From a virus (Duplodnaviria > Caudoviricetes), in the IMG/VR virus record IMGVR_UViG_3300005326_000040, positions 1 to 64,000 of that record: a stretch of DNA of 64,000 nucleotides; one strand, written 5' to 3'. The position numbers were made by a program, and so were the translations under genes. Positions 1 through 64,000 of this stretch are shown here, in pieces (positions within the stretch are counted from its first letter, which is position 1; each line of letters starts with the position of its first letter). The notes below the pieces were generated by a model. It had not been told where the DNA came from and searched no databases. It worked only from the letters and a program-made list of their open reading frames with translations.

Positions 1-1
1 G

Positions 2-460
2 TGGTGTTATAAAGAAGTTTTAAAAGTGTTTGTTTTTAAGAGTATGGGTGGAGTTCTTATTATGGGAAGAACTACAGTTTATTCTTTGCCTAAAAATTTG
101 AACGGGCGTCTTGTGATTGGAGTGTCTAATGTTGGCTTTGGAGGAATGGATACAAAGGCTGATATTGTTGTCAAGGATTTAGATGTTGCTCTTCGGGTTG
201 GTTCCTCTTATGCTAAACAGGCGTCCTGTAATTTATGGATTGCTGGTGGAGCATCCATTTATAAGCAATGCTTTGAGATGGGCGTGGTTTCCTATGCGGA
301 AATCACCATCGTACCAGAGGTAGATAGGAAGAACATTGAGCACCCAGTTCTATTTCCTGTTGATGAACTAAAGAAGCTTGAATTGGTAAAGGAAGTTTAC
401 TACCCAAGCGGTTTAGTCGATAAAATTTACAAGTTGAGGACGCATGAAAAAAGTACTTGA
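2..460 (+). CDS. folA: Dihydrofolate reductase, 5'-truncated by window edge
   Basis: Frame is open from base 2 (WCYKEVLKVF...). Motifs LIMGRTT (cf. VIMGRKT) and WIAGGASIYKQ (cf. VIGGAEIYKQ). Confidence 0.75.
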   Translation, partial: WCYKEVLKVFVFKSMGGVLIMGRTTVYSLPKNLNGRLVIGVSNVGFGGMDTKADIVVKDLDVALRVGSSYAKQASCNLWIAGGASIYKQCFEMGVVSYAEITIVPEVDRKNIEHPVLFPVDELKKLELVKEVYYPSGLVDKIYKLRTHEKST

Positions 461-620
461 TGAAAACAACTCTTATTTTCAAATAGAGAAACATGATAAA
501 GATGCAGCCAAGATTGTAGTGTCTATTGCAGATGCTTCTGATTCTGGTAAGGTTGTTATGATTTCTGTTGAGATGGATACGGAAGAGTTCAAAAAGATGG
601 TACAAGAGGTTTGCGGATGA
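444..620 (+). CDS. Small hypothetical protein (58 aa, MKKVLDENNSYFQ...)
   Basis: Hand-translated. Fills the gap between two genes; the stop overlaps the next ATG (ATGA). Confidence 0.6.
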   Translation: MKKVLDENNSYFQIEKHDKDAAKIVVSIADASDSGKVVMISVEMDTEEFKKMVQEVCG

Positions 621-970
621 TTCGATCACTCGGCATTATTGTTGATATTGAGATGGATGCTGGTAGGATGTCAAGGAGTATTTCTTTTGCTCCATCAGAA
701 GAAAGCATTCAAAACGCTTTGGATCTTGCAAAATACGAAGGGAAAGATTGTGATAGCACACATCTTTTTAGAGTTTTGTTTTCCGAATTTCTTTTACAGA
801 AAAACCTTTCTAGTTTAACTTCAAACATAATTGAGTCTATGGACAAAACTCCGTTGATACATCCAACTCAGTTCCCAGAGAGTCATCCACCAGATACCGA
901 TCCTAGTCCAAGCTATCATGGGCCAGAAACTGTTGACAGTGTGGATTATGATGAAGACGGAGAACCGTGA
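611..970 (+). CDS. Hypothetical protein, acidic/Pro-rich C-terminus
   Basis: ORF track; coupled to neighbours; likely start is ATG 617. Confidence 0.6.
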   Translation: MRMIRSLGIIVDIEMDAGRMSRSISFAPSEESIQNALDLAKYEGKDCDSTHLFRVLFSEFLLQKNLSSLTSNIIESMDKTPLIHPTQFPESHPPDTDPSPSYHGPETVDSVDYDEDGEP

Positions 971-1194
971 TGAAACTTAATGATGATGATTTGAAAGCAG
1001 CAAAAGAAGCTTTTGAGCTTTTAGATAATGCCTATCCTTTCTTGCCTCATCAAGAAGGAGATTACTGGTGTGAAGACCCTGACAATGATTCTGTTGTTTT
1101 ACTTTGTCAGAAAAATGGGGCGGTTCGGTTGATGATGTCTAAAGAAGATTATGAAAGCATAAAGGTTTGGGATGATAAACAGAGTGTGAAATAG
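967..1194 (+). CDS. Hypothetical protein
   Basis: ORF track; overlapping start/stop. Confidence 0.6.
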   Translation: MMKLNDDDLKAAKEAFELLDNAYPFLPHQEGDYWCEDPDNDSVVLLCQKNGAVRLMMSKEDYESIKVWDDKQSVK

Positions 1195-1195
1195 T

Positions 1196-1516
1196 ATGAA
1201 ATTAATTGATTTTCTAGAATACAATCAAGTTTATGATATTTTGCGTTTGGGCAATTGTGTGCCAAAATTTATTCCACTAGAGGACTTTGACGATTTTTTT
1301 GAGACACTTTGGTATGATTATTTAGGTCGTGCAAACTATCGCGGTGATATATACAGTATCATTCAGAGTCAATTAGTTAGAACATACGGAAAAGATATAG
1401 TAGATATCGAAGCAGCCAAGCAGGTTGCGAATGAAATTGAGAAGATGCTTCCTGAACCCACGAGCAATTGTTATACGGATGAATGGGTGGAAGCTTGGGA
1501 AGAAGATAACGTTTGA
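1196..1516 (+). CDS. Hypothetical protein
   Basis: ORF track; 1-nt spacing from upstream stop. Confidence 0.6.
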   Translation: MKLIDFLEYNQVYDILRLGNCVPKFIPLEDFDDFFETLWYDYLGRANYRGDIYSIIQSQLVRTYGKDIVDIEAAKQVANEIEKMLPEPTSNCYTDEWVEAWEEDNV

Positions 1517-1521
1517 ATTAT

Positions 1522-1595
1522 TGGGGCGTCGTTCAATTGGCTAGGACGACGGATTTTGATTCCGTTAATTGAGAGTTCGAGTCTCTCCGCCCCTG
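1522..1595 (+). tRNA. tRNA-Gln (anticodon TTG), no encoded CCA
   Basis: Acceptor TGGGGCG/CGCCCCT; anticodon stem ACGGA/TCCGT with loop TTTTGAT; T arm GAGAG-TTCGAGT-CTCTC. Confidence 0.9.
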
Positions 1596-1614
1596 CTAAG
1601 AAAGGAAAAACAAA

Positions 1615-1890
1615 ATGAAGATTCTAAGCAATAAGATTTTGGTTGAAGAGCTAGAGCGTGAGGAGCGAACAGAGGGTGGACTTTACATCGCTCAGACGAC
1701 CGAGGAGTTTGTCAAGCGTGGTAAGGTTATCGATGTTGGTCCTGGCTTCTTGTCGGAGCACGGTATTCTTCCAATGGTTGTTAAGAAGGATGATATCATT
1801 CGCTATAATCCAACAGGGCGAATTGAGATTAAGCTTAATGGTCGGAAGTATTATCTTCTCGGTGAAGAGAGCGCTCTTTTGGTGGAGTAA
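1615..1890 (+). CDS. groES: Co-chaperonin GroES (Cpn10)
   Basis: KILVEELEREERTEGGLYI mobile loop, GKVIDVGPG, VKKDDII, 91 aa; RBS AAGGA upstream. Confidence 0.9.
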   Translation: MKILSNKILVEELEREERTEGGLYIAQTTEEFVKRGKVIDVGPGFLSEHGILPMVVKKDDIIRYNPTGRIEIKLNGRKYYLLGEESALLVE

Positions 1891-1892
1891 CA

Positions 1893-2060
1893 ATGACCGA
1901 AAGAGTTAAGTTTCCCGAATTTGAGTTGGTTGGACCAAAGTGTAAAGAGCCTGGATGCGATGGAGTTCTTGTATTCACGATGGACAAGCAACTTCGACAT
2001 TGTTGGCATCAGTGTTCTAAGTGTAATAAAAAATTTGGGATGAATAAAAATGACGATTGA
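1893..2060 (+). CDS. Small Zn-ribbon-like protein (55 aa; CKEPGC...CSKC)
   Basis: Hand-translated from ATG 2 nt after the groES stop; four spaced Cys. Confidence 0.55.
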   Translation: MTERVKFPEFELVGPKCKEPGCDGVLVFTMDKQLRHCWHQCSKCNKKFGMNKNDD

Positions 2061-2154
2061 GCCTAAAATCATCATTAAATTTCTGGAGATGTCGCGCCAG
2101 ATCAAAAAACTAAAAAAGAAAGTTCGACGCCTCAAGAAACAACTTAAGAAGTAA
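2050..2154 (+). CDS. Very basic 34-aa peptide (MTIEPKIIIKFLEMSRQIKKLKKKVRRLKKQLKK)
   Basis: Hand-translated; overlaps the previous stop and ends just before tRNA-Thr. Confidence 0.45.
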   Translation: MTIEPKIIIKFLEMSRQIKKLKKKVRRLKKQLKK

Positions 2155-2160
2155 AAACAA

Positions 2161-2235
2161 GCTAACGTAGCTCAATGGTAGAGCCCCAGTTTTGTAAACT
2201 GGATGTTGAAGGTTCAAGTCCTTTCGTTAGCTCCA
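2161..2235 (+). tRNA. tRNA-Thr (anticodon TGT) with encoded CCA
   Basis: Acceptor GCTAACG/CGTTAGC + T + CCA; anticodon stem CCAGT/ACTGG with loop TTTGTAA; T loop TTCAAGT. Confidence 0.95.
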
Positions 2236-2253
2236 ATAAACAAAGGATAAAGT

Positions 2254-2763
2254 ATGTCAATCCCTTCCGATGATTGTTGTTGTGCGATGATGCATACTCA
2301 TTCCACAAGAAGGTGTGATTGTGACAACGATTTTGATTGTCCGGATGTATTAGTATTAAGGGGTGGAGATGTTTTTGCTTTACCCATTCGAGATGGTGGG
2401 AATTCTTTTGTTTCGATCAATTATTGTCCTTGGTGTGGTGCAAGGGTACCTAAAATAATTGTTGATGATTTTTTCTTTTTTGGTGCAACAAGCGGGCTTC
2501 CACCAGAGCCATTTGAAGAAGCTTTCTATCTTCAAATTCAAGATTATGAAAAACATAAAGTTGTTTACGCGGTAAAAGCCATTAAGAATGAATTCAACAT
2601 TTCGAATACAGAAGCTTTCCATTGGGTGCGCGATAGTGTTAAGCCCTTTACCATTCCACTAGGACCGTTTCCTCAATCAGAAGCTGAGCAGATGAAACAT
2701 CGTTTATGCCAGAACGGTCTAACTGTTGCATTGGTTTCTGTTCCAGGAGGCGAAAAAGTATAG
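2254..2763 (+). CDS. Cys-rich DUF6980-like N-domain fused to ribosomal bL12 (L7/L12) C-terminal-like domain
   Basis: N-half: CCCAMM...CPD...RDGGNSFVSINYCPWCGARVP. C-half: KVVYAVKAIKNEFNISNTEAFHWV...SEAEQMKHRLCQNGLTVALV, which aligns with the bL12 CTD pattern KVAVIKAVR..GLGLKEAKDLV..DAEALKKALEEAGAEVEV. Confidence 0.55.
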   Translation: MSIPSDDCCCAMMHTHSTRRCDCDNDFDCPDVLVLRGGDVFALPIRDGGNSFVSINYCPWCGARVPKIIVDDFFFFGATSGLPPEPFEEAFYLQIQDYEKHKVVYAVKAIKNEFNISNTEAFHWVRDSVKPFTIPLGPFPQSEAEQMKHRLCQNGLTVALVSVPGGEKV

Positions 2764-2765
2764 CT

Positions 2766-3152
2766 ATGTCAACTGAATATATTATCGAAAACAACAAGAA
2801 AAAAAACTATATCTATGCTACTCGTAGATTTGGTGACGTAGAACCTTCTGATTTGTTTGGAAGCATTCGTGACGTGGCTAGAAAACTTTACAAAAAGCTT
2901 ACACCTTGGTATGCTACATTTGATGTAGATTATTACTGCAAGTATTGTATCTGTCTAGCTGATATGTTTGCTGAGTTTACAGCAGGATGTACACCAGACG
3001 ACATTGAAATTCATCCAGATGATTATTTCCATTATCCAATGGAAGACTGTTGGGCAATGTCATTGTATATGGATGTAAAGGATGTGGATAGGTATATAAA
3101 AGAACATAATCATCTAATGGATCTTTTGGTTCGTTCTTTCATTGAGGAATAA
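2766..3152 (+). CDS. Hypothetical protein
   Basis: ORF track 2706-3152; ATG 2766 just after the upstream stop is the more likely start. Confidence 0.6.
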   Translation: MSTEYIIENNKKKNYIYATRRFGDVEPSDLFGSIRDVARKLYKKLTPWYATFDVDYYCKYCICLADMFAEFTAGCTPDDIEIHPDDYFHYPMEDCWAMSLYMDVKDVDRYIKEHNHLMDLLVRSFIEE

Positions 3153-3503
3153 ATGAGAACAGTAGCTGGAACCATAGCTCTTGTAAACGAACATTTGGAT
3201 TATGTTTTTCTTATTTGCGACTTGCCGGAAAAGCATAAATGGTGCGACAAAAAGCTAAGGGTTTTGTGCAGCAAAAACAGTCGTTTATCTAAACGGAAAA
3301 AGCGGCATGCGCGTGAGCTAATTGAAGCTATTCGTAGCGATTGTCCGATGTTTACTATTGAATCAACCGTATCTTTGCTGCGGAGGTATAAAATAGAAGC
3401 TGAAAACGACTGTATGAATTCTGCAATCTATTTTGCGTCACAACAAATTAAACAACATGAAGATGAATTATGTCTTTTTTATCTCACAGCTGCGTCGGTG
3501 TGA
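3153..3503 (+). CDS. Hypothetical protein
   Basis: ORF track; abuts upstream stop. Confidence 0.55.
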   Translation: MRTVAGTIALVNEHLDYVFLICDLPEKHKWCDKKLRVLCSKNSRLSKRKKRHARELIEAIRSDCPMFTIESTVSLLRRYKIEAENDCMNSAIYFASQQIKQHEDELCLFYLTAASV

Positions 3504-3751
3504 TAATGGAAAGTTTTGATGATAGTATTGAGAAAATTCTTATTCATCCATCTAGTAAAGAAGATTTTATTGCCCTTCTAGGGGAAAAAGTAGAACTAGT
3601 ATTTCAATCTAATCCTTGGTTAGGAGTTCCTGTCCTATCTGATTCTAATTTGTCGTTAAGTATTATTTATGTTATCTTTCGAAATGGAAGCGTGAGATGT
3701 TATGATGTTTTTACGGGGATGTCAATACATCAAAGAAAGACTGAACAATGA
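3470..3751 (+). CDS. Hypothetical protein
   Basis: ORF track; likely start is ATG 3506. Confidence 0.5.
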   Translation: MSFLSHSCVGVIMESFDDSIEKILIHPSSKEDFIALLGEKVELVFQSNPWLGVPVLSDSNLSLSIIYVIFRNGSVRCYDVFTGMSIHQRKTEQ

Positions 3752-4233
3752 ACTTTACTCTTGGCGTTACAGGTCATCGTCCCAATGGTTTGCCCGGAGG
3801 GTACGATGAAACCCATCCGTTTTACACATGGCTTCGAAATGAAATTCGCAATAAGATTTCACAATTGAAACCCTCGGAAATTATTACGGGAATGGCGCTT
3901 GGTGTTGATCAGATTGTTGCTGAGATAGCTATTGAATTGAACATTCCTTTTGTTGCAGCCGTTCCTTTTGAAGGGCAAGAATCGAAGTGGCCACAAAGTT
4001 CAAAGGAAAAATATGATCAGCTTCTTCGGAAAGCTGAAGAGGTTGTAATAGTTTCTGAGGATGGGTATGCTGCCTGGAAGATGCAAAAAAGAAACGAGTG
4101 GATTGTAGATAACTCTGATGCGATTTTAGGTATATGGTCGGGGCTCAAAGGTGGGACTGGCAACTGCCTTGAATACGCTGAAAAGAAAAATAAAACCATT
4201 CATCGAATCAACCCAAATTATTGGGATAAGTAG
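3748..4233 (+). CDS. YspA/DUF1273-type SLOG family protein
   Basis: GVTGHRP, IITGMALGVDQIVAE, AAVPFEGQESKW, MQKRNEWIVDNSD, GGTGNCLEYA are hallmark YspA-SLOG motifs. Confidence 0.9.
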   Translation: MNFTLGVTGHRPNGLPGGYDETHPFYTWLRNEIRNKISQLKPSEIITGMALGVDQIVAEIAIELNIPFVAAVPFEGQESKWPQSSKEKYDQLLRKAEEVVIVSEDGYAAWKMQKRNEWIVDNSDAILGIWSGLKGGTGNCLEYAEKKNKTIHRINPNYWDK

Positions 4234-4241
4234 AGGGTATT

Positions 4242-4457
4242 ATGGGTGACAAGAAAGAACACGATCCTTTGAAATTAGTTTCCGAGTATATGCTTGATGT
4301 AGATGAAGATCAGTTGTATAATGATATTGCGTCTGCTTTGGATTTTTTACCCGCAGATGTAACTCAAAAGATACTTGCTCGACTTTCAGAAAGGTATAAT
4401 GGGCACGCTAGATGGTATCCTGGGCGTGGTAATACAAAATATGGAGTTCCTTTCTGA
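4242..4457 (+). CDS. Hypothetical protein
   Basis: ORF track; RBS-like GAGGG. Confidence 0.55.
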   Translation: MGDKKEHDPLKLVSEYMLDVDEDQLYNDIASALDFLPADVTQKILARLSERYNGHARWYPGRGNTKYGVPF

Positions 4458-4486
4458 AGTTCTATTAATATCTTAAGCTATCTGCA

Positions 4487-5278
4487 ATGGATAGCTCTTC
4501 AATTCAAATTTTTCACGGAGACAACTTAGAAATTCTCAAGACACTTCCTGATGGTTGTGTTGATTTGGTTTATTCTGACCCGCCCTTTGGCACGCAAAAA
4601 AAGCAGCAACGCGTTCTTGTTCAATCTAAAGGAGGCTTTGGAGGAGATAGGGAAGTGATAGGGGAATATGGTTCCTTTGAAGATTCTTTTGATGATTACA
4701 TAGGTTTCATGCGCCCAAGGCTTGAGCAAGCTCATAGAGTTCTCAAACCAACAGGAAGTATTTACATTCATTTGGATTATCATGAAGTTCATTATGTGAA
4801 GGTTTTGATGGATGAAATCTGGGGACGTAAGAATTTCTTGGGAGAAATTATTTGGCAGTACGAATGGGGCGCAAAATCTAAGAGAAAATGGTCGGCTAAG
4901 CATGATAACATCTTGTATTATGCAAAAGACATTAAGAGTTATACTTTCAATTTTGATAAGGTTCCAAGGGTTCCGTATCTTGCTCCTGATTTGGTTGGCC
5001 CAGAAAAAGCAGCTAAAGGAAAGACATGTACTGATGTCTGGTGGCACACTATCGTAGGAACAAACTCCAAAGAGAAACAGAATTACGCCACTCAAAAACC
5101 ATTAGGCATTCTTCGTAGAATAGTAGACGTGTCTTCTAACCCAGGAGATTTGTGTTTGGATTTCTTTGCTGGGAGCGGAAGTTTTGGAGCAGCCTGTCAA
5201 GAACTCGGAAGAAAATGTATTTTGATTGACAATAATCCCCAAGCTATCGATATTATGCGAAAAAGACTTTCACCATGA
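4487..5278 (+). CDS. Site-specific DNA methyltransferase (N6-A/N4-C, beta class), orphan
   Basis: Catalytic motif IV DPPF precedes SAM-binding DFFAGSGS (beta order); also HDNILYYAK and YATQKP. Confidence 0.95.
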   Translation: MDSSSIQIFHGDNLEILKTLPDGCVDLVYSDPPFGTQKKQQRVLVQSKGGFGGDREVIGEYGSFEDSFDDYIGFMRPRLEQAHRVLKPTGSIYIHLDYHEVHYVKVLMDEIWGRKNFLGEIIWQYEWGAKSKRKWSAKHDNILYYAKDIKSYTFNFDKVPRVPYLAPDLVGPEKAAKGKTCTDVWWHTIVGTNSKEKQNYATQKPLGILRRIVDVSSNPGDLCLDFFAGSGSFGAACQELGRKCILIDNNPQAIDIMRKRLSP

Positions 5279-5285
5279 TATATAC
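5277..5285 (+). promoter_or_regulatory. Candidate phage promoter core GATATATA (one of several copies)
   Basis: GATATATAC lies 12 nt upstream of ATG 5298. The same core sits upstream of starts at 27410, 41581, 43455, 43738, 44788 (+) and 20886, 29963, 61949 (-). Confidence 0.45.
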
Positions 5286-5297
5286 TAGAAACAGATC

Positions 5298-5495
5298 ATG
5301 GGTAAGAAATCTCGCAGGAAAATAGTTCCTATAGTCCCCAAGAATTCTCCAGAATATCAAGAGCTTATGCAAATCCGCAAAACTCTTCTGGAAGCTCAAA
5401 AGATGATAGAGGAGGCGAAGGAGAAGCTTCTTGAACAGAATAAGAAGCCAAATGATCAACCAAATTTAATTATCTCGGTGAAAGATGGCGACTAA
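5298..5495 (+). CDS. Small basic/coiled-coil hypothetical protein
   Basis: ORF track. Confidence 0.6.
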   Translation: MGKKSRRKIVPIVPKNSPEYQELMQIRKTLLEAQKMIEEAKEKLLEQNKKPNDQPNLIISVKDGD

Positions 5496-6699
5496 TAATT
5501 CGTTTGATATTATCATAGCGGGCGGTGGAATTGCTGGAGCCTTTGCTGCTTATCGCTTATCGAAACTTACTAGAAACATAAAGATTGGTCTTATTGAATT
5601 TGGTCGCCCGCCAGGGAAAAGACGAAAGCAACTAGAAGGTTGGTTCGGTTGTTTCCCAACAAGTAATTCTCGCCTTTATCAAAATGATATCACTAAGGTC
5701 GAAGCTTTAACGGGTCATCACTGTGACAAAGTTTTTGACAAGCTAAACCATATTCTTGCAGATTTTGGCTCAACCAAGTTTATATCAAGCAAGAAGCCTT
5801 CTGTTACCGCAAAACAAAGAGCAAGTAAATTAGGGTATACATACAATCAGTATGATTATATTCAATGGAAACCAGAGAACGTTCATTTGCTTTCACGATT
5901 CATAGCAGAAGAAATTGAGAAAAACCCAAGCATCCAGTTGATTTTTGATAACGGTATTAATGCTGTAACGAAGAAGAACAAGAAGTTTGTTCTTGAAACG
6001 GAGCAAGGAATTTTCGAAAGTGATAAGTTGATTCTTGCTCTTGGGAGAAGTGGCTGGAGAATCGCTAAGAGTATTTTTGATGGATTCTCTATGATTGAAA
6101 ATGATGATTATGCGTATTATGGGTTTACAGCTGAGATTCCTTCTGTTTACATGAAGGAATGGAGCGGTAGTCATTGTTCGTTTGAGCGAGACAATATGAC
6201 GATTGGGCCGCTATGCTGGAAAGGTACTGTTATTCCTGAGGACCATGTTGACCTTGTTATTTCTTCGTGGCGTTCAAATGAAGAGAGATGGAATTCTGAA
6301 AAAGTATCGTTTTCTGTTACGCGAAAAGATGAGTTCCCAGCAGAAGGTTCTAAACAAACAGAACGATTGGGTAAACTTGCGTTTGTTCTCTCGGACTCTC
6401 GCGTAGGTAGAATTCGTGCATCAGAGTATTTCAATAACAATTTAGAGATATCTTTGGTTCCGGAGTATCACTGGTTGAAGGATGAGATTGAAGCTCTCAA
6501 TGAACTTTTCCCAAGTTATCTTTCTAAGGGCGCAATGTATTTTCCGCATATTGAGCTTGTGCCGCCTGTTATCAATATAAAGTCGGATTTGTCAACCAAA
6601 ATCGACGGGTTATATGTTGCTGGCGAATCCGCTGGAGTGAAGGGCATTCTGAGCGCATGCTTGACCGGATATATAGTCGGTGAATCTGTTGTAAAGTAA
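5485..6699 (+). CDS. FAD-dependent oxidoreductase (COG2509-like, divergent)
   Basis: N-terminal IIIAGGGIAG dinucleotide motif, LILALGRSG, C-terminal TKIDGLYVAGESAG. Confidence 0.8.
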   Translation: MATNNSFDIIIAGGGIAGAFAAYRLSKLTRNIKIGLIEFGRPPGKRRKQLEGWFGCFPTSNSRLYQNDITKVEALTGHHCDKVFDKLNHILADFGSTKFISSKKPSVTAKQRASKLGYTYNQYDYIQWKPENVHLLSRFIAEEIEKNPSIQLIFDNGINAVTKKNKKFVLETEQGIFESDKLILALGRSGWRIAKSIFDGFSMIENDDYAYYGFTAEIPSVYMKEWSGSHCSFERDNMTIGPLCWKGTVIPEDHVDLVISSWRSNEERWNSEKVSFSVTRKDEFPAEGSKQTERLGKLAFVLSDSRVGRIRASEYFNNNLEISLVPEYHWLKDEIEALNELFPSYLSKGAMYFPHIELVPPVINIKSDLSTKIDGLYVAGESAGVKGILSACLTGYIVGESVVK

Positions 6700-6705
6700 G
6701 GTCAT

Positions 6706-7041
6706 ATGAAAGAATTAAACAGAGCTTCCGTGGAATCAGATCTTAATAGACATCACGTTCAGTATGAAGACCCGCTATGGAAAGAGGATGAGGCGGAAAC
6801 TAAAAATCGAGTGATTAGTGTTAAACTTTGTACCACTAAAAATTTAGATTACAAGCTTACTGAATGGAAATTTTTTGACAACGGGAAATTAGCATTTATA
6901 CTAACAGCACAATATATGAGTAAGAAACAGCTAAATTTTCTTCATACTGTTGATGGTGTGCAGTTCTTGATGAAAGTGTATAAGGCGGGAGCTACAAACG
7001 CCAGCAAAATTCGCACTGAACTCAAAAAAACATTATGCTAA
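6706..7041 (+). CDS. Hypothetical protein
   Basis: ORF track. Confidence 0.6.
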   Translation: MKELNRASVESDLNRHHVQYEDPLWKEDEAETKNRVISVKLCTTKNLDYKLTEWKFFDNGKLAFILTAQYMSKKQLNFLHTVDGVQFLMKVYKAGATNASKIRTELKKTLC

Positions 7042-7346
7042 TTAACGTAAATGAGAAAACTCATAAGATTATAGTTTCTGATGGCATTTTCAAGCAAAGC
7101 TTTAACACAGTAGAAACACAAGTTATAGCTGCGCTTGCAGCATATATTCACCGCTTTGGGGAAAATAATCCTGTTCCTTTTGTGCTTGACACTGTTAAGT
7201 CGAGCGAACACTACATTCGCTTTAATACCGGATATAGGATTTTAATTCCAGCAGGCTTGTCAGCAGAACTAGCCAACAGGATGGTTCTCTTCAATTCGCG
7301 GTGGGATTATCCTATGCCCGAAGACATTGAAGCTGACGAAGAATAA
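7035..7346 (+). CDS. Hypothetical protein
   Basis: ORF track. Confidence 0.55.
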   Translation: MLINVNEKTHKIIVSDGIFKQSFNTVETQVIAALAAYIHRFGENNPVPFVLDTVKSSEHYIRFNTGYRILIPAGLSAELANRMVLFNSRWDYPMPEDIEADEE

Positions 7347-8028
7347 GGAACTACTCAACATGTCAACTCGATATATTCCTCTCTTGGATGTAGGAAATGT
7401 GTTGGTTACTGTTAATATGTCTGCCGTATATCATGAGGCTCTGCGGTTGGGTTTGGCGAAGAGCGAATACGAAGCCAAGAAATTGCTTGATTATTGCGAC
7501 AGTTTCTTGAACCTTGGCATGATGGATATGGAGACATTTCTTTTCGGGCATTTTAATTCTGTTCATTTGTCGGGAGGTGAACTCGTTTCATCTTTGCGGG
7601 CCTTTAAAGATTTTTGGGTCGATGGTAATTGGATTTCTCTTAATACAGAAATTCTAGATTATCTATTAGATAACGTTTATCAGTTTGATGATATTGCCCT
7701 CGTGAGTAATATTGGCTTTGATCATTATAAAGTAATTCACGAAATGCATCCATTTTTCAAACATGAACATGTTTCTTGGTTTGCTAGTTGTGAAGTGGGA
7801 GCCCAGAAACCAAGCAAAATATATTATGATTTGCTGATGAGAGGCGCGGATGAAGAAGCAACTTATCTTTTCGTAGATGATCGTGAGATAAATCTCAAAG
7901 CCGCACAAATTAGATTGTGCCATAAATTTGATGTTCAAACATTTCAATTCAATTCCGCCACAGATGATCATCGTCTTTTGATAGATGAATTAGAGGATAT
8001 GATCACCGAACAAAAAAGCATCTTTTAG
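7327..8028 (+). CDS. HAD-superfamily phosphatase
   Basis: Motif I LLDVGNVL, motif II VSN, motif III QKPS, motif IV LFVDDREINL. Confidence 0.85.
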   Translation: MKLTKNKELLNMSTRYIPLLDVGNVLVTVNMSAVYHEALRLGLAKSEYEAKKLLDYCDSFLNLGMMDMETFLFGHFNSVHLSGGELVSSLRAFKDFWVDGNWISLNTEILDYLLDNVYQFDDIALVSNIGFDHYKVIHEMHPFFKHEHVSWFASCEVGAQKPSKIYYDLLMRGADEEATYLFVDDREINLKAAQIRLCHKFDVQTFQFNSATDDHRLLIDELEDMITEQKSIF

Positions 8029-8078
8029 CTGCGATTATTGACTACAGAAACTTCTCCTTATATGGTCGGAGCCAGGAG

Positions 8079-8810
8079 TTGAAGATGGCGAAATTGTCCC
8101 TTATTGTTCTCGATACAGAAACGACGACGGTTGGTATTGAAGGTGATGTTATTGAAGCGTCGTTTTTTCGTTTGCGTGATAACAAGCAGAAGACATGGTA
8201 TTTGAAGGCTGTACATGAAGATAAAATTTCCCCGGAAGCGTTGGAAGTCAACGGACACAAGCTTGAGGATATTACTTGGAAAACTGAAGAAGGAAGACAA
8301 AAATATCGGCTTCCCGAAGAAGTCGTTCCCGAAATTGAAAACTGGCTTTATGAAGATGGCTGTGCCAAACTTGACCGAATCATGGTGGGACATAACATCA
8401 ACTTCGACTACTTGCAATTGGAAGAGTTGTGGAGACGACACGAGGCTTTGGAAACATTTCCGTTTTCCTTTAACAAGATTGACACGCAGATGATGTGTGT
8501 CTTCTTGGATTGGCTCCGAGGAGTTAGTCCAAGACGATTCAATTTGGGCGCGGTTGTTAAGAGACTGGGTCTTGAAAAAAGAAAAGCACATAAAGCCGAA
8601 AACGACGTGCTTATGACGGTCCAATTATTGAAGTATTTGGAAGGCGCACTTGGTCCTTTGGTTTCAAAGTCGGGGATTCCTATTCTTGGCGAAGGTGAAG
8701 CTGTCGAAGAGGAAGAAGAGCTACCTTCTGTGTCTGAAGAAGAAGCAGAGCAGGAGCATGAAATTCGAGACCAAGCTGACTGTGAACAGGAAGAGGATGA
8801 CGAGCTATGA
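8079..8810 (+). CDS. DEDDh (DnaQ-like) 3'-5' exonuclease with acidic tail
   Basis: ExoI LDTETT, ExoII GHNINFD, ExoIII HKAENDV; about 35-aa Glu/Asp-rich C-terminus. Confidence 0.9.
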   Translation: MKMAKLSLIVLDTETTTVGIEGDVIEASFFRLRDNKQKTWYLKAVHEDKISPEALEVNGHKLEDITWKTEEGRQKYRLPEEVVPEIENWLYEDGCAKLDRIMVGHNINFDYLQLEELWRRHEALETFPFSFNKIDTQMMCVFLDWLRGVSPRRFNLGAVVKRLGLEKRKAHKAENDVLMTVQLLKYLEGALGPLVSKSGIPILGEGEAVEEEEELPSVSEEEAEQEHEIRDQADCEQEEDDEL

Positions 8811-8977
8811 TTGATTTTTCCAAATTTGATAAAGAAAAACCACAGCTTCTTTCAGAGCAAATTTGTGAAGGCTTTAAAGCTGGCGAGATAGTATATATTG
8901 GAAACGGGCGGGCGATTGGCGTGTATCACTGTAAGTATCCTGTTCAATACATTTACGTTACTCTGGAGATTGGATAA
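8807..8977 (+). CDS. Small hypothetical protein (56 aa, MIDFSKFDKEK...)
   Basis: Hand-translated; ATGA overlap upstream and TAATG overlap downstream. Confidence 0.6.
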   Translation: MIDFSKFDKEKPQLLSEQICEGFKAGEIVYIGNGRAIGVYHCKYPVQYIYVTLEIG

Positions 8978-9180
8978 TGGATTTTTCAGAATTCGATAAT
9001 AAGAACTGTCGTATGGATGCAGATTCTGGCAAATTTTATTCTACCGTTATTAAAAAGTGTCCACCTGCAAAGTTATATGACGGCCCAACAGAAGTTCGCT
9101 TTGGGCCTATTAATTCTGCTGGCTTTTATTCGCGATTTTTGCCGTTCATTACTTTGAAAGACAAACAAAATGGAACTTGA
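8977..9180 (+). CDS. Hypothetical protein
   Basis: ORF track. Confidence 0.55.
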   Translation: MDFSEFDNKNCRMDADSGKFYSTVIKKCPPAKLYDGPTEVRFGPINSAGFYSRFLPFITLKDKQNGT

Positions 9181-9535
9181 TAAGTATGAATTAGAAGCTG
9201 ATTTGGTCGAGGCTATTCTAAGAAGCCCAGCTGGTTTTGATGTAGGTCTTGCAGGAGTTCTTTGTGTTCGTAAATATGAGCATGAGTGTTGGGCGGTAGA
9301 ATGGGAAGAGTACAATAATCCGCACTCCGAGATTAAAAGGGAGTGGCAAGTTCTTGAATTTGAAAATCCGCGAAAAGCCGCAGAATGTTTTATTGACTTG
9401 CGACGTGAAATTGGATTAGGCCAGGATAACGACGGAACGTATGGTGATTATATGCTTGGGCGACGACGCAAACCATTTGTAGATAAATGGGTTGCTCAAG
9501 GCGGCACACATACTTCGCTGAAGTCTAATAGGTAA
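9170..9535 (+). CDS. Hypothetical protein
   Basis: ORF track. Confidence 0.6.
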   Translation: MELDKYELEADLVEAILRSPAGFDVGLAGVLCVRKYEHECWAVEWEEYNNPHSEIKREWQVLEFENPRKAAECFIDLRREIGLGQDNDGTYGDYMLGRRRKPFVDKWVAQGGTHTSLKSNR

Positions 9536-9551
9536 TTTAAAGGAAATCTTT

Positions 9552-9926
9552 ATGAAAAAGACAGAAGGTCCAGGCTATGTTTTCGCCGCAAATTGTGTAA
9601 ATTGTAAGTATTTAAAAGTAGAACATATTGTAGAACATATTCCAGTTGATGATAATTTAGAAGAGTGCCTGTCCGAGTATGCTACCAAGTATATCTGTGA
9701 TAAGGGCTTTACGCTTAATAGCAATGGTCCTTCAACACCAATCAACTGTAGTTTTTATCCTCAGATGATAAGGCATGCAGTTGTTGACCTTTTATCTTCT
9801 GTGCAAGACAATTATGTTCATGAAGGAATGGTTGATAAATTAGCTTACGAAAGACTTAAAGAAGAACTCAAACAGCGCGATGGTGAACTAGAGGCTTTTC
9901 TAACCAAGCTGGCAGGTGTACTATGA
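9552..9926 (+). CDS. Cys-containing hypothetical protein
   Basis: ORF track; RBS AAGGA. Confidence 0.6.
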   Translation: MKKTEGPGYVFAANCVNCKYLKVEHIVEHIPVDDNLEECLSEYATKYICDKGFTLNSNGPSTPINCSFYPQMIRHAVVDLLSSVQDNYVHEGMVDKLAYERLKEELKQRDGELEAFLTKLAGVL

Positions 9927-10231
9927 GTACCATGAAGTTTCCAAAAGATGACATGCTTGAAGTTATTGATATGGAAAAGGGAGAAAAGGAAGGCAAGTAC
10001 GAAGTGGTTGATGTGGGTGATTGGGTAGGTGATGGCCGTGGTAAGTATTCTTATCAGGAGATTGTTTTTACCCATGAAGACCATCCTTCTAAGTTTTTTT
10101 CTGTGACCATTTCAAGGACTGGAAGCTATTATTCTGAATGGAATTATGATTCCGAGTATTGGAAAGACGAAGTTGAAGTAGATGAAGTAAAGAAAGTTGA
10201 AGTTGTTCGTTATGAATGGAAATCGGTTTGA
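9923..10231 (+). CDS. Hypothetical phage protein
   Basis: ORF track; ATGA overlap. Confidence 0.65.
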   Translation: MSTMKFPKDDMLEVIDMEKGEKEGKYEVVDVGDWVGDGRGKYSYQEIVFTHEDHPSKFFSVTISRTGSYYSEWNYDSEYWKDEVEVDEVKKVEVVRYEWKSV

Positions 10232-10237
10232 GTTAAA

Positions 10238-10411
10238 ATGATGAAAATAGTAATTGGCATCATTTTGTTTCTTGTTGTTCTGTTTGGTGTACATTCTGCT
10301 TGGCATTATCAAGTGACTAAAGCTTGTAATGAAAAGATTTGTCCTGAGGGAATGTCTCCTCAATACTTTCGGCGCGATGCTTACTGCGGTTGTATTGTGA
10401 AACCTCAATGA
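10238..10411 (+). CDS. Small secreted/membrane-anchored 4-Cys peptide (57 aa)
   Basis: Hand-translated: MMKIVIGIILFLVVLFGVHSAW (hydrophobic leader) then C-x4-C-x14-C-x-C; stop overlaps the next ATG. Confidence 0.55.
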   Translation: MMKIVIGIILFLVVLFGVHSAWHYQVTKACNEKICPEGMSPQYFRRDAYCGCIVKPQ

Positions 10412-10578
10412 AACAAGAGTGTAATTCAACTTGCGATGGCTGTGGTTGGTTGTTGGGGAAAGAAGATAAGGCGTTTTGTCTTCTTTATGGCGGGCAACTA
10501 AGCGCCACCAATAATCAGTATGTAAGACTTTCTGTTTGTCTTGACAACGAAAAGGTAAATCAAAATGAGAAAAGGTGA
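10390..10578 (+). CDS. Small Cys-rich hypothetical protein
   Basis: ORF track; likely start is ATG 10408. Confidence 0.5.
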   Translation: MYCETSMKQECNSTCDGCGWLLGKEDKAFCLLYGGQLSATNNQYVRLSVCLDNEKVNQNEKR

Positions 10579-11110
10579 TTGGATTCAGACGTGGACTGGG
10601 AAGCAATTTTATCCATTGGATCCTCGCCCTGAAGAGATTGATTTAATGGACATTGTTGTTCCGCTATCTAGAATTTGTCGGTTCACTGGGCATTGTTCTA
10701 TGCCATACACTGTGGCGGAGCATAGCATTTACGTTGCTAATCACGTCTCTTTGGAGAATAGACTCTGGGCTTTGCTTCATGACGCTTCTGAAGCTTATCT
10801 CTGTGATTTGCCTCGCCCTCTAAAGAATCTGCCGGAGGCGGCGTTTTATCGAGAAGCCGAAAAAATACTTCAAGGAATGATTGTTGAGAAATATGGTCTT
10901 TCTCCTACTATGCCTGCGGAAGTAAAAGAGGCTGATGACCGAATGCTTGCGACTGAAGCAAGAGATTTGATGCCCAATAAACCTGCCGTATGGGGACGCA
11001 TGCCGGAACCCTACGAGGATATTACTATCCTTGAGCCATGTTGGGGCGAGCGTATTCGTGTTGTCCTTTACAATGAGATTGTGCAGGAAATTGCAAATAG
11101 AGCAAAGTAA
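10565..11110 (+). CDS. HD-domain phosphohydrolase (YfbR/YfdR-like deoxynucleotidase)
   Basis: LSRICRFTGH, YTVAEHS, ALLHDASEAY, KEADDRMLATE. Confidence 0.9.
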   Translation: MRKGDWIQTWTGKQFYPLDPRPEEIDLMDIVVPLSRICRFTGHCSMPYTVAEHSIYVANHVSLENRLWALLHDASEAYLCDLPRPLKNLPEAAFYREAEKILQGMIVEKYGLSPTMPAEVKEADDRMLATEARDLMPNKPAVWGRMPEPYEDITILEPCWGERIRVVLYNEIVQEIANRAK

Positions 11111-11517
11111 TGATTATTCAAGATTTGCCAGACGGTTTTATTGTTTGTGTTAATGCTATGTTGAATGACGCTAGCGCTTGGGGAGATTTAAATCCAAAGG
11201 TGCTTGCTTTTCACTTAGAAATGAAGCGCATTTTTGTGCACGAACTTATTGCACGCGATTTGAAAAGTTTTATTGACATGAACGTTTACAGCGATCTTGA
11301 TTCGGAATATCGTTGTGATTTTGCTAATTTTGACTTTTCCGAATACAGTGATAATGAACTTTATTACTGGTATGGAGTGGGGTCAGCCATCGTTGATTTC
11401 TCGTGTTTAGGCCGAGGCGTTCGAGATTACGCTACGCTTATTTGGGATAGCGCCAGCAAAGAGCTTGATAAAAGAAATCTGGAATATACATTTCTTTTTG
11501 AATTAGAATTCAAATAG
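11110..11517 (+). CDS. Hypothetical protein
   Basis: ORF track; TAATG overlap. Confidence 0.6.
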   Translation: MIIQDLPDGFIVCVNAMLNDASAWGDLNPKVLAFHLEMKRIFVHELIARDLKSFIDMNVYSDLDSEYRCDFANFDFSEYSDNELYYWYGVGSAIVDFSCLGRGVRDYATLIWDSASKELDKRNLEYTFLFELEFK

Positions 11518-11524
11518 GAACAAA

Positions 11525-11881
11525 ATGACACTTCAAGTTCAAGCGTTTATAGGTTATGGATTTCAAATATCTATAGAGGATTTGGATTTTGATCAAATTG
11601 AAACTTTTCTGTATCAGCGAAAGCAAAACGATAAGTTTCAAACAGTATATCACGGAAGCGCGTATACCGGAGATGAAAATCTTGTCCTTTGTATAAAGGA
11701 AAGTGTTGCCGTTTGTGACCCAGATATGATGTTGAATTGGCGCAATCGCCGTTCTGCTGAATACTTCAAGCAAGTAAATTATGAAGAGTGGGACAAGTTG
11801 CTAAAAGATTTTGCAAAGCAATTTGAGCTACCAGAAGATGAAGTAAATATTGGCTGGCATCTTTGCTGTCAGGTAAGTTAG
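11525..11881 (+). CDS. Hypothetical protein
   Basis: ORF track. Confidence 0.6.
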   Translation: MTLQVQAFIGYGFQISIEDLDFDQIETFLYQRKQNDKFQTVYHGSAYTGDENLVLCIKESVAVCDPDMMLNWRNRRSAEYFKQVNYEEWDKLLKDFAKQFELPEDEVNIGWHLCCQVS

Positions 11882-11928
11882 GAAATAAGTAAGCGACTGT
11901 AAAGACTGTTGCAGGAGATTGACGTTCT

Positions 11929-12174
11929 ATGAAATTCTCAGACCTGAACAAGGCGCCTTATCGCAAGTACATTGTGTGGTTGCCCATCGTACTATTTGTC
12001 GTGTCCGCCATCCCGTTGTTGCTGAACTACAGACCCGTCTGGCTTGTTATTGTCAACATTGCAGCCAGTGTGTTGATAGGGGGATGGACCCTCGTCTTAC
12101 AATGGCTCGACGGTCTGCATCCGGAGCATGAGCCGGAGCGGGCGCAAAAAAAAGAGCTTGGCGAAGACCAATGA
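11929..12174 (+). CDS. Small two-TM membrane protein, GC-richer than neighbours
   Basis: Two hydrophobic segments; RBS AGGAG. Confidence 0.6.
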   Translation: MKFSDLNKAPYRKYIVWLPIVLFVVSAIPLLLNYRPVWLVIVNIAASVLIGGWTLVLQWLDGLHPEHEPERAQKKELGEDQ

Positions 12175-12183
12175 GAAGCATTA

Positions 12184-12528
12184 ATGATTAGAGAACTTGC
12201 TCTTCGATTGTCTGTTTGGATTTGGTTTGCCATAGCTATGGTTTTTTATTCTTCTGGCGAATACTTATCCAAACATTGGGGATATAAACCTTCTTTGCTT
12301 CTTGGCGTTAGCATTCCAGCGTTATATTCTGTGGGCACACTGTGTTGGCTTGCGATCGTTTTGCATAAAAACGAAATTGCCAGAATGAGTATGATCTGGC
12401 AGATTGTTACTACTGTCATGTCAGTAGTAGTGGGTGTTGTTTTGTTGCGAGAAAAACTAACGACAAATCAATGGGTTGGCGCAGCAATTGCTTTGGTGGG
12501 ATTATATTTCTTAGCGAAAGAAGGATGA
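12184..12528 (+). CDS. SMR/DMT-superfamily small membrane transporter
   Basis: 114 aa, four TM segments, Glu in TM1 (SGEYLSK), C-terminal GVVLLREKLTTNQWVGAAIALVG matches the SMR/EamA signature. Confidence 0.75.
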   Translation: MIRELALRLSVWIWFAIAMVFYSSGEYLSKHWGYKPSLLLGVSIPALYSVGTLCWLAIVLHKNEIARMSMIWQIVTTVMSVVVGVVLLREKLTTNQWVGAAIALVGLYFLAKEG

Positions 12529-12782
12529 TTATGGATTCAATGAACGATACGAAAATTGCGATTGTAAAGGCGGCCCTTGAGAAATATGGGCCAAACGAGC
12601 GAGCTAATAGCTATGCTGATCATATTGGGTTTTTGCTTAGTGTGATTGAATATCAAGAGCTTTCCATAAAAGAACTTAAACAGAAGCTAAGCAAAGAGGC
12701 CAAGTATGTAGACCCTGAATTCGTTGAAAAGCTTAAAGCGCTTTTGAAGGAATATGGTTTTATTTCCCGTCCTACGGCATAA
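12525..12782 (+). CDS. Hypothetical protein
   Basis: ORF track 12471-12782; the ATGA overlap suggests start 12525. Confidence 0.55.
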   Translation: MIMDSMNDTKIAIVKAALEKYGPNERANSYADHIGFLLSVIEYQELSIKELKQKLSKEAKYVDPEFVEKLKALLKEYGFISRPTA

Positions 12783-12790
12783 GGGTCAAT

Positions 12791-13411
12791 ATGAATATAT
12801 TTGGCACTAATATGGCGGGCCTTGTTATTTTGGCTAACGAACATGATTGTCAACTAAGACAGTCGTTAAATTTTGCAAGACAATGGGCGAAAAAAAATAT
12901 CACAATTCCTTGTGAGTTTATTTCGTTCGAGCGGTACGGAAGAATATCTCACGAAGATTTTTTTCGACTTGTAGAAAATGCGATATATCTCCATCGAACG
13001 TCAGAGATAATGTTTTGTATAGAAAATGGTCCGGATTTGCTTCGCGATTGTAGGTTTACTTATGATTATTGGTCGCCGTGGGGACGGGGAGTGGAATTTC
13101 CAAGAGCTTTCTTGGATCTTTACAGGCGTTATCCTGAAAGCTCGTACGTTACAACCGCTCGTGTTCCAAAAAGAATACAACGGTATAATCCACTAAAAGC
13201 GCCGGGATATGGCCCTTCTTTCCCAGAGCTTTCTTACCCAGAAGAACCAGAATATGTTCGTTTAAATTCGTATTATCCAGAATGGGTTCACGTCTCTTCA
13301 GCTTCGTTTTATTCTAATGTTTCTGTTAACTCTAACGGGAAAACAATATTAACATTAGAACCAATAAAGAATAGGTATGATACACACCGTGCTGTAAGCA
13401 TGATGCTTTAG
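12791..13411 (+). CDS. Hypothetical protein
   Basis: ORF track. Confidence 0.6.
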   Translation: MNIFGTNMAGLVILANEHDCQLRQSLNFARQWAKKNITIPCEFISFERYGRISHEDFFRLVENAIYLHRTSEIMFCIENGPDLLRDCRFTYDYWSPWGRGVEFPRAFLDLYRRYPESSYVTTARVPKRIQRYNPLKAPGYGPSFPELSYPEEPEYVRLNSYYPEWVHVSSASFYSNVSVNSNGKTILTLEPIKNRYDTHRAVSMML

Positions 13412-13413
13412 AA

Positions 13414-13707
13414 TTGGAGATTACTATGAACCGAAAGCTATATGTATTCTTTTCTGAAAAAATCTACGGAACAGTGTTTGTGGATGAGTCCGGAAACTTT
13501 GTTCATTATATTCACGAAAATGATGGGGCTTGGAGGTCAGAGTATCATAATCCGATTGTTCGATTTTTTGGCGGAGAAGTAGCGCCAATTGCTGTAAACG
13601 GAATCAAAGATGTCGAGCGCACTGATGACGCAGAAGATTTTGTAAACGTAAACAAAGCAGCAATTTGTACTGCGATTAGTAATAGCCAGGAGAAGGCAAA
13701 TGTATAG
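13414..13707 (+). CDS. Hypothetical protein
   Basis: ORF track; likely start is ATG after GGAGA RBS. Confidence 0.6.
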   Translation: MEITMNRKLYVFFSEKIYGTVFVDESGNFVHYIHENDGAWRSEYHNPIVRFFGGEVAPIAVNGIKDVERTDDAEDFVNVNKAAICTAISNSQEKANV

Positions 13708-14062
13708 AGTAGTAAATGTTACCTTTACAAAAGAATTTGACGCAACTTTTCTTACTGATTTGCCGGAAGATAAAATTGAAGATTTGTTAGATGCTTATCA
13801 GTATGAAATCGATCAAGAATGGGACGCGCCTGAATGGCAATTTTCAGCGTATGATCGCTTGAAACAAATCAAGAAAGCCAAAGACCTCCCAACAGAACTT
13901 TCAAAGTTTGATATGGTTATTGTTGAGAATGAAATTCTGTCTGCGCAGGAAGGGACACAAGAAGTAGAAGACATCAAAAAGCAAGCTCAACAAGACCTTG
14001 ATGACCTTCGGCTTAAGATGGGTCTAGCTGAAGTTCAATGTAAGCTGCCTGGGGTTGAGTGA
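13700..14062 (+). CDS. Hypothetical protein
   Basis: ORF track; RBS AGGAG. Confidence 0.6.
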   Translation: MYRVVNVTFTKEFDATFLTDLPEDKIEDLLDAYQYEIDQEWDAPEWQFSAYDRLKQIKKAKDLPTELSKFDMVIVENEILSAQEGTQEVEDIKKQAQQDLDDLRLKMGLAEVQCKLPGVE

Positions 14063-14089
14063 TATCATTGATATGATGTTTGCCGCTCA

Positions 14090-14425
14090 TTGGAGATTAA
14101 AATGAAACCACAGCCCCCTCAACGTGAAAAATATCGCGTATACAAATGCGCCTCTGGTCGTTGTGATAATTTTGAAGAGCTTCTTTTTGAAATAGAAGAT
14201 CTTAAACGTAATGGGATTGATTTGAATAAAGTTTCATTTGAACTTTCTTATGGAACTCAAACTTCTTTAGCGGGGTCAGCCCCACAATATGTTATAGTAA
14301 ATTCTGATGTTGACGAAGCAGAAACGGACTTTCGTTATGAAGCAGCCGTAAAACGTTATCAGTCTCAATTGGAAGAGTATCGAAAGAAGCTTGCAGAAGA
14401 ATATGAGAAAGAGTTTGGAAAATGA
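14090..14425 (+). CDS. Hypothetical protein
   Basis: ORF track. Confidence 0.6.
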   Translation: MEIKMKPQPPQREKYRVYKCASGRCDNFEELLFEIEDLKRNGIDLNKVSFELSYGTQTSLAGSAPQYVIVNSDVDEAETDFRYEAAVKRYQSQLEEYRKKLAEEYEKEFGK

Positions 14426-14814
14426 GTAGCTTTGATAAAGCTAAAGCTATTATGCGAGACGTTGAGCTTGATGATCTAATGGAACAGGGCGCTCACGATC
14501 AATATTACTATGGGCGTCAGATTTTCAAAGGTAATGGTGTTGAGATTCACGCATGCCCAGCAGATATGAATTATGTTATTGAGACAAATGCTTTTATCAT
14601 CTACTGGTATGTGGATGGTCATCTAAGTGTTTATATGAAAACGGTTGATGGAAAAGTGGTTTCACAATCTTCAGCTGAAACATTTAAGCCTTTCGATTTA
14701 TCTTTTTTTGCTGAGATTGAACAAAACAAAATTGGTTGTAAAATATTAAGTGCAAACGAAGAAAACATCAATGGTTTGGTTAGAGGAATCCTTTGTGAAT
14801 TAACTATAGATTAG
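14422..14814 (+). CDS. Hypothetical protein
   Basis: ORF track; ATGA overlap. Confidence 0.6.
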   Translation: MSSFDKAKAIMRDVELDDLMEQGAHDQYYYGRQIFKGNGVEIHACPADMNYVIETNAFIIYWYVDGHLSVYMKTVDGKVVSQSSAETFKPFDLSFFAEIEQNKIGCKILSANEENINGLVRGILCELTID

Positions 14815-14816
14815 GA

Positions 14817-16607
14817 ATGAATATGAGCGAAATTACTCGTATTGAATACTTTGTTTATCTTTGTGGGAACCCTAAATATTCAGCGTATACTTCTTCTCAA
14901 TGGGAGAATTTTGCTGTTTGGGAACCATATAGTAAACTAGAAGACTTCTTAGGTTCAACTTTATTTGACGAAAAATGCGATTTGGCTCGTCCGGTCTATA
15001 TGGACTCGGATAAATATTGTCCGATATGTACTAGATGTCATACGGTTCGCCCAATTGATCGAGTTCATAGCTGGGGTGTTACTATGTGTGACATTTGTTT
15101 CACTGGTAGTTTTTCAGATAATGTTCGTGATTTTACAGTTATGGCGGCTTACAACGGTAGACCTATCTGTGTAATTTACAGAAATTATGATAGGGATAAT
15201 TATACCAGTAAACAGATGGAAGAAGAAACAAAGAAACTTCTTTTGCTTTTATCTGAAAATCATCCTCCATTAACGGAAGAACAGTTTGATGTAGAGTTCC
15301 CGATGGATGATGAAAGTGAATGGATTAGACTTGGAACATCGAAGGATGGCTGGCGTCTTCAAAAAATAACTGAACAGCTTAATAAGGATTATCTAAAACT
15401 TAAGACTGTTTTTACTGATATTTTCTTTTTGGATTATTATGGCGATGACGGTGCCCCTGTATTGTATGTTTTACTAGATGTATGGAAGACTCTTTCTCAA
15501 GAAGAAAGAGAGATTATGAGGTCTTTTGTGACTGCTGAAATTGAGAAAAACAATATAATGACAACCTTACCAAAAACAATTGGAGATGACGTTTTTGATC
15601 CTAAATTGCTTAGTCGTGCAAGAGGCTGTCTGTTGGGACAATTCTGCGGTGATGCTCTGGGTAGTTTGGTAGAATTCCATAAAGAAGAAACTGTCAAGCG
15701 ATTATATCCAGATGGTGTTAAAGAGATGCATGACGGTGGGCGCTGGAATTCTGTTGCGGGCCAATTAACAGATGACTCTGAGATGGCTTTGATGTTAATT
15801 GCGTCAATTCTTAAAGACGGAACATATAACGCGCAAACGGCTTTAAAGCATTATATCTACTGGGTTAATACTAGTCCAACTGATGTTGGAAGAACTACAG
15901 CTAAAGCGCTTGTAGCTGCACGCGCGGCTTTTGGTGCAGAGCTTCGTTGGGAAGATATTCTTGAATATATCGATCAACATGGTGGAACTCCAGAGAGCCA
16001 GGCAAACGGTGCGTTGATGAGAGTTTCTCCGCTTGCTATTTGGGGTGTCAATCAAGACCCAAACAGGCTTGCAGAATACGCCATTGCTGATGCACGCCTG
16101 ACCCATATCAACCGAGTGTGCCATGAGTGCAATGGAGCATATATTGTTGCTCTTCATCACGCTATTAATCATGGGCATATTGGTGCTTATGAAGCTGCTG
16201 TCAAATGGTTGCAAGCGAATGGTAAAGAACCGGAAGTAATGAATAGGCTTGTGCTGGCGGCGAAGGAACCACCAAAGAATTTCTTTAGTTACATGGGTTG
16301 GGTGCTAACAGCATTTCAAAATGCTTTTTATCATTTGGTGAATACGGATACAGCAGAAAAGGCGATTGTAGAAACTGTCGGGCACGGAGGAGACAGCGAT
16401 ACTAACGGGTGTATTGTTGGCGCTCTGATTGGTGCTGCGAGAGGCGTAGAAACTCTCAACATGCAATGGATTGATAAGGTTCTAAATTGTCGTCCTGAAT
16501 CCGGTAATCCTCTCGTGAAAAAGCCAAGACCGAAAGAGTTTTGGCCTGTAGACGCTTTGATTCTAGTGGATAAGCTTTTGGCTATTGGAATGTGGAGCAG
16601 TCAGTAG
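14817..16607 (+). CDS. ADP-ribosylglycohydrolase (ARH/DraG family) with ~250-aa N-terminal extension containing CxxC pairs
   Basis: GCLLGQFCGDALG, GQLTDDSEMAL, DVGRTT, SQANGALMRVSP, ARLTH, GGDSDTNGCIVGALIGA; N-terminal CPICTRC...CDIC. Confidence 0.9.
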   Translation: MNMSEITRIEYFVYLCGNPKYSAYTSSQWENFAVWEPYSKLEDFLGSTLFDEKCDLARPVYMDSDKYCPICTRCHTVRPIDRVHSWGVTMCDICFTGSFSDNVRDFTVMAAYNGRPICVIYRNYDRDNYTSKQMEEETKKLLLLLSENHPPLTEEQFDVEFPMDDESEWIRLGTSKDGWRLQKITEQLNKDYLKLKTVFTDIFFLDYYGDDGAPVLYVLLDVWKTLSQEEREIMRSFVTAEIEKNNIMTTLPKTIGDDVFDPKLLSRARGCLLGQFCGDALGSLVEFHKEETVKRLYPDGVKEMHDGGRWNSVAGQLTDDSEMALMLIASILKDGTYNAQTALKHYIYWVNTSPTDVGRTTAKALVAARAAFGAELRWEDILEYIDQHGGTPESQANGALMRVSPLAIWGVNQDPNRLAEYAIADARLTHINRVCHECNGAYIVALHHAINHGHIGAYEAAVKWLQANGKEPEVMNRLVLAAKEPPKNFFSYMGWVLTAFQNAFYHLVNTDTAEKAIVETVGHGGDSDTNGCIVGALIGAARGVETLNMQWIDKVLNCRPESGNPLVKKPRPKEFWPVDALILVDKLLAIGMWSSQ

Positions 16608-17251
16608 GAGAAAACATGTATACTCATTTAGTTCTAACCCCAGGCTTTGCAGAAACCGCAAAAGCTTATTCTATTATTCTTGAATACGACTTAACTCCGT
16701 GTAGTGAAGATGAGGCTGTTGAGTTAGAGTGCAATACATCCTTGGCGTTAATTCGTAAATTAGCATTAAATATGCTTGACGCGTATAATAAGAGATATTC
16801 ACGTAATTTGCGTCTCATTAAAAGTGATTGTTGCAACAGAACTTTAGAGGACTTTCCAGCGGCTAAATTTTGTGCTGTATGTGGAACTCAATTAAAGCCA
16901 AAAGCAATTATCATAGATGATTTTCTTGAAATGATGGTTGAGATTTTTGACGCGCCAGAAGAACAGTGGCATTCTTATGGTTGCGACACGGATTTCCACA
17001 GCGTAACGTTTAAAGAGGCTATTGAAGCTTATAACGACCTTACGCTTGTTGAAATAAAGTCGAATGCTGAAAAGGTTTTGGCGGCGTCCATTTTTGATAA
17101 ACTTCAGCTTAATTCTTCTCAATTAAATCTTCTTTTGCGCAATGTTGACAAAAGTGATTTGAGTTGGCTTAAAGATTTCAAAAAGAGATATTCTACCACA
17201 ACAAATCAGAAAACAACCAAAGCGGGCAAAACGAAAAGAGTTTCTAAATGA
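16592..17251 (+). CDS. Hypothetical protein with Zn-finger-like CC...CAVC
   Basis: ORF track. Confidence 0.6.
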   Translation: MEQSVGENMYTHLVLTPGFAETAKAYSIILEYDLTPCSEDEAVELECNTSLALIRKLALNMLDAYNKRYSRNLRLIKSDCCNRTLEDFPAAKFCAVCGTQLKPKAIIIDDFLEMMVEIFDAPEEQWHSYGCDTDFHSVTFKEAIEAYNDLTLVEIKSNAEKVLAASIFDKLQLNSSQLNLLLRNVDKSDLSWLKDFKKRYSTTTNQKTTKAGKTKRVSK

Positions 17252-17505
17252 GAATACTAAAAGTTGATTTGAATCTTGTTTTAGATTTAATTGGTTGCGG
17301 CGAAGATTATGGTTTTGATAACAGTATATTATTGGAAGCGTTTGCTGAAATGATGGACTATAAACTTTCTGATGAAGAGATTGAAGAATGTTCTTCGTGT
17401 TTCCTTTCTGAAGAAGCTAAAAAGCAAGGATATAGCCGAGAAGATTATGAAACAAGCAAAACCAAATTGACGCATTTCAGAAAACAATATTGCAAAGTTG
17501 AATAG
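17248..17505 (+). CDS. Hypothetical protein
   Basis: ORF track. Confidence 0.6.
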   Translation: MRILKVDLNLVLDLIGCGEDYGFDNSILLEAFAEMMDYKLSDEEIEECSSCFLSEEAKKQGYSREDYETSKTKLTHFRKQYCKVE

Positions 17506-17507
17506 CT

Positions 17508-17942
17508 ATGAAGAATGCATTTTCAAACATGAGCGAAGAGTTTAAGTCTGATCTCATTTCGAAAGTTATAAAAACTTACGAAGGTTTAAGGAAACAAGCT
17601 TTAGAAAGAGCGGGGGAACCAACGCAATTTGATTGCCCTGATACTAGCTGTGGTGGCAAGCTGTGTGTTTTGAAGCCAGTTGTAACACTTGAAGAAACCG
17701 CAAAATTGTTGGCGGGTAATCCAAAATACTCTAAGAAAAATAGACTGAAGAAAAAGTTTGCAAAACAGTATGATAAGAAATATAGAGCTATGAAAATTGC
17801 CGCCTGTATGATGCAATTAGTTCAGCATCCAAAAGGTTTTGTTTGCGGTAAATGCGGGATGACGCAGGGGTATTATCAAACAATGGCTCAAAGTATGATT
17901 AAGATTGAGTCTTTACCTATAGGGGCTAAGCTTATCTATTAG
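17508..17942 (+). CDS. Hypothetical basic protein with split CxxxxC...CxxC
   Basis: ORF track. Confidence 0.6.
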   Translation: MKNAFSNMSEEFKSDLISKVIKTYEGLRKQALERAGEPTQFDCPDTSCGGKLCVLKPVVTLEETAKLLAGNPKYSKKNRLKKKFAKQYDKKYRAMKIAACMMQLVQHPKGFVCGKCGMTQGYYQTMAQSMIKIESLPIGAKLIY

Positions 17943-17951
17943 GAGACAAAT

Positions 17952-18257
17952 ATGAAGTTGAATGTTGATGAGCATGGGAACATTGTTCTAAGTGAAGTTT
18001 ACAATGCTATTGTAATTAAGACTGACTCTGGTTGTTATGGAATAGCTCAAAGGGATAATGGCATTGAAGTTGTAAAGGATGGTGTTTTGCTGTTGGCAGC
18101 TGACGATTCTATTTCAAATTTAATTGAAGAGAACACCCGGCTTCAAAAGGAAAATGCTAAACTTCGAATAGAACTGTATACCCAGCGCGAGAATAATTGT
18201 AGCCAAAGGCTTCTTTCTTTTGGGCTTTATGGACTGCGTGAAAGTGGCGCAAAGTGA
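17952..18257 (+). CDS. Hypothetical protein with coiled-coil C-terminus
   Basis: ORF track; RBS AGGAG. Confidence 0.6.
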   Translation: MKLNVDEHGNIVLSEVYNAIVIKTDSGCYGIAQRDNGIEVVKDGVLLLAADDSISNLIEENTRLQKENAKLRIELYTQRENNCSQRLLSFGLYGLRESGAK

Positions 18258-18460
18258 GAGATAAATCTAGCTTGCCGTCTAAAGACTATATTGCCTTGAC
18301 GCTGGCGGCTTGTCCTAAATGTTATCTTATGATTTATCCTGATGGAAAGAAGTCTTGTCGATTTCTTGATAGGTCCGTCTGGTGGTCACCTTATTGGAAA
18401 GGTGAAGTTAGTATTGCTACCATTGTAGATAGAACAGTTTATCTTAAGGAGTGTCCATGA
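18254..18460 (+). CDS. Small hypothetical protein
   Basis: ORF track. Confidence 0.5.
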   Translation: MRDKSSLPSKDYIALTLAACPKCYLMIYPDGKKSCRFLDRSVWWSPYWKGEVSIATIVDRTVYLKECP

Positions 18461-19038
18461 ATTTGTATATCGCATCTATGCGTGATAGAATTCCGTCTGA
18501 TGCAATTGCTGTAAATACAACGTCTAGCTCTACTAGCAGATGGTCTAAAGGTCTAAGCCCATTTTTCTGCGGACCATGTGAATTGTATGGAGGGTACACA
18601 TCTAAGAATGTAGAGAACCTTTGGCAATTTTCGAAGCTGTATGCTAAGTATACGGATAGTAACGGGAATCCTACTTCAGAGTATTTTGAATGGGCACAAA
18701 AAGGGTGGAACGATACTTTTGCTCATCGCTATCCTATGGGCAAAGGAGCAAAACCTCTTTGTGCTTATTGGGATGGAATCAAGTTAAATTATATTGAAGC
18801 TAGGAAACAGATTTATATTCCTTTTTATGCTGAAGCCGTGGTAAAAACAGAAGCTTATCAGAAGCTCAAGAAACTGTATTACGAGTGTGAGCTTACTGAT
18901 ATTTATCTTCAGGATTTTGATGGGTATGACCATAAGCTTCTCAAGATGACATATGAAGATGTTATCAACGAGCCCAATAGAAAGATGGGACATGCTTTTG
19001 TGCTTGGAATGTTATTGGAAGGATACTTGAAGGTATAA
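18451..19038 (+). CDS. DUF6939-like protein, possibly NADAR-superfamily
   Basis: NTTS...LSPF...VENLWQFSK...YIEARKQIYIPFY pattern; ENLWQFSK resembles the NADAR EHYFQAQK segment. Confidence 0.5.
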   Translation: MSMNLYIASMRDRIPSDAIAVNTTSSSTSRWSKGLSPFFCGPCELYGGYTSKNVENLWQFSKLYAKYTDSNGNPTSEYFEWAQKGWNDTFAHRYPMGKGAKPLCAYWDGIKLNYIEARKQIYIPFYAEAVVKTEAYQKLKKLYYECELTDIYLQDFDGYDHKLLKMTYEDVINEPNRKMGHAFVLGMLLEGYLKV

Positions 19039-19502
19039 TGAAAATACTACTTGATGTAATTGATACTGTTGGCAGTTATGTTGGATGCGCTGTTGGCTCT
19101 GTATTTTTTGCCCCTATTTGGGGCGTAACTGAAATTGTTAACAAGATACACAAATATAAACATGGCCATGATATGGATGAATTGAGTTATGTTGCTGTAG
19201 GTATTATGGCTGGCACAGCAATATACTTTCCTGTTTGGCTTATTGTAGCTATTATAGCTCTTCCAATTCAGTTAGTAGTATTTCTATGGAATAAGCTTTT
19301 TGGTGTAGAAAAAGCGCCGTCAGAAACAATTGATTTTGAAGAGGCAATGAAAAAAGCACATGATGGTATTATGAAAGATAGAGCCGAGCGTGAAGAGCGC
19401 AGCAAAACTATTCGTGCCGCTCTTCCTGAAAATGAGCGGAAGCTTCGTGAGAAATTGATTTCAGAAGATCCAGAATTGAATACGGGGAAAACATTACTAT
19501 GA
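19038..19502 (+). CDS. Membrane protein, hypothetical
   Basis: Two hydrophobic stretches; charged C-terminus. Confidence 0.6.
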   Translation: MKILLDVIDTVGSYVGCAVGSVFFAPIWGVTEIVNKIHKYKHGHDMDELSYVAVGIMAGTAIYFPVWLIVAIIALPIQLVVFLWNKLFGVEKAPSETIDFEEAMKKAHDGIMKDRAEREERSKTIRAALPENERKLREKLISEDPELNTGKTLL

Positions 19503-19729
19503 AAATGTGTGAAGTTTGTGGTTGCTCTGCTAGAAAACAGCACAAGTTACCGGAAGAGTGTATCGCAACTTTAAAGAAGGAATTGGAAAAGGTCAAGCAG
19601 TTATACCAACAGGTACATGGGTGCTGGTTAAATGAGATTGAAAATCATGCGCAGTATGTAAAAAATGTTAATAGTCAGCTTGAAATTATCAAAGCTAAAC
19701 TTTATGGTGTAAAAGAAAAGCTGGGTTAG
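19499..19729 (+). CDS. Small Cys/coiled-coil hypothetical protein
   Basis: ORF track. Confidence 0.55.
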   Translation: MKMCEVCGCSARKQHKLPEECIATLKKELEKVKQLYQQVHGCWLNEIENHAQYVKNVNSQLEIIKAKLYGVKEKLG

Positions 19730-19733
19730 TAGA

Positions 19734-20018
19734 ATGGCAATAAAGATATTAAATATGAATTTAGATGTGTTGGATAAGCTAATAAACGATGACGTTGGTT
19801 ACTATGCTCAAGTTATCTATCAGCGTGTTATTTCCAATCGTTATCATCCGGATGAATTAGCTCATTATCTTCAATTTATTATTGAGCAACAGCGCAAAAA
19901 AGAAAAAGAAGAATGTGTTGCTATTTGTAATGAACTAGCGGCAAGCTACGTTGATGGAAGTTTTGAGAGCGAAGCAGTAAAAGAATGCGCTCAGAAAATT
20001 CAAAATAAAAAATGTTAA
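19734..20018 (+). CDS. Hypothetical protein
   Basis: ORF track. Confidence 0.55.
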   Translation: MAIKILNMNLDVLDKLINDDVGYYAQVIYQRVISNRYHPDELAHYLQFIIEQQRKKEKEECVAICNELAASYVDGSFESEAVKECAQKIQNKKC

Positions 20019-20260
20019 CATTAAAAGATCACGAAGGCGTTTGGAAGAATTCAGATCCACGAGACTTATGTTCATATGGTTACTATAGCATTGTAATTGT
20101 GCGCCCAGGTCCTGATGACGGAAAGATTGTTGCTGGATTCGGAGATATTGATACGAAACATGACTGGATGATTCTTACGTCATTCCCTGATCATCGTGTC
20201 ATTCATGCTGATGATAAATGGGATTTTGCTTGGTGGTGGACGTTAGCCCCTCAGATGTAA
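20012..20260 (+). CDS. Hypothetical protein
   Basis: ORF track. Confidence 0.55.
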   Translation: MLTLKDHEGVWKNSDPRDLCSYGYYSIVIVRPGPDDGKIVAGFGDIDTKHDWMILTSFPDHRVIHADDKWDFAWWWTLAPQM

Positions 20261-20269
20261 AGGAAAATC

Positions 20270-20506
20270 ATGGAACAAGAACTAGACAAAGAAGTGCAGG
20301 AACTAGACACAGACCTCGTTTGGCCTTTCAAGACTTGGCAGGAGGCTATTAGAGCCTTGAATGTTAAAATTCAAAAGTTACAGCACACCAATATTGAACT
20401 GACAAATGAGAATGCTGAACTTAAGCAGGAAATCAAAGATTTAGAGTGTGAAATTAAGACTTTGCATGTAGAGTATGATGTAGAAGAAGTGATAATTCCA
20501 GAGTAA
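20270..20506 (+). CDS. Coiled-coil hypothetical protein
   Basis: ORF track; RBS AAGGA. Confidence 0.6.
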   Translation: MEQELDKEVQELDTDLVWPFKTWQEAIRALNVKIQKLQHTNIELTNENAELKQEIKDLECEIKTLHVEYDVEEVIIPE

Positions 20507-20510
20507 AATC

Positions 20511-20909
20511 TTACCGAGCGTTAATAGCTCCAAGTAAGTTATTTTTCCCTTCGGCTGTTTGAATAGCTCTTTCTAAAAGCCCTGCTCTAATTTTGTTCGC
20601 CATCGGTTCGTAGCTATCAGGCATTTCTCTAAGTTCGTTAATGCTTTTGCGAACGTTGGAAATTTTGATGGACCAAGTCTTCTCAGAATTCACGCAACGA
20701 TAGGTAAAGCGAAGGAAAATGGGCTCGTCATTTTCTACGATATTGCCGTTTTCTTCTAGGACATGTTTCTTCATGTCGTCAAGCATTAGGATGAAATCAT
20801 CCCAATTGTCGGGTCTTTCAGCGTCGCGTAATAATTCTTCTTCGGTAGGTTGTGGTAGTGTAAACTCTTCGGTGTTCATGAAGAAGTATATATCTGCCTT
20901 TGAATGCAA
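20511..20909 (-). CDS. Hypothetical protein, lone minus-strand gene
   Basis: ORF track; fills the gap in the + strand run; likely start is ATG 20879 just downstream of GATATATAC. Confidence 0.6.
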   Translation of the reverse strand: MHSKADIYFFMNTEEFTLPQPTEEELLRDAERPDNWDDFILMLDDMKKHVLEENGNIVENDEPIFLRFTYRCVNSEKTWSIKISNVRKSINELREMPDSYEPMANKIRAGLLERAIQTAEGKNNLLGAINAR

Positions 20910-20932
20910 AATGAAATCTAAAGAAAATTAAA

Positions 20933-21049
20933 ATGAACGATGAGCTTAAAGAACTATTGTGGGGAGTTTTGATTGCTTCTGGGATAGTTGTTTTTATCGT
21001 AATGTTATTGCTTGCTGGCGCCGGAATAACAAAAGTATTAGGGATGTAA
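20933..21049 (+). CDS. Small single-TM protein (38 aa)
   Basis: Hand-translated MNDELKELLWGVLIASGIVVFIVMLLLAGAGITKVLGM. Confidence 0.5.
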   Translation: MNDELKELLWGVLIASGIVVFIVMLLLAGAGITKVLGM

Positions 21050-21050
21050 T

Positions 21051-21320
21051 ATGACTCTAAGCGATCAACAAAAAGACGAAATTGTCACGCGTTTGCTTAG
21101 TGACTATGAACATTATGGTCCGGAGAAACTTGCGGCGGCAATGTGTGGGACAAAATACGATGCGCCAAAGAAGATACGCCACAGGCCAATCAAGTATCAT
21201 ATAGACAATATGCTACGGACTAAAACTGCTTTAAATATTCTTGTTGTACTGTGTTCTCCTGTGATTGTTTACATGCGGCTAAAAGAGCGAATGAAAGAAA
21301 CGTTTAAAAGGAAATCATAA
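21051..21320 (+). CDS. Hypothetical protein
   Basis: ORF track. Confidence 0.55.
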   Translation: MTLSDQQKDEIVTRLLSDYEHYGPEKLAAAMCGTKYDAPKKIRHRPIKYHIDNMLRTKTALNILVVLCSPVIVYMRLKERMKETFKRKS

Positions 21321-21369
21321 TGTCTGATATGGAAGTTTTTATCATTATTGTTTTGCTTGTTTATTTTCT

Positions 21370-21966
21370 TTGGGATTGAAAAGAGGATATATGCCTAAAG
21401 TATATCAAATATGGTCAGAGGGCTATGTTGCTACTGGGGAGGATATCAAAGTATTCAAATTAGGCGAAGCATCAGGCGAGTCCTTTAAAGCTGCCTGTGA
21501 TAAATTCTTCTCTGATAAACCAGCGGACTTTAAAGCTTCTTATAACCCAGACCGCATGACGTTCTGGAGTTGTAAGTTGTTTCAAGATGAAGAAAGTGCT
21601 AGTAAAGAGACTTGTAAGTATGAGCATCTAAATGACTTGAATGAAATCTTTACTCCTGATGACACACTAGAAGAGATTGCCAAGAAAATGGCAAGAATTC
21701 ATTATATCAAAGACCCTGATACTCAGGAAGTTTATCTTTATCCAAGCACAACAGAAATTAGATTGATTGAAGTTTCGGATTCTATTGGAACAACTCGCGA
21801 GGTTGTTCCGTTTAGATATCCCGCATTTGACAATCTTCGTTTCCCATCTTTGATTGTTTTGTTGAGCCCAGAAGAATGGGAAATGATTAAAAACGGTGAG
21901 TTGGAATTGCCTGAGGGTTGGAGCGGGGAACCGTTGAAGATATTTGGGGCAGATAAGGGTAAATAA
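21370..21966 (+). CDS. Hypothetical protein; C-domain paralogous to 22688-23143
   Basis: Shared EIRL.E.S....EV.PFR......FP....L...EW.M...GEL.LP.GW..EP pattern. Confidence 0.65.
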   Translation: MGLKRGYMPKVYQIWSEGYVATGEDIKVFKLGEASGESFKAACDKFFSDKPADFKASYNPDRMTFWSCKLFQDEESASKETCKYEHLNDLNEIFTPDDTLEEIAKKMARIHYIKDPDTQEVYLYPSTTEIRLIEVSDSIGTTREVVPFRYPAFDNLRFPSLIVLLSPEEWEMIKNGELELPEGWSGEPLKIFGADKGK

Positions 21967-22222
21967 AGGACAGCCAGCAATGGAAAATTATGATGACATT
22001 GTACAAATTCAAGAAGTTGTCGAACGTGAAAGACATGTTCTTATTAGCGAGGAGTTAGCTCAGGATATATGGGAGGCTTATTCTAATAGTTGGGCTGCTG
22101 GTTGGCTAATGTTAACTCCAATGGATGATACTGATAATATTGAGGACAGAATAATTAGCGCATTTGATGCTTTTTTGCGATATAGGTCTTCAGGAAAAAC
22201 ATTGAGATTGGTTTACGAATGA
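21944..22222 (+). CDS. Hypothetical protein
   Basis: ORF track. Confidence 0.55.
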   Translation: MGQIRVNKGQPAMENYDDIVQIQEVVERERHVLISEELAQDIWEAYSNSWAAGWLMLTPMDDTDNIEDRIISAFDAFLRYRSSGKTLRLVYE

Positions 22223-22485
22223 ACAGTTATTTTGATGGAAAGAGCTATTTTGTCGGGCCAATATGTTGTCGATGTCAATTCTTTGCCGATTACTTTTGTT
22301 CAAGGTGTGAGGATTGCTATCCAAAAGCGTGTTTATGTGAACATTGGAACTTAATTAAACCAACAGATACTTGTGAATACTGGGCGGAACGAAAAAACGC
22401 TGATAAAATTGTTGATAAGGAAAGTCTACCTAAAACATCAGATATAGAGTGGGATGAAAACTTTAAGTGCAAGGAAACAAAATGA
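22219..22485 (+). CDS. Cys-rich protein; paralogue of 38176-38487
   Basis: Shared YFDG...CC.C.FF...C.RC.DCYP.AC.C...TD.C..W.ER...LP...EWD. Confidence 0.65.
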   Translation: MNSYFDGKSYFVGPICCRCQFFADYFCSRCEDCYPKACLCEHWNLIKPTDTCEYWAERKNADKIVDKESLPKTSDIEWDENFKCKETK

Positions 22486-22685
22486 ATTCTACTTGGGAAC
22501 AAACACACAAAAGTGGCATTACTGAAGGTAAAGTTGTTCTTGAACAGATCAATGATGTGCTTGCAAATTTGAGTCCAGATGAACGTACGGTTTTTCTGAG
22601 CGTTTTACTACATGGAATAAATTTCTGTCGGCATTGCGGTTCTGAGTTAAATGGTGGTTGTTGTGAATGTCAGAATGATGAGTAA
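22467..22685 (+). CDS. Small protein with C-terminal CxxC..CCxC
   Basis: ORF track. Confidence 0.55.
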   Translation: MQGNKMNSTWEQTHKSGITEGKVVLEQINDVLANLSPDERTVFLSVLLHGINFCRHCGSELNGGCCECQNDE

Positions 22686-22687
22686 AA

Positions 22688-23143
22688 ATGACAAACATTA
22701 ATACAAACGAAAAAGGCGAAGTAACTAACTTTCAGGAGTTCTTAACCGACGCTGCAAGCAAACTATCTCAAGATGTAGACGACGGAGGGCAGATAGTAAT
22801 CTATACAGGCTATTACAAATGGAATGATGGAACTATTCATAAAGAGCCAGAGATTCCTGATGCTTTGGTTGAGACTGCTAAGAAGGTAGCACATCTTCAT
22901 AAGGATGATGAACCAGAAATAATAGTTTTTTGGTATCCTCATCCTAATGAGATTCGTTTGTTGGAAATGTCGCCGATGATGCCAGGTTGTGGTGAAGTAC
23001 ATCCTTTTAGATTTGGTCGCGATAATGAAATAGGTTTTCCTGTTTGTATTATTGCTTTGAATGAAAAGGAGTGGGATATGCTTCAAAGGGGAGAGTTGAA
23101 ACTTCCTGATGGATGGAATCAAGAACCAATAAGGTTGGTGTAA
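22688..23143 (+). CDS. Hypothetical protein; C-domain paralogous to 21370-21966
   Basis: See 21370-21966. Confidence 0.65.
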   Translation: MTNINTNEKGEVTNFQEFLTDAASKLSQDVDDGGQIVIYTGYYKWNDGTIHKEPEIPDALVETAKKVAHLHKDDEPEIIVFWYPHPNEIRLLEMSPMMPGCGEVHPFRFGRDNEIGFPVCIIALNEKEWDMLQRGELKLPDGWNQEPIRLV

Positions 23144-23144
23144 G

Positions 23145-23696
23145 ATGATTAGAGTAGCTCAAAAAGAAAAAAATACAATGCAAGTTACGCCGGAACTTAT
23201 CAAACGCTCCGAGGAACTCGGTTTGCAGTTATCTCAAATCTGTGATGCGATTGAAGATAGGTTTGAGGCGGTATTGAATTCTATTGCGAAATGTTTTGAT
23301 GTAAAGATAGATGACTGGTATTTTTGTGAAGAGGTTGAAATTCTTGACGTTGTTAATTCTACTTATCTAGAAAGCGGATTTATTGAGGTTGAAGGGTGTT
23401 GTATAATTAGGACATCTAATGACCGCAAATTTGATTATACGTACATTCTGTATGGTGGCAAGCCTCTTAATTTATCATATGAAATTCCAATAAACTTTCT
23501 CTTTATGTCGAGTGATGAAGTTGAAAGCATTATCCTAGAAGGGATAGCCGCGTATCAGAAATATCGTGAAATAAAAAAGGCGAAATCAAATAAAGCCAAG
23601 CAGACCAAAAAAGAAAAAGAAGCTGAAAAGTTATGCGCAATTATGTCGAAATTAACGGATGATGAAAAAGTTTTTCTTAATGGGAAAATAAAGTAA
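23145..23696 (+). CDS. Hypothetical protein
   Basis: ORF track. Confidence 0.6.
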   Translation: MIRVAQKEKNTMQVTPELIKRSEELGLQLSQICDAIEDRFEAVLNSIAKCFDVKIDDWYFCEEVEILDVVNSTYLESGFIEVEGCCIIRTSNDRKFDYTYILYGGKPLNLSYEIPINFLFMSSDEVESIILEGIAAYQKYREIKKAKSNKAKQTKKEKEAEKLCAIMSKLTDDEKVFLNGKIK

Positions 23697-23715
23697 GGCG
23701 AGTAGGACAAACATT

Positions 23716-23976
23716 ATGACTGACGTTTACAGAAAACCAGGAGGCGTATCAGTGGTATCATCAGCTTCAAATAGCAAGGATTCCATGCCTGAGATTTTAC
23801 TCCCAACCAGCTTGAGCAATCAGTTTAAATCTTATTTGATTGCGTTGGAACATATGGCTATCGATATTCCAATGATGATTAAGGAATTTGAGCAGGATGG
23901 GGATGGAAATGCTTTGGCGGTGAGGTTGTCTAATCATTTAGATAGAATCAATTCAGCGAGTAAGACGAGAGGCTAA
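23716..23976 (+). CDS. Hypothetical protein
   Basis: ORF track; RBS AGGA. Confidence 0.55.
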   Translation: MTDVYRKPGGVSVVSSASNSKDSMPEILLPTSLSNQFKSYLIALEHMAIDIPMMIKEFEQDGDGNALAVRLSNHLDRINSASKTRG

Positions 23977-23978
23977 AT

Positions 23979-24233
23979 ATGTCGAAAATAGAAACTAAAA
24001 CAATCGGTTCGGTTTATATGCACATTTGCAATAGCGGGGCTACTATTTCAATTATAGATAGGGGGTTTGGCCCAACAATAAAAATTGGCACGTCATCATT
24101 TGGCAATATCAATAATAGCACCGAGATTTTTACAGATAAAGAGTCTTTGAAGGAATTGGTAAAATTATTTACCAAAGCTATTGATGAAGAATATTCAAAC
24201 GATTATTGCAACAAGGCTGTGGCGAGAAAATGA
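23979..24233 (+). CDS. Hypothetical protein
   Basis: ORF track. Confidence 0.55.
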   Translation: MSKIETKTIGSVYMHICNSGATISIIDRGFGPTIKIGTSSFGNINNSTEIFTDKESLKELVKLFTKAIDEEYSNDYCNKAVARK

Positions 24234-24529
24234 GCCTAGTACAACATGAGCGATTGATGTATCTAGATTCCTTTCTTAAGGAGAACTATCCTGAAGAATA
24301 TGGTCATGGATGTGAAGTGGAAGTTGCTGTCAGAATTCTGAAGCGTCGTCACGATAAGTTTGCAGAGATACAACAAAAGATAGAAGATATTTTTGCAGAT
24401 GAACGAACCACAAAGCATAGTTTTGCTACTCACGAGACTTTGTCGGGCGTTGAAGATAAGATAGTCGAAGTGATTGATAATTGGCGCAGAGATGGCGATA
24501 AACGCAAGAAAAAGAAAGGATTAGGATGA
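24206..24529 (+). CDS. Hypothetical protein
   Basis: ORF track. Confidence 0.55.
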   Translation: MQQGCGEKMSLVQHERLMYLDSFLKENYPEEYGHGCEVEVAVRILKRRHDKFAEIQQKIEDIFADERTTKHSFATHETLSGVEDKIVEVIDNWRRDGDKRKKKKGLG

Positions 24530-24532
24530 GCT

Positions 24533-24766
24533 ATGAACGACAAGATTAGAGAGTCATGTAGGACATGTCGGCACATTATGCGTAAGCACTGTTATTGTAC
24601 TTTGACGGCTTCAGAATTTTGCGGGCAGACTAGAAGTCCTAGCGATCCAATGTGCGATAAGTATGAACTAAACGAAAGATTGATTGAGTCTAGCGAAAAC
24701 AATAAAAAAGCAATAGATATGATATTTCTTGAACTTGAATACGCGCGAAAACGTTTTGGTTATTGA
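24533..24766 (+). CDS. Small Cys-rich hypothetical protein
   Basis: ORF track. Confidence 0.55.
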   Translation: MNDKIRESCRTCRHIMRKHCYCTLTASEFCGQTRSPSDPMCDKYELNERLIESSENNKKAIDMIFLELEYARKRFGY

Positions 24767-25272
24767 GATTTCTATTGGAAAGCAAAAGGATTTGTGTTAT
24801 GAGTTTACTAGAAAACGCAAAACGAATCAAAAAAGAAGAAGCAGAAGCAGCTCTAGTTAACGCAAAATATCAAGAGGAACAATATGCTGTTTGTAAGGAA
24901 AGGAAAGAACTGCTTACGACTCATGTACTGCAAGAGTTGCGTCAATTAGATTGGAAAGAATCAAAACATGGAACTTTTCGGTTAGAGGTTCCTTCTAATT
25001 CATCCATCAATGATGTTTTTGCTTATCTTTACGCGGGTGAGCACAAAGTTGCGTGGTTTAAATCTTATGTGAGAATTAGTCTGGTTAATGGTAAGACCTA
25101 TTATGATGCACAACTAACTGCGCGATTTCATTTATTAGGAGTTGATAAATGGTTCGAGGAGGAGGATATTTATATTGACGTACAAAGAAATACAGTTTAT
25201 TTTATGCATCAAATGCCAGAATTTTTAAATTGGCTGGCGAAACAACTTTCAAAATGGGTGGAAAATGAATAA
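24763..25272 (+). CDS. Hypothetical protein
   Basis: ORF track; likely start is internal ATG (MSLLEN). Confidence 0.55.
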   Translation: MRFLLESKRICVMSLLENAKRIKKEEAEAALVNAKYQEEQYAVCKERKELLTTHVLQELRQLDWKESKHGTFRLEVPSNSSINDVFAYLYAGEHKVAWFKSYVRISLVNGKTYYDAQLTARFHLLGVDKWFEEEDIYIDVQRNTVYFMHQMPEFLNWLAKQLSKWVENE

Positions 25273-25305
25273 ATATAAACTCACAAAAAGTTTGGGGCGT
25301 AAATT

Positions 25306-25521
25306 ATGAGCGATTCAAGACATGGAGCAGGTGTCTTGGATATCGTTTCTACAATCGGAACTCTTGGAAGTGAATGGATTCCGACAGAAATTCTTGTTCC
25401 TAGGCTGATGTCTCGATTTGGAATCACAGCAACTGAAGTCGAATCTTCATTACAAGAAGCTGTGAAATCTGGTTCTATTTTATGGCGCGAATATGCGGGA
25501 TATTATGCGGTGAAAAGGTAA
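25306..25521 (+). CDS. Small hypothetical protein, possibly winged-helix
   Basis: ORF track; helix-turn-helix-like spacing followed by a beta hairpin (weak). Confidence 0.45.
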   Translation: MSDSRHGAGVLDIVSTIGTLGSEWIPTEILVPRLMSRFGITATEVESSLQEAVKSGSILWREYAGYYAVKR

Positions 25522-25569
25522 AGTTTCTTTTGTGCCAGATTAATAAGTCCGTTGTGAATTGAGGTTTAC

Positions 25570-25911
25570 ATGGAAAAATCAGAATGTTCTACATGCGGTC
25601 TGAAAACAATACATGCACATTCATGCTTGCCTGATTTACGATATGAATATAAAACATTCAAGAGGATGACCGAGCTATTGGCGGAACAGTTACAAAAGGC
25701 AAACGGAAATGGCTGGTACATTGAGTGCTATTACAAAGGTGATGAACAACCGTTCCAAGCACATGGCCCAGGAACAATTGAGGAAATTTATGAGAGCTTA
25801 CATAACGTTGTTTGTAACACTATCGGCGGTAAGATAGAAGTGAAGATTACACAAACACCTGGATGTAATCCAATGGCGCTGTCGGAATCGAACTCAAGTT
25901 GTGAAGTATAA
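25570..25911 (+). CDS. Hypothetical protein
   Basis: ORF track; RBS GAGG. Confidence 0.55.
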   Translation: MEKSECSTCGLKTIHAHSCLPDLRYEYKTFKRMTELLAEQLQKANGNGWYIECYYKGDEQPFQAHGPGTIEEIYESLHNVVCNTIGGKIEVKITQTPGCNPMALSESNSSCEV

Positions 25912-25922
25912 CGGAGGCTAGC

Positions 25923-26141
25923 ATGTCTCACTATTGTTTTGATGGCTCTAAACATGAAGCAGACTGTTCATGTGATTGTCCTTCTTGTAGTTCTGTCATT
26001 GATGATACTAAAAGGCGCGAATTTAATGAAAAATTATCCAAACGAATCAAAGAAGAATCCATGAAACTTTGGGGAGACAAATTCTTTATTGAAAACTTGA
26101 TAAAAGAGTTTAATAAGGCGGGGAAGAAGCCGGGCGCATAA
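25923..26141 (+). CDS. Small Cys-rich hypothetical protein
   Basis: ORF track; RBS GGAGG. Confidence 0.6.
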   Translation: MSHYCFDGSKHEADCSCDCPSCSSVIDDTKRREFNEKLSKRIKEESMKLWGDKFFIENLIKEFNKAGKKPGA

Positions 26142-26356
26142 TGAAAACACTAAAAAGAAAAGAAAGCTGGGAACTATACAGAAGCAACACTGATTCCACC
26201 CCTCTCCCAAGAGTTGTAATGCCAAAAAATTACAAATACTCATGCGATGAATGTGAATTTAATACTGAGTATGAATGTGGATGTCGCGGCTTAGCAAATA
26301 TATGTAATGATTTCTATTTTAATCCAACAAAGTGGAAGTGGGAAGAGGAAACATGA
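26141..26356 (+). CDS. Small Cys-rich hypothetical protein
   Basis: ORF track; TAATG overlap. Confidence 0.55.
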   Translation: MKTLKRKESWELYRSNTDSTPLPRVVMPKNYKYSCDECEFNTEYECGCRGLANICNDFYFNPTKWKWEEET

Positions 26357-26787
26357 ACGACAAACTATTTAAGATTCTAAGTTGGGTTTTCCCGCCACCT
26401 AAAACGAGGCGAGGTTGGGTTATTATTGGGAATGAGGTGCGTAATGTTCTGGCTTCAAAACGCGCACCAGAAGATAGACAATGTAATCCTCTCCCCGAAG
26501 ACGGTCCTTTTTGGTACTGTCGTGAATTGAGTTGTGTTGTTAAGGAAAAAGCAGCGATAGGAGTCCATTACGCTGAGATTTTCGACCGCAAGTCAGATGC
26601 TATCAAGGTGCTTATTGAAAATGTGCACGATACGATAAGTGAGATAGAGCGCGGAATTCAAGACGATTATCATTACTTGAACTGTCTGAAGAAACATCTT
26701 GAGTATTGTGTTGAACATAAAGATGATGACGATGATAAGGATTTGCTCATCGTGAATGATGAGTTACCGTTGAGCGCATTTGAATAA
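26332..26787 (+). CDS. Hypothetical protein
   Basis: ORF track. Confidence 0.55.
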   Translation: MEVGRGNMNDKLFKILSWVFPPPKTRRGWVIIGNEVRNVLASKRAPEDRQCNPLPEDGPFWYCRELSCVVKEKAAIGVHYAEIFDRKSDAIKVLIENVHDTISEIERGIQDDYHYLNCLKKHLEYCVEHKDDDDDKDLLIVNDELPLSAFE

Positions 26788-26811
26788 GTTGAGCCCAAAG
26801 GAAAGATTGAA

Positions 26812-27138
26812 ATGATCACTTTCTATTTCGCAATTACAAACTTTATGCTGGAAAAGAATGGTTTGAGCTATTCTGTAGAAAACAAAAACTATGGGCTGTA
26901 TGATATCTATTGGAATACGATTTGTTCCTCTACGTTAGCTAGCACACCTGGGAAGGTGGTTGATGCTGCCCAAGATTACAAAGAGCCTATCGCAATTTGC
27001 AAAGCTGTCGTTGAAAATGATATTGCTATCGATTTTATGCAGGCTGGGCTAAGCGAAGATAAGGACCCTAATAAACACTTTTTAGCTACTGTCGTGGAAA
27101 TGATGTGGCTAACTAAAAGTAAAGTGTCGGGCGCATAG
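26812..27138 (+). CDS. Hypothetical protein
   Basis: ORF track. Confidence 0.55.
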   Translation: MITFYFAITNFMLEKNGLSYSVENKNYGLYDIYWNTICSSTLASTPGKVVDAAQDYKEPIAICKAVVENDIAIDFMQAGLSEDKDPNKHFLATVVEMMWLTKSKVSGA

Positions 27139-27194
27139 GCTTGCATTTGGTTAGAGGGTGGACCTATTGAAGCCCTCTTGAAAAGGAAAACATC

Positions 27195-27395
27195 ATGATT
27201 CCAAAGACACAAAAAGGACACGATCAGGAATGGGGAATTCTTACGGAAGAGGCGATGAATATTATTCGGGATCCTAAGAGGCGCTTTACTGAAGAGGGTC
27301 GCGCAGCGATGCAATTGTATGACATTTGCATTAAGAGGGAATTAAATAACAATTTGGTGAGAATTTATAGCGAACTTCAAAAAAAACTTCATTGA
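27195..27395 (+). CDS. Hypothetical protein
   Basis: ORF track; RBS AAGGA. Confidence 0.55.
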   Translation: MIPKTQKGHDQEWGILTEEAMNIIRDPKRRFTEEGRAAMQLYDICIKRELNNNLVRIYSELQKKLH

Positions 27396-27465
27396 TGTAG
27401 CAATAGTCTGATATATACTAACCAACAAAGGCAATATGACTGCTCTATTTACACAGGAGGTTATC

Positions 27466-27570
27466 ATGGCGACAAAACAGACCGCGCAGGTTTGTTTAGC
27501 CGTCGTGGATAATTCCAAGCGTAATGGCGTCTATTGCTGCTGTCCAAGTCGTCTCCCCGCAAGGGTCTAA
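27466..27570 (+). CDS. Candidate 34-aa leader peptide (MATKQTAQVCLAVVDNSKRNGVYCCCPSRLPARV) within the structured tRNA-cluster leader
   Basis: Strong RBS CAGGAGG 5 nt before ATG; overlaps hairpins at 27475-27497 and 27548-27599. Confidence 0.4.
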   Translation: MATKQTAQVCLAVVDNSKRNGVYCCCPSRLPARV

Positions 27571-27598
27571 AATAAAACGTATTTACGTAAGTAGACGA

Positions 27599-27674
27599 CA
27601 GGACATAGCTCAATTGGTAGAGCACTCCGTTTGGGGCGGAGAGGTTGGGGGATCATCACCCTTTGTCCTGACCA
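27599..27674 (+). tRNA. tRNA-Pro (anticodon TGG) with CCA; atypical T-loop ATCATCA
   Basis: Acceptor CAGGACA/TGTCCTG + A + CCA; anticodon stem CTCCG/CGGAG with loop TTTGGGG. Confidence 0.85.
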
Positions 27675-27691
27675 ATAGAGAAAAGCAATAG

Positions 27692-27729
27692 GCGCCATAA
27701 GCAAACAAGCTTGTGGCGTTTTTGTTTTT
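27692..27729 (+). terminator. Terminator-like hairpin plus U-tract between tRNA-Pro and tRNA-Asp
   Basis: GCGCCATAAGC-AAACAA-GCTTGTGGCGT followed by TTTTGTTTTT. Confidence 0.5.
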
Positions 27730-27804
27730 GGGACCGTAGCACAATGATAGTGCAGCAGATTGTCGATCTGTATTATGCGAGTTTGAGCCTCGTCGGTCCC
27801 GCCA
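27730..27804 (+). tRNA. tRNA-Asp (anticodon GTC) with CCA; T-loop TTTGAGC
   Basis: Acceptor GGGACCG/CGGTCCC + G + CCA; anticodon stem GCAGA/TCTGT with loop TTGTCGA. Confidence 0.9.
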
Positions 27805-27962
27805 TTGAAAATTTGGGTTGGTAGCTCAGTGGTAGAGCAGCTGATTGTAGAAGGCGTTGAACAGAATAGTGTTGCAACTCGGTTCAAAGCTGGAGCCTTC
27901 GCGGTTAATCAGCCTCGCGCAAGTTCGATCCTTGCCCTTCCCTCCAATTGAAAATTTGGGTT
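27804..27962 (+). repeat. 16-nt direct repeat ATTGAAAATTTGGGTT at 27804-27819 and 27947-27962 (inter-tRNA spacer plus tRNA start)
   Basis: Exact match read from the sequence. Confidence 0.85.
27815..27946 (+). tRNA. tRNA-like gene with 57-nt insertion in the anticodon loop (mature form Tyr-GTA or Asn-GTT)
   Basis: GGGTTGG-TA-GCTC-AGTGGTA-GAGC-A-GCTGA-TTGTA[GAAGGC...GCCTTC]GCGGTTAA-TCAGC-CTCGC-GCAAG-TTCGATC-CTTGC-CCTTCCC-T-CCA; two U-U mismatches in the acceptor stem. Confidence 0.75.
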
Positions 27963-28032
27963 CGTAGCTCAATTGGCTCAGAGCGCTCGGCTCTTAACCG
28001 AGAGGTTGCGGAATCGTTCTCCGCCGGACTCA
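27958..28032 (+). tRNA. tRNA-Lys (anticodon CTT), no CCA; atypical T-loop ATCGTTC
   Basis: Acceptor GGGTTCG/CGGACTC + A; anticodon stem CTCGG/CCGAG with loop CTCTTAA. Confidence 0.85.
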
Positions 28033-28045
28033 CTAAGAAAAACTT

Positions 28046-28120
28046 GGGGCTGAAGCTCAAAGGAATGAGCAGTTGGCATTAAGCCAACATAGGTTGCGAG
28101 TTCGAATCTCGTCGGCTCCG
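28046..28120 (+). tRNA. tRNA-like gene with TTA anticodon (ochre suppressor-like or degenerate)
   Basis: Acceptor GGGGCTG/CGGCTCC + G; D stem GCTC/GAGC; anticodon stem GTTGG/CCAAC with loop CATTAAG; T arm GCGAG-TTCGAAT-CTCGT. Confidence 0.7.
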
Positions 28121-28149
28121 CAAATATCTAGCATGTTATATATTCCCGC

Positions 28150-29007
28150 ATGCAAACAGAATCCGACAGCCAATCATTAAAAGAAGCATTTGAAAAGTTA
28201 AAAGGTTACGCTGAAGTTATTAATGAAAATGATCTCAAAAAGCAAGATCTATTTCAAACTTTATCTCAGAATATTTCTGAAACCAATAAATTTTACGAGC
28301 AAGCTTCTAATTCTATTCGTCGCAGAGTAGATCATGATAGTTTTTTACGAAAAGCGCTGGTTGTTGACCCTTTGCCTCCATTGGCGAAAGCTGAGTATAT
28401 GGCAGAGGAATATAAACGAAAGATAAGTGTTCCGACATTGTATCAACGTTTTTGTGTAAAAAACACAAATGAAGACGCTAGTTTTTATAATAGAGCAGAT
28501 AGATTGGTGCAAAAGGCGATACAGAAAATAATAAAATCTGAGACGCAAATTTTACTCTACTTATTTGCAGTTTGTACAAATAATCGACTCATCATAGATT
28601 GTCGTAATGAATCGCATTCGATCAAAGTTGCTATACAAAAAATGAGAGAAGCTATCTATAATGCTGGTTTGCAATTTGATTTACCTAAAGATCACTCTAT
28701 TGCAATAAGTCATTTTTTCATAAATTTTCTTGATTTTGCCGAGCTAACTAAAGATGTAGCAACAAACAAAGAAAAGCAAGAGTATATGGATTACAACAGG
28801 ATTTGTAATTGTTCTTTTAACGCTAGTCAACTTGTTCCACGGGGAAGAATCTATGGTATTCCTGACCCAGAATATTTAGGAGTTATGCCTATTGTTCAAG
28901 ATATAACTGTTACTAAAATAGATTCAGAATTTATGTTCTTAGAGGGGGCTTATGAACATGGATATGGTATTATTATACCTGAATTTGTTTTTGCAGCCGA
29001 TATTTGA
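28150..29007 (+). CDS. Divergent major capsid protein (HK97-fold) paralogue
   Basis: SNSIRRRVDHDSFLRKALVVDPLP and LVPRGRIYGIPDPEYLGVMPIVQDI match, from memory, conserved N- and C-terminal blocks of a huge-phage MCP family (ANPIRRNLDYQG.ARKALVVDPLP ... ADPEYVGVMPIRQDI). Confidence 0.65.
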   Translation: MQTESDSQSLKEAFEKLKGYAEVINENDLKKQDLFQTLSQNISETNKFYEQASNSIRRRVDHDSFLRKALVVDPLPPLAKAEYMAEEYKRKISVPTLYQRFCVKNTNEDASFYNRADRLVQKAIQKIIKSETQILLYLFAVCTNNRLIIDCRNESHSIKVAIQKMREAIYNAGLQFDLPKDHSIAISHFFINFLDFAELTKDVATNKEKQEYMDYNRICNCSFNASQLVPRGRIYGIPDPEYLGVMPIVQDITVTKIDSEFMFLEGAYEHGYGIIIPEFVFAADI

Positions 29008-29038
29008 TAGAGCTTTTTCTGTGAGATATATTCTTCCT

Positions 29039-29233
29039 ATGAAGACCTGGAAGCAAGCAAGTATAGAAGCTGAACTTACAGCCATCAGCAAGTTAGACCC
29101 TAATATTTTCGATGAGGATCCTTTACCTGACCACCCTTATCGAGATAACCCCAATACAGTTAGTGTTGTTGAGATACGTACGAACGTGACTTGTTTTGAT
29201 AAGCTTAAGACATTCTTGCGGTCGATTTTTTAA
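29039..29233 (+). CDS. Small hypothetical protein (MKTWKQASIE...)
   Basis: ORF track 28952-29233; ATG 29039 follows GATATATT. Confidence 0.5.
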   Translation: MKTWKQASIEAELTAISKLDPNIFDEDPLPDHPYRDNPNTVSVVEIRTNVTCFDKLKTFLRSIF

Positions 29234-29262
29234 GATAGCAATACATTTGCATATTTTTTGTT

Positions 29263-29730
29263 ATGACCATAGACAAAAGCGCGACATTATTTGGCAGCCA
29301 AGCATTTAAATATAGAAAACTAGTTGTTCAATGGGATCCAACTGAAACCGGCGAAACCCTTGCTTGGCAAAGAGCGGAAGCTTGGAAAGCTGACGGATTT
29401 AAAGAAGGTGACGTTAGCGCTAATTTTGCCAAAAAGGAAAACCTTATAAGAAAAGCTTATGATGAATACTATCCTGAAGGCAAGGAATCTTTTGAAGAGG
29501 CTTATAAGAATACACTTGAGAAGGCAATGAAGGAAGTATCTGTAGACCATTTTTCTACATTGCGTACAAGCAAAAACAGACCCGGTGAACCGTTCGAGAA
29601 AGTAACTCTTGAGCAAGGGGAACCGCTAGCTCCTATTGAGGAACTTGAGACATCATCTAGACCGTATCCTGGTCTTAGTAGAGCCTGCACCATTTTTGAA
29701 AAATTGGTGAAAGCTGCAACTGCTAAGTAG
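29263..29730 (+). CDS. Hypothetical protein
   Basis: ORF track. Confidence 0.6.
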   Translation: MTIDKSATLFGSQAFKYRKLVVQWDPTETGETLAWQRAEAWKADGFKEGDVSANFAKKENLIRKAYDEYYPEGKESFEEAYKNTLEKAMKEVSVDHFSTLRTSKNRPGEPFEKVTLEQGEPLAPIEELETSSRPYPGLSRACTIFEKLVKAATAK

Positions 29731-29908
29731 AACCTAAGTCCGGCATATCAAATTCATTATTATGATCGAAGCCGGGGCAATTACAATTGTCTTGCCAGCA
29801 TGGAACGTAGTTACTTACATTGTGTTGAGCACATGCATGACCACAGTGTGAGCATTCTTCTTGACAGTCGTCAAACCAATTTCCATGTTCGCATTTGCCA
29901 TCTTTCAT
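29723..29908 (-). CDS. Small Cys/His-rich protein
   Basis: ORF track; eight Cys; GATATATAA upstream on the minus strand. Confidence 0.55.
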   Translation of the reverse strand: MKDGKCEHGNWFDDCQEECSHCGHACAQHNVSNYVPCWQDNCNCPGFDHNNEFDMPDLGST

Positions 29909-29975
29909 CTTATATCACTTTACATCCCATTACATAATCTGGCGCGATAATCTATAGGCGAGTTATATATCTAGT

Positions 29976-30293
29976 ATGGCCACACGACTAAATCAAAACA
30001 TTATCGATGATCTTCGTTGTATGAGAGGGTTGGAAATAACTGAGGAAGAGCAAGCTGGTTTTTAGAAGGAACCTAGAAAGACTTGGCCTCAAAGAATAGA
30101 AAGCGCTGTGATTGATCAATGCGAAACAGAGTTTTATGAAACGATGTATGATCAAGATGGGCACCCGGTAAATGTACTTAAGCAGTATATTTCGAAAAAC
30201 AGTAAATCAGGTGATTTTACTACGTACGATACAAGTCATGGTCACTGTGGTTTATGTGGTAGTTTAAGTTGTAATGGACAGTGTTTTAGGTGA
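29976..30293 (+). pseudogene. Small gene interrupted by in-frame TAG at 30063-30065 (pseudogene, recoding site or sequence error)
   Basis: The frame from ATG 29976 stops at TTT-TAG and then continues in frame into the ORF-track segment 30108-30293 ending HGHCGLCGSLSCNGQCFR. Confidence 0.4.
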
Positions 30294-30354
30294 TCTCTAA
30301 ATAATTTTGGAACAACTCTAAACTTTTGTTGTCTTAATATTCCAGGAGGATATT

Positions 30355-31686
30355 ATGGACAACAAGTATGTTATGATAAAGTCAGCACCCGCACCATTAT
30401 CAGAAGAGGTTGAAACCAATAAAATTGAAACTGAGCTAACCATTCTATGGGGCGAAAGTGTTCTATTTTCAGGGACAGTCAACAAACCATTTTCTATTGG
30501 TGAAGAAAACTGTAATTTCACTGTGCCTGGAATTAATGTCTTGGTGAAAGATGGCGTTCTTTTTGGACCTCAAGCCATTTCTCTTACAGAAGAATTCTCT
30601 ACTGTTACTTTTGGTGACATTACAATCAAGGCTAGGCTTGTACGGGCTGGAAGAGTTTATCCTACGTCAATACTGTCTGGTTGGTCACATACAGCGTACG
30701 TAGGATTATCTGGGACGATACACGTAGCCTTACTGTTTCTATTTGCTTTCTTTATGCCGCCGCTAGGCATTAGTGATGCTGAAGCTTCTACAAAAGATCA
30801 GCTTTTCCTAATGCAACAATATCTAAACGCTTCGGCTGAAAGAGAACAAGAAGCAAAAGAAGATGCCGAAACAGCCGAGGACTCAAAAGACAATCAAGAA
30901 GGTGGAACAGGACAAAGAGCGGTTGGGGAAGAAGGAACTATGGGTAATCCTAATTCTCCTGCAAGAAACAATAGGTATAGTATTGCTGGGCCAAAAGACA
31001 ATAAAGACATTCATATTTCTAGAGAGGCGGCTTTGAGAGAAGCATCAAGCTTTGGAATGATTGGTATTTTGAATGTGGGAAGCGGAGGAGACCCCAATGC
31101 TCCCACAGCAATTTGGGGACGAGACGAAGCTCTTGGTGCAGATTCTTTTAGCTACCGAGGGAATATGTGGGGAACTGATATTGGAGAATCTTTTGGTTCA
31201 AATGGATTGGGTTTATCAGGAATAGGAGAAAGTGGTGGCGGTAAAGGAGAAGGCATTGGTGTTGGTTCCGTAGGAACAATTGGTCATGGCGCAGGGCTAG
31301 GAGATAAACAAGGCTTTGGAAATGGTCATGGTTTGTTGAAAAGCGGACATAAAGTAAAGGATATTAAGGTTCGCCTTGGAACAACAACGGTTACAGGAAG
31401 ACTTCCACCAGAAGTTGTGCAACGCATTGTTCGTCAAAATTATGGCCGATTCCGCGTGTGCTACGAGTCAGGCTTACGTTCTAATCCAAGCCTTCAAGGA
31501 AGAGTTGCTGTTCGATTTGTAATTGGAAGAGATGGCGGAGTATCAAACGTGGCTAATGGTGGCTCAGACTTGCCGGACCAAAATGTAACCCAATGTGTTA
31601 TTAGAGCTTTTTATGGATTGAGTTTCCCCGAGCCTGAGGGTGGGATCGTTACGGTACTATATCCTATAATTTTTTCACCGAATTGA
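30355..31686 (+). CDS. Myxobacterial AgmX/PglI(GltG)-type TonB-C-terminal domain membrane protein
   Basis: Single TM (GTIHVALLFLFAFFMPPLG), acidic then Gly-rich linker, C-terminal GRLPPEVVQRIVRQNYGRFRVCYESGLRSNPSLQGRVAVRFVIGRDG...CVIRAFYGLSFPEPEGGIVTVLYPIIFSP; RBS AGGAGG. Confidence 0.85.
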   Translation: MDNKYVMIKSAPAPLSEEVETNKIETELTILWGESVLFSGTVNKPFSIGEENCNFTVPGINVLVKDGVLFGPQAISLTEEFSTVTFGDITIKARLVRAGRVYPTSILSGWSHTAYVGLSGTIHVALLFLFAFFMPPLGISDAEASTKDQLFLMQQYLNASAEREQEAKEDAETAEDSKDNQEGGTGQRAVGEEGTMGNPNSPARNNRYSIAGPKDNKDIHISREAALREASSFGMIGILNVGSGGDPNAPTAIWGRDEALGADSFSYRGNMWGTDIGESFGSNGLGLSGIGESGGGKGEGIGVGSVGTIGHGAGLGDKQGFGNGHGLLKSGHKVKDIKVRLGTTTVTGRLPPEVVQRIVRQNYGRFRVCYESGLRSNPSLQGRVAVRFVIGRDGGVSNVANGGSDLPDQNVTQCVIRAFYGLSFPEPEGGIVTVLYPIIFSPN

Positions 31687-31711
31687 TTTATCATTTTTGC
31701 CATATAATAGT

Positions 31712-33289
31712 ATGGCTAAACCAAAAGGTATATTTACCTCTAAATATTCACAATTTAAATATGGCGTCGGTCTTGGTGTTGAACAATTCGTCGTCTCTGA
31801 TTTAGAGTCATTGGTAAGTCTAAATGATAAGGGATTTGCGCCAGATTGGGTCATTCGAGTAACAACTCTTCGTGCAAGTTTTAGATTGGTTTTAGGCAGT
31901 CAGCTTACTGCTGATGGAATTACCGTTATCAATTCAAATTCAGGAAGAGGACAATGGATTCGAGATTTGACTGCGGCTGATACTTATTGGCATAAACAGC
32001 CAGCGTGGTATATTGATGCGGTAAATGGAAATGATGAGAATGCTGGAATAACTCAATCTAGCCCTTTGAAAACTTTTGCTGAGTGGGCAAGAAGAATAGC
32101 AAATGTAGTTAAGACGGCAACGACTGTTAATGTTTTGTCTTCGATTCCTGAGAGCGATCCGTTTCCAAGTTCTCTTTGTTTAGAAAAAAATCTTACAGTT
32201 GCAGGAACTTTAATTGAAACATCTTCTGGAACTTTTACAAGTGTTACTCCGCTTTCAACCGCAACGAATGAAGAGATGAAGGTTGCTAAATCTTCAGGAA
32301 ATTGGACGACTGATGTTGATAAATTGTTATATGATGTAAATGTTGATGCTTGGGGATTTGTTACTAAAGACGTAGGATCTAATAGCGAAGCTTATGTTAC
32401 TCAATTTGCTCCATTAAGTGTTAGTTCTATGGGGAACGCATTAGCTACATTAGCTAACGGCCATGTATATAAACTGTATAACATTCAACACTCTATTTAT
32501 ATGGATAAAACGGTGTCGTGGTACGGCTCAGGAGATTTTATATTTGCTGATTTAATAGTTTATGGTGGAGAATATGTTCCAACGTATAAATATACGCGAT
32601 TTATGGATTGTTCGTGTTCTGTTAATTTTATACGTTGCGCTTTTGAAAGGTCCGCGCCATCAGTTGGAGTTTTCTTTACTATAACAGATTCAAATATTGG
32701 TTTTCATTGCTGTAGAATTGGATCTGTTGAATCGGGCGGAGTAACAGTTCAAACATCAATATGTGGCGGATATATGAATCTAGACGTGGTGTTTTTATCA
32801 GGAACCACAGAAGAAAATTCTTCATTAAATGCCTATGGTTTTGGTGGAGGAGTTAGTATTGCGTATGGAGGACTTACAGCAAGATATTCTTCGATGCGTT
32901 GGTGGGATATGCCTGTTATAGATTTTTACGGTCCGATATGTATGTTCAATTCACCATATCATGGGTTAGAAATTGGAAACTCTGCTGTGCGAATACAGGG
33001 TGGTTACGGTAATTCAGCAGGCAAATTCATAGGAAAAGATATTGCACAATATGGTTTGTATGTGTGGCGAAGCAGAATTACTGGCGCTTCTGCAACTAAT
33101 TGCTATGTGACAGGCACAACTGGCGACATATTGATTGGTGGGAAAACACAACTTATGCCAGAAATTGATGCCTCGGCTGGAGCAGTTCTTCCGGCAGCAG
33201 CACCTTGTACTACTTGGGCACAATTTGCAGCCGCACCGTTCAGCGGCAAACTAATTGATTATACTAGCGCAACCTATTTTGGTCCATAA
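31712..33289 (+). CDS. Tail fibre/spike-like beta-rich protein, paralogue A
   Basis: WYIDAVNGNDENAG...PLKTFAEWARR head motif, Gly/Ser/Thr-rich body; N- and C-termini homologous to 33337-34863. ATG 31712 is in frame with the track start 31697. Confidence 0.6.
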   Translation: MAKPKGIFTSKYSQFKYGVGLGVEQFVVSDLESLVSLNDKGFAPDWVIRVTTLRASFRLVLGSQLTADGITVINSNSGRGQWIRDLTAADTYWHKQPAWYIDAVNGNDENAGITQSSPLKTFAEWARRIANVVKTATTVNVLSSIPESDPFPSSLCLEKNLTVAGTLIETSSGTFTSVTPLSTATNEEMKVAKSSGNWTTDVDKLLYDVNVDAWGFVTKDVGSNSEAYVTQFAPLSVSSMGNALATLANGHVYKLYNIQHSIYMDKTVSWYGSGDFIFADLIVYGGEYVPTYKYTRFMDCSCSVNFIRCAFERSAPSVGVFFTITDSNIGFHCCRIGSVESGGVTVQTSICGGYMNLDVVFLSGTTEENSSLNAYGFGGGVSIAYGGLTARYSSMRWWDMPVIDFYGPICMFNSPYHGLEIGNSAVRIQGGYGNSAGKFIGKDIAQYGLYVWRSRITGASATNCYVTGTTGDILIGGKTQLMPEIDASAGAVLPAAAPCTTWAQFAAAPFSGKLIDYTSATYFGP

Positions 33290-33459
33290 TCGGTTGATAA
33301 TGGATTAAGTTTTCGAGAGCCTAGCATATAGGTTCATCAAGAAGATATTGCCGGGCCAGCGTAAGCGCCATTCGCGTGGTTGAAGGCTTTGCCGTTGAAA
33401 GGCGCCGCAGCGATCTGCGCGAACGTTGTGCAGGGTGCAAGAGCCGGAAGAACTGCTCC
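33179..33459. repeat. Imperfect inverted repeat between the 3' ends of the two fibre genes; exact 17-nt core GGAGCAGTTCTTCCGGC (33179-33195 / 33443-33459)
   Basis: Reverse complement of 33443-33459 equals 33179-33195. Confidence 0.8.
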
Positions 33460-34863
33460 GGCAGACGCTGTAAGGTCGGGCAACAAATTCGCATAGCCGC
33501 CGACTGAAAGCTGCGTCGTCCCGTCAACAGTAATCTGCGCAAAGTTGCTACAGGAAAATTGCGCTCTGGCACCGACAGTCAAGCAAGTGCCTGTGTTGCC
33601 ACTGCCGAAAATTGGCGCGTCTCCTGCGAACCTGCCACCGTCACGGATCCGAATAGGTGAGGAACCGTCAAAGGCTCCCATCGAATTGATAACCTTCGAT
33701 CGGCTATTCACAGACACGTAGCCGCCAACGACAAGGTAGTCCCAAAGAGTCGATTCACCCCCACCATCAAAAACAGCGTAGCCAAGACGCTGTAGACAGC
33801 ACCGAGCAACCAACGATCCGCTGTTGAAGAACCACGACCATGGCTTTGCGGAATCTGCCCCGAAGAAACACATGGCGAAGTAGTAAGGACCAACCGGTTG
33901 CCAGTAGCCAAACTCAACACGGATGAAGACGGCCATTACACTTCCGTCAACGCTTCCCTTGATCGACTTGTACCCACCAGCTTCTTCGAGAAAGCGAAGG
34001 TCCCTGAACACAACGTTGTCGGTAGCATCTGATCTGTTGTCAGAAATGATGCCTATACCGTTATAGGCATAGACGGTCGGAACGTTGTAGACCGTGAATG
34101 TATTCCCGACTGCTGGAATAGGGTACGGAGTTGTGAATGTGATCGTGTTGTCGCCTGTGACGTTCGCAGGCTGCGTGACCAGTGCAACACCACCGCCAAG
34201 GTTCTTCGCAATGCGAACCCAGGCGTTGCACTCGGTAATGTACACACTGCGACCAACGTGTGGTGCCCAGTCGATTGCCGCTGTGATCTGTGCTCCAGTG
34301 TTCGCCGCGTAGTTGGGGGCAGTGTAGTATGTCAGCATGCCAGTAGCGACAGCTGTTCTAGTTCCAAGAATGCGAAGCTTGCCTGCATTTGTCCAGCCAA
34401 CGCGTCGCGGGATCGGGTCGGTTGTAGGAAGCGTGCTGAGTATCTGCACTTCCATCGTGATCCCATCCGCAACTCCGCCCGTTCTTCGGTACCATTCTGC
34501 TAGAGTCTTAAGCGCAGCAGAAGTGGTATTTCCAACATTTTCATCATTACCATTGATAGGATCAATATACCATTCTGTTTGTTTTGACCACACAAAATCT
34601 ATATGAGCTTCTCTAACCCATTGCTTTGTTCTTGACTTAGCTGTAACAACAGTGATGCCGTCCGCTGTTAATGTTGTGTCTGCGATGAGCCTAAAGTTTG
34701 CGCGCAGTGTTTGAACACGAACAACCCAGTCAGCCGGGAAAGCTTTATCATCAATTTCTGCCAAATTAGTTAAATTGGTTGTGGTAAACTCTTTAACAGA
34801 GAGACCAACGCCATAGCTATACTGGGAGTATTTGGAAGTGTATATGCCTTTAGGACGACTCAT
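33337..34863 (-). CDS. Tail fibre/spike-like beta-rich protein, paralogue B
   Basis: WYIDPINGNDENVG...ALKTLAEWYRR; shares N-terminal ~130 aa and C-terminal ASAGAVLPA.APCTT.AQ.AAAPF with paralogue A. Confidence 0.6.
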   Translation of the reverse strand: MSRPKGIYTSKYSQYSYGVGLSVKEFTTTNLTNLAEIDDKAFPADWVVRVQTLRANFRLIADTTLTADGITVVTAKSRTKQWVREAHIDFVWSKQTEWYIDPINGNDENVGNTTSAALKTLAEWYRRTGGVADGITMEVQILSTLPTTDPIPRRVGWTNAGKLRILGTRTAVATGMLTYYTAPNYAANTGAQITAAIDWAPHVGRSVYITECNAWVRIAKNLGGGVALVTQPANVTGDNTITFTTPYPIPAVGNTFTVYNVPTVYAYNGIGIISDNRSDATDNVVFRDLRFLEEAGGYKSIKGSVDGSVMAVFIRVEFGYWQPVGPYYFAMCFFGADSAKPWSWFFNSGSLVARCCLQRLGYAVFDGGGESTLWDYLVVGGYVSVNSRSKVINSMGAFDGSSPIRIRDGGRFAGDAPIFGSGNTGTCLTVGARAQFSCSNFAQITVDGTTQLSVGGYANLLPDLTASAGAVLPALAPCTTFAQIAAAPFNGKAFNHANGAYAGPAISS

Positions 34864-34943
34864 AATTTAAATGTAAGTTTATTGCTTTATTAATTTGTCG
34901 GGCTTTCCTTAAGTTCTAATAATCTTGAACCAAGAGGATTAAA

Positions 34944-35207
34944 ATGAAATTACGCGAATTGATTGAACGATTGCAACAAATTCAAGATAAAACCAGCACA
35001 AGAGATTATGATGTTGTTGTTTCAGACAGTCATGTTATGATTGAAGATTACAACTGTGTTGTAGGGAATATTGTTCGTGATTTTGAAATTGAAATTGGAA
35101 TCATCGGAAACTTCGATGAATTTGTGACCACGGCGAATTTTGCTAAAGCTCAATGGGATAGCCTAGAAAATACCGTTTCTTTGACTTTGGTTCCTCGTTC
35201 CAAGTAA
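34944..35207 (+). CDS. Hypothetical phage protein
   Basis: ORF track; RBS GAGGA. Confidence 0.6.
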   Translation: MKLRELIERLQQIQDKTSTRDYDVVVSDSHVMIEDYNCVVGNIVRDFEIEIGIIGNFDEFVTTANFAKAQWDSLENTVSLTLVPRSK

Positions 35208-35270
35208 AAGTGGCTGTCTGCTATATATTACTCTTGTTTAGACAAAGTAATATGAAAGGGTAGGAGCCGT

Positions 35271-35774
35271 ATGGTTGATAAAAACGAAAAACATCCGATT
35301 GGTGTTGTTGACGATCTTTCAAAAGATGAATTGAAGTTCCATCAAGAAGTGTTTGTCAAAATTCACGATGCAATTGTAAAGGTCATAAATGACACTTGCA
35401 CAGAGGAACAGCGTGATAACGAAGTGTTTGGTTATCTTTGTGCAGCCGCTATTCTAAGAGTTGCGGCAGAAATTGCTTTGAATTTAAATTATCCAATTCA
35501 GGATTTCGCTGTTCTTAGTGACAGTATGTTTATCTATGAACAAAACATTCGTCTTGCTACGGACAAGGGGTTTCAGCAAAAGCTGCTTGAGAAAATTAGT
35601 GCAAAAGTTGGCGTCAAGATTGACCCCAAGAATGCAAATGAATTATCGGAAGCAATTAATAGTTTGCCTCCAGAAGAGATTTTCAAAGCGTTTATGGAAA
35701 TCAATGGAGATGAGCCGCAAAAAGAATCTATTCCACCAATTAATGTCAAGCCGCCAAAATCTTCATTAAATTAA
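35271..35774 (+). CDS. Hypothetical protein
   Basis: ORF track; RBS AGGAG. Confidence 0.65.
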   Translation: MVDKNEKHPIGVVDDLSKDELKFHQEVFVKIHDAIVKVINDTCTEEQRDNEVFGYLCAAAILRVAAEIALNLNYPIQDFAVLSDSMFIYEQNIRLATDKGFQQKLLEKISAKVGVKIDPKNANELSEAINSLPPEEIFKAFMEINGDEPQKESIPPINVKPPKSSLN

Positions 35775-35782
35775 GAGCGAAC

Positions 35783-36862
35783 ATGAAAATTGCAATTTAT
35801 TCCATTTCAAAGAATGAAGCTAAGCATGTAAAAAGATTCATGGATTCCGTAAGGGATGCTGACTACGTTTATGTTGGCGACACAGGCAGTACGGATAATA
35901 CTTGTGATTTGTTAGTTGAACAAGGAGCTACTTTACTAGTTGTAGATGTTAATCCATGGCGTTTTGATGTTGCTAGGAATTATGTTTTAGATCGCCTTCC
36001 TCTAGATGTAGATGTTGCCATTGCTTTGGACCTTGATGAAATTATGTGTTTTGATTGGCGAAACATTATCGAAAAAGCATGGGAAGTTAACAATACAACA
36101 AGGCTTATTTATTCGTTTGTTGGAAGCCATAGGGCGGATGGTACGCCAGACCTCGTTTTCTTTTCCAAGAAAATACATTCTAGATTTGGTTATGAATGGA
36201 AATATCCTGTTCACGAAACCCTGTATCCAAAGCATGCTTTTAACGAAATTGTAGTCGGGGCGCCCGATCTTTTTATCGAGCATTTTCCAGACCACAACAA
36301 GCCAAGGGCTTCATATCTTCCATTGCTAGAATTGAGCGTGAAGGAAAATCCCGATAATTTGCAGCATATAATGTATTTGGCGCGCGAGTACTTCTATGCT
36401 AATAGGTTACTTGAGGCTGAAACTTTATTCCATGATTTTATTCGTCGAGAAGGTTGGATTGTAGAACGTGTATTTTGCTATAGAATGTTGGCAAAAATAG
36501 CAAAACTAAAAGGAGATATGGATTTGCATTATTCTATGCTCCTTAAAGCTTGTGCTGAAAAACCAACCGAACGAGAACCTTGGTTTGATTTGTTGGAATA
36601 CTACTATTTGAAAGCCGAGTGGTGGAATGGTATTTTTGCTGCCAAGCAAGGTATGAAGATTGAAGAACGTCCTAGTCACTATCTTACTGATTCAAATGCT
36701 TGGGGCGCACCGTTCTACGACCTTGCGTCATTATGTATGTGGAATTCTGAGCTAATTGAATTCCGCTCTGACGCAATTTGTACCTGTCAAAGAGCATTAG
36801 CATTATGCCCTACAGACCCGCGACTGCAAATGAATTATGAAATGATGAACCGAATTTCATGA
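35783..36862 (+). CDS. Glycosyltransferase family 2 with C-terminal TPR repeats
   Basis: ISKNEAKHVKRF, VGDTGSTDNT, FDVARN, ALDLDE (DxD), YPVHE; helical TPR-like C-half. Confidence 0.9.
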   Translation: MKIAIYSISKNEAKHVKRFMDSVRDADYVYVGDTGSTDNTCDLLVEQGATLLVVDVNPWRFDVARNYVLDRLPLDVDVAIALDLDEIMCFDWRNIIEKAWEVNNTTRLIYSFVGSHRADGTPDLVFFSKKIHSRFGYEWKYPVHETLYPKHAFNEIVVGAPDLFIEHFPDHNKPRASYLPLLELSVKENPDNLQHIMYLAREYFYANRLLEAETLFHDFIRREGWIVERVFCYRMLAKIAKLKGDMDLHYSMLLKACAEKPTEREPWFDLLEYYYLKAEWWNGIFAAKQGMKIEERPSHYLTDSNAWGAPFYDLASLCMWNSELIEFRSDAICTCQRALALCPTDPRLQMNYEMMNRIS

Positions 36863-38166
36863 AGCCTAAAGACAACCCATATTGCACCTTCACAACATTG
36901 CGCCCTCAAGAGAATGTCGCAGATGCGACAAATGGGCATGTTGCAAAACAAGCAAAAATCATAACTGAAAAGGATCTGTCTCCAGATCAAAAAGAAGTTT
37001 ATGATTTGATGTTGAAGTTTGCAAATACTCCGCAATTAAAGCTATTGACAGTTGGCGGAGTTGCTGGGTCTGGTAAGACCACTGTGTTATCGTTGTTTGC
37101 AAAAACGATTAAACAGAGGGCTTTCTATTGTACGTTCACTGGTAAAGCAGCTTGCGTTCTTCGTAATAAGCTGATGGAGCATGGCGTTGACCCTGAGTAT
37201 TGCGGTACGATTCATAGTCTTATTTACGTTCCAATTGTTGATTGGCGAACAAAGCGCATTTTAGGCTGGAAGAAACGACCAGAACTTGATTGTGATTTGA
37301 TTGTTGTAGATGAAGGTTCAATGGTTGGGCAAAAAATATGGAATGATTTGCGATTTTATAATAAGCCCATCTTAGTGGTCGGCGATCACGCACAGCTTCC
37401 GCCGATTAATTCCTGCATCAATTTGATGGAGAACCCAACGCTAAAGTTGGAGAAAATTCACCGTCAGGCAGAAGGTAATCCTATTCTCAAGCTTTCGGCT
37501 ATGATAAGGAATGGTGAACGATATGAGAATTATGACTTTGGTGATGATAGAGTAAGATTTGTTAGTAAGTATGATTCAAAAGCTTTAGGGCAATTCATCG
37601 AAGAAGCTTATCTTAAGCCGGGCATCACAAGCGCTGAACGTTTAGACTCAGCTGTTCTAACATACTACAATAGTTCTCGGGTTAAATTCAACAAAGGTGT
37701 TAGAGCCGATTTGGGTTATGGTTCTATTCCAGAAGACGGGGATGTTGTTATTTGCTTAAAGAATTGGTATTATGATGATGGTTCTATTTACAACGGAATG
37801 CGCGGCCTAGTAAAAGAATCAGTTAGTAATATATCCGATAATATGTATACTACCAAGATTGATTTTATGTACGATTATATGGGAATCGAAGGCCATATAA
37901 ATTCGCAACAGTTCGATAACCCAAATACTTTTTCTACATTGGAAGATGTTGAATATGCTACAGGAGAACGTTTTCGTTCCTGGGGTGATGTAGGGTTGTT
38001 GTTTGATTATGGGTACGCTCTTACCTGTCATAAGGCTCAAGGCTCACAATTTTCTAATGTGCTAGTATATGTCGAACAAAATAGCAGAATGACAGACTCA
38101 GACTTTAGACGATGGATATATACAGCTACGACTCGCAGTTCAGATAGATTAGTTGTTGCAATTTGA
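36859..38166 (+). CDS. SF1B DNA helicase (RecD/Dda-like)
   Basis: Walker A GVAGSGKTT, TFTGKAA, VDEGSMV, GDHAQLPP, IHRQA, YALTCHKAQGSQF, YTATTRS. Confidence 0.95.
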   Translation: MKPKDNPYCTFTTLRPQENVADATNGHVAKQAKIITEKDLSPDQKEVYDLMLKFANTPQLKLLTVGGVAGSGKTTVLSLFAKTIKQRAFYCTFTGKAACVLRNKLMEHGVDPEYCGTIHSLIYVPIVDWRTKRILGWKKRPELDCDLIVVDEGSMVGQKIWNDLRFYNKPILVVGDHAQLPPINSCINLMENPTLKLEKIHRQAEGNPILKLSAMIRNGERYENYDFGDDRVRFVSKYDSKALGQFIEEAYLKPGITSAERLDSAVLTYYNSSRVKFNKGVRADLGYGSIPEDGDVVICLKNWYYDDGSIYNGMRGLVKESVSNISDNMYTTKIDFMYDYMGIEGHINSQQFDNPNTFSTLEDVEYATGERFRSWGDVGLLFDYGYALTCHKAQGSQFSNVLVYVEQNSRMTDSDFRRWIYTATTRSSDRLVVAI

Positions 38167-38175
38167 AAGAACACA

Positions 38176-38487
38176 ATGGAAAACGCTAAACCAAAACTCA
38201 CATATTTTGATGGCTCTAAAACTCATGTAGGCAAACAATTATGTTGTCATTGTAAATTCTTTAGCGGTAAGAACAAGGCTTGGTGGAAGAAAGAGGTTAC
38301 TGGGCATTGTGTTCGGTGCAATGATTGTTATCCACAGGCGTGTTTTTGTATGGGAAGTAACGTTGGTTTAACAGACAACTGTAACCATTGGGTAGAACGC
38401 TCTGATGCCGCATTAATAACCTCAGAAGACACTCTTCCAACAAAGTGTGAGCTAGAGTGGGACGATAAACATAATTGTAAGGTTTGA
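38176..38487 (+). CDS. Cys-rich protein; paralogue of 22219-22485
   Basis: See 22219-22485. Confidence 0.65.
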   Translation: MENAKPKLTYFDGSKTHVGKQLCCHCKFFSGKNKAWWKKEVTGHCVRCNDCYPQACFCMGSNVGLTDNCNHWVERSDAALITSEDTLPTKCELEWDDKHNCKV

Positions 38488-39167
38488 TAATGAAAACCAA
38501 AGAGCTAATTAAACTTCTTCAGGAAACGGACCCTGTAGGAGAAACGGAGGTTGTTGTTGGAGCGAGTGACATTTATTTCTTACAGCATGCTCCAATGTAT
38601 TACGACGGCTTACCCATCATTTTAATTAGAGATGATGATAAGAAACCATACTACAATATCGCAGGATTCAAGGTGACTAGCAATGGCAATAAAATCACGA
38701 TTAGGACGGTTGATTTTGAGGATGTTCTTACAAACGACCCTAACTGCACTGTCGAGCTTGCTGACGATCGTGCTGTACGAACTTATAGTAAACAGATTGA
38801 ACATTTGAAAAGACATTTGTTAACAAACTCTGAAACTTTTGTTTCGCTTCAAGCATATTCCTGTAGAGGAAAGGCTTTCTTTGCGGAGGCGGGGAAATGT
38901 TTAGACTTGGATACTAACGGCAATCTAGATTCTAGCTTAGGCTTTACATTTGAAGAAGGCCAAATTTTACGAGTAAGGTGGCCTGATAAAGAAATTTCAG
39001 AACACAAGGTTGTGTTTCAGGAAATGGAAGAAAGAGTATTTGATAATGGACAGTTTTGTACTGTTCAAAATCAAATCCCGCACATCGAACATACTATCAA
39101 TGGGCTTTCATTTCTTTTGCCCATTGATGGCGAGCTTGAAATTTGCTTGGAGGACTTAGCAAAATGA
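38484..39167 (+). CDS. Hypothetical phage protein
   Basis: ORF track. Confidence 0.6.
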   Translation: MIMKTKELIKLLQETDPVGETEVVVGASDIYFLQHAPMYYDGLPIILIRDDDKKPYYNIAGFKVTSNGNKITIRTVDFEDVLTNDPNCTVELADDRAVRTYSKQIEHLKRHLLTNSETFVSLQAYSCRGKAFFAEAGKCLDLDTNGNLDSSLGFTFEEGQILRVRWPDKEISEHKVVFQEMEERVFDNGQFCTVQNQIPHIEHTINGLSFLLPIDGELEICLEDLAK

Positions 39168-39526
39168 AAATAAATAAAGTAACGTATTCTTATCAGCGCG
39201 GGATGTTAGTGCCTGCTATCCTTCAAACTATTTACAATCTTGTAAACTTTATTATTCCGTTTCTGTTTGGAATGTTTGCAGGATATTACTCAAGGCATGA
39301 TGGGCGATCAATTTTTGAATCAATTATGTGGGTTGGTATATTTACGATAGGTTTTATTGCCTCAGATATTACTATTAACATTTTTCATGAACGCAGCGCG
39401 ATAAAAAAAGAAAAGAAAAAGATTGAGGAAAGCTTGAAAAAGGCTTTAGGCGATGATCTTGATTTGCAGGAAGTATCAGAGGATAAGATGAAGGCTTTGT
39501 CTAGCGAGGAAAAGAAAGAGTCGTAA
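39143..39526 (+). CDS. Two-TM membrane protein
   Basis: Two hydrophobic segments; charged tail. Confidence 0.6.
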   Translation: MLGGLSKMKINKVTYSYQRGMLVPAILQTIYNLVNFIIPFLFGMFAGYYSRHDGRSIFESIMWVGIFTIGFIASDITINIFHERSAIKKEKKKIEESLKKALGDDLDLQEVSEDKMKALSSEEKKES

Positions 39527-39527
39527 G

Positions 39528-40187
39528 TTATCCGTAGATGTCTTCCATGGCTGGGTCATCTTCAAACTCAGTCGTCGCGTCAATTGCAGCATTCTTTTCT
39601 TTCATCGCATCAATGTATGATTGACTTGGGTACATAAACTCAAGCTCAACCATTCCTCTCTTAAGCAAAGCCTCTCTAATAAGATATGTGTTTCGAACGT
39701 CAACGGCTGCGGTGTGCTGGTCTTCTGTTTCGCCTTTGATTCCTAGCTTAACCAACATGTCTTCTAGTCTTGCACCTTTATCAAGCTTTTTATCTTTGAT
39801 ATATTTTCTACTCATAGCGAGAGTGCATTCCCACATCTTAGCGGGAAAGATTTCTCCGACACGTTTCCACATAGCCTCACAGAAACGCTGGTCGAAGGAA
39901 TAGTGATGAGCAATCATAATTCGTTCTTCTGGGCTTACTCCATCTTCGTTCAAGAATCGATTTACCATGGGAACAACTTCTGCAAGATATTTTCCACGAC
40001 TCATTAGTTCCCGTACGGTTTTGTTAGTGATTTCTAATGCTCGTGGCTGACACCATTCTGGATGTTCGATACGTATTTCCCAGATTTTTTGGGTCATATC
40101 CTCCAAACGAAGAATAGAAATCTCAGTTAGTTCTCCTTTTTCTGGAACTAATCCCGTCGTTTCCGTATCTATGAGATATCGTTTCAT
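39528..40187 (-). CDS. DEDDh 3'-5' exonuclease (second copy)
   Basis: LIDTETTG, IAHHYSFD, HTAAVDV. Confidence 0.9.
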   Translation of the reverse strand: MKRYLIDTETTGLVPEKGELTEISILRLEDMTQKIWEIRIEHPEWCQPRALEITNKTVRELMSRGKYLAEVVPMVNRFLNEDGVSPEERIMIAHHYSFDQRFCEAMWKRVGEIFPAKMWECTLAMSRKYIKDKKLDKGARLEDMLVKLGIKGETEDQHTAAVDVRNTYLIREALLKRGMVELEFMYPSQSYIDAMKEKNAAIDATTEFEDDPAMEDIYG

Positions 40188-40195
40188 TTTTAGCC

Positions 40196-40507
40196 CTATC
40201 TTTTATCAAACGAGAATACTTTGTTGATCGTTCCCGCAAGATAAACTGCAAGCGAGCGGATACGATCATTGTGGATAATAGGTTTTGATATGAAAGACGG
40301 TAGTACTCGACCTTTTTTAACTGCTTCGACGGCTTCCTTGGGGTCGAAGGCCCATACTCGAAAATGTACAGTAATAGGGGACATTACTTCCATTTTTACA
40401 TCGTAGCAAACTTTTTGTTTAGGTTTTTCTGTCTGGGCCTCTTTTTTCATCTTGGGCTTGCCCAATAGCTTTTCGGCAACTTCCTTCATTATTTTTGTTG
40501 TTGGCAT
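40196..40507 (-). CDS. Hypothetical basic protein
   Basis: ORF track; RBS GGAG on the minus strand. Confidence 0.6.
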   Translation of the reverse strand: MPTTKIMKEVAEKLLGKPKMKKEAQTEKPKQKVCYDVKMEVMSPITVHFRVWAFDPKEAVEAVKKGRVLPSFISKPIIHNDRIRSLAVYLAGTINKVFSFDKR

Positions 40508-40548
40508 ATAGAACTCCTATCGTTAATACAATATATTACACAGCAGCC

Positions 40549-41316
40549 ATGTCAAATGATAACAATCTTGAAAAGATTTTGGGTTTATTGAAAAAAGAAG
40601 CAAAGGAGCAACCTTCTCCTTTGTCTATCGAAAACATTCCCGCAATGGAAAATGTAGGCTCAAGTAAGCCTGTCAAGTCAGAATTATCCATTGAAAATAT
40701 TCCGAAGCCTAACGAAGAAAAAAAGACAGAAGAAAAGATATTATCCACTGACGAAAGACCACAATGGCCCATTCGTGGTGGTTGGTCTTCGTTGGGAGAA
40801 TTTGGGCAAGGTGACGCCCGGCATAGAGAAGGAAAGAGTGAGCAAGAACTAGCAGCAACTGGAGGGCACGCAGGATTAGATATGGAAGCTAATGCAGGAA
40901 CCCCTATTTATCCTATGTTGTCTGGAACAGTTCAGAAGGCTTATACTCCAACCGCTAAATGGAAAAAGAAGGGTGACCCAGAGAAACAAGGTAATATCGT
41001 TGTGATTGATCATGGCAATGGGTTGATTACAAGATACATGCATCTTCAGGAAGTTACAACTTCTCCTGGAGCCAAAGTTACGCAGCAAACCCAAATAGGA
41101 AGCGTTGGTAATTCTGGCAACGCAGTCAACACAAACCCTCATCTTCATTTTGAGGTTCTTGAGAAGGGTTCTCCTAAGAATCCGAGAACAGCAATTTTAG
41201 AGAAACCTGAGCCAAAGTTAAAATCTAAACTGGATAGGAAAGCCAGAATGGTATTGTTTCAGCGATTAGTAAAGCAAGCTGTTGCTGCTGATAAAGTTTG
41301 GGAAGATGAGGACTAG
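40549..41316 (+). CDS. M23 family Zn metallopeptidase (peptidoglycan hydrolase)
   Basis: HAGLD (HxxxD), GTPIY, IDHGNGLITRYMHL, VGNSG..NPHLHFEV (HxH); track start 40495, likely ATG 40549. Confidence 0.9.
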   Translation: MSNDNNLEKILGLLKKEAKEQPSPLSIENIPAMENVGSSKPVKSELSIENIPKPNEEKKTEEKILSTDERPQWPIRGGWSSLGEFGQGDARHREGKSEQELAATGGHAGLDMEANAGTPIYPMLSGTVQKAYTPTAKWKKKGDPEKQGNIVVIDHGNGLITRYMHLQEVTTSPGAKVTQQTQIGSVGNSGNAVNTNPHLHFEVLEKGSPKNPRTAILEKPEPKLKSKLDRKARMVLFQRLVKQAVAADKVWEDED

Positions 41317-41522
41317 TCTTCTATTGGGTCATCGTTGCCAACGCCGTTGACAATAATCATTTCATCAAAGTCAGTCAAACCGCAGTAAGAACAATGTTCG
41401 TTGTAGATTTCAAAAAGCCCCAGAGTTTTGCCGCAGTTTGGACATTTGACAAACGCTCTATTTTCTAAGAAGAGCTGAATGACTGTGTGAAAGAGGTCTT
41501 TCCCGTCATGTTCTTCATCCAT
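41313..41522 (-). CDS. Small Zn-ribbon protein (CPNC...CSYC)
   Basis: ORF track. Confidence 0.6.
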   Translation of the reverse strand: MDEEHDGKDLFHTVIQLFLENRAFVKCPNCGKTLGLFEIYNEHCSYCGLTDFDEMIIVNGVGNDDPIED

Positions 41523-41610
41523 GCTTGGATGCCCTTAAATTGCCAATAAATTCATATCGTTTCTGAAAGTCCTCCTTTAAGATATATAATTCCCAACAAA
41601 TAGGTGAACA

Positions 41611-42678
41611 ATGTTTGAGCGTTTTTTTCGTAAGGCCGCACTCGATAAGATTATTTCTAAAGCAGCAGCTTCTCTTTCCGAGATTTTAGAAGAAGAGCTT
41701 GAGAAAGCTAGACTTCATAATCAGACAGCTGGAGAAAGCAACCCTCCTGCCAAAGACAAAGAGATTCCCAATAAGCCCGTGTTTTCTAACAATCAACCCG
41801 TTCATATTGCGCTGAATACGCCTGGAACAAGTGTTACTGTTCCTACGAACCCAATTATTGGTGGAACGACTTATACAGATGAAAAGGGGCAAACAAAGTA
41901 CAAAGGAGGCAAGTACAATGTTATGATTTGGATTCGTCCAGGCAGCCTAAAGAATAGCAAAGGAGATATGCGCCCTGTGTTGACGAATTCCATTGTGGTG
42001 GTTGCGGAGGCTGGTGGGATGGGCGATTCTGAGAACACTAAAGCATATGGTAATGCAGCATTTGTTAATAACGCTCTTGCTAAAATTGATTCTCAGATGA
42101 AAGCTCGCTTTGGTGATGTATCGCTTGGTAAGTATGGTCTTGCGGCATTTTCGGGAGGAGCGGGGGCTGTTCGGCAAATTCTCAATGAAACGAGCAACAA
42201 AAAACCAGATGCAGTTATTGTTCTAGATAGTATTCATAATCTAGGAAAGGAAGTTAATCCGAAGAGTATCGAGCCGTTTGTTCAGTATGCTAAGCTGGCA
42301 GCAGAAAATCCTAATTCAGCCAAATTGTTTCTAGCTTACTCGCGAATTACGCCTTCTCGTAAAACAGACAAAGGTTATGAGAACTACGTGTCATCAAGGC
42401 AGAGCGCCGAGTATATAGCCAATCAGGTTGGTGCCAAGCAAACAAACGTCGATAAAGCTTATGGAAACATCAAGCCTTATGCTGTTCACTCCGTTGGTGG
42501 AGTTACTCTTATTGACGCCTATGACCCGGCTCGGGCAAAAGACCCTACCCGAAAGTGGGATGAAGCTAAGAAAGCTTATGTTAGTCCCCTCAAAGGCACA
42601 CTTCAGGAGCAGCATGTTGAGATAGCCAATGCTGCACCAGATATTGTTAGTGAACTCGCTATAGATTGGAACGCCTAA
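41611..42678 (+). CDS. Alpha/beta-hydrolase-fold protein
   Basis: Nucleophile-elbow-like GLAAFSGGAGAVRQIL, DAVIVLDSIH, late His (EQHVE). Confidence 0.6.
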   Translation: MFERFFRKAALDKIISKAAASLSEILEEELEKARLHNQTAGESNPPAKDKEIPNKPVFSNNQPVHIALNTPGTSVTVPTNPIIGGTTYTDEKGQTKYKGGKYNVMIWIRPGSLKNSKGDMRPVLTNSIVVVAEAGGMGDSENTKAYGNAAFVNNALAKIDSQMKARFGDVSLGKYGLAAFSGGAGAVRQILNETSNKKPDAVIVLDSIHNLGKEVNPKSIEPFVQYAKLAAENPNSAKLFLAYSRITPSRKTDKGYENYVSSRQSAEYIANQVGAKQTNVDKAYGNIKPYAVHSVGGVTLIDAYDPARAKDPTRKWDEAKKAYVSPLKGTLQEQHVEIANAAPDIVSELAIDWNA

Positions 42679-43451
42679 TGATTGTACTTAAAGATGTTGT
42701 TTTGACCTTTGTGAAAGAATGGCTTGAGGGACAGAGATCGCTTCATAAGAAGAATAGTTTTATTGTACCCATAACGAACGGAGTAGACTCTGTTGTTTGT
42801 GCATCTTTGATTGCTGATATGCGGGCAAATCAAAAGATATGTTTTGTGAATTTAGGGTTCAACCAAAAGAACGAAGAAGTTTTTAGAGCTTGGATTGAAA
42901 AAAAATATGGCGTTGATAATTTCGTGTTTTACTATCTTCCGTTAGAAGGACTAAATCATCTACGCGATGTTGGTTTATCTGAGTCTGAAGCCCGTAAATC
43001 TTTGATGTCTTCTTGGTTGGACGCTTTAGCAGGTCAACACCAAGGGTTAGTAGTTTCTCCCACTACTCGAAATGAATATCGAATGGTGAAAAGTATTTCT
43101 CGTGATTATTTTGATGTTTACCCTTTGATTGATTTGCACAGAAGTGAAGTTATAGAGTTGGGAGAGTTCATTGGTTTACCGGTTGAACTATTGAAGTCTG
43201 ATAGTAAGTTTGAAAAGGATTTTGGCGTTACTTTCGCGGAGCTTGAATGGCTTGACAGGGAGAATGAAAACACAGGCATTATTTCTTCTCCAACATTACC
43301 GACTCAATCTCGTTACTGGGGAATGTATGATGGGCGCAGAAAAGAAATTATCAGTAAAGTTTATTCTAAAAACAAGAACAATGCCCACATTGTCCTACCT
43401 GAGAAAAAAATGTGTATGATTCGTTCGGCATTACCTGGAGTTACAAGCTAG
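42666..43451 (+). CDS. NAD+ synthetase (NadE)-like protein with degenerate catalytic motifs
   Basis: FIVPITNGVDSVVCASL (cf. VVGLSGGIDSAV), VVSPTTRNE (cf. LGTGNKSE), YPLIDLHRSEVIELGEFIGLP (cf. NPIADLYKTQV..LA..LGVP), DFGVTFAELEWLD. Confidence 0.65.
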   Translation: MERLMIVLKDVVLTFVKEWLEGQRSLHKKNSFIVPITNGVDSVVCASLIADMRANQKICFVNLGFNQKNEEVFRAWIEKKYGVDNFVFYYLPLEGLNHLRDVGLSESEARKSLMSSWLDALAGQHQGLVVSPTTRNEYRMVKSISRDYFDVYPLIDLHRSEVIELGEFIGLPVELLKSDSKFEKDFGVTFAELEWLDRENENTGIISSPTLPTQSRYWGMYDGRRKEIISKVYSKNKNNAHIVLPEKKMCMIRSALPGVTS

Positions 43452-43462
43452 GTTGATATATA

Positions 43463-43680
43463 GTCTTTTGTCGGTGCAAACAAAACCGGCAGGAGACTGA
43501 TTTGAAATGTTCACTGAAAGAAAGAATTATAACACCCGAGGCGCAGGTTCGCGCACCCTGAAGGGGGGTGATATAGTTCAATAAAAAAAGCTTGTCTTGC
43601 TCCCCAGCGAAGCAATCTCAAACACGAATGAGCTTTGATGAGAGATTCTGTGGCAACACATCGCTGGAACGACAGACAAC
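43463..43680 (+). ncRNA. Candidate structured non-coding RNA or regulatory leader
   Basis: 13-bp hairpin 43463-43497; branched stem GAATTATA-CACCC/GGGTG-TATAGTTC 43524-43579; branched domain TTGTCT..CCAGCGA/TCGCTGG..AGACAA with AATCTC/GAGATT and a TGTG-GCAA-CACA tetraloop. Preceded by GATATATAG and followed by a terminator. Confidence 0.5.
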
Positions 43681-43683
43681 CAT

Positions 43684-43720
43684 AAAAAGCCCGGCCGGAA
43701 ACGGTTGGGCTTTTTGCTTT
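43684..43720. terminator. Rho-independent terminator (bidirectional-type)
   Basis: AAAAAGCCCGGCCG-GAAA-CGGTTGGGCTTTTTGCTTT. Confidence 0.85.
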
Positions 43721-43757
43721 CTAGGTTTAGAAGAATTGATATATAGTTGAACCAAGA

Positions 43758-44147
43758 ATGTCTCATTATATCTATGAAGTGACAAGTAAAGAACGTAAGC
43801 AATGGGCTTTCGAAGAAATTAGATGTGCTGCCATAGGTTGGTTCAGTCGTTGTAGTTTTTGGAATGAAGCTTGTAAGGATGTTGAAGGGCGCGGCTTTCA
43901 ACCGGAAACATATGAATATTATTTGGAAATTTACAAGCTTTGTATGCTTTGGGAAATGGATGAACAGATATTTCGTTATATGGATTTTGGAACAGACCGC
44001 ACAGATAACGAAGAAAAAATAGAAATAGGAGCAACAAGGAAAGAAAAAGAAGAAATAGGCATTACTGAACCACCTTCTGTAATTGAATCGCCGTATGATG
44101 GTTCTCAGCTTCGTCGGCGGTACTGGAAAAAGGTTACCGAGATTTAG
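43758..44147 (+). CDS. Hypothetical protein
   Basis: ORF track; GATATATAG 11 nt upstream. Confidence 0.6.
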   Translation: MSHYIYEVTSKERKQWAFEEIRCAAIGWFSRCSFWNEACKDVEGRGFQPETYEYYLEIYKLCMLWEMDEQIFRYMDFGTDRTDNEEKIEIGATRKEKEEIGITEPPSVIESPYDGSQLRRRYWKKVTEI

Positions 44148-44158
44148 ATGGCATATAA

Positions 44159-44782
44159 TTGAATCAATATATGGATGCATGTCTTTTTGGTATAACAGGC
44201 GGGATTGCAAGCGGTAAAACAACCGTATGCAAGATGTTGCAGCAAAAAGGTTTACCCATTATTAGTTTGGAAGTTCTTTTATCAAACACTATTCGTCCAG
44301 GTTCCATTTATCATAAGAAGATAATTGATCTATTGGGAGAAGATCTTTTATCTGTAAATGGCACAATTGATTTGCTAAAATTAAGTTTGCGTATGTGTGA
44401 GGCTGGTTGGATAGCTGAAAATGTTAATGATATTCTTGAGGATGGCATCGACGACAGCATAAAGAAAATTCAATTGATTTTAGCTAATACTAAAACTAGT
44501 ATTGCTGGGATTGAAGGAAAAGAAATTTTAGGCTCAAGGATATCTGCTTATATGAAAAAGGTCGTGCTCGTTACCTGTCCTGATAAAATCAGAATTGAAA
44601 GGTTGGTTGAACGAAGCAGCATGAGTCGTGTAACAGCTATAAAAGCCGTCACAAATGATTCATACTTAAATGCTTTTAGGTTTGCAGATTTTTCAATCAA
44701 CAATTCGGCGGGCATCGATGAGCTTTCGAATAATGTAGAGTGTATGTTAGAAAAACTTCTAAACAGTCTTAAACTGGTTTGA
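44159..44782 (+). CDS. Dephospho-CoA kinase (CoaE)-like P-loop kinase, divergent
   Basis: FGITGGIASGKTTV, VTCPDKIRIERLVERS, ADFSINNSAG; the canonical DAD and HP motifs are not conserved. Confidence 0.75.
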   Translation: MNQYMDACLFGITGGIASGKTTVCKMLQQKGLPIISLEVLLSNTIRPGSIYHKKIIDLLGEDLLSVNGTIDLLKLSLRMCEAGWIAENVNDILEDGIDDSIKKIQLILANTKTSIAGIEGKEILGSRISAYMKKVVLVTCPDKIRIERLVERSSMSRVTAIKAVTNDSYLNAFRFADFSINNSAGIDELSNNVECMLEKLLNSLKLV

Positions 44783-44848
44783 GAAACGATATATAAACCG
44801 ATAACAACCAACTAGGCGTTAACATTCAGAAAAAAGGTAAGAACAAAA

Positions 44849-45127
44849 ATGGTACGAAAAGCTGTTAGAACGGATATCAAGGAATTGGTTTTTAGTCGTC
44901 TGGATGCAATCCTGGCAAAGCCCAGGACCAGCGCACATTCACCTCTAGCCTTGGTTGAGGTTGTGTACGCTCTTCTGTTCTGCGTATATGAAGACCGCAG
45001 ATACGAGCGTTATATGAACGAAGAGTATCCGGGCGCCAAGGCTTGGTATTTTGATGAGAGTCTTGACTTCCAGATTGTGACAACGCGGCTACAGAAGTTG
45101 GTAACCAGATTAGCTGAAGAAGACTAA
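44849..45127 (+). CDS. Hypothetical protein
   Basis: ORF track. Confidence 0.55.
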   Translation: MVRKAVRTDIKELVFSRLDAILAKPRTSAHSPLALVEVVYALLFCVYEDRRYERYMNEEYPGAKAWYFDESLDFQIVTTRLQKLVTRLAEED

Positions 45128-45145
45128 AAAGTATTTAAGGTAATT

Positions 45146-45688
45146 ATGCCGGAAAAAAAGAAAAAAGCTGCTTCAACATCGAAGATAAAGAATTGGGAAA
45201 TTAAATTTCCGGTTCCGTTGGTTCTTGATTCTACAATCAGTGACGAATCACTTATTGCTGAGTTAGCGGCTGTGGAAACTGAAACTGAAATTAACAACGT
45301 TTTCAATAACGCAATTGAATTAGCCAAAGACGGTCACGTTGTTACTTGTTCGAAGCCTCGGCTTTTCAAACTCATTGAAGCCGCGCTCGAAGAAGCCGTT
45401 AATGAACCTGGGCTTCTCATCGAAATTCAAGAATGGGAAGATATGTTTCTTATTCTTGTAAAGGATGAGAAAGAGAATGTCATTGGCAGAGGTCAAATTA
45501 CTGAGGTTGGTCAAAAAGTTGACCCCGAAGTTTTCAAGAAAAAGTTTACACAAAATCTTGTTGATTTCAAAAAACGGTTTGATTTTGGTCAACAAAGAAT
45601 GACTAATTTGACATATAAGCTAAAGACGCTCCGAAATGGTATGTTTAATAACATGGCCAGCAAAGGAACACCAGAAATTGTAAATTAA
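45146..45688 (+). CDS. Hypothetical protein
   Basis: ORF track. Confidence 0.65.
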   Translation: MPEKKKKAASTSKIKNWEIKFPVPLVLDSTISDESLIAELAAVETETEINNVFNNAIELAKDGHVVTCSKPRLFKLIEAALEEAVNEPGLLIEIQEWEDMFLILVKDEKENVIGRGQITEVGQKVDPEVFKKKFTQNLVDFKKRFDFGQQRMTNLTYKLKTLRNGMFNNMASKGTPEIVN

Positions 45689-45694
45689 GGACGA

Positions 45695-46150
45695 ATGTCA
45701 TTAGATAAAGAGCTTGCCTCAGATTTTCCTACAGCTGAAGATGATACTTTCAAGGCGGCGTTAGACTCCGTATCTTCAGTCACTTCTGCTATTCTCCAAA
45801 AAAATAATGATTCGTCGCCTGTGGACGATTTCGACGATTGTGACCAAGCACAAATCACTGATTTGTTTTGCAAATGTCTAGCCGATTACCGACGTGTAAT
45901 CAAGGCGTGCATTCGTGACGGCATTGAAGTCGAAAATGATACCCAGGAAATCAAGGAAGAATATGTTACATCCTCCAGTTTTCAAAAAAGGCTAGAAATT
46001 ATTGCGAGTATTCAGGAACAAATCATTTCCATGGCGGAAGCTTGTGATAATCCCCCTCGCGGAGTTGTTAGCAAATATTCAGAAGATCTTGTGTCCCGCA
46101 TTGAAAATGGAATCATTATTGATGATGGATTTGAAGTGTACGACGAATAG
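45695..46150 (+). CDS. Acidic hypothetical protein
   Basis: ORF track; RBS AAGGA. Confidence 0.65.
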   Translation: MSLDKELASDFPTAEDDTFKAALDSVSSVTSAILQKNNDSSPVDDFDDCDQAQITDLFCKCLADYRRVIKACIRDGIEVENDTQEIKEEYVTSSSFQKRLEIIASIQEQIISMAEACDNPPRGVVSKYSEDLVSRIENGIIIDDGFEVYDE

Positions 46151-46221
46151 TGTACACAAGCTAATAATCCAGCATTCCATTAGAATTTTCGCAACCTAAT
46201 ACAGTTAAACACAAAGGCTAT

Positions 46222-49200
46222 ATGGAATTCAACAAATCGGTTGAAAATATTCTTACCGTCGCTCGTTCATACTCAACCCTAGTAAAAATTGCTTCCGAAC
46301 AAAGTCGGCAGGTTTTTAGTGTTGTTGATTCTATTTTGGATATTCCATATGACGCAGCTGCCAGGATTCATTCTAGACTTAGTTCCTTCGCACAATATGG
46401 CGGCGGGAATCGTTTGTATGGTATTTTGGATACGGTCCCTCCTACAGGCGCAGAGCTTCTTCCTATGGAAGACCAGCCTTTCACGGTTATAGATTCTTTC
46501 GCTAAGAAACATCCAATTACACATGAAGAGGGTGATGACCGCTTCAAGCTAGTGCTATATGACGATGGGATTCAATATCCTATGGTTTTGGTTAGTTCCA
46601 GTGAAGGAACCGAGATTCGATATCTTGACACTTCGTTCTTTGATCTTGAAGACTTTTATGAGAAAACAAAGAAGAAAGCAGAAGAAGATTTACCAGCAGC
46701 AATAGCCCAAATCAATAGGGAGCGAAAAGAAAGAAATGAAGATCCTGATAGGCCGAAGAATCAGCCTCCAGAGATGCCTATTACTACAGATGAAGAAAAA
46801 CAAGAAGTATTCGATGAAGTACATGCCGCTTTAATTTCGGACAAAGTTGTTGGAAACATGTCTTCAGATTTTGATGCGCCCAATGGTTCGCTTGGACAAG
46901 TGAGCGCAGAGGCTGTCGGCAAACTTCGTGCCGTCATGCCTGAAGGCGAATCAAATGTTACCAAGATTGATTATGCTAGATATTTTAAGTATCCAGAAGA
47001 CGCTAACGTTTTCGCTCAGATTATGGCTATCAAAGACGTAACGAAGCGTCTTGCTGAGGCGGAACAATTCCTACAGAAAGTAGGAATGGTGGAAACAGAA
47101 GAAGAATTGACACTTGCTCCAGCTTGGAAGTTTGTAGAGCTTTACAACATCATCAATCCAAATTCTCCGTATTATTGGTTGGAGCGCGCTCGGTCATATG
47201 CAGAACGCGCAACAAAAGTTTGCACCCTTTACAATAAGATTTATACGTCTCTTATAGTCAATCCGCTTCGTGTTAAATTGGTTGACGCACAAAAAGTGGA
47301 CGGCAAAATTGTAAGCGCAAATGTTCTTATTAGCGACGAAAAACTTGCTTTAATCGAACGCGCTTTGCCCTCAGCTGAGGAAGACCTTGAAACCAAGATG
47401 TTTACGTATGTTCCAGATACGGAGCATAGCTATACATCTACTGTTGAATCCCCAATTCTTGCCAAAGAAGTTCGTAAGCTGAAGTCTTCTATTTACTTTA
47501 CAAAAGCTATGTTAAGTGAAGTTCACTCTGAAAAACCAGATAAATATGCTATTGCAAAGGTTGAAGGCGGCTGGAAGATTAATTCTGATATGACTCAATA
47601 TATTGAGCACATTTTCACCTATGCAGACGTAGATTTTAATTTGACGTTTGAAGCAATTGTAAAGGATCAAGGAGATTCTTTTTGGAAGATGTTTGATGAG
47701 TATGTAACAACATATGAATCTCTTATGAACGACGCTATTGCTGATGGCGTTAAGGTAAACGTCACAAATCGTGATAAGCTTTACACCAAACGCGGCCACG
47801 AACAATTAGATAAAGAAAAAGCCGCTTATGATCAGTTTGGCCGCCTGCTACAAAAGCAACATATAGTAAGAAGAGATGATAAAGCTTGGGATTTTCCATC
47901 AAATGATGAAGTTAATCCTGAAATTGTTTTGGATAGCAATGAAATCCAAAGTGAAATTGAGCCTGCACAAACTAGTCAAAAAGTAAAGCTTCTTTCCAGA
48001 GCGCTTTTAGAAAAGATTTTTATTGGGTTTGGCGACTCTGATGAATCTCGAAAAAGCTTGGAGGATATTGGGGAAGCCATTGATAACGCAAAGGTTTTTT
48101 CTTCTGACGTTAGTATGGATATAACGGTTGGAAAGCTTAACGTTGTTACCAAGAACATGCACAAGATTCTTCGGGAATATTCTGTCAATCGTTTGCGTGA
48201 AATTTTTATTGACCCAGAAGCTAACAAAGATGAAGTTGAGCGAATCAGTGCTATTACCGAATCTGGCAAAGATATGGCTGGTTTCTTCCTAGGGAAAGAC
48301 ACAGTCAAAAACGTTCTTGCGCTTGAAAGCAAAGTTGATTCTCTGGAAAATAAAAAGCAAGAGATTGAAACATATGACCCGGAAGCTCAGCAGCAGGAAA
48401 ATCAAGAAAAACTTGTAAAGGTTCAAGGGGAAATAGCTAAGTTAGACGCTGAGCTTGAGGCTGACAGTAAAGCTCATATGCTGTCTAATGAAGAAAAGAT
48501 GGCGATTAAAAAGAGGACTCAGTATTTGAAGAGCGTGGTGAAAAAACTAAACTCTGCACCAAGTCTTCCTACAATAAAGGATGTTGAAAATCAGCTTGTT
48601 TCTGCCCAGAAGAAGCTGGATGATTATTTGAGCGCTGTTGAAGCAGAGATTCCAAGTAAAATTGCAACGCATGTTTACTTCCAATTGAAAGAAAAGGTAA
48701 TGGAGTTGGGTTACCTTACTACATGGAGTGATACTGTTCGGCGTGAAACTAGACAGAAGATTGTTGAGGCTATTTCTGAGATTTTTGCAAAACAACCGGA
48801 GCTAGCAAAACAAATCGTTAGAGAATGTTTGGACAACAAAACTCACGGATATAAGTTCAGCGAAGCTAAGGTTAATAAGTTTTTCATTGAGCCGCTGAAA
48901 GCAAAATATCCAAACTTGAAGAAAGCTTGGAGCGGACAAATCAGCGAAGAAGACCAAGAACTGTATCGTCAGAACCAAGAGGTTTTAGGTAAGATTATAT
49001 TCATGACTGATGTTTCTGGACAAGAAGATACTGATGACACAGATGATCTTGGTAACGCTTTGTCTCCTGCCCAGCTTACAGAAGAAATGACGCAAGAATT
49101 GGTTGCAAATACAGCCCAAAATCTTCATGCGTTCGATTCTATTCTCATCAATTACATTAGATATTTCGCTAAGGGCCAGAAATATAATCAAGCCATTACA

Positions 49201-52200
49201 ACGCTTCATAACTCTAAAGCAAACTTCCGTAACCCACAAGAGTTTTTGGAGCAATATGAAGCTATAACTGAAAACTTCGTTATTTATGTAGCCAGCGCCA
49301 TTGAAAGAAACTTACGGCAGTCTACTGAGTTCAATGAGCGAATCAAGGAACAGTCGCCAAGAATTTGGGCTTACATGTATCCTGATAAGCAGGCGCAAGA
49401 AGAAGAGCCAGAACTTCCAGACGAGATGAAGGAAATGTATCTTGTCGAAAAAGAAAACAATCAAAAGAAAGTCTGGTCTTATATTCGAACCCGAATTGAA
49501 GAGCTTGTAGCTATCTACAATCAAACACTTGAAGGCTACGATGATGAAGATTTTACTTCTGCTAATCCAGCAAGAGATTTGGTTAAAAGGCTTTCAGTAC
49601 TAAAAGTCAGGCCAAAAGCTATTCGTAGTATCGTATCCAAGCTTCGTAATAACCAGCGTTTACCAGAGTCTAAGGTTATCGATGTAATTTCAGAAGCGCT
49701 GTCTTCTCAAAATGCTCAACCTGAAGTTGAAAGTAATTTAGAGCTTTCTCGAAACATTTTCACCGCCATGGTGGAAACTAGGTCTATGCTTGCGGACAGT
49801 AGCGGCAGGTATAGCTTAACAATTACGGATAACGATATCATCAATCCTGATGCACCAGCAAATTTCGCAGCAGATAAGGTTCTAAAAGGAACAGGCACAA
49901 CAGAAGGTATGTTGCTTAATATCCTTGAGCCAATTACAGCTGTTGACCCAGAGTTACTAAAACGCACTGTTCATACAATAGGTCGCGCTAGAACTATCAG
50001 CCGACCAATGGATAATACTCAGGAAAAACTTATCAACTCTATCATCGAGGAATTTGTCAAGTTTGATAAGCAGCTGTCAAATTATAGAAGCGCGGCTATC
50101 TATAAGCTTTACAAAGAACGAGAGGACGTAGAAGCACAAAAAGGACAGCATGTCTTTACCCCTGAAGAGATAAAGGGGGAAGTGTTGAAGATGATAGCAG
50201 ACAATGGTTCAACTTCTATTCTGTCTTCGCTTTTGCCGAATGCTGGAAGCAACTCTTTGAAAGATATTATGGCAGCGTATGCTGGAGAAAGATTGGATTT
50301 AATTAGCCGATTTGAAGAGCATGCTAACTTCATGTTCTCTAAGAGGAAGCGTGAGATTAAAGACGAAGAAGGAAACGTTGTTTCAGTAGAAGACGTTGAG
50401 CCTACTTTCCCTCTTACAGATAGATTTGCATTGGTGCCTACAGAAGGTATCATCGATAAGATTTATCAAGTAATCCCTGATAAAGAAGGGTTAATTGAAA
50501 ACGGCATGACGGATATTCAAATTAAGAAGATGATCAAGCGTAAACTTGAACTCCTTAACTTGAGTAACCGGTTGATTGAGCGAGATGAATCTGGGAAGTA
50601 TAAGGATACTGAGTATACCACTCCTCCCAAATATTCCAATCCTGGGCTTAAAGACCCACAGTATTTCGAGCATATTTCTAGACCATATATGATTAAGCAG
50701 AAAGAAAATATGGCTAGATTGGATACCTTGTTTGCTAGCGAAGAAAAGATTAACTGCTCAATGATGGTAAATATCTTTTACCATTTGGAAGCTAAATACA
50801 TTTGCCCAATGGGCAGGAAGCTAGCTGACAACAACGCAAACGACGAAGCTGTAGTAAACGCTGCAAATAAATTGTTTGCGCATCCGTCAGTTCGTGTGTA
50901 CCAAAAATCAATTGGCGAAAGTGCGTTACAAGCGTATATCGTCAAGAGACTTGAGGCAATTAGAAATGGCGAAAGTCATTCAACCGAATTTGTTGTTAAT
51001 AACATTACGTTGGTTGACGCCGTTGTTGATTCTTCAATTCGCTTGGTAGCAAGCATTCGTGAAAACGAAAAACAAAAGCGCGCACAAAAGGGAACGCAAG
51101 ATTTCGCAGAATATGAAGCTAATGCGCGTGAGGTTGCTGATACTTCTTTTGATGACCATGACATTGATAGGGCAGAAGACGCCTTGAATGAACAGCAAAG
51201 CATCATTGAGCAGAATCAGAGAATCATGGATCAGCCCGTGGACCCAGCAGCCATAAAGGATATGGTTGTATACCTGATTAGCTCTCGCACAAATCAGAGT
51301 TTGAATTTTGCAGCCAGAAGTTTTCTTGAAGAAAAGAAGCTGCAAGATAAGGTGGAGTCTGCTAAGATTTTCAAGACTCTACCAATTGTATTCGACAATA
51401 AGGTTTCTTATATTGATGTTGAAGCTCCTCCTGACCCAACCAAACCAGACGCCAAGAAAAGGATAATTAAGGAACCAGTATATGATAGCCCTCTATATGG
51501 AACGAAGGGTAGTCCAATCGTTATTAGATTGGCTGTCAAGCAGCTTGTTGTTGGGGGCGAAGATAAAGGTACACCTAAGGGCGTTCCCCTAGAGTATTTG
51601 AACTACTTCAACAACGCAAGCAATGCTAACGTCAATTCTTGGCAGGATATTCAATCGCAACAAGAAGAAAAACCAAATGACGTTCAACAAGGGTTGCTTG
51701 AAAAATATAATCCCAAAGGAATTCAACGGCTAAAGCAGCTTTCTAATATGATTGGCCGACAAATCTGGGGAACATTAAATCGTAACGATTACTTCTATGT
51801 TCGGTTAGTTCCATTTGAATATGGAGGCAAAGTGCCTAGCCTAGAAGGACCAGACGTGCAGGATTTAGAGCAGTCTGCTCCTGATGATATCGTATTGTAT
51901 ATGAAGGCTTACGTTCAAGATGCTCTTTCAGCTTTTACCAGAAATGGTAAGGTTTATATGGATGCGGTTCTTACTGGAACGCAGCTAGCACAAGTGAAAG
52001 CTGCTTTCAAGAAAGCGGCATCGATGGAGACAATGTTCTTATCCACCGAACGAAAGAGACGCATGTTGATGGAAGTTCAACAGGAAGCTGGTCAAAAGCT
52101 AGTGCAGGAAGAAAACGAAAAGGCTGCGCTCAAAGAAGAAGACGAGAAGCTTCTACAGCAGGCACAAGAGCAATTCATTGGCTGGTATCATATGGAATTG

Positions 52201-52959
52201 GCTAAGGTTTCTTCCAAAGCCTACGCCGAATATGTTAAGCTCCAAAAACGGCTTAGAGAAGAAAGAGAAGTTAATCCAAATACTCCGGTAAATCCAATTC
52301 TTGGTAAAGAGTTCAATGTTGTTGATTATGTTGACTTGAAGGGCATAAAAGAACCAAAACAATACGACTTGATTCCAGCTGAATTGAAGCAGTCTTTGAA
52401 AGCAAAAGTTGAGCGAGAAGTATCTTTGGAGCAACTCAGAAAGAATTCTGAGAAGGCGAAAGAAGCCGAAGAGACTTATATCCAGACCATTCAAAAATTG
52501 CTTCGTCGTTTCCCGAGGACTCGCATGGGATTGGATAAACTACTTAGTGCCCCTCCATTTGGAGTTGCTCCGAAGTTTGAAATTATTCCAGCTGATAGGC
52601 GGCGCGTCATTGAGACAGAGCTTCGAGGTAAAGAAATTGCTGAACGTGAAGAAGCGCTAAAGCAAGTGAAGGCACCAAAGAAGAAGAACCTAGACCTATT
52701 GGAAAAGGATGTTATACCTATGACTGGTGAACAAGCCGCGCCAATACAAGAACAGGGTGAAAATATTGACCCAGAACAACTTGTAACTAATATCGAAGAA
52801 AAGGCCGACGCACATGATGAAGATATTAGCTCTGAGCTTAGTGGTGCGGCAGACGTAGAAACACAAGAACAATCTGCTCCGGTATCTTCTGAGAAGCCAA
52901 AGACCCCTAAATCTAGGGCCAAGGCTACCAATAAACCAAAGAGCAAAGCTAAGAAGTAA
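46222..52959 (+). CDS. Giant (2245 aa) charged, largely helical protein of unknown function; candidate virion/ejected protein
   Basis: Uninterrupted 6.7-kb ORF ending at a terminator; no catalytic motif recognised. Confidence 0.85.
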   Translation: MEFNKSVENILTVARSYSTLVKIASEQSRQVFSVVDSILDIPYDAAARIHSRLSSFAQYGGGNRLYGILDTVPPTGAELLPMEDQPFTVIDSFAKKHPITHEEGDDRFKLVLYDDGIQYPMVLVSSSEGTEIRYLDTSFFDLEDFYEKTKKKAEEDLPAAIAQINRERKERNEDPDRPKNQPPEMPITTDEEKQEVFDEVHAALISDKVVGNMSSDFDAPNGSLGQVSAEAVGKLRAVMPEGESNVTKIDYARYFKYPEDANVFAQIMAIKDVTKRLAEAEQFLQKVGMVETEEELTLAPAWKFVELYNIINPNSPYYWLERARSYAERATKVCTLYNKIYTSLIVNPLRVKLVDAQKVDGKIVSANVLISDEKLALIERALPSAEEDLETKMFTYVPDTEHSYTSTVESPILAKEVRKLKSSIYFTKAMLSEVHSEKPDKYAIAKVEGGWKINSDMTQYIEHIFTYADVDFNLTFEAIVKDQGDSFWKMFDEYVTTYESLMNDAIADGVKVNVTNRDKLYTKRGHEQLDKEKAAYDQFGRLLQKQHIVRRDDKAWDFPSNDEVNPEIVLDSNEIQSEIEPAQTSQKVKLLSRALLEKIFIGFGDSDESRKSLEDIGEAIDNAKVFSSDVSMDITVGKLNVVTKNMHKILREYSVNRLREIFIDPEANKDEVERISAITESGKDMAGFFLGKDTVKNVLALESKVDSLENKKQEIETYDPEAQQQENQEKLVKVQGEIAKLDAELEADSKAHMLSNEEKMAIKKRTQYLKSVVKKLNSAPSLPTIKDVENQLVSAQKKLDDYLSAVEAEIPSKIATHVYFQLKEKVMELGYLTTWSDTVRRETRQKIVEAISEIFAKQPELAKQIVRECLDNKTHGYKFSEAKVNKFFIEPLKAKYPNLKKAWSGQISEEDQELYRQNQEVLGKIIFMTDVSGQEDTDDTDDLGNALSPAQLTEEMTQELVANTAQNLHAFDSILINYIRYFAKGQKYNQAITTLHNSKANFRNPQEFLEQYEAITENFVIYVASAIERNLRQSTEFNERIKEQSPRIWAYMYPDKQAQEEEPELPDEMKEMYLVEKENNQKKVWSYIRTRIEELVAIYNQTLEGYDDEDFTSANPARDLVKRLSVLKVRPKAIRSIVSKLRNNQRLPESKVIDVISEALSSQNAQPEVESNLELSRNIFTAMVETRSMLADSSGRYSLTITDNDIINPDAPANFAADKVLKGTGTTEGMLLNILEPITAVDPELLKRTVHTIGRARTISRPMDNTQEKLINSIIEEFVKFDKQLSNYRSAAIYKLYKEREDVEAQKGQHVFTPEEIKGEVLKMIADNGSTSILSSLLPNAGSNSLKDIMAAYAGERLDLISRFEEHANFMFSKRKREIKDEEGNVVSVEDVEPTFPLTDRFALVPTEGIIDKIYQVIPDKEGLIENGMTDIQIKKMIKRKLELLNLSNRLIERDESGKYKDTEYTTPPKYSNPGLKDPQYFEHISRPYMIKQKENMARLDTLFASEEKINCSMMVNIFYHLEAKYICPMGRKLADNNANDEAVVNAANKLFAHPSVRVYQKSIGESALQAYIVKRLEAIRNGESHSTEFVVNNITLVDAVVDSSIRLVASIRENEKQKRAQKGTQDFAEYEANAREVADTSFDDHDIDRAEDALNEQQSIIEQNQRIMDQPVDPAAIKDMVVYLISSRTNQSLNFAARSFLEEKKLQDKVESAKIFKTLPIVFDNKVSYIDVEAPPDPTKPDAKKRIIKEPVYDSPLYGTKGSPIVIRLAVKQLVVGGEDKGTPKGVPLEYLNYFNNASNANVNSWQDIQSQQEEKPNDVQQGLLEKYNPKGIQRLKQLSNMIGRQIWGTLNRNDYFYVRLVPFEYGGKVPSLEGPDVQDLEQSAPDDIVLYMKAYVQDALSAFTRNGKVYMDAVLTGTQLAQVKAAFKKAASMETMFLSTERKRRMLMEVQQEAGQKLVQEENEKAALKEEDEKLLQQAQEQFIGWYHMELAKVSSKAYAEYVKLQKRLREEREVNPNTPVNPILGKEFNVVDYVDLKGIKEPKQYDLIPAELKQSLKAKVEREVSLEQLRKNSEKAKEAEETYIQTIQKLLRRFPRTRMGLDKLLSAPPFGVAPKFEIIPADRRRVIETELRGKEIAEREEALKQVKAPKKKNLDLLEKDVIPMTGEQAAPIQEQGENIDPEQLVTNIEEKADAHDEDISSELSGAADVETQEQSAPVSSEKPKTPKSRAKATNKPKSKAKK

Positions 52960-52980
52960 CAGAAGCAGAATACAAGAAAC

Positions 52981-53015
52981 AAAAACGCCACCCTAATAAG
53001 GTGGCGTTTTCTTTT
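52981..53015. terminator. Bidirectional rho-independent terminator between convergent genes
   Basis: AAAAACGCCACC-CTAATAA-GGTGGCGTTTTCTTTT. Confidence 0.9.
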
Positions 53016-53034
53016 GTTTGTTTCTATGTTTGTC

Positions 53035-55230
53035 TTACTTTTTGATAATATCCATTGCCGCAGCAAACGAAGCCTGACTATCATCTAATGGTTGATTTCC
53101 GAAATATTGAACCTCTTCACCCTGAAGAAGAAACTCTTTAGCTGTTTCAGGCCACTTTTCTGTTACGGGCCACAGGTCTTCATATGCGGTAAGCATTAGC
53201 GCCGTAGCAATAACGTTTTCTAAATCAGCAGCTTTACGAGGAACGGTAATGTTCCCTGAAGCCTTATCTAATCGGAAGATGCCGAACCAATAAAAGTCTG
53301 TTGGACCAATAGCCTCGACTGTTTCTTTATCTTCTGCAATAAGCGCGTTTTTGAATTTAGGATTTTCTTCAAATCTCTTGTATGCTACTTGATCGATAAT
53401 GTGAACAGTCACAACCATTATATCTAAAGAGTTTGGGTCTAAGAGAACAGTTACGGTATTGGTGTCAATTGGTTTGTCCGTCGCTGGTTCACCAAAAGAA
53501 ATGCCGGTATTTCTTGCTGCGGCGAGTTCATACTGAATTCTCTTTATATCTTCTTGCGTATAGCCTGTGTCAGCTTCTTCTTTTTCAAGAATTGATTTCA
53601 ATGATTGCCTGTCTGCATCAGTCATACAGGCTGAATCCATGTTTGGCACAAAGTACTTGTAGTCTGTTTGGTTGACTATATCGCTATTGGCGATTTTGGT
53701 TCGGATAAATAGGTTGTTGTATTTCTTTAGCGCATCAAAATACAGATAATAAAGTGACTTCCATTCGGCAGATCCCTTTGCTAGAATACGGTTTTTCGAA
53801 GCGATAACATCCATGATTGCTTCGGCTTTTACTTTAGGCTCCAGTTCTAACCACATAGTATACAATTCATTTTGAGCAACACCGTTTTGAACTTCTTCGT
53901 TCATCATTTCTTGAATTGATTGTTTTGTTGTGTCGGTGTTCTTTGCGTTTCTGAAATAGTTGATAATAGTTGTTGCATATTCTCTACTGTTGCTGATGAT
54001 GTTGAGCACGTCTTCTGGTGTCGCAACAAGAGCAGGTACAACTTTGATTCCTTCTGCGCTTTCACCGCTTTCTTTCGCAACAGCAACTTCTCTGGAGTAA
54101 GATTTGTACGCGTTGTAATATATCCAAACTATTTTGGTAATAACTCGCTGAATGAAAAGGGCGAGAATAAGCTCATAATGCTTCTTTAGTTTTGGTATTT
54201 CGCTTTTTGCAATTTTAGGATCTATATCTAGAATGTTATAAATAGCGTAAATATGGCTCATTAGGGTTTTTTCATAACCATAAACTTTGCCATCTTGATT
54301 TCTAGGAACAACTACCAAGCGTTCATCATCATACTCGTCATACGCTCCACTATCAAGTTCTGTCATCAAGTCCATAAATCGGTCTGGATCTTGGTGCTGT
54401 GTTGCAGATGTGAAGTTATTAAGAAGTAGACTTTGGATTTGTCTAAGTCTTTCTGTGGCAGGAGTGTCCTTTACATATTGCATTGCTTGGTCGGCAAGTT
54501 CTTTAAGAGCAGGAACTCCTTTTGTTCCACGTTCTTCTCGAATTAGTTGATAGATTGTACTAAAGTTATCATCGAAAAGCTTCCTGCTATTGTTAGAAGT
54601 GCCTTTGAATTTATTATGTTTTTCAGCAATTTCTCGCCTTCGAATTAGTTCGTCTTGATCTTGTCGTGTAAGAACCTTGTTAGGTGAACCGCCACCATGC
54701 TCTCGAATTATATTGTCTGCAAGAGGCCGGGAAGCAGCCATAAATGTTGGTCCGTTTCGATATTTGCCGCCGCCCATGCCGCCAAGAATTTCACGAGCCA
54801 TTGTTAGAACACGTTCTTTTTGTTCTTCGCTAAGCTGTTCTCCAACTGTATCTCCGGCTCTGTTCTCGGGAATAAACTTGCTTGTATCTGTCGCTGCTTG
54901 TTCAGGAACGTTTGTTTCTGGTGGAACTATAGGCGGAGGAGCATTGCGACTAATCTCAGGCTTTTTGTTTTTCTTTTGCTTGATTGGAACGTCCAAAGTA
55001 ATGTCTGGTTCTGTGATGCCAGGAATAGATGGAGGCTGATTTGGGTCTATGTCTGTTACTCCTGGTATACTAGGCGCTTGCTCTGAGCTTTCACCATCAG
55101 TTACTCCAGGAATACTAGGAGCTTCTTCTTTTTGATCAGCTTGTTTGTGCATTAAATCTAAGTTTGTTGACGCATCTACGCTTAAGCTGTCAAGAAACTT
55201 TACTGCGATAGCAAATTTGTCATCCTTCAT
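53035..55230 (-). CDS. Large hypothetical protein (731 aa) with N-terminal PSIPG repeats
   Basis: ORF track; APSIPGVTD x2 and PPSIPGITE. Confidence 0.8.
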   Translation of the reverse strand: MKDDKFAIAVKFLDSLSVDASTNLDLMHKQADQKEEAPSIPGVTDGESSEQAPSIPGVTDIDPNQPPSIPGITEPDITLDVPIKQKKNKKPEISRNAPPPIVPPETNVPEQAATDTSKFIPENRAGDTVGEQLSEEQKERVLTMAREILGGMGGGKYRNGPTFMAASRPLADNIIREHGGGSPNKVLTRQDQDELIRRREIAEKHNKFKGTSNNSRKLFDDNFSTIYQLIREERGTKGVPALKELADQAMQYVKDTPATERLRQIQSLLLNNFTSATQHQDPDRFMDLMTELDSGAYDEYDDERLVVVPRNQDGKVYGYEKTLMSHIYAIYNILDIDPKIAKSEIPKLKKHYELILALFIQRVITKIVWIYYNAYKSYSREVAVAKESGESAEGIKVVPALVATPEDVLNIISNSREYATTIINYFRNAKNTDTTKQSIQEMMNEEVQNGVAQNELYTMWLELEPKVKAEAIMDVIASKNRILAKGSAEWKSLYYLYFDALKKYNNLFIRTKIANSDIVNQTDYKYFVPNMDSACMTDADRQSLKSILEKEEADTGYTQEDIKRIQYELAAARNTGISFGEPATDKPIDTNTVTVLLDPNSLDIMVVTVHIIDQVAYKRFEENPKFKNALIAEDKETVEAIGPTDFYWFGIFRLDKASGNITVPRKAADLENVIATALMLTAYEDLWPVTEKWPETAKEFLLQGEEVQYFGNQPLDDSQASFAAAMDIIKK

Positions 55231-55250
55231 TATCTTTGCTCCGGGTTGCT

Positions 55251-57689
55251 TTATTTTGAATCCTGGGTCGATTTCTTCAAACGTTCTGCGATTAAGGCTT
55301 TTCGTCGAATAAGAGCTTTTTCTCTAAGGTCTTTTAGTATACTCTTTTGTGCTAAATTGAAACCTTCGATAATGGCATCACTGGCATCAGCCCCTACAAG
55401 ATATTCATCGCGGATATGTTCTATGGTTTGATGAAGAATATCGTCTTTTTCATCCTCATCCATATCATCTTCATATAACATGGCAGCAATAGAAGTTGTG
55501 AATTCTTTTATTTCTTCTGCTACATCTTGAACTATCTTACCTTCGATAACATTGCCTTTTTCATCGGTTCCAAGGGTTCCGTCATGAATGCCTTTTTCTA
55601 ATGCTTCAAAGAACCCAGGAACATCGATTGTTCTTTGAACTCGTCGTTTCTTTGCCTCGGGAGTTGTTTCCGGAATGGGAGGAGCAGCCTTTGGTTTATC
55701 AGAGACCTCAGGTTGCTTTATAGGCTCATCCGTTGGCGTCTTTGGAATAGGAGGAGCTTCTGTTTCAGTACTTGGAATAGGTGGTGCCTTTGTGTCCGTA
55801 TCTGGAATAGGCGGAGCAGTTTGTTCCGATGTGTCCGGAATAGGAGGAGCATCCTTATCAGGTTTTGGTTCTCTTACCTTCTTGGGCTCTGTGCTGTCAG
55901 TCTTTTTGCTTGGTTTTTTAGTACTTAAAATATTAACCATAGAGAATAGATTTTCTATGTTCTCAAAACCAAATTTCTTTTTCCAAATTTCTTTTTGGTT
56001 GTCGTCTGTTAAAGCATTGTACTGGTTTACTAGCTCTTTGCATTTGGCTAGAATTTTTACGAATTTATTTTCGCCGACCAAATCTCCGCTTCTCCTAAGA
56101 GTTCGTTTGAAGCTTTTAATTTCAGCCTCATTGTAATCATGATACTTCTTAGTGATAAATTCAAAAATTTCAGCGTCTTTAATATCAGATTGCATATTGC
56201 TGTTAGCAACAATAACAATAACAGCAGTTACATATCTGCCAAGAAAAACATTATACCACGACCCTTTAGTAACTTCAGAATAGCCAAATAGTTCTGCTGA
56301 TCTTTCATAGAGTTTAGAGCAACTTTCAATAGAAGCCATGAAAGGCTCTATAAGTTCCATAAGTCCGCTTGTGGTCTGCGCTCGATCTTTGTAGTTTATT
56401 TTTGTTCCGTCAGGAAGCGAAATATTTTGCTGTAGTAAGGCAGCTAAGAACTCTTTTATTTCATCTTTAGATTTGTTGTACCAAACAACAAATGTTTCAA
56501 ATGCGTCTTTTTTAGAAAGACCAAGCTCTAGTTCTCCTGTTAATGAAACGATTAGTTCGTCGAATTCATGTATGTCTATTCTAATTTTTTCTGGTTCAAT
56601 TTGGCGTATGTTGCCGTCAGAGTTCTTAGAAGTTAATTTGACGATTTTGTTCATAAAAGCAACGGCGAGATCAGCTTTATACACGTCAGGAGTAATAGTT
56701 GGATTCTGTTTTCCTACTTCGCTTACAATTTCTCCTTGTTCATTAATTGCGCTTATATTTCCATCTAGAATAACTTTGAGTTTATTGTACAGAGCCAGTA
56801 ATGTTCGGCCCTGATGAATATTCTTTTCAGCTGCAAGTGTGCCGTTATGAAGCCTTGTAATAATTGTCCTGAGAAAATCGTCTTCTTTTGGCTCCATTTT
56901 GTCTGATGGATTATTTTTGCTTGGTTCTGTTACTTTCTTAGGTCTCTTGGCGCTTGCTCTGTTTAATTGTTTCCATGCCGATTGAAGAATTTTAGCAGCT
57001 TCAATTACATCCTTAGCGTTTTCAACATCAGCAATATATGTCTTGTGTTCGTCAACAAATCGTGATATGTCATTTAAACTCTCATCAGATGTTACGTTGC
57101 TTATTCCTTTATTAGTTCTTCCGCGCTGATTTAGCTCGCTGCTAAAAAAGTTAGCTAGAATCTGAATAAAATCTGTTATGTCTTTCTTGCTAATGTTGGA
57201 CTGTCCAATTTGATTTCGAAGTTTAAAGTTTGCTTTTTGGAAATCTGATGCCTTTGGCGCTTCCTCTCGCGGAACACCCATTGGTTTCTTTTCTGCGGGC
57301 TCAGCTTTCGGCTTGGTTGATTTGTCTTTTTCAGGAGGAAGCGGACTTGTCATGCCTGGAATATCAGGAGCTTTTTCCGGTTCTTTATCTTCAACCTTTT
57401 CTTCAGTCTGTGTTTCAGGAACAGGCGGAGCAGCTTCAGGACTCTGAGTTTGTTCAGAGGTTTCGGGAATAGGCGGAGCTACTGTCTCTGCCACAGGTTG
57501 TTCTGAAGTGGGTTCTGCCACTGGCGCAGTATCAACAGTATCTCCCGTTAGAGTGTATTTATTTTTGTTCTTATTTCTTAGTCCACCAAGCGCATAGATG
57601 CTTTCATCAATTTTATTAACAGCTTGAAGCGCGCTCGCTTGGGAAAGTCTGATGATATTGTCATAGAAGGTTTTTTGTAGCTTCTTCAT
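55251..57689 (-). CDS. Large hypothetical protein with APPIP repeat tracts
   Basis: ORF track 55251-57833; ATG at 57689 (MKKLQK) avoids the long overlap with the upstream gene. Confidence 0.8.
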   Translation of the reverse strand: MKKLQKTFYDNIIRLSQASALQAVNKIDESIYALGGLRNKNKNKYTLTGDTVDTAPVAEPTSEQPVAETVAPPIPETSEQTQSPEAAPPVPETQTEEKVEDKEPEKAPDIPGMTSPLPPEKDKSTKPKAEPAEKKPMGVPREEAPKASDFQKANFKLRNQIGQSNISKKDITDFIQILANFFSSELNQRGRTNKGISNVTSDESLNDISRFVDEHKTYIADVENAKDVIEAAKILQSAWKQLNRASAKRPKKVTEPSKNNPSDKMEPKEDDFLRTIITRLHNGTLAAEKNIHQGRTLLALYNKLKVILDGNISAINEQGEIVSEVGKQNPTITPDVYKADLAVAFMNKIVKLTSKNSDGNIRQIEPEKIRIDIHEFDELIVSLTGELELGLSKKDAFETFVVWYNKSKDEIKEFLAALLQQNISLPDGTKINYKDRAQTTSGLMELIEPFMASIESCSKLYERSAELFGYSEVTKGSWYNVFLGRYVTAVIVIVANSNMQSDIKDAEIFEFITKKYHDYNEAEIKSFKRTLRRSGDLVGENKFVKILAKCKELVNQYNALTDDNQKEIWKKKFGFENIENLFSMVNILSTKKPSKKTDSTEPKKVREPKPDKDAPPIPDTSEQTAPPIPDTDTKAPPIPSTETEAPPIPKTPTDEPIKQPEVSDKPKAAPPIPETTPEAKKRRVQRTIDVPGFFEALEKGIHDGTLGTDEKGNVIEGKIVQDVAEEIKEFTTSIAAMLYEDDMDEDEKDDILHQTIEHIRDEYLVGADASDAIIEGFNLAQKSILKDLREKALIRRKALIAERLKKSTQDSK

Positions 57690-57708
57690 GTTATAACCGC
57701 CTAAAGTC

Positions 57709-60060
57709 CTATTTCGCTGAGTTCCGGAGTAGTTGTAGAGCCTGTTTGTATGCCAACTTATTGAGCGCATGTTTGACAGCGCTTGCAGTTTTTTCTGTGT
57801 TTTGTTCTTCCTGCTTCGGCATAACGTCATCAATCAGCTGATTGTATTTTTGTTTCAATTGTACAGGGTCAGCACCCATTTTATCCGCTTCAATAAGTTC
57901 TTCGAGAACAAGCTCTCTGTGATCCCTCAATATTGTTTTGTAATTAAGCTCTTCTTTGTTTTTTGTTTCTGATCTGAGCGCGCTAACAACTTTGTTTATA
58001 GCAGTGTTCAATCTGAAAATTCCATTGCTTTCATATGTAATATCTGCAATCTGTTTTACATCGTCAACGGAATCTAGCTTGGAAACTGTTACTTCACCGT
58101 TTTCATTTTCTACAATTGTTGCTATAACAAGTGAGCCGTTAATAAATGCTGTTGGGCCGCTCTGTTCACGTATAGTCATTTCTACAGTGCCGCCTGTTGG
58201 ATTTAGCTTGGTTATGGTTACAAAACGCTTGGTTGCTTTTGCAGCTTTTTCTTTGTCCTTTATAGGAACGTCTTCTTGCCAAGTCCAAAAGTGAGAATTT
58301 ATTTGCGCGCCTTTGGCTTTTGTTTCTTGATAAACTTGTTTTGCTATTTCCTCAAGCTTCGGACCTTGTTTCAAAGCCATGTCAACCTTGATGTCTTTGA
58401 TGAGGGCACTGTCCTTACTAAGAACTTCATCCGTGACAAAACGCTTGTCAGGAACAACAGTCTTTTCTTTCTTAGCTTTTTCTTCGCTGAATTTCTGCCT
58501 TGCTTTCCATTCTTTCACTAGCTGCCCTCGAATTTGGCCTTCATGTTCGTCAATATATTTTCTCAATTCTGTTTCAATGGCGCCAAGAACCTTGAACATA
58601 TTAGGCCGATACAAAGGTGACTCTCTAACAGCAAGGTCAGATTTTGGTAAGTGTTTTAGATCGGTTGGTAAGAATCTGTTGAGCACTCGTTTGGATTCTT
58701 CTTCTAGAACTTCTTGCATACGTTCAGAAAATTTGGATGGCGCAGGTAAGGCATGCTCTTCAATTACAATATCGCGAATCGAAATGCCGTCATTTGCATT
58801 GTCATAGTCGAGCAGAATTTCTCTGGCTCGGCGTTCAATATTTTTGTCGTTTCTTGCCAAGGGCAGTTTCTCAAGCATGTTTGAGAATTTCTTCTCTTGT
58901 ACCTCTGGCGAAACATCTCCTCGACCCCATAGGTTCATAGTCTCATAATCAGGTTCGATAATCATTGATTTGACCCAGCTGAGATATGTGTCTTGATTCG
59001 GCACCTGAAAATCAACTCTTGTTCGCTTGAACTTAGCTGTTCGAAAGAAATACATAACAGCAGTGCGTGCTATATCTGGAAGAATAGACTCATAAAATTG
59101 ATTGGCAATTTCCCGATAGGCAGCTACCCATCCTTTTTTGACAGCAAAATGTTGGCGTCCTTGATCGTCTATCTCATAAATAGTGATATCATCGTTATCT
59201 AGTACTTCGAATTGCGCGCGAGTAACAGTTTCATTATATTGTCTTTGTCTTCTTCTCTCTTGCTGCTCTTGTCTTATATCCAAGATGTTATCATCATAAT
59301 CAGTTATAGCTTCGTTGAGGTTTTCATCTGTCTCATAGTTTCTTGGCGGATAATTTAACGTTGTCTTTGTCTTTGTGCGCGGCTGATTATCATACAAAAA
59401 GTCAAGCACTTGTTCTGCAAGAGCAAAATCTTGTTTTGTATTAAATTCTTTTGAAATCTGAGGCAGTAAGGCTTTAATTTCTTCAACAATGTCTTCTGAT
59501 AAATTTCTACACAATTCAACAGTATTTTCTGAGTCGAAACCATATAGTTGGTAAATGATATTGGAAACTTCTAGCATCCAACTATCAGCTTCTGCGCCCT
59601 CTGGTGAGACTTCGGGCTCTGCCAACTCTTGTGGCTCTTCTGCTGCTGGTTCCTCTACTGTTGGCTGAGAACTCATTGCTTTGTTGAAATTGGCAACAGC
59701 ATCAACGGCATCGCTGCTCATCTTTTTGTTGTACAATTCCTCATCAATCAAGCCTTCTTCTAATTCTTTATTTAGTTTGTTGATAACTTTTTCCAGTTGA
59801 ATTCTTAACGCTTCGGGCTTGTCCTTGGTTTTAGCAACAAAATAAGCTCTTAAATTTTCTGGGAGAACATCATACATTAGACTGTGGATTTCTTCCCAGT
59901 TCCAACGCATTTCTTGTTTTGATATTTCTACTTCTTCAGTAGCGTTTTTAATAAATACGGAACTTGCCTCTTTGTTCATGCCATACTTCGAAAGAACTCG
60001 AATCACAGAAGCTGAATGATAATTACGCATGTTTTCCTTCAAACTATTCGGTACAAACAT
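57709..60060 (-). CDS. Large acidic hypothetical protein (~780 aa)
   Basis: ORF track; likely start is ATG 60030 after GAAGGA. Confidence 0.8.
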   Translation of the reverse strand: MFVPNSLKENMRNYHSASVIRVLSKYGMNKEASSVFIKNATEEVEISKQEMRWNWEEIHSLMYDVLPENLRAYFVAKTKDKPEALRIQLEKVINKLNKELEEGLIDEELYNKKMSSDAVDAVANFNKAMSSQPTVEEPAAEEPQELAEPEVSPEGAEADSWMLEVSNIIYQLYGFDSENTVELCRNLSEDIVEEIKALLPQISKEFNTKQDFALAEQVLDFLYDNQPRTKTKTTLNYPPRNYETDENLNEAITDYDDNILDIRQEQQERRRQRQYNETVTRAQFEVLDNDDITIYEIDDQGRQHFAVKKGWVAAYREIANQFYESILPDIARTAVMYFFRTAKFKRTRVDFQVPNQDTYLSWVKSMIIEPDYETMNLWGRGDVSPEVQEKKFSNMLEKLPLARNDKNIERRAREILLDYDNANDGISIRDIVIEEHALPAPSKFSERMQEVLEEESKRVLNRFLPTDLKHLPKSDLAVRESPLYRPNMFKVLGAIETELRKYIDEHEGQIRGQLVKEWKARQKFSEEKAKKEKTVVPDKRFVTDEVLSKDSALIKDIKVDMALKQGPKLEEIAKQVYQETKAKGAQINSHFWTWQEDVPIKDKEKAAKATKRFVTITKLNPTGGTVEMTIREQSGPTAFINGSLVIATIVENENGEVTVSKLDSVDDVKQIADITYESNGIFRLNTAINKVVSALRSETKNKEELNYKTILRDHRELVLEELIEADKMGADPVQLKQKYNQLIDDVMPKQEEQNTEKTASAVKHALNKLAYKQALQLLRNSAK

Positions 60061-60146
60061 ATATCAAAGTATTATCAGCCTAACAAGTCTTTTGCTGGCT
60101 GAAATGCTATTGTGAAAATTATAAGTAAGAACTGGCCGGAAATTGG

Positions 60147-60395
60147 TTATTCGTCGTCTGTCTCAGTCTCAGTAATTGTTTTTTCAATTACTGTGGCTTC
60201 GATAGTTCCAGTTCTTAGTGGAACCTTGGCAACCTCAATAACACAATTGGAAAATGCGTCACTTGCCCCGATGGACCATGTAACCTTTTGAACAAGACCA
60301 ATCACGTTGCCTTCACTGTCGTATATCTTTGTGCCGATACTTGTTCCGTCGCTGTTTATATACAATCGTGTTTTTTCCATTTTAACTCCTACCAC
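60147..60395 (-). CDS. Small beta-rich hypothetical protein
   Basis: ORF track. Confidence 0.55.
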   Translation of the reverse strand: MVGVKMEKTRLYINSDGTSIGTKIYDSEGNVIGLVQKVTWSIGASDAFSNCVIEVAKVPLRTGTIEATVIEKTITETETDDE

Positions 60396-61159
60396 GCTCT
60401 GAAATTGCGAGTATTAACATACGCGCGGCTGTGCTCTTTAAACCAAGTAGAATCATTCATTTGATGCCATAATACAGAAGGATTCATAATTAAGAATTTA
60501 TAATCAAGCTTGTTACATACTCTTTCCATAAGCAAATCTGGCGGACAATGCTTTCGTTGTATAGCGTTCATCCCAATTATAGCTTTATAAAAATGTTTTG
60601 AAATCTGGCTCGCAGATTCTGCTCGCATTATATGTCCTTGAGCGCCTAACACTTGCCCAGGTTGCACTTCATGCAATGAGAAGTTTTCAATCGCAACGCC
60701 TACGGGACGAGTATAGTAATCCCAATATTGAGGAAAAAATATATCGTGAAGACTAAGTACAATAGGCTTATTTATTGTAGATTCTGCCGCGCAGAGTAGA
60801 TTAATGGATTTTTTTAACCAGTTTCTGGTAAAAAGAACATCATCCTCTAACTCAACAACAATCTCACTTCGTGCCGATGCCCACTCCAATGTGCGCGCTA
60901 TATTATTAACGCCGGTATATTTTACTTTGTCGATTTCGTCATAAATGGCAAGCTCATCTTCGGTGCGAACAGTTAACCCAACCTCAGGTAAAACATTAGC
61001 CTCAAAACCATCAGAAAAAACCCTTATATCACTAGGATTTACTAGACTGTCAGCCGCAATACAGGCTTTTAATGTAATGGGAAGAGGGTCAGGAACCCTT
61101 GGATATGTAATAATTCCAATTGAAATTTTACAGTTGCATGATTGGTCAAAGGTAGCCAT
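60389..61159 (-). CDS. GT-A fold glycosyltransferase-like protein
   Basis: ISIGIITYPR N-terminal strand, VVELEDDVLF acidic motif, NPSVLWHQ late His motif. Confidence 0.65.
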   Translation of the reverse strand: MATFDQSCNCKISIGIITYPRVPDPLPITLKACIAADSLVNPSDIRVFSDGFEANVLPEVGLTVRTEDELAIYDEIDKVKYTGVNNIARTLEWASARSEIVVELEDDVLFTRNWLKKSINLLCAAESTINKPIVLSLHDIFFPQYWDYYTRPVGVAIENFSLHEVQPGQVLGAQGHIMRAESASQISKHFYKAIIGMNAIQRKHCPPDLLMERVCNKLDYKFLIMNPSVLWHQMNDSTWFKEHSRAYVNTRNFRAW

Positions 61160-61166
61160 AGAAGAT

Positions 61167-61607
61167 TTAACCCTTTAAGAGTTCAGCTACCAAAGCTTCT
61201 ACATCACTTAGCTTCACGATAAGCGCATCAGCTTTGATTGCTTTCAAAATCATTCCCTTACTTTTCCCCTCATTGCTCCCAGGCCCAATCTCAAAACCCT
61301 TCTCAAGAACATAAGCTCGAAGCTCTTCTTGTGTAAGAGGCTTTGGAAGATACTTTTCTAGCAGCAATGATTCTTTTTCTAGTCTTTCCATTTCCTTCGC
61401 CCGAGCAGAATCATCCTTAATAGCGTCAATAGAAGTAGAAATTCCACTAATTAACTTTTTGATAATAGCAAGCTTATCCGCCTCTGAAGATTTTTCCGTA
61501 CAACGAAGCTGAATCTCTCCTAAAGCTAGCCTCAAAATATCTTTGGCTAGTTCGTCTTTTTGCTTCATTGATACTAAAATGTCATTTCGTAGGTCTTGCT
61601 CTAACAT
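61167..61607 (-). CDS. GatB/YqeY domain protein
   Basis: SMKQKDELAKDILRLALGEI...ESLLLEKYLPKPLTQEEL...GMILKAIK. Confidence 0.85.
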   Translation of the reverse strand: MLEQDLRNDILVSMKQKDELAKDILRLALGEIQLRCTEKSSEADKLAIIKKLISGISTSIDAIKDDSARAKEMERLEKESLLLEKYLPKPLTQEELRAYVLEKGFEIGPGSNEGKSKGMILKAIKADALIVKLSDVEALVAELLKG

Positions 61608-61622
61608 AATAGCCTTCTTTCT

Positions 61623-62000
61623 TTAATCGTCCGTATCGGATGTGCTAGAATCTACCCTGTTGGTCATTCGTAATATACCCCAGATTCTACCCGCCAATTC
61701 TCTACTAACAGTATTTTTTGCAATGTCTCCAAGGTGCAAAATTACTTTTTCAAAACCATATTCCTTCGTTAACTGGAAAAGCTGGTCATATAGATTTCCA
61801 ATTGTTACGAAATTGGGACGAGGAACATTGGTTCTGTTCCTATTGCTTTTACCTTTGGCAAACATCTTTCCTCTAAATTGTTTTGGATTTTCTAATTCTA
61901 GATGGACATTTGAACCACAGAAGATGGTTCCAACGTATCTTGATAGAATATATATCCGTTGTTGCCTAGAAATATTGCTGAAAAAATATATCAAAGACAC
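61623..62000 (-). CDS. Hypothetical protein
   Basis: ORF track; true start probably internal (MFAKGK after AGAGGA). Confidence 0.45.
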   Translation of the reverse strand: MSLIYFFSNISRQQRIYILSRYVGTIFCGSNVHLELENPKQFRGKMFAKGKSNRNRTNVPRPNFVTIGNLYDQLFQLTKEYGFEKVILHLGDIAKNTVSRELAGRIWGILRMTNRVDSSTSDTDD

Positions 62001-62044
62001 GCCATACTATTAGGAACGTTTTTTCTTTAGAAGGTTACATTCAC

Positions 62045-62983
62045 ATGAATATCAAGCAAATTGAAGAATCTATCTCTTTATTTTTGAAAATGGCCGACGA
62101 CCAAAGTTTTTATATGTCGCCATTTCAAGCAGAAGAAATTGTTGAGAGACGACTCAATAAAACAGCAGATTTTTGGCAAGAGAAAGCTCAACAACTGGGT
62201 ATGGAAGCTCCTCCAGAAGGAGTTGTTCTAGAGAGCGGTGGTTCAAGCTCTACATCTAGTGATGTCGTGTTGGATGACGGAGCAGATGAAGTACTAGATG
62301 AAGATACATCTGGCGAGATAGTGGGAGATGAAACAGACGAAACAGACGAAACGGATGGAACAGACGAGTTAGATGTTTTACCCACAACTGACGACGTTGA
62401 AGAGACTGATCTTGACAGCGCCAGTGATGACCTCGATGTTGAACCAGATGCTGACACTGACCTTGATTCAATTGATACGGTTTCTAGCGCGGCATATAAC
62501 GATGCTATCAAGAAAATGGCAACCATAAATAAAGCTGCATTGCTTGATGATTCCATTAGTGATGACGACGATTTGGCCAATCAAGCTCTCGACGGTTTGT
62601 TTGACAGTGAAGACAGTAAAAACAGCGAGGATAACCCTCCAATTGAAACATTTGGCTTGGAAACAGATGATGATTCAGACCTAGATGGATTTGATTCAGA
62701 AAATGATGACTCAGACCTAACCGGGCTAAATCTCGATGAAACAGGTGATGACCTTCTTGATGAAACTGGCGATGACCTTTCTGGTTTAGATACAGTTTCC
62801 CCTCATATAGATGAGTCTGAACTCGATGATATGCTGAGCAGCGAGTTAGATAGTGATATCTCAGATGAAGACAACGAAGACGGCGGAATAGATTTGACAG
62901 ACATCTTAGGCCCAGACCAAAGCGAAGATGACACAGCCATTGAAGGCGTTGAAGATTTTGAAAACTTTGAAGATGAAAAATAA
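62045..62983 (+). CDS. Extremely acidic low-complexity protein (312 aa)
   Basis: Asp/Glu-dominated, with DETGDDL repeated. Confidence 0.75.
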   Translation: MNIKQIEESISLFLKMADDQSFYMSPFQAEEIVERRLNKTADFWQEKAQQLGMEAPPEGVVLESGGSSSTSSDVVLDDGADEVLDEDTSGEIVGDETDETDETDGTDELDVLPTTDDVEETDLDSASDDLDVEPDADTDLDSIDTVSSAAYNDAIKKMATINKAALLDDSISDDDDLANQALDGLFDSEDSKNSEDNPPIETFGLETDDDSDLDGFDSENDDSDLTGLNLDETGDDLLDETGDDLSGLDTVSPHIDESELDDMLSSELDSDISDEDNEDGGIDLTDILGPDQSEDDTAIEGVEDFENFEDEK

Positions 62984-63006
62984 CATAATCTAAAGAAAAT
63001 AAAAGA

Positions 63007-63035
63007 AAACGGCTGGTAAAAAATACCAGCCGTTT
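63007..63035. terminator. Bidirectional terminator hairpin between convergent genes
   Basis: AAACGGCTGGTA-AAAAA-TACCAGCCGTTT perfect 12-bp stem. Confidence 0.85.
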
Positions 63036-63056
63036 CTAATTTAAGCAACTATTAAG

Positions 63057-63845
63057 TTATAGATTGTACTTGTCGTAATGCTTGGCTATCTCTGTCGCTA
63101 CACCAGAAACTATACCCGTATATGTCTTAATGTTCTCGGTGTAATATCTTTTCTCTCCAAGCGCTTGCGAATATCCTTGAATGTTTCCTGCAATTGCTTG
63201 ATCAATTGCTCCCTTGTGCTTACTGAACAGAAAACTATACCAATCACCTAGCCCTTGCGCTAAAGAACTATATGACCTCCAAAACCAATCTTTGTTTATG
63301 TAACGCTCTCCAGTTTTTAAGTCTCTTTGTGGGTCATCCATGATAAATACTGAACCGTCCCAATATGTGTTCTTTGACCCAACAGCATGATAGTTGCCTA
63401 CATTGTAGTTAAAGCAACCTGCAAAGCCTGTTTCAGCTTTGATTTGTGAAGTTAATGCTACTAAAAGGTTTTTCTTTTCCTCGGGGCTTATACCGGGATG
63501 CTTCTGTATTACAATCTGATTCAAACCACGTAAGACATCTTGTTCGTTCAATCCCGTCTTTTGCTTTGGAACGATTCTATAACCTTTTTTAGTCGCAGCT
63601 TCTAAGATAGCTTTTTCTCTAGCTTCCCCTTCCAAACCATTAAATCTATCACGATAGTTCTTCTTGGGCTTTTCTTTCTTTTCGCCGGAGGGAGTTTCTT
63701 TTTTTGTTTCCCCCAAAAGCTCGCCAACCCAACCGGAAAAACTATCTGCATTTAAATTCTTATCATCTAAAGCTAGTTTGGATAAGCCATAGTACGCCTT
63801 TGCCCACTTGCTCAAAAGCTCGATATCTTTTTTGCTAGAATTCAT
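63057..63845 (-). CDS. GH73/FlgJ-like peptidoglycan hydrolase (glucosaminidase/muramidase)
   Basis: SQIKAETG (catalytic Glu), FNYNVGNYHA, FWRSYSSLAQGLGDW, KRYYTE (YxT motif). Confidence 0.65.
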   Translation of the reverse strand: MNSSKKDIELLSKWAKAYYGLSKLALDDKNLNADSFSGWVGELLGETKKETPSGEKKEKPKKNYRDRFNGLEGEAREKAILEAATKKGYRIVPKQKTGLNEQDVLRGLNQIVIQKHPGISPEEKKNLLVALTSQIKAETGFAGCFNYNVGNYHAVGSKNTYWDGSVFIMDDPQRDLKTGERYINKDWFWRSYSSLAQGLGDWYSFLFSKHKGAIDQAIAGNIQGYSQALGEKRYYTENIKTYTGIVSGVATEIAKHYDKYNL

Positions 63846-64000
63846 CTCAAGAATATGTCCTATTATTGCTGGTGAGATAAGAATGTGTGAGTTCCTAGAT
63901 CTCTATGATCTGTCAGATCCCAGTTTTCCTAATTCCTTTGTAGCTGGAACTCACAGTGCGGAGATTGTAAACGCAGCCAGCAGAACATCCCTTACATTCG

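Follow-up and report, generated by a model that had tools for sequence, protein, structure and literature searches.

The question addressed here was what kind of genetic element occupies the gap between a NadE-like gene and the following gene in a 338-kb groundwater phage. The window, i.e. the whole 64,000-nt stretch of DNA that was analyzed, covers the first 64 kb of an IMG/VR virus record of 338,055 bp and 41.6% G+C. The stretch is contained in one DNA sequencing run, which is labelled as groundwater metagenome and may represent the source sample, and no RNA run is listed. All genes around the unit lie on the + strand. The initial annotation described a compact, structured RNA unit in this gap and offered two readings of it: an independently transcribed novel non-coding RNA, or the mRNA of a translationally gated small peptide. 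Features of the locus are summarized in Table 1.

Table 1. Features distinguished in and around the structured unit (window coordinates, or contig coordinates where prefixed with L003).
Feature	Position	Strand	Remarks
355-aa protein	41611-42678	+	upstream operon with the NadE-like gene
NadE-like protein	42666-43451	+	phrog_11189, E 2e-7
Gap carrying the unit			306 nt between the NadE-like and 129-aa genes
Promoter-like motif GATATATAGT	43455-43464	+	likely -10 hexamer TATAGT, 43459-43464
First hairpin, 15 bp	43461-43499	+	-21.6 kcal/mol; z -5.9; matched by 0 of 200 shuffles
Outer 9 bp of the first hairpin, UAGUCUUUU with AGGAGACUG	43461-43469 with 43491-43499	+	locks the ribosome-binding site
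Inner 6-bp stem-loop, GUCGGU / ACCGGC	43470-43490	+	predicted 5′-terminal hairpin of the RNA from the unit's own promoter
Shine-Dalgarno sequence AGGAG	43491-43495	+	11 nt before the ATG
25-aa ORF MFTERKNYNTRGAGSRTLKGGDIVQ	43507-43584	+	TAA stop codon at 43582-43584
Three-way junction, 20 bp	43524-43579	+	wholly within the ORF; -25.5 kcal/mol; z -4.2; 88% of ensemble
Exact 14-nt block GAAGGGGGGTGATA	43560-43573	+	common to L003; Shine-Dalgarno-like; codes for KGGD
Second branched domain with GCAA loop (GUG-GCAA-CAC hairpin)	43592-43679	+	3′ untranslated part; z -2.4; minimum free energy (MFE) fold 1.7% of ensemble
Intrinsic terminator (A-tract, GC-rich 15-bp stem, GAAA loop, U-tract)	43683-43717	+	-23.8 kcal/mol; z -5.5
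Second copy of the motif	43738-43747	+	before the 129-aa gene
129-aa orphan protein	43758-44147	+	
CoaE-like kinase	44159-44782	+	PF01121, E 1e-19
Lys/Ala-rich ORF, 67 aa	L003:1530-1733		AGGAG 10 nt before the ATG; stands where the window has the 25-aa ORF

The + strand of the unit (43455-43720) folds at -96.7 kcal/mol, compared with -65.7 ± 4.9 kcal/mol for dinucleotide shuffles (z -6.3), and is thus far more stable than its shuffled controls; the - strand of the same region gave z -2.8. Ranked by GC-corrected folding, the unit is 19th of 2,600 genome windows of 260 nt, which makes its folding strength unusual, though not unique. Most of the signal comes from two of the four elements, the 5′ hairpin and the terminator, and the core of the unit without these two gave z -2.7. 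Among the elements described initially, the three-way junction was recovered at the same position and the strong terminator was confirmed. The first hairpin, previously given as 13 bp (43463-43497), proved to be longer at both ends. The second domain is present in the MFE fold, but is weakly supported by both its z-score and its share of the ensemble. The terminator was missed by a simple terminator scan because its U-tract gets counted into the stem.

The strongest GC-corrected folding of the whole genome was found outside the window, in a 6.5-kb island at genome positions 70000-76500 (L035:1000-7500), which supplies 11 of the 13 top windows. This island has a G+C content of 50-66% within the 41.6% genome, contains few long ORFs and matched no Rfam family at gathering score.

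A strong and well-defined + strand fold, bracketed by a promoter-like motif and a terminator, is what would be expected of an autonomous, structured non-coding RNA that acts through its folds or through a G-rich block and carries the 25-codon ORF as a vestige. Such an RNA would be about 250 nt long, or about 135 nt long with a separate start for the second domain. We regard this explanation as tentative and rather doubtful. The unit matched no Rfam family, either at gathering score or at E ≤ 10, apart from a best hit to MicC that lies on the opposite strand, scores 24.6 bits against a cut-off of 90 and is driven by the terminator. No tRNA or tmRNA was predicted within the unit by ARAGORN, so the initial failure to assign it to a known RNA family stands, and no Rfam family matched the corresponding unit of the only relative. 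Searches of the 338-kb genome with blastn-short and nhmmer found no paralogue of any part of the unit, and antisense targets in the phage genome did not exceed chance. An 18-mer of the second domain had matches in 23 bacterial contigs, all of them at chance level and only 18-24 nt long. The weak definition of this domain also argues against a stand-alone RNA. In favor of one, TGATATAGT at 43569-43577 could be an extended -10 element in front of the domain, a minor possibility; against it, TGNTATAGT is not enriched on the gene strand (three copies versus eight).

The putative promoter deserves closer description. The unit begins with GATATATAG (43455-43463), located 3 nt past the NadE-like stop codon, and the same sequence recurs at 43738-43746 ahead of the next gene; both copies had been recognized in the initial annotation. 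The genome contains eight copies of GATATATAG, all on the + strand. For TGATATATA, 11 of the 15 + strand copies are intergenic (P 1e-6, with an intergenic share of 13% of the genome by crude gene calls and with AT-rich motifs being somewhat intergenic-prone anyway). Two tRNA genes outside the window are preceded by GATATATA at a distance of exactly 19 nt from the start of the motif to the mature 5′ end, namely tRNA-Met (motif at 162378, tRNA at 162397) and tRNA-Ile(UAU) (163872 and 163891, respectively), and the copy preceding tRNA-Ile has a perfect TTGACA 17 nt upstream of TATAGT. The copy at 41581 reads GATATATAAT; it comprises TATAAT with a -35-like hexamer and was picked up by a sigma-70 scan. 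On the basis of the TTGACA spacing at tRNA-Ile and the TATAAT at 41581, the -10 element most likely corresponds to motif positions 5-10, TATA[A/G]T. The motif is retained, as GTTGATATATA, at the equivalent place in the relative. The strand specificity of the motif, its intergenic enrichment, its placement before tRNAs and its retention in a second phage point to a promoter function, and the tRNA-linked copies yield a promoter consensus that can be used in this phage.

Four copies of GATATATA(A/G) are found within 3.3 kb (41581, 43455, 43738 and 44788), each before a + strand gene or unit, which suggests that promoters are densely spaced in the 41581-44788 part of the genome. The ATG of the 129-aa gene (43758) is located just 11 nt past the motif copy, so an mRNA started there would be near-leaderless. 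A minus-strand ORF of 214 aa, started with TTG (43578-44222), runs antisense to the 3′ part of the unit and to the 129-aa gene. This ORF is almost certainly spurious, even though a gene caller that goes by length prefers it over the real + strand gene.

The first hairpin of the unit could pair the ribosome-binding site in one RNA and leave it free in another, depending on the 5′ end of the transcript. The segment CUUUU (43465-43469) pairs with AGGAG, and the latter is fully paired in the complete hairpin, in agreement with the occlusion proposed initially. An exact AGGAG is uncommon in this phage: it precedes 33 of the 252 long genes of the genome, at spacings of 5-12 nt. The probability that AGGAG is unpaired was computed for transcripts with varying 5′ ends, all ending at the terminator. 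It was 0.003 for starts from 43300 to 43464, 0.34 for a start at 43466 and 0.52-0.58 for starts from 43468 to 43474. A start near 43470-43472 is predicted from the hexamer TATAGT, and the other hexamers of the motif lead to 43467-43469. Every plausible hexamer thus places the start at 43467-43472, and the predicted gating is robust to the choice of -10 element. As this predicted start falls inside the hairpin, the unit's own transcript would have its ribosome site free, a point missed in the initial annotation, which had seen only the lock.

The longer, occluded transcript should also exist. The terminator scan of 41581-43455 found a single weak 6-bp candidate, located inside the 355-aa gene; there is no other terminator-like site between 41581 and the unit, so RNA reading through from upstream is to be expected. 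To place the predicted gating in a genome-wide context, the ratio of accessibility between long and short transcripts was compared among 23 genome cases combining the motif with an ORF. The unit was the second most extreme, and two comparably extreme cases lie on the minus strand, with ORFs of 23 and 40 aa. According to these folding predictions, gating is specific to the unit rather than general among motif-plus-ORF cases.

Only one relative of the locus was found in all collections searched, a 2,008-bp JGI metagenome contig (L003, refound as L004). The contig encodes, in this order, the 355-aa protein (62% identity), the NadE-like protein (46%), the unit and the CoaE-like protein (52%), while the 129-aa gene is absent. 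A 53% homologue of the 129-aa protein is encoded on another short contig (L002), in a different context and with no unit upstream. The occurrence of the unit at the same syntenic place in both phages indicates that its position is old and conserved.

Other searches yielded little. No DNA match to the locus, near or distant, was found in GenBank phages, in which the NadE-like query retrieved only NadE of cyanophages (about 25% identity) and the 129-aa query retrieved nothing. In IMG/VR, single-protein queries with the NadE-like and CoaE-like proteins and an alignment of the 355-aa protein gave no match, while an alignment of NadE recovered two ordinary NadE genes (26% identity) lacking synteny. 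DNA patterns for the junction, the conserved block and the second domain had no match. Among 5.8 billion protein sequences, one relative each was found for the NadE-like and 129-aa proteins, and none closer than 31% for the CoaE-like protein. Of the terminase relatives, L008, L010 and L011 are short fragments that do not include the locus, and L009 belongs to a 244-kb IMG/VR record with a 51% identical terminase. This phage clade has almost no sampled relatives.

The unit of L003 is composed of GTTGATATATA, the tract AAUUUCC, a 6-bp stem-loop, about 20 extra bases, AGGAGA and an ATG. Its tract pairs with GGAGAUU (UUUCC with GGAGA), just as the tract following the motif pairs with AGGAG in the window, and in both phages the predicted transcription start is at the border between this anti-Shine-Dalgarno tract and the inner stem. 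The inner stem of L003 also has 6 bp (1472-1477 / 1491-1496). Relative to the window, two of its pairs carry double changes (C-G to U-A and G-C to C-G), two are changed on a single side, two are unchanged and none is broken, so that the stem is maintained by compensatory changes; these pairs were compared by hand from separate folds, and two sequences are too few for covariation or coding statistics. An alignment with MAFFT followed by RNAalifold gave no consensus for the two 5′ regions because of the 20-nt insertion in L003. L003 has only a weak gating helix (-11.8 kcal/mol, z -2.1), and its ribosome site is unpaired with a probability of 0.25-0.42 in long leaders, rising to 0.57-0.92 when transcripts start at 1466 or later.

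The 3′ parts of the two units are less alike. Conservation does not extend to the three-way junction: in L003 the same GCGC hairpin forms part of a single long imperfect hairpin. The second domain is absent from L003. At the place of the terminator, the L003 unit has a 12-bp GC-rich hairpin 26 nt past the stop codon, followed by a GATATATAT motif and the CoaE-like gene. The lack of both branched elements in L003 speaks against the non-coding RNA explanation, which is further weakened by the presence, in both phages, of a good AGGAG and ATG at conserved spacing and of a conserved in-frame ORF end. On the other hand, the reduction of the ORF to 25 codons, with its Lys-rich body gone, counts in favor of that explanation.

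The 25-aa ORF starts at the ATG reported initially and reads as described there. Its predicted product is hydrophilic and basic and has no membrane helix. An in-frame alignment is possible between the second half of the ORF and the last codons of the 67-aa L003 ORF (T.RxAxxRxxKGGD). The aligned codons are ACC CGA GGC GCA GGT TCG CGC ACC CTG AAG GGG GGT GAT in the window and ACC GTT CGA CGC GCT GTA ACA CGC GCA TCG AAG GGG GGT GAT in L003, so that the peptides end in the same frame with T.RGAGSRTLKGGD and TVRRAVTRASKGGD, respectively. Substitutions between the aligned codons show no clear third-position bias, and the purine-rich stretch of L003 is also open in a second frame. BLASTP of the 25-aa against the 67-aa sequence returned no alignment, the sequences being too short. 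Neither ORF could be assigned to a known family. The 67-aa ORF matched the histone H1-like HC2 family (PF07382) with E 0.012 and 16.2 bits, below the cut-off of 40, and the likeness is one of composition only. A HMMER search with this ORF against 1.84 billion proteins gave a single match, a repeat protein, which is spurious; the leads from Atlas were all low-scoring.

Type I toxin-antitoxin loci were considered because a small ORF with a sequestered ribosome site could encode a small toxic peptide, with RNA structure preventing its translation. This explanation is scarcely credible for the unit and was rejected: the hydrophilic, basic peptide offers no hydrophobic helix, no minus-strand promoter-like site was found within the unit from which an antisense RNA could start, and the homologous protein of L003 is Lys-rich and 67 aa long.

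About 42 codons, the Lys-rich middle of the L003 ORF, are missing from the ORF of the window. This raises the possibility that the unit is a decaying remnant which has lost most of a small Lys-rich, histone H1-like gene, kept in L003, and whose function is now confined to terminating the upstream operon; the operon starting at 41581 is followed by no strong terminator other than that of the unit. We consider such decay unlikely. The motif, anti-Shine-Dalgarno pairing, inner stem, AGGAG, ATG, frame and ORF end have all been kept even though the neighboring proteins are only 46-62% identical, and the hairpin of the window is stronger, not weaker, than that of L003.

Close to its end, the ORF contains the 14-nt block shared exactly with L003, and CGCGCA just before this block is also common to both units. 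The local alignment of the two units scored 32, compared with 19.1 ± 2.2 for shuffles, and the score was reached by one of 500 shuffles. Exact matches between the neighboring NadE-like genes (786 nt) are no longer than 10 nt, despite several runs of 5-7 invariant residues. The 14-mer spans synonymous sites as well, which suggests a constraint on the nucleotides rather than on the peptide, and it is kept beyond what coding alone predicts. Furthermore, the G-run is paired in both phages with a homologous ACC that lies upstream of the GCGC hairpin. The non-coding RNA explanation gains from both observations, as the block is more conserved than any stretch of the neighboring protein gene.

Several roles for the block were considered. 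It resembles a Shine-Dalgarno sequence, but an ORF downstream of it was rejected, since no start codon lies at a usable distance in either phage, and the block was not found as a ribosome site elsewhere in the genome. Frameshifting by -1 or +1 at G GGG GGU was rejected as well: the shifted frames stop at once or are not conserved. Another possibility, which we think improbable, is that the conserved core of the unit is an RNA element consisting of the GCGC hairpin and the exact block GAAGGGGGGUGAUA, and that the unit is a small structured RNA of a new family, either dual-function or non-coding. About 11 positions of the block GAAGGGGGGUGAUA could then pair with the 16S rRNA 3′ end, and the structured RNA might display or hide this mimic of a ribosome site, e.g. 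in order to hold 30S subunits or to bind a protein. The 14-nt ribosome-site-like block and the strong fold around it are the main point that coding alone leaves unexplained.

The location of the unit between NadE-like and CoaE-like genes, and a branched structure followed by a terminator, are also reminiscent of a cis-acting leader of the downstream genes, i.e. a riboswitch of the NAD/CoA type or a leader-peptide attenuator. We hold this to be very unlikely. No riboswitch family was matched even at E ≤ 10, conservation in L003 does not extend to the aptamer-like parts, and a separate motif copy for the next gene (43738) is present past the terminator; on these grounds, with no covariance-model match, a riboswitch or ribozyme was rejected. 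An attenuator was likewise rejected, because no antiterminator pairing in competition with the terminator is seen in the MFE or the centroid fold, no run of regulatory codons occurs in the ORF, and the next gene carries its own motif.

As the best explanation we propose, at about even chances of being right, that the unit is a promoter-gated small-protein cassette under ribosome-site control of the T4 type. The cassette, inserted between the NadE-like gene and the next genes, would consist of its own promoter, a ribosome site, the 25-codon ORF, a structured 3′ part and the terminator. Its -10 element would lie in the 5′ strand of the 15-bp hairpin, with the ribosome site as the 3′ strand. RNA reading in from the operon of the 355-aa and NadE-like genes would contain the whole hairpin and leave the ORF untranslated. 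In contrast, RNA started near 43470 would lack the pyrimidine tract 43465-43469, retain only the 6-bp stem at its 5′ terminus and expose AGGAG (unpaired with a probability of about 0.55), so that only the dedicated transcript would make the peptide. The 3′ domains may be RNA-stabilizing or lineage-specific additions.

Observed in silico are the structures, the change of accessibility with the 5′ end and the arrangement kept in one relative. Promoter activity, the start site, translation and a function of the peptide are what we infer for the cassette. Of the two readings offered initially, the gated small-peptide mRNA is the better supported, by the L003 ORF, the motif, the Shine-Dalgarno pairing and the in-frame end, although its sub-labels (toxin-like or attenuator) do not fit. 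Counted against the cassette are its single relative, the difference between a 25-aa ORF and a 67-aa Lys-rich ORF that BLASTP does not align, the absence of third-position bias, the second open frame in L003, the synonymous sites within the 14-mer and the weak helix of L003. The model also leaves the three-way junction and the second domain unexplained.

Occlusion of the ribosome-binding site in specific transcripts is known for genes e, soc, 49, I-TevI and segB of phage T4 and for mobE of phage Aeh1 (McPheeters et al. 1986; reviewed PMC3014915, PMC2988022). As in these cases, the ribosome site of the unit is the 3′ strand of a hairpin, and it is almost completely paired in long transcripts. 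The T4 genes have their own promoter in or next to the 5′ strand, and transcripts from it, lacking this strand, can be translated; here the motif overlaps the 5′ strand and the start is predicted inside the helix. The likeness extends, in silico, to the silence of longer upstream transcripts and to the embedding of the gene in an upstream transcription unit. The unit differs from the T4 cases in its location in an unrelated 338-kb groundwater phage, in its motif (GATATATA(R)T, not TATAAATA) and in its product, predicted here from sequence, which is a 25-aa orphan peptide and not a lysozyme, capsid decoration protein or endonuclease.

Phage morons, a concept of Hendrix and co-workers, are independent promoter-gene-terminator units located between conserved genes. 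The unit resembles them in having a predicted promoter of its own, a terminator and conserved neighbors, and in a content that varies between relatives (25 versus 67 aa; second domain present or absent). Unlike morons, it occupies the same place in both relatives and would be old rather than a recent insertion; moreover, the phage is a jumbo phage and probably lytic, and no function of benefit to the host can be named. Phages also produce small stable RNAs and small RNAs derived from 3′ untranslated regions, e.g. the species 1 and 2 RNAs of T4. Like these, the unit is compact (130-250 nt), strongly folded, ended by an intrinsic terminator and located between phage genes. It differs from them in its lack of an Rfam match, its location outside any tRNA cluster, its plausible ORF and a structure that is only partly kept in the one relative.

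If the cassette model is true, the promoter-in-hairpin trick of T4 has evolved, or been maintained, in a huge phage that is only very distantly related and has another promoter motif. An otherwise unannotated phage clade would then gain a working promoter consensus (GATA-TATART) together with a rule for start sites, and a tightly controlled orphan micro-protein would be revealed beside NAD- and CoA-related genes. The practical value is modest, namely an aid to annotation and one more case of a known mechanism.

The ORF of the unit ends with TAA, and ARAGORN predicted a tRNA with the anticodon UUA, which would read TAA, at window positions 28046-28121 (Rfam tRNA score of 41.5 bits). Read-through of the TAA stop by this predicted tRNA was rejected. 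TAA is the commonest stop codon, ending 127 of the 252 long genes, and recoding it opens the genome no more than recoding TAG or TGA does; both results indicate that the phage uses the standard genetic code.
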